Shown: piece by piece, positions 1-11,951 of the stretch
How the letters are laid out: the number at the start of each line of letters is the position of its first letter
How positions within the stretch are numbered: the first letter of the stretch is position 1
Assembly: GCA_033551855.1 (NCBI GenBank)
Contig: JAWSUI010000082.1
Location: 1 to 11,951 of the forward strand
Reading direction: 5' to 3'
Length of the DNA stretch: 11,951 bases
DNA from: Deferrisomatales bacterium
GTDB taxonomy: Bacteria > Desulfobacterota > Deferrisomatia > Deferrisomatales > JACRMM01
Program-made: the position numbers and the translations under genes
The notes under the pieces: model-generated
Database searches by the model: none
Seen by the model: the letters and a program-made list of their open reading frames with translations, nothing else
What the model was told of the DNA's origin: nothing

Positions 1-117
1 TGCTTTGAAAAAGGATCTGGCATGGGGCCTTCTGGATGAGTGAGGCCGTCAGTGATACCGGGCCCGTCCTGAGATCAATTGCGCCTCTCGATTGCGGGGG
101 GGGGGTGCCGTTTAGGT

Positions 118-266
118 TCATCGCCACTGGGGCCTCCTCATCAACTTCAACGTCCCCGTACTGAAGCCAGATAGCCTTCCTTGGCGTCCTTGGCGCCTTG
201 GCGGTTCAGAAGCTCCCGGCGTCCCCCGCACCTTGGCGGTTCCGTCCCTCTTCCTGTCTCTGCGGT
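118..266 (+). mobile_element. Partial copy of GxxExxY-derived miniature repeat element (deleted gene remnant HRHWGLLINFNVPVLK plus right arm)
   Basis: 118-166 is nearly identical to 1181-1230. It is followed by atagccttccttggcgtccttggcgccttggcggttca (arm 180-206), which matches 1258-1295. There is an extra ccttggcggtt at 231-241 and ctctgcggt at 258-266. No left arm is visible. Confidence 0.7.
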
Positions 267-349
267 AGCCCGCTTGCCCCAGATGTCGGAAGACGATAGC
301 CTGCTGGTGTGTGGTCTCGCGGTCACCGCTGTGCAACAGGGAGAGACCC

Positions 350-556
350 TTGCGCCTGGAAATTTCCGAAACCGTGAAGTCCTTGCCGAAGGTCCTGGCG
401 CTGGTGGCCAAGGGTGAGTCGGTTGTGCTTTGCGATCAGGCACGCCCCGTAGCCGAGATTCGGCCCATCCCGAGTCACCTCCGGGAACCCCGCCCCATCG
501 GTCTGGCCAAGGGGAAATTCACAGTGCCCCAAGAGTTCTTCGAACCTCTATCGTAG
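350..556 (+). CDS. Phd/YefM-family type II antitoxin, divergent and probably C-terminally shortened; no cognate toxin adjacent
   Basis: Sequence ...VLALVAKGESVVLCDQARPVAEIRPI...PRPIGLAKGKFTVPQEFFEPL fits Phd/YefM antitoxins that normally precede PIN toxins. TTG at 350 follows GGGAGA (ORF track starts at 311). Confidence 0.7.
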   Translation: MRLEISETVKSLPKVLALVAKGESVVLCDQARPVAEIRPIPSHLREPRPIGLAKGKFTVPQEFFEPLS

Positions 557-585
557 ATCCATGATGGCAAGAGTCTGGACGAGAC

Positions 586-876
586 ATGGCCATGCTCTTC
601 GAGTGGGATCCAAGAAAAGCTCAACGAAACAAGAGGGTGCACGCGGTCTCCTTCGACGAGGCGAGCACGGCATTTAGCGACCCGCTGTCCAGCACGATCG
701 AGGACCCGCTTCACTCGGAAGACGAACAGCGTTACGTCCTTCTCGGTCGTTCCCATCGCGGCCGGCTCCTTGTCGTGGTCCACACGGAGCGGGGAGAGCG
801 GATTCGGCTCATCAGCGCCCGACTCGCAACGAATCGAGAGAGGAAGCAATATGAAGAAGCACCGAGCGGACCCTGA
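586..876 (+). CDS. brnT: BrnT-family type II toxin (ribonuclease, DUF497)
   Basis: Hallmark motifs FEWDPRKAQRN..H.VSFDEA..F.DP, HSEDEQRY..LG and RIRLISARLAT.RER..Y. The start could be 586 or 592. Confidence 0.92.
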   Translation: MAMLFEWDPRKAQRNKRVHAVSFDEASTAFSDPLSSTIEDPLHSEDEQRYVLLGRSHRGRLLVVVHTERGERIRLISARLATNRERKQYEEAPSGP

Positions 877-1069
877 CATCCTCGAAGAGTATGACTTCTC
901 CGGCAGGATCCGAGGGAAGTACGCCGAGCGGTACGCCGAAGGAACCAACGTGGTCGTCATCGACCCCGACTTGACCGAGTATTTTCCCGACCACGACGCC
1001 GTGAACGGAGCCCTCCGGAGCCTCGTCCAAATCATAAAGGCAAAGGAGCGGGGACGAACTACGGCGTGA
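851..1069 (+). CDS. BrnA-like antitoxin partner of BrnT (72 aa)
   Basis: ATG at 851 follows GAGAGGAAG and overlaps the brnT 3' end. EYDFSG.IRGKY...VVIDPDL..YFPD..AVN.ALR is typical of small proteins encoded downstream of brnT. Confidence 0.78.
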   Translation: MKKHRADPDILEEYDFSGRIRGKYAERYAEGTNVVVIDPDLTEYFPDHDAVNGALRSLVQIIKAKERGRTTA

Positions 1070-1083
1070 ACGGGTCGGGGAGG

Positions 1084-1294
1084 GAACCGCCAAGGCACCA
1101 AGGTCGCCAGGGGGGAACCGCAGAGGCGGGGGAGAGGTTGGCGGGTTGGCGCGGGAGGTGATCGGGGCGGCCGTTGAAGCTCACCGCCACCTGGGCCTCC
1201 TCATCAACTTCAACGTCCCCGTCTTGAAGCAGGGCATTCGAAGAGAGGCGCCCCCAAATAGCCTTCCTTGGCGTCCTTGGCGTCTTGGCGGTTC
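1084..1294. mobile_element. Complete miniature element: left arm + internally deleted GxxExxY gene + inverted right arm
   Basis: Left arm aaccgccaaggcaccaaggtcgccagg (1085-1111) is the reverse complement of right arm cttggcgtccttggcgtcttggcggtt (1267-1293) at 23/27 positions. No target-site duplication is seen. Confidence 0.72.
1146..1244 (+). pseudogene. GxxExxY protein (PDDEXK_3) remnant with large internal deletion
   Basis: Translates as LAREVIGAAVEAHRHLG-LLINFNVPVLKQGIRR. This is the family N-terminal motif (IGAAIEVHRxLG) fused directly to the C-terminal motif (LGLLINFNVxxLKxGIxR). The GxxExxY motif and nuclease core are missing. Confidence 0.8.
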
Positions 1295-1429
1295 AAGGGC
1301 TCCTGGGCCTTCTTCGTTCTTCCCGAAAGCCTGGTAAACTGGAGCGTGTGCTGCCGGCCGCGAGGCCCGAGGTCGCCTCGCGGATCGGGTGCATCTCCGT
1401 CCCGTGCGACCTCACGCGGGGGAAGGGCC

Positions 1430-4090
1430 ATGACGCGGAAGACGCTACTTCTTGCGATCCTTTGCCTTCTCGGTTTCTCCATAGGCTGTGGCGGCGGGGG
1501 AGGGGGCGGCGACCCGGGTCCCACGGACACCACGCCGCCGGTCGTGGTGAGCCGCACGCCCGCCCCCGATGCCACGGCCGTGGCGGTGGGGGCTACCATC
1601 ACGGCGACCTTCTCCGAGGCCCTGGACCCGTCGACGATCACCGCCGCGACCTTCACCCTCAGCGGGCCCTCCGGTGAGGCAGCTGGTTCGGTCATCTACA
1701 GTGGTGTCACAGCGACGTTCACACCCTCGGCGAGCCTGGCCCACTCCACAACCTACACGGCGACCGTCACCACGGGGGTCCGCGACCTGGCCGGCAACGC
1801 CCTGACGTCGCCCGTCTCCTGGACCTTCACCACCGCCGCCGCGCCCGACACCACTCCACCCGACACCACGCCGCCGGCCGTCGTAAGCCGGGTGCCGCCC
1901 CCGGGTGCCACGGGTGTGGCCGTGGATATCTCTGTCACGGCGACCTTCTCCGAGGCCCTGGACCCGTCGACGATCACCGCGGCCACCTTCACTCTCAGCG
2001 GCCCGTCGGGGGCCGTGGCCGGGACGGTGCACTACGCGGGCACGACTGCCACTTTTACCCCGGCGGGAGACCTCTGGCCCGGAACCGCCTACAGCGCCAC
2101 GATCGCCGCCGGGGTGCGCGACCTCGCCGGCAATCCCCTGGGTGCGGACCACACCTGGTCCTTCACCACGGGCACCGAGTACAGCGACCCGCTCAGCGGC
2201 ATGGAATTCGTCTGGGTGCCGCCGGGAACCTTCGAGCGGGGCGAGCCGTACACCACCGAGAGAGGTGCTCCCTACTATCCCTACTGCACGTTCGTCGATG
2301 GGTGGCCCTGTTCGCGCGAGCAGCCCTCCCACCCGGTCACCCTCACCCGGGGCTTCTACCTGGCCAAGCACGAGGTCACCCAGGCCCAGTGGGAAGCGGT
2401 GATGGGGTCGAACCCGTCCTACTTCCAGCCGGCCAACGGTTTCACGGCCTGCCCCGATTGCCCGGTGGACCGCGTCTCCTGGAACGACGCGCAAGAGTTC
2501 GTCGCACTCCTCAACGCGGCCACGGGCAAGACCTACCGCCTCCCCACCGATGCCGAGTGGGAGTGGGCGGCCAAGGGCGGTCCGCTCTCCCAGGGGTACA
2601 AATTCGCAGGCTCGGACGACCCGGACGAGGTGGCCTGGTGGTGCGACGGCGAGGACTACGAAGTCGACTTCTGGTTCTGCGTGATGGAGTACCGCCCCTC
2701 CCCGGTGGGCCGGAAACTCCCCAACGAGCTGGGCCTCTACGACATGAGCGGCAACGTCTTCGAGTGGGTGCAGGACTATTTCGACTACTACCCCCCCTAT
2801 CCGGTCACGGATCCCGAGGTGCTGGTCCCGAACGCTTGTTCATACCACCCGGCCCGGGTCATTCGCGGCGGCGGGTACATGTATGACTGGTGGATCTCCT
2901 ACGTGCACCCGACACGCCGCACCGGCGGCTGGCCCGACCTGGGCCGGACCGACGTCGGGGTGCGACTGGCCTTGTCCCCCGATGGCTCGAACGGCTCGGC
3001 CCCCGCTCCGGACGGGCTTGCCGCCCCTACCGGCCTCACCGCCACCCCCGGAAGCAACCACGTCCTGCTCACCTGGAACGGTGTCCCGGGCACCGGCTCG
3101 TACCGCGTCTACTGGGGAACCCACCCCGGCGTCACCACGGGCAACGCCCTCGGCGGGGAGACCGCGGCCCCCGTCTTTCTCCACGACGGCCTGGCGCCGG
3201 GGCAGACCTACCACTACCGGGTGGCGTCGGTCGATGCGGAAGGGGAGGGCGCGCTGTCGCAGGAGCGTTCGGCCCTCCCCGGGCTCTCCCACGCCGACTA
3301 CGTCGAGCCCGTCACCGGGATGGAGCTCGTGTGGGTCGAGCCGGGAAGCTTCGAGATGGGGGACACCTTCGGGGACTGTGCCACGTGGTCGTGGGCGGAC
3401 ACGTGCGACGTCGAGCAGCCGGTCCACACGGTGACCCTCACCCGGGGCTTCTACATGGGTGTCTACGAGGTCACACAGGCCCAGTGGGAAGCGGTGATGG
3501 GGTCGAACCCGTCGTCCTTCCAGCCGGACCGGTGCTACCCCGCCTGCCCCACGTGCCCGGTGGAAGGCGTCTCCTGGGACGACACCCAGGTCTTTCTCCA
3601 GGAACTGAACCAGCAGACGGGCAAGAACTTCCGTCTCCCCACGGAAGCCGAGTGGGAGTACGCCGCCAGAGGGGGGCCCGACTCCCAGGGGTTCCGGTAC
3701 GCCGGCTCCGACGACCCGTACGAGGTGGCCTGGAACTGGGACGACTCGGGGAAACGCACCCGCCGCGTCGGCCAGAAGCTGCCCAACGAGCTGGGCCTCT
3801 ACGACATGAGCGGCAACGTGTGGGAGTGGGTACAGGACTGGTTCGACTACTACCCGCCCGACCCCGTCACGGACCCCCAGGGCCCCCCGTCGCCGACCGA
3901 TCCCCACGGGTGGGGTTGGGGGCGGGTGACGCGGGGAGGCGGCTTTGACCACGTTGCCTGGTCGAGCTTCTGGAAACCCCTGCGGCCGACGTACCGCTAC
4001 TACTTCGAGGAGCCGGCCGGGTTCGATCCTTGGGATCAATCCAGCGAGGGGCGCGATCAACGGGGACTGCGCCTGGTCTTGCCCGAGTGA
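1430..4090 (+). CDS. Lipoprotein (886 aa) with two Big_5/SbsA Ig-like domains, FGE-sulfatase (SUMF1/EgtB/PvdO, C-type lectin fold) domain, FN3 domain and second FGE domain
   Basis: ATG 1430 follows GGGGAAGG. Signal peptide MTRKTLLLAILCLLGFSIG-C with poly-Gly linker. DTTPP.VVSR.P...ITATFSEALDPSTIT..VRDLAGN occurs twice. EVTQAQWEAVMGSNPS, RLPT.AEWE.AA.GG, PNELGLYDMSGNV.EWVQD and RV.RGG each occur twice. An FN3-like APTGLTATPG..V.LTW...Y.VYW...TYHYRVASV segment lies between the FGE domains. Confidence 0.9.
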   Translation: MTRKTLLLAILCLLGFSIGCGGGGGGGDPGPTDTTPPVVVSRTPAPDATAVAVGATITATFSEALDPSTITAATFTLSGPSGEAAGSVIYSGVTATFTPSASLAHSTTYTATVTTGVRDLAGNALTSPVSWTFTTAAAPDTTPPDTTPPAVVSRVPPPGATGVAVDISVTATFSEALDPSTITAATFTLSGPSGAVAGTVHYAGTTATFTPAGDLWPGTAYSATIAAGVRDLAGNPLGADHTWSFTTGTEYSDPLSGMEFVWVPPGTFERGEPYTTERGAPYYPYCTFVDGWPCSREQPSHPVTLTRGFYLAKHEVTQAQWEAVMGSNPSYFQPANGFTACPDCPVDRVSWNDAQEFVALLNAATGKTYRLPTDAEWEWAAKGGPLSQGYKFAGSDDPDEVAWWCDGEDYEVDFWFCVMEYRPSPVGRKLPNELGLYDMSGNVFEWVQDYFDYYPPYPVTDPEVLVPNACSYHPARVIRGGGYMYDWWISYVHPTRRTGGWPDLGRTDVGVRLALSPDGSNGSAPAPDGLAAPTGLTATPGSNHVLLTWNGVPGTGSYRVYWGTHPGVTTGNALGGETAAPVFLHDGLAPGQTYHYRVASVDAEGEGALSQERSALPGLSHADYVEPVTGMELVWVEPGSFEMGDTFGDCATWSWADTCDVEQPVHTVTLTRGFYMGVYEVTQAQWEAVMGSNPSSFQPDRCYPACPTCPVEGVSWDDTQVFLQELNQQTGKNFRLPTEAEWEYAARGGPDSQGFRYAGSDDPYEVAWNWDDSGKRTRRVGQKLPNELGLYDMSGNVWEWVQDWFDYYPPDPVTDPQGPPSPTDPHGWGWGRVTRGGGFDHVAWSSFWKPLRPTYRYYFEEPAGFDPWDQSSEGRDQRGLRLVLPE
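1599..1980 (+). repeat. Intragenic duplication of the Ig-like domain (46-bp identical block, 336-bp period)
   Basis: tcacggcgaccttctccgaggccctggacccgtcgacgatcaccgc is identical at 1599-1644 and 1935-1980. Confidence 0.9.
2381..3819 (+). repeat. Intragenic duplication of the FGE domain (38-bp identical blocks)
   Basis: 2381-2418 equals 3476-3513, and 2720-2757 equals 3782-3819. Confidence 0.9.
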
Positions 4091-4191
4091 AAGAGAGAAA
4101 ATGGAGCCCGTGCGTCGGCGCCGGGCCCCCCGGACGGCTGCTATGTCAATTTGCACGAAGCGGCAGCAGTGAATCTGCCAAGGTTCACCGG

Positions 4192-4540
4192 AACCGCAGA
4201 GACACAAAAGGAACTGGGGACCGCCAAGGCGCCAAGGACGCCAAGGGGGAACCGGGGAGGCGAGGGGGAACTGGGGACCGCCAAGGCGCCAAGTACGCCA
4301 GGGGGGAATCGCAGGGGCGAGGGGCGCGCCGAGAGAACCACGAGGCAAATGGTATGGAGGGCGGGCACCGGGGGGTAACCTTCCCCCCAAGACTTAGCGC
4401 TCGTCTCTGCTTCCTCCGCCTCTCTGCAGTCCAGAACCCACTTGGCGACCTTGGCGTCTTGGCGGTTCAAGAGCTCTTGGCGACCTTGGCGTCTTGGCGG
4501 TTCAAGAGCTCCCGGCGACCTTGGCGTCTTGGCGGTTGAA
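4192..4540. repeat. Third copy of the repeat element, gene-less, with tandemly amplified arms
   Basis: Left arms accgccaaggcgccaaggacgccaag (4220-4245) and 4277-4301 form a 57-bp-period tandem. Right arms cttggcgaccttggcgtcttggcggttcaagagct form a 35-bp tandem at 4441, 4476 and 4511. An aaccgcagag motif lies at 4192. Confidence 0.85.
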
Positions 4541-4586
4541 GGGCCACTGCGGGTTCGCTCGCAACAGGCAGAAGGGCAGGGCTCGT

Positions 4587-5507
4587 GTGCTCGGATCGAT
4601 AAGGCGCCGCACCGGCAGGCTCGCCGCCAGGGGGGGCACGCGGCTGCGACAGGCTCATCTCTGGCTCACGGGGCGATCCGTCTCCAAGAGGGACCTCCTC
4701 GAAGGGCTTCGAGACCTCGGCATCGAGCGGGGCGACGTGATCTTCGTCCACTCGTCGCTGGGCAGCCTCGGGTACGTGCGTGGGGGGCCCCGGGCCGTGA
4801 TCGAGTCGCTGTACGAAGCGGTCGGCCCCGAGGGCACCCTGATGGTGCCCACCTACTTCGTGCCGGGAGGAACGGTCCTCGCCGCCGCCCGGACCCCCGG
4901 TTACGTCTTCGATCCCCGAAGACACGGAGCCAACCTGGGAGCGCTTCCGTCGGCGTTCCTGAAGTTTCCGGGCATCGAGCGCAGCATCCACCCGACCCAC
5001 TCGGTCTCCGCCGTGGGGAAGCAGGCCAGGTACGTCACGGAAGGCCACCATCGCGCACCCTCCATCTTCGGGGCCGGATCTCCCTGGGATCGGCTGATCG
5101 AGCTGGGCGGCAAGGTGGTCGGCCTGGGGGTCAGCATGGGGCCGATCAGCTTCTACCACGTCCTGCAGGATCGGGTGCTCGACGCCTACCCGATCCCGGT
5201 CCACCTCAAGGAGACCTTTGTCATGAAGTGCCGCGACTGGGACGGGAACTTGAACGAGGTCCCCGTGCGCGCCTACGACCCCGCCCACGCGGTCCGAAGG
5301 ATCGACCAGAAGGGGCGCGAGGATCTGCGCCGGTATTTCTGGAGGGAGTTCGAGAGGGCCGGGTTGCTCAATTCTGGCCGCGTCGGGGAAGCCACCGCGT
5401 GGTTCATCCCGGCCCGCCAATTCTACGAGCACCTGCACCGGCTGATGCTCGAGGGCATCACCACGTACTCCACGCCGGAGGAGTTCGAGCGCAGGCCGAT
5501 TTCTTGA
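4587..5507 (+). CDS. AAC(3)/YokD-family (Antibiotic_NAT) N-acetyltransferase-like protein
   Basis: Motifs LRDLGIERGDVIFVHSSLGSLGYV.GG, GPEGTLMVPT, RSIHPTHSVSAVG.QA, FGAGSPW..L and GKVVGLGV. GTG 4587 is chosen because the ORF-track start at 4494 lies inside the repeat. Confidence 0.88.
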   Translation: MLGSIRRRTGRLAARGGTRLRQAHLWLTGRSVSKRDLLEGLRDLGIERGDVIFVHSSLGSLGYVRGGPRAVIESLYEAVGPEGTLMVPTYFVPGGTVLAAARTPGYVFDPRRHGANLGALPSAFLKFPGIERSIHPTHSVSAVGKQARYVTEGHHRAPSIFGAGSPWDRLIELGGKVVGLGVSMGPISFYHVLQDRVLDAYPIPVHLKETFVMKCRDWDGNLNEVPVRAYDPAHAVRRIDQKGREDLRRYFWREFERAGLLNSGRVGEATAWFIPARQFYEHLHRLMLEGITTYSTPEEFERRPIS

Positions 5508-5788
5508 ACTCGGTGGTGGGAGGAAGGGCTTCAACCCCTCGTGTCCAAGAACCGCTGGGGGAAGCCGCCGAGATCTGAATTGACGCGGCGAAACAACCGG
5601 CGCCCGGTGAGGGCAACCTGGAGAATGAAATGTGCCCCCAAAGTGGGTATGGTGTGCGTCACGACAGGGCAACCGACGCGCCCCTGGCCTCAGGTCAGGA
5701 GACAAATGGGCAGTAGGCACCCAAGTCCATGTGCATGGTTACCAGTAATGCGCAAGGCGGTCTGCTTTCGAGTGGGGCGTGATTCCGA

Positions 5789-6568
5789 ATGGATCTCAAC
5801 GTACCGACTCTTCGCCCCAAAGCAGATTCGGCAGCGGCATCGGGCGCCTGCGGAAGAGGAATAGAAGCTCTGAGAATCAATGTGGGGAAAGCGGGCAGAG
5901 CGGCCCGCCGTTTCGTGCGGTTGGACCTGTTCCTCCTTCTGCCTCTCATGCTTGCGGTTCCGAAGTGCAAACAACTCTTTTCCAGGGTGTCCCGCACCGT
6001 GGATGACCCCGCGCAACCGATCGCCGACCCACCGCCGCGCGAGCAAAAAGTTCTCGAGCTGATGATCGGCAGATATTTCTTTCACGCTGAAAGGGGTGAT
6101 TGGCCGGGGCATTGTCAATCGATTCCGATCCGAAAGATCATGCCTGATTGGCTCTACGCGCGCTGGCTCGACTTGCTGGAGCTTTTCGAGCAGGGCTGGA
6201 AAAGCGTGGTCTGGCGACACGAAACGACCAAGTATTACAGGATTCAAACGAAATTTCTTGGGAGTCTTCGTGCCAAGCTGAAGGTGCTCGAGTATTTTAG
6301 GCTGTTCCGTACTCTGAAGCGGCACGGGTACCAGGAAGGTAAGGGGCTTCCCATGATCCTGCTGGCCGAAGGAGCCGCGTTCGTAAGAGTCGATGGCGCA
6401 CACAGATCGACGGTACTTCGGCATCTAGGCTACGCAGAGGTTCCAGTACACGTGCTTCGTTTGAGCGATCTGGAGCTTCTGCCTGTGGAGAGTGACGAGG
6501 AGGCAAAGGCGGTCCGCTGGTTCAAGGAGCGGTGTGAACGGGAAGGGCCTTTGGAGGCAAAGTCTTAG
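5789..6568 (+). CDS. Hypothetical protein with C-terminal ParB/sulfiredoxin-like N-terminal-type domain
   Basis: LFRTLKRHGYQ...P.ILL.......VDGAHRSTVLRHLGYAEVPVHV, with the DGxHR motif at 6392-6406. The start is uncertain (5789 or GTG 5882). Confidence 0.65.
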   Translation: MDLNVPTLRPKADSAAASGACGRGIEALRINVGKAGRAARRFVRLDLFLLLPLMLAVPKCKQLFSRVSRTVDDPAQPIADPPPREQKVLELMIGRYFFHAERGDWPGHCQSIPIRKIMPDWLYARWLDLLELFEQGWKSVVWRHETTKYYRIQTKFLGSLRAKLKVLEYFRLFRTLKRHGYQEGKGLPMILLAEGAAFVRVDGAHRSTVLRHLGYAEVPVHVLRLSDLELLPVESDEEAKAVRWFKERCEREGPLEAKS

Positions 6569-6751
6569 GCTCGCGCTTGACGGTGTTCGTGTACAAAGGT
6601 TTTCGCCCTGCGCGTGGAATCGAACCGCGAGCAGCACCAGATTAGAGGTGCCAAAGATTCCGCTTTCGTGGTCCAAGTACCTATTTGGTGCCTCCCGCCC
6701 GCCCGATGGCAATGCCGAGGTTCTCCGGGGCCGCAGGCAGCACACCGTGCG

Positions 6752-6767
6752 TGGCACGCGGGTTGCT
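6752..6767 (+). promoter_or_regulatory. Sigma-54 (-24/-12) promoter upstream of the polysaccharide lyase gene
   Basis: TGGCAC-GCGGG-TTGCT is an exact match to the TGGCACG-N4-TTGC(A/T) consensus, located in the intergenic region. Confidence 0.75.
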
Positions 6768-6969
6768 CTCGGGGCAAGTGAAGTGGATTGCCGCGGTCGC
6801 CTCGATTTGGATGTACTTCACAACGCAAAGGTATTGGTCGATGAGTGTCCGGGGCGCCTGGTTGGGGGGTCTCCCCAACGGAACCGCTTTGATGCAGCCA
6901 GAGCAGGTAATCACGAGATAGCAGACGTATTGATAAATCGAAATAATGGATAAGGCGAGAGGACAAGCA

Positions 6970-8139
6970 ATGCAACAAACAGCCAGAGCCTTGAAGAAGT
7001 GTATCGCGGCGTCACTTCTAAAGATATGTCTGCTTTTCTGCGGCATCCTGGTACTCATCCCCGGGGTATCTCTAGGTGCGATAATCTGGTCCGGGGATTT
7101 CGAGACGGGTGATTTTCTACAATATCACGCGTCCGATGATCCGAATAAGCCCTTCTACTGGGGATTCCCTCAGTACTGTTGGCCGCAACAGCCGAGCCGG
7201 GGCATCGGCGACGGATCGTGCGGGGAGATAGTGACCTCACCCGTGCGGCATGGCAGCTACGCCGCCAAACTGACTGTGAAGAACTCAATCAATGGTTCGG
7301 AGCCCGAGGACTGCGACATGTCCGGGACGAATTGCACCCGCCGCCGTTCTGAGGTGACAGTGCAGGGAACGATGTCAGCATACTATAACGGCATCCCATA
7401 CATGTCGGAGCGATGGCTCTCTGTGAGCTACTGGGTCCCGTCAGACTGGAGCGACGCAGGCAGCGGCTGGGGTGTCATCGTGATGCAGATCAAAGGCGCC
7501 TACGAAGCAGGAAGGTCCGGCCACAGCCCATGGGTGGAGTTGAACCTGAAAAACGGCTATTGGCAACTTAACCATCGCTGGGCACCGGAGGAGAACGCCG
7601 GAAGTTCGTTGATGCCGTGGCAGCAGAATATGTTCTACAACCCCACCTATCCGACGCCGACAAACTGGCCGGATGGGTTGGCGGATTTCCCGAACGTGGA
7701 GGCATCGCAGGCGGCGCTCGCCAGCGTCAACAAAGGCGGATGGACGGACTTCATCTTCCACATCAAATTCGACGCGAGAGGTTCGCAGGAAGGCGGGGCC
7801 GGATTCCTGAAGATGTGGAAACGTGAGGGTAGCGGCTCTTGGGTGCACATCCTCGATATCCGCCCGAAGGTGATTACGCGCGGTGGGATGACGTTCGATC
7901 ACGGCATAGCCAACTATCGACCGCCCGGCACTACACATAATGGAGGATTTGGGCCAAGGTACGGGATGTATATGACAAAGGATCAGGTTTGGGGTTTGCA
8001 AAATAACCGCGTGTTATATCTGGATAACATAAAGGTGGGTGACGAAAACTCAGGTTTCCATGAGCTGGATCCCGAGGGCGGGAAGGCCGCCCCAATCATC
8101 GCGCCGTCAGCACCTCCAGCGTTTAGGAAGGTCCAATAA
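6970..8139 (+). CDS. Secreted polysaccharide lyase-like protein (PF14099 / heparin lyase I family-like)
   Basis: ATG 6970 follows GAGAGGA. A Sec signal peptide precedes IIWSGDFETGDF.Q, IVTSPVRHGSYAAKLTV, RSE, ERWLSVSYWVPSDW, VIVMQ, KGGWTDFIFHIKF, GFLKMW, P.YGMY and RVLYLDNIKVGD. Confidence 0.78.
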   Translation: MQQTARALKKCIAASLLKICLLFCGILVLIPGVSLGAIIWSGDFETGDFLQYHASDDPNKPFYWGFPQYCWPQQPSRGIGDGSCGEIVTSPVRHGSYAAKLTVKNSINGSEPEDCDMSGTNCTRRRSEVTVQGTMSAYYNGIPYMSERWLSVSYWVPSDWSDAGSGWGVIVMQIKGAYEAGRSGHSPWVELNLKNGYWQLNHRWAPEENAGSSLMPWQQNMFYNPTYPTPTNWPDGLADFPNVEASQAALASVNKGGWTDFIFHIKFDARGSQEGGAGFLKMWKREGSGSWVHILDIRPKVITRGGMTFDHGIANYRPPGTTHNGGFGPRYGMYMTKDQVWGLQNNRVLYLDNIKVGDENSGFHELDPEGGKAAPIIAPSAPPAFRKVQ

Positions 8140-8180
8140 GGGTGGTCCTGTGCAAAGGCGATTCTTTCCGCCCAAGCAGT

Positions 8181-8984
8181 CTATTTCTTTTTATTCGCTC
8201 CGGTTTTCTGCAGCTCCTCCGTCGATTGGCGGGTCCCAGCGCCAAGGGTCCGCTTCGCCTTCTCGAAGGCTAGGCGCAACACGAATAGCGGCAATACCTT
8301 CTGCCTCTTGACGCGCGTTGGTTCGGCTAGGAGCCGGTACAGCCACTCGAGCCCCAGTCGGCACCACATCGCCGGCGCCCGCTTCACGGCGCCGGTAATC
8401 GTGTCCAGCGACCCCCCGATCCCCTGAACCACCCTCACGGTCGAGAGCTGGTCCCTGTAGGTAGTGTACCACTTCTCCTGCTTCGGCGAGCCGAGAGCCA
8501 GGAAGAGCACCTGGGCACCCGAGGAGTTGATTCGGTGGACGACGTCCGGCATCTCGTCGTCCTGGACATAGCCGTCCTGGCGCCCCACGATGCGGAGGCC
8601 TGCGTAGCGACGCTCGAGCTCCGCCACGGCGTCCCGGTTCACCTCTTCCTGAGCCCCGAACACGAAGATTCCCCAGCCGCGCTCGGCCGAGAGCCGGCAG
8701 ACGTTCGCCATGAGCTCCACGCCAGGCACCCTCTTGAGCTTGGCTCCGTGGAGGATGCGGGCCCCAAGGACCACGCCGATCCCGTCCGGGATCAGGAGGT
8801 CCGCCTCGCGGAAGATTCGGTGTAGCTCCGGGTCCTTGGGCACGGAGAAGTTCTTTTCGGGGTTCACGGCGAACACGCAGTGGGCCCCGTCCCCGGCTTC
8901 CACGAAACCGCGCACGCGCTCGAGCGCGCCCTCCATGTCCACCGGGTCCACCCAGAGATCCAGAACCTTCAACCGGCCGCTCAC
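8181..8984 (-). CDS. WecB/TagA/CpsF-family glycosyltransferase (GT26)
   Basis: Motifs AVNPEK, ADLLIPDGIGVV, RVPGVELM, IVGRQDGY, LFLALGSPKQEKW, QGIGGSLD, KRAP and GLEWLYRL. The GTG start overlaps the upstream TGA (GTGA at 8981-8984). Confidence 0.95.
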   Translation of the reverse strand: MSGRLKVLDLWVDPVDMEGALERVRGFVEAGDGAHCVFAVNPEKNFSVPKDPELHRIFREADLLIPDGIGVVLGARILHGAKLKRVPGVELMANVCRLSAERGWGIFVFGAQEEVNRDAVAELERRYAGLRIVGRQDGYVQDDEMPDVVHRINSSGAQVLFLALGSPKQEKWYTTYRDQLSTVRVVQGIGGSLDTITGAVKRAPAMWCRLGLEWLYRLLAEPTRVKRQKVLPLFVLRLAFEKAKRTLGAGTRQSTEELQKTGANKKK

Positions 8985-10747
8985 CGCGCCAACTCCCGTT
9001 CCCGAAGTACGGCATCGTCACCCGGCCGCTCCAGGCAGATCGCCGTTACGAAACCGACTTCCTCGCAGGCGCCCTCGCGCCGGAACCGCAGCACCGGCGC
9101 CGGCTCCTTGTGGCCGTAACCCCGCGAGTACCAGCCGAAGATCGGGCTTTCCTCGCCGCGCCGGACCTCGAACCGGCTCTCCCGAGGACCCAGGAGCCCG
9201 ATCCACGCACACTGCCCGGTCCGCTCTACCTTCCACCAGGGGCCGTCTCTCGTGACGGAGACTTCAGGGTGCAGGTGGAAGTGAAGCTCGAAGGAGTGAC
9301 GTCCGGGGCCGGAGAAGGCGTCGCTGAGCAGCGTCGTCCCATCCGGACCAATCTGGACCGTGCGGCGGTGGACGACCGGCCGCTTGAGCCTGCGGTACCC
9401 GTCGTGACGGGCGACCAGCCGCAGGCCGTCTTCCCCGAAGTACTGCTCCTCCAGCTCGGCCCGGTAGGGCTTGCTCCAGAGGAAGCTCGTCTCCTGGACC
9501 GCCTGGTCCTCGCCGTCCACGCACACCGTATTGTGGGCCCGGGTCCCCTTGAAGTATCTGCGCCACTCGGGGACCCCGTTGTAGCGGTAGGTGCCGGGGT
9601 CCACGATCAGCGCCGTGCCGTTCACCGCCAGGGTGATCGACAGGGCGTCGGCGTGGCCGTGGTTGTACAGCGGCGCCATGCCCAGGGGGCCGTGGTCCAG
9701 GGTAAGGAAGAGACCCCGGTCGCTCCGGACCACCGAGTACCCCGCGTCGTGGAAGGTGCTGCACGAAATACCGGCGACATTCTGGGCGGTCACCCGGTCC
9801 CCGGCGTCCGGCACAGCGAGACCGTCTCCGCGGGTCGGATGGAGTCCCGGGGCCACCGCATGTCCGTCGTCGCTGTCCCCGATGGAGGGAACCTCCCCGG
9901 GCCGGACCTGAAAGGCTTCAAGGAACGCCTCGCCCCGGAGCAGAGGGGGCTTCCAGGAAGAGCAGTCGTGAAGACGATTCAGCTCCAGGAAGCTCACAGC
10001 CAGCCAGTAGAGGTCCAGGACGAACCGGTGGTAGGCCAGGGACTGCTCGGCCGGCCCCCCGTCGGCCAGGACCTGGTGGGCGAGCTCCTGCTCCAGGAGG
10101 CGAATCCCGGTCTCCAGCCACGCTCGTCCCCCTTGCTCGAGGCGGAACACGGCCCCGGCGAAGACGAGCCCCACTGATTCCGCGATCGTGTGGTTTCCCA
10201 GGGAGGAGTAAAGGGAAAGTTTCTTCGAGATCCACCACCCGTGATCGTGGATCGCCTCGAGCAGCCGCTGGTCCGCTGCGGGCGATCCGCCGAGGTCCTG
10301 CGTGAGGCATCGGACGAAGACCGGTACCCGGAGGGCACACTCCATGGCGGAATCATAGTGAGGGCCAGAGGGAAAGGGGTTGTCAGAAACCCATCTGAGA
10401 ATCCTCTCTCGCCCTGCGGTTTCAGACCCATCGAGTCCCAGGAGCAGGGGGATAGCCCCCTGCAGCCGAGCCGGCTCCCAAAGGGCGCGAATGTCGTCGC
10501 TCCCGTTGCCCTCTTCTTTGACATTATCGCGACGCGGGTTTTCTGCAGTGAGCGGCGGGAGCTCCAGAGCAGCGATGTCCGTGCGAGAGGGGAGGGTGGC
10601 GGCCCGGCCTCTCGCCTTCCGCACCTTCGACGGTCGGATCGACAAAGACCCCCAGCTTCGGTGGGCTAACTCCCGCAGCGAGGCGTGTCGAAGACGCAGG
10701 TAAAGAAACCGTAGCCTCTCAATCACAACACATCCCGCACAGAGCAT
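8981..10747 (-). CDS. Heparinase II/III-family protein (alginate-lyase-like N domain + Hepar_II_III C domain)
   Basis: Motifs DIRALWEPARLQ, SAMECALR, YSSLGNHTIAE, QVLADGG.AEQSLAYHRFV, PSIGDSDDG, HGHADALSI, DPGTYRY, AHNTV and HDGY. The start is ATG 10747 or GTG 10726. Confidence 0.9.
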   Translation of the reverse strand: MLCAGCVVIERLRFLYLRLRHASLRELAHRSWGSLSIRPSKVRKARGRAATLPSRTDIAALELPPLTAENPRRDNVKEEGNGSDDIRALWEPARLQGAIPLLLGLDGSETAGRERILRWVSDNPFPSGPHYDSAMECALRVPVFVRCLTQDLGGSPAADQRLLEAIHDHGWWISKKLSLYSSLGNHTIAESVGLVFAGAVFRLEQGGRAWLETGIRLLEQELAHQVLADGGPAEQSLAYHRFVLDLYWLAVSFLELNRLHDCSSWKPPLLRGEAFLEAFQVRPGEVPSIGDSDDGHAVAPGLHPTRGDGLAVPDAGDRVTAQNVAGISCSTFHDAGYSVVRSDRGLFLTLDHGPLGMAPLYNHGHADALSITLAVNGTALIVDPGTYRYNGVPEWRRYFKGTRAHNTVCVDGEDQAVQETSFLWSKPYRAELEEQYFGEDGLRLVARHDGYRRLKRPVVHRRTVQIGPDGTTLLSDAFSGPGRHSFELHFHLHPEVSVTRDGPWWKVERTGQCAWIGLLGPRESRFEVRRGEESPIFGWYSRGYGHKEPAPVLRFRREGACEEVGFVTAICLERPGDDAVLRERELAR

Positions 10748-10794
10748 AGTCCCGCCGAACGGAGCGGCGGCGCTCGGTCTTGGGTAAGAAAAAC

Positions 10795-11632
10795 TCAAAC
10801 TCCTGCGCCGGTCTTGTGAAATCCCCACACGAGTCTGATGAGATTGCGCCTTGCGCCTGGGGTTTTGCTGACAAGCCAATCAACTCCATTCAGCACGCGG
10901 GCAAGAGCCTTTGCTAGTACAAATGCATGGAAGCGCTTTGTTATAAGCTTTATGGCTGCGCGCTGCCACAGGTAATTGGTAAACGCCACACGCTGAAACC
11001 AAGGATCAGCACCAACATCTCGAATCAATGATGTAAGCACCTCTTCTCGGAATCCGCCAAGTAGTGAAAATCGCAAGTCCTCAGGGGAAATCCCCTTGGT
11101 GCGATGCGTGTACAGCATCAAGCGGCGACCCAACGTCGACTTGAACATGTGCCACAGCGGGGAATACGCATCATCCAGAAATACCGCGCGACCTCCGGGT
11201 CGCAAAACGCGGACAACTTCGGCGAAAAATGACTTTAGATCCGGCAGGTGATGTACCATGGCGTAGGAATAAACTATGTCCAATGATTCATCTTGGAGTG
11301 GCAATTCAAATGCATCAATCGCCGCGAAGTATGTTTGAGTGCCATCTTTCTGCCATAAGTAAGTGTCGCGTACGGTCTGTACAGCCTGCGCCGAGAGGTC
11401 GGAATATATATAGACAGTAGGGTCATAATCAAGCAGATGTAGTTCTTTTGATGATATACCGTTTCCAAGTATCAGAATGCGCTTGCCCCTCAGAGGCAAC
11501 GTCGCATCGAGCACAAGGCGATTCTGAGGGCTCCAAGGTTGAAACCACTCGCGGGCCAGACTCGATGTCGGACGCTTGGCTTTCCCGGAACCACTGGTCG
11601 TATACACTCCATCGTAGAACAGCAATTCCCGG
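10795..11632 (-). CDS. Class I SAM-dependent methyltransferase (Methyltransf_11-like); 5' end disturbed by IS-derived sequence, true start uncertain
   Basis: Motifs RILILGNGIS, YSDLSAQAV and IDAFELPLQDESLDIVYSYAMVHHLPDLKSFFAEVVRVLRPGGRAVFLD. The frame stays open upstream through IS-like DNA to the window end, with in-frame ATGs at 11697 and 11778. Confidence 0.82.
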
Positions 11633-11911
11633 CCCCTTACTGGCGGCCGCAAGGCTGAGGAGTGTTTCGTAAACACGTGTTCCTCCGAAGCGGCCATCCT
11701 TAACAGGATCCTTGATTTATGAGCCGGTGCATTTTTCGCGGGACATTTCCTCTCGGATTTCGTATGCTCTGCTTCCATGAAACCGCTGCGCTCCCAGCCA
11801 GCCTCCGTCGGTCCCCGCATCCGCAAGGACCTCTGTGCGGACGCGCTGCTGCGCACGCTGAAGACCGAGTTTTCGGAGGTTGCGGACTGGCGCGCCGGCA
11901 GCAATTCCCGG
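11620..11911 (+). mobile_element. IS remnant bracketed by 13-bp direct repeat CAGCAATTCCCGG
   Basis: An identical 13-mer occurs at 11620-11632 and 11899-11911, enclosing ~145 bp of leader-like DNA and the transposase fragment. Confidence 0.6.
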
Positions 11912-11935
11912 GTAGGCCACCAAATGGCCGTGTGA
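11777..11935 (+). pseudogene. Transposase N-terminal fragment (DDE, ISNCY/IS4-like), truncated near 11899
   Basis: MKPLRSQPASVGPRIRKDLCADALLRTLKTEFSEVADWRAG resembles, from recall, the RKxLsADALxxxxrxxFxxixDxR N-terminus of such transposases. Similarity stops where cagcaattcccgg begins at 11899. The ORF is too short for the ORF track. Confidence 0.6.
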
Positions 11936-11951
11936 AGGTTGCGGTGAGGCA

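Follow-up and report, generated by a model that had tools for sequence, protein, structure and literature searches.

What is the 211-base unit at positions 1084 to 1294 of the window, that is, of the whole stretch of 11,951 nucleotides analysed here (contig C82 of a Deferrisomatales bacterium), and does it belong to a mobile system? A preliminary description took it for a MITE- or REPIN-like element derived from a GxxExxY nuclease gene. On recomputation its inverted arms (1084-1110 and 1268-1294) match at 23 of 27 positions, the same count as given before, or at 25 of 29 with two bases more, and the z-score of folding is -5.2 for the unit as RNA and -2.5 for it as DNA. The left arm (1084..1112, plus strand) consists of GAAC followed by three 8-9-nt units, CGCCAAG, CACCAAG, and CGCCAGG; the right arm (1266..1294, minus strand), recognized by its inverted match to the left arm, has three CGCCAAG units. 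A second, nested arm type (AACCGCAGAGGCG) begins at 1116..1128 (plus strand), and the same composite is found at 4220-4325 and on contig C12. The frame from 1086 reads LAREVIGAAVEAHRH-LG-LLINFNVPVLKQGIRR and contains two pieces of a GxxExxY gene: (i) an N-terminal remnant with a TTG start, running from the first helix to LG (1146..1196, plus strand; profile positions 3-19); and (ii) a C-terminal remnant (LGLLINFNVPVLKQGIRR; 1191..1244, plus strand; profile positions 98-117), which has no stop codon before the right arm and whose open reading frame extends to 1337. According to the family HMM and public soil contigs, the deletion join lies at the Leu-Gly codons (1190..1197, plus strand), with a probable microhomology of 6-8 nt.

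As an intact member of PF13366 the unit fails, falling below the Pfam and TIGR cut-offs: the Pfam search gives a weak match (E 0.18, profile 98-116), and the TIGR04256 search of the remnant returned no match. As a derived remnant it qualifies, since both of its ends are homologous to the family and stand in the expected order and in frame. A profile HMM built from 195 intact members matches it at positions 3-19 and 98-117 (E 6e-9, single sequence), and among 56,862 pieces from a six-frame translation of the genome, its C-terminal half ranks next best after the two known loci (E 0.027). The proposed derivation from a GxxExxY gene is thereby borne out, and the feared absence of HMM similarity to the PF13366 termini does not hold. 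Comparison with the eight intact genes that most resemble it in DNA puts the loss at 243-246 nt (~82 codons), in frame. The lost part (profile 20-97) contains the GxxExxY motif, the D, the E-x-K, and the Q-x3-Y, leaving the helix that precedes the GxxExxY motif and the last strands; the earlier claim that two ends of such a protein are joined at LG was therefore right, but the GxxExxY motif, which was thought to be kept, has been deleted. LG occupies both join positions in 57 of the 195 intact genes, and a microhomology-type deletion at LG, as first suggested, is probable. Of the public soil contigs, one aligns with just 1142-1197 and another with just 1190-1245, consistent with a microhomology of 6-8 nt at the join; this length is approximate, and the two records are short, of low depth, and from other organisms. 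Of the sampled genes, just L020 and L120 have ACCGCCAAG arms at both ends; they rank fourth and eighth in DNA likeness to the remnant. These data leave little doubt that the unit is an internally deleted, catalytically empty derivative of a GxxExxY cassette of ~460 bp, which probably formed through a microhomology deletion between the two Leu-Gly codon pairs, followed by a partial duplication nearby. Chance similarity or an assembly artefact is hardly credible, even with a Pfam E-value of just 0.18 and with none of the contigs listed bridging the join with long sides; both gene ends lie in the right order and frame within the right arms, the join recurs in a second copy that has diverged, and, against an artefact, 179-1125 is present in a different strain (run X1) with 31 differences in 946 nt. 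No RNA data set was listed as carrying the sequence.

That second copy (101..219, plus strand) is partial: it has the same join (HRH-WG-LLINF), a further loss of 24 nt, and a right arm at 179-207, lacks a left arm, and is 85% identical to the window unit over 67 nt. Because the join is shared, the deleted form must have been copied at least once. Between the two copies lies a toxin-antitoxin block (311..1069, plus strand) comprising a degenerate antitoxin-like ORF (311-556, plus strand), BrnT (586-876, plus strand; profile match), and a probable BrnA-type antitoxin (851-1069, plus strand), which has no library match and is named from its position. Farther on, a gene-less cluster of the same arms (4217..4537) has left arms at 4220 and 4277 facing three right arms that end at 4466, 4501, and 4536. 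Two other genes adjoin these features: a probable lipoprotein with two Big_5, two FGE-sulfatase, and one fn3 domains, built by internal duplications (1430-4090, plus strand); and, right behind the arm cluster and beside a polysaccharide locus, an ORF predicted to belong to PF02522, the aminoglycoside 3-N-acetyltransferase family (4494-5507, plus strand).

No further copy of the deleted unit was found elsewhere in the source genome, in 400 genomes of the phylum (two candidates scored per genome), or in seven genomes of the family. Nor was an empty site for the window locus obtained, and neither G001 nor G002 keeps both flanks: in G001 the antitoxin gene is followed by other genes and no arm, and in G002 the downstream gene is preceded by other arms of the same family. 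The deleted form thus exists as only two copies, 1.06 kb apart, and not as the multiple dispersed copies of an IS/MITE pair; the preliminary reading of a non-autonomous, MITE-like derivative stands as to the deletion of a GxxExxY gene, but not as to dispersal. That the deleted unit has itself transposed is doubtful. A relic that decayed in place and was duplicated once locally, which is compatible with a mobile family and concerns this unit only, is the probable explanation, and with similar confidence we consider such a locally once-copied relic likelier than an active MITE: one of the just two copies is partial, no other was found in the genome or in the 400 others, and the assembly has no enzyme of the CGCCAAG arm type. 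On the other hand, both arms of the unit are still intact three-unit arrays, the shared join implies at least one round of copying, and the assembly is in 132 contigs, broken by repeats. The window unit itself is a dead derivative; it is of value because it connects the arms with the gene ends in a single piece.

If the unit derives from a cassette, intact GxxExxY genes should lie between inverted arms. PF13366 loci were gathered from 41 relatives, from 301 genomes of the phylum (30 loci and 60 listed regions), and from 80 loci of many phyla, the last found by one peptide pattern and therefore biased to one clade; 204 HMM matches yielded 195 distinct near-full genes, 187 of them with both 150-nt flanks. 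An inverted flank match score of at least 12 is reached by 139 of the 187 intact genes, compared with 19 of 600 genes from their own genomes, 2 of 82 neighbours, 286 of 3000 cross-locus flank pairs, and 61 of the 187 when the flanks are compared in direct orientation. At a score of at least 16, the counts are 103/187 for the intact genes, 4/600 for own-genome genes, and 0/82 for neighbours; 48/187 genes have no clear inverted match. The association that the preliminary description predicted, and whose absence it feared, is therefore present, and intact GxxExxY genes with matching arms occur in many bacterial phyla. Their arms are direct arrays of 8-10-nt units, with three units per arm in 114 of 192 cases and a period of 9 (163) or 8 (134), and the arm-to-arm length is 421-595 bp (median 458, 82 elements), as bounded by search windows of 130 nt. 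Two GxxExxY genes (L032 and L163) lie inside long open frames of 496 and 418 a.a., possibly through fusion or arm read-through, and at L104 and its orthologues a second repeat family (GGTCAAGGTCAAG heptamers) occurs beside the cassettes, left of the arm.

The encoded protein has the residues of a nuclease. D, E, and K are invariant (195/195) and the Q-x3-Y is near-invariant (Q in 191, Y in 193), the GxxExxY letters being left out of the count as the criterion of selection. A model of the L020 protein (pLDDT 94) has lambda-type exonucleases, Cas4, and MGME1 as its best Foldseek matches (best E 1.2e-3), with none at E<=0.001, and VIA-align superimposes it on the BpuSI nuclease domain (Z 7.8, rmsd 2.9, 95 aligned) and Cas4 (Z 7.3, rmsd 4.7, 103 aligned). 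Because no Foldseek match reaches E<=0.001 and all VIA-align Z values are below 8, the fold is assigned to the superfamily only. PF13366 is listed as of unknown function with multiple transfers between phyla (PMC3424549), and a GxxExxY gene called cas4 adjoins a reverse transcriptase (bioRxiv 2021.01.26.428298); a literature search, with subscription journals mostly outside its scope, found no paper that links GxxExxY/PF13366 to repeats or mobility. Among 80 neighbours from 40 random loci, 45 had Pfam matches and none of these was a transposase or integrase. Many were operon pairs (e.g., pheS-pheT, nuoF-nuoG), and 42 of the 45 were co-directional (counted by hand). The family is present on 8 of 72,556 plasmids and on none of 50,697 phages.

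One arm sequence for the whole family, as the preliminary description assumed, has to be abandoned, since each protein clade has its own arms and the intact gene of the source genome has arms unlike those of the window unit. In a quick IQ-TREE phylogeny of 120 columns with many open forks, the deepest split separates 38 of the 39 genes whose units end in AT from 117 of the 120 with AG-ending units (SH-aLRT 90); 34 genes were unlabelled, 2 were mixed, and 54 labels came from one flank only. Arm similarity correlates with protein identity (rho 0.25, Mantel 0/500), the share of common arm 7-mers being 0.02 between proteins 30-40% identical and 0.35 between those at least 70% identical, among the 121 genes that have a clear inverted match, and genes of the same host that are less than 70% identical share just 0.03-0.10 of their arm 7-mers. 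The arm class thus tracks the protein tree, not the host.

The source genome (G000) itself carries several arm types. The 18-nt motif named in the preliminary description occurs 20 times exactly; its occurrences are clustered on 6 of 132 contigs and not evenly spread. The feared lack of genome-wide enrichment does not hold. The arm type of the window is represented by 28 arms on 7 contigs, with 4 facing pairs, and no intact gene with CGCCAAG arms exists in this assembly. The sole intact gene (C43) has arms of a different type, GACRGGAT, of which there are 56 on 17 contigs, including 16 gene-less facing pairs of 63-204 bp. The CGCCAAG-type arms punctuate toxin-antitoxin gene arrays in a cassette-array-like manner (C12:1-2100, C77:2500-6900, C24:12475, and the window at 179-1294), the genes among them being MazF/RHH, PIN/AbrB, ParE/Phd, TacA, and BrnT; six tandem arm units of ~56 bp stand at the end of C12. 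A third GxxExxY type, whose arms have CTCGCGCAGAG tips, is represented by two 5' halves, related to each other, at C9:84606-84749 and C4:79180-79266.

Gene-less derivatives that carry the arm type of a resident gene, which were expected on the preliminary reading, proved abundant, with the 16 doublets of the source genome and those of G196 as extragenic inverted doublets of an enzyme gene's own repeat. The typical non-autonomous form is a doublet of 60-200 bp without gene remnants, and all of the ~35 facing arm pairs among those listed are shorter than 300 bp. G196 has 323 arms, mostly in doublets of ~84 bp with conserved arms and variable spacers, which match its own gene L053, of the CACAGAG arm class; in those at L330-L349 conservation continues past the arms into polar flanks, and many of them lie inside a CGCAGAG-type element. 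Of 301 genomes, among which kin are not independent, 72 have at least 10 AG-type arms, 49 of these with an intact gene, vs. 39 of the 229 with fewer arms; of the 15 with at least 10 GACRGGAT arms, 13 have an intact gene (counted by hand). The gene is nevertheless patchy (88/301 genomes): 23 of the 72 arm-rich genomes have no intact gene, and when five arm-rich, gene-negative genomes were re-searched at E 0.01, four gave no trace of one.

The preliminary description proposed aligning filled and empty orthologous sites, and both states are present at two loci. Five genomes (G000, G001, G003, G005, and G007) carry the cassette between etfA and hdrA, and G006, G008, and G010 lack it there, the empty G006 being of the same genus as the filled G003 and G007; G002 and G004 gave no adjacent etfA/hdrA pair. 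A copy at the same site in three genera is a case of long vertical residence. At four etfA-hdrA loci (L001, whose arms are of the GACRGGAT class, and L008, L012, L025) the right arm is read in frame as part of what looks like the N-terminus of hdrA (e.g., NPVIPS or PVHPVILS), and the left arm shares bases with the stop codon of etfA, indicating that the arms became host coding sequence. In the genus of Thioalkalivibrio ALJ16, one orthologous site was found in 16 of 35 genomes, eight of them empty and eight filled. Three types of cassette occupy the filled sites and differ in both arms and protein (a.a. identity 82-96% within types, 57-68% between), one cassette being in decay and one missing its 5' part. 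The types are mixed on the tree of the flanks, where G327, G350, and G332 place all three in one 100/100 clade, and G325 and G323 encode a 96% identical protein within flanks that are 82% identical. Filled, decayed, and empty alleles at one site, together with lateral exchange, form a homing-type pattern; simple homologous exchange of the locus could produce the swapping as well. Copies at separate places within one genome are 97-99% identical in G080 and G267, where the identity ends 10-30 nt outside the arms, and in G144 and G096 the identity extends further, into more arm copies.

The arm tips bear on how a cassette might be inserted. Target-site duplication was considered as a general feature and rejected: a duplication of at least 3 nt at the arm tips is found in 0 of 47 elements, and 23 doublets of G196 show none above the level of cross-pairs. 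With slack, 7-8-bp direct repeats occur in only 2 of 82 elements (L183 and L179, 7 bp in the latter), and GTAA tips with direct repeats of at least 7/8 in 2 of 187 genes (L108, L183), such that the exceptions are a small subset with GTAA tips. For those few cassettes, the combination of GTAA tips and 7-8-bp direct repeats, which we take to be IS66-like, points to IS transposases. L183, L179 (G080), and L108 form a subfamily with GTAAC-type tips outside the arms, perhaps cassettes that were captured by IS-derived ends. The IS/MITE analogy of the preliminary description accordingly extends to the inverted ends and the deleted derivative, but not to target duplication, which the great majority of elements lack. 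Mismatches between arms are mostly A/G exchanges within units. An RNA stem maintained by selection, as in rRNA intervening sequences, was rejected: no G-U excess is seen on the sense strand (126 G-U vs. 127 A-C in 99 elements), and hence there is no sign of such selection. A/G exchanges without a G-U bias suit degenerate protein-binding sites in DNA better than an RNA stem.

Taken together, gene and arms are probably mobile or selfish as a unit. On balance, we favour a cassette composed of one GxxExxY gene between two inverted three-unit arms, likely selfish, with a nuclease that is predicted to recognise arms of its own type and to cut them; that this nuclease also drives the mobility is a prediction to which we give comparable, moderate weight. 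The protein would bind the 8-9-nt units as degenerate DNA sites and nick or cut close to the outer ACC tip, perhaps acting on an extruded hairpin. PD-(D/E)XK enzymes hydrolyse DNA and form no covalent intermediate, so that host recombination and repair would have to copy or re-join the cassettes. It counts against this reading that no way is known by which a lone hydrolytic nuclease of 125 residues could integrate DNA. Such a cut-and-repair life style, in which the enzyme binds its own array, cuts near the tips, and leaves host repair to copy, swap, or delete, would leave no target duplication, could replace a cassette at an occupied site, and might spread gene-less doublets in trans.

The arms could instead be spread by another agent, either IS transposases in trans or host recombination, with the GxxExxY gene as cargo. 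The few cassettes with GTAA tips and direct repeats of at least 7/8 (L108 and L183 of 187 genes, with 7 bp in L179) would agree with this, as would the arm-rich genomes without a trace of the gene and the position of the source genome's CGCCAAG arms amid toxin-antitoxin genes. We nonetheless regard it as unlikely, as the arm class goes with the clade of the protein and is not the same for different genes of a host, all 47 tested arm tips are free of duplications of at least 3 nt, and the 45 identified neighbours include no transposase. Slightly less probable again is a host function, in which a domesticated enzyme or regulator has the arms as operator sites, or as an RNA stem that makes the insert harmless in operons. 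Insertion inside housekeeping operons such as pheS-pheT and nuoF-nuoG, with 42/45 identified neighbours co-directional, agrees with a host role, and so do the long residence at etfA-hdrA, the strong hairpin, and the rarity on plasmids and absence from the phages searched. Against it, G-U pairs are not in excess on the sense strand (126 vs. 127 A-C), and the patchy presence (88/301), the swapping, and the frequent decay (G327, G350, and the source genome's own C9, C4, and C82) fit a selfish cycle.

The gene-plus-arm cassette family is real, widespread, and apparently undescribed. Its selfish, nuclease-bearing cassettes could, tentatively, represent a minimal class of mobile DNA without a transposase, integrase, or reverse transcriptase, in which a Cas4/RecB-like nuclease of ~125 residues reads a clade-specific three-unit arm code and cuts, and host repair copies or swaps the cassette and spreads hundreds of gene-less doublets. 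If this is true, the widespread GxxExxY family would acquire a function and a large family of bacterial repeats an explanation. Because the arms are a predicted, clade-matched substrate of 25-30 nt for each protein, activity can be tested with short oligonucleotides and cross-clade controls, and a tiny nuclease with naturally varied, predicted specificity would be of interest as a tool.

Several known systems resemble parts of this one. With Cas4, RecB, and lambda exonuclease the GxxExxY proteins share the fold and the D, E-x-K, and Q-x3-Y residues, along with a weak TIGR00372 match (E 0.008); they differ in having no Fe-S cysteines among the conserved columns, in being much smaller, and in having no CRISPR or helicase partner among the loci seen. 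The small dispersed repeats (SDR) of Nostoc, reportedly described by Elhai and co-workers in 2008 as nested sequences of 21-27 nt and thought to be mobile, are similar by description, being likewise dispersed and nested, and three cyanobacterial loci (L058, L060, L087) have CGCAGAG-type arms; the arms may already be known in cyanobacteria as SDRs, to which no enzyme is known to have been assigned. IS/MITE pairs have in common with the cassettes the terminal inverted repeats around one ORF, the internally deleted derivatives, and, for the small subset with GTAA tips, the 7-8-bp direct repeats. However, the GxxExxY cassette is ~460 bp, its ORF is PF13366 with no DDE or HUH transposase, and the great majority of cassettes lack a target duplication. 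Free-standing homing endonuclease genes, which include PD-(D/E)XK types such as I-Ssp6803I, provide a parallel in their hydrolytic nuclease, in the filled, decayed, and empty states at one site, and in lateral exchange; they differ in that GxxExxY cassettes have inverted arms, hundreds of gene-less derivatives, and many unrelated sites, with no intron or intein seen.

The analogy to RAYT/REPIN drawn in the preliminary description is the closest in organization, since the doublets carry the arms of an enzyme gene, but it breaks down for the enzyme and for the structure of the repeat. In REPIN-RAYT systems, REP doublets are associated with TnpA-REP (PMC3116915, PMC8266576). In both systems the repeats that flank one small enzyme gene also form many extragenic inverted doublets, whose arms are conserved and whose spacers vary; the enzymes fall into groups that co-evolve with their repeats, and residence at a site is long. 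The REPIN-RAYT enzyme is of the HUH/Y1 type and the one here PD-(D/E)XK (TIGR04256); the repeat there is a palindrome with a GTAG or CGTC tag, whereas the arms here are direct arrays of three 8-9-nt units; and GxxExxY genes often number several per genome, with whole cassettes swapped. If the nuclease does move the cassette, the abundant CACAGAG/CGCCAAG/ACAGGAT repeats (up to 335 arms per genome) would gain an origin, and the REPIN-RAYT life style would have evolved a second time, on an unrelated hydrolytic enzyme.
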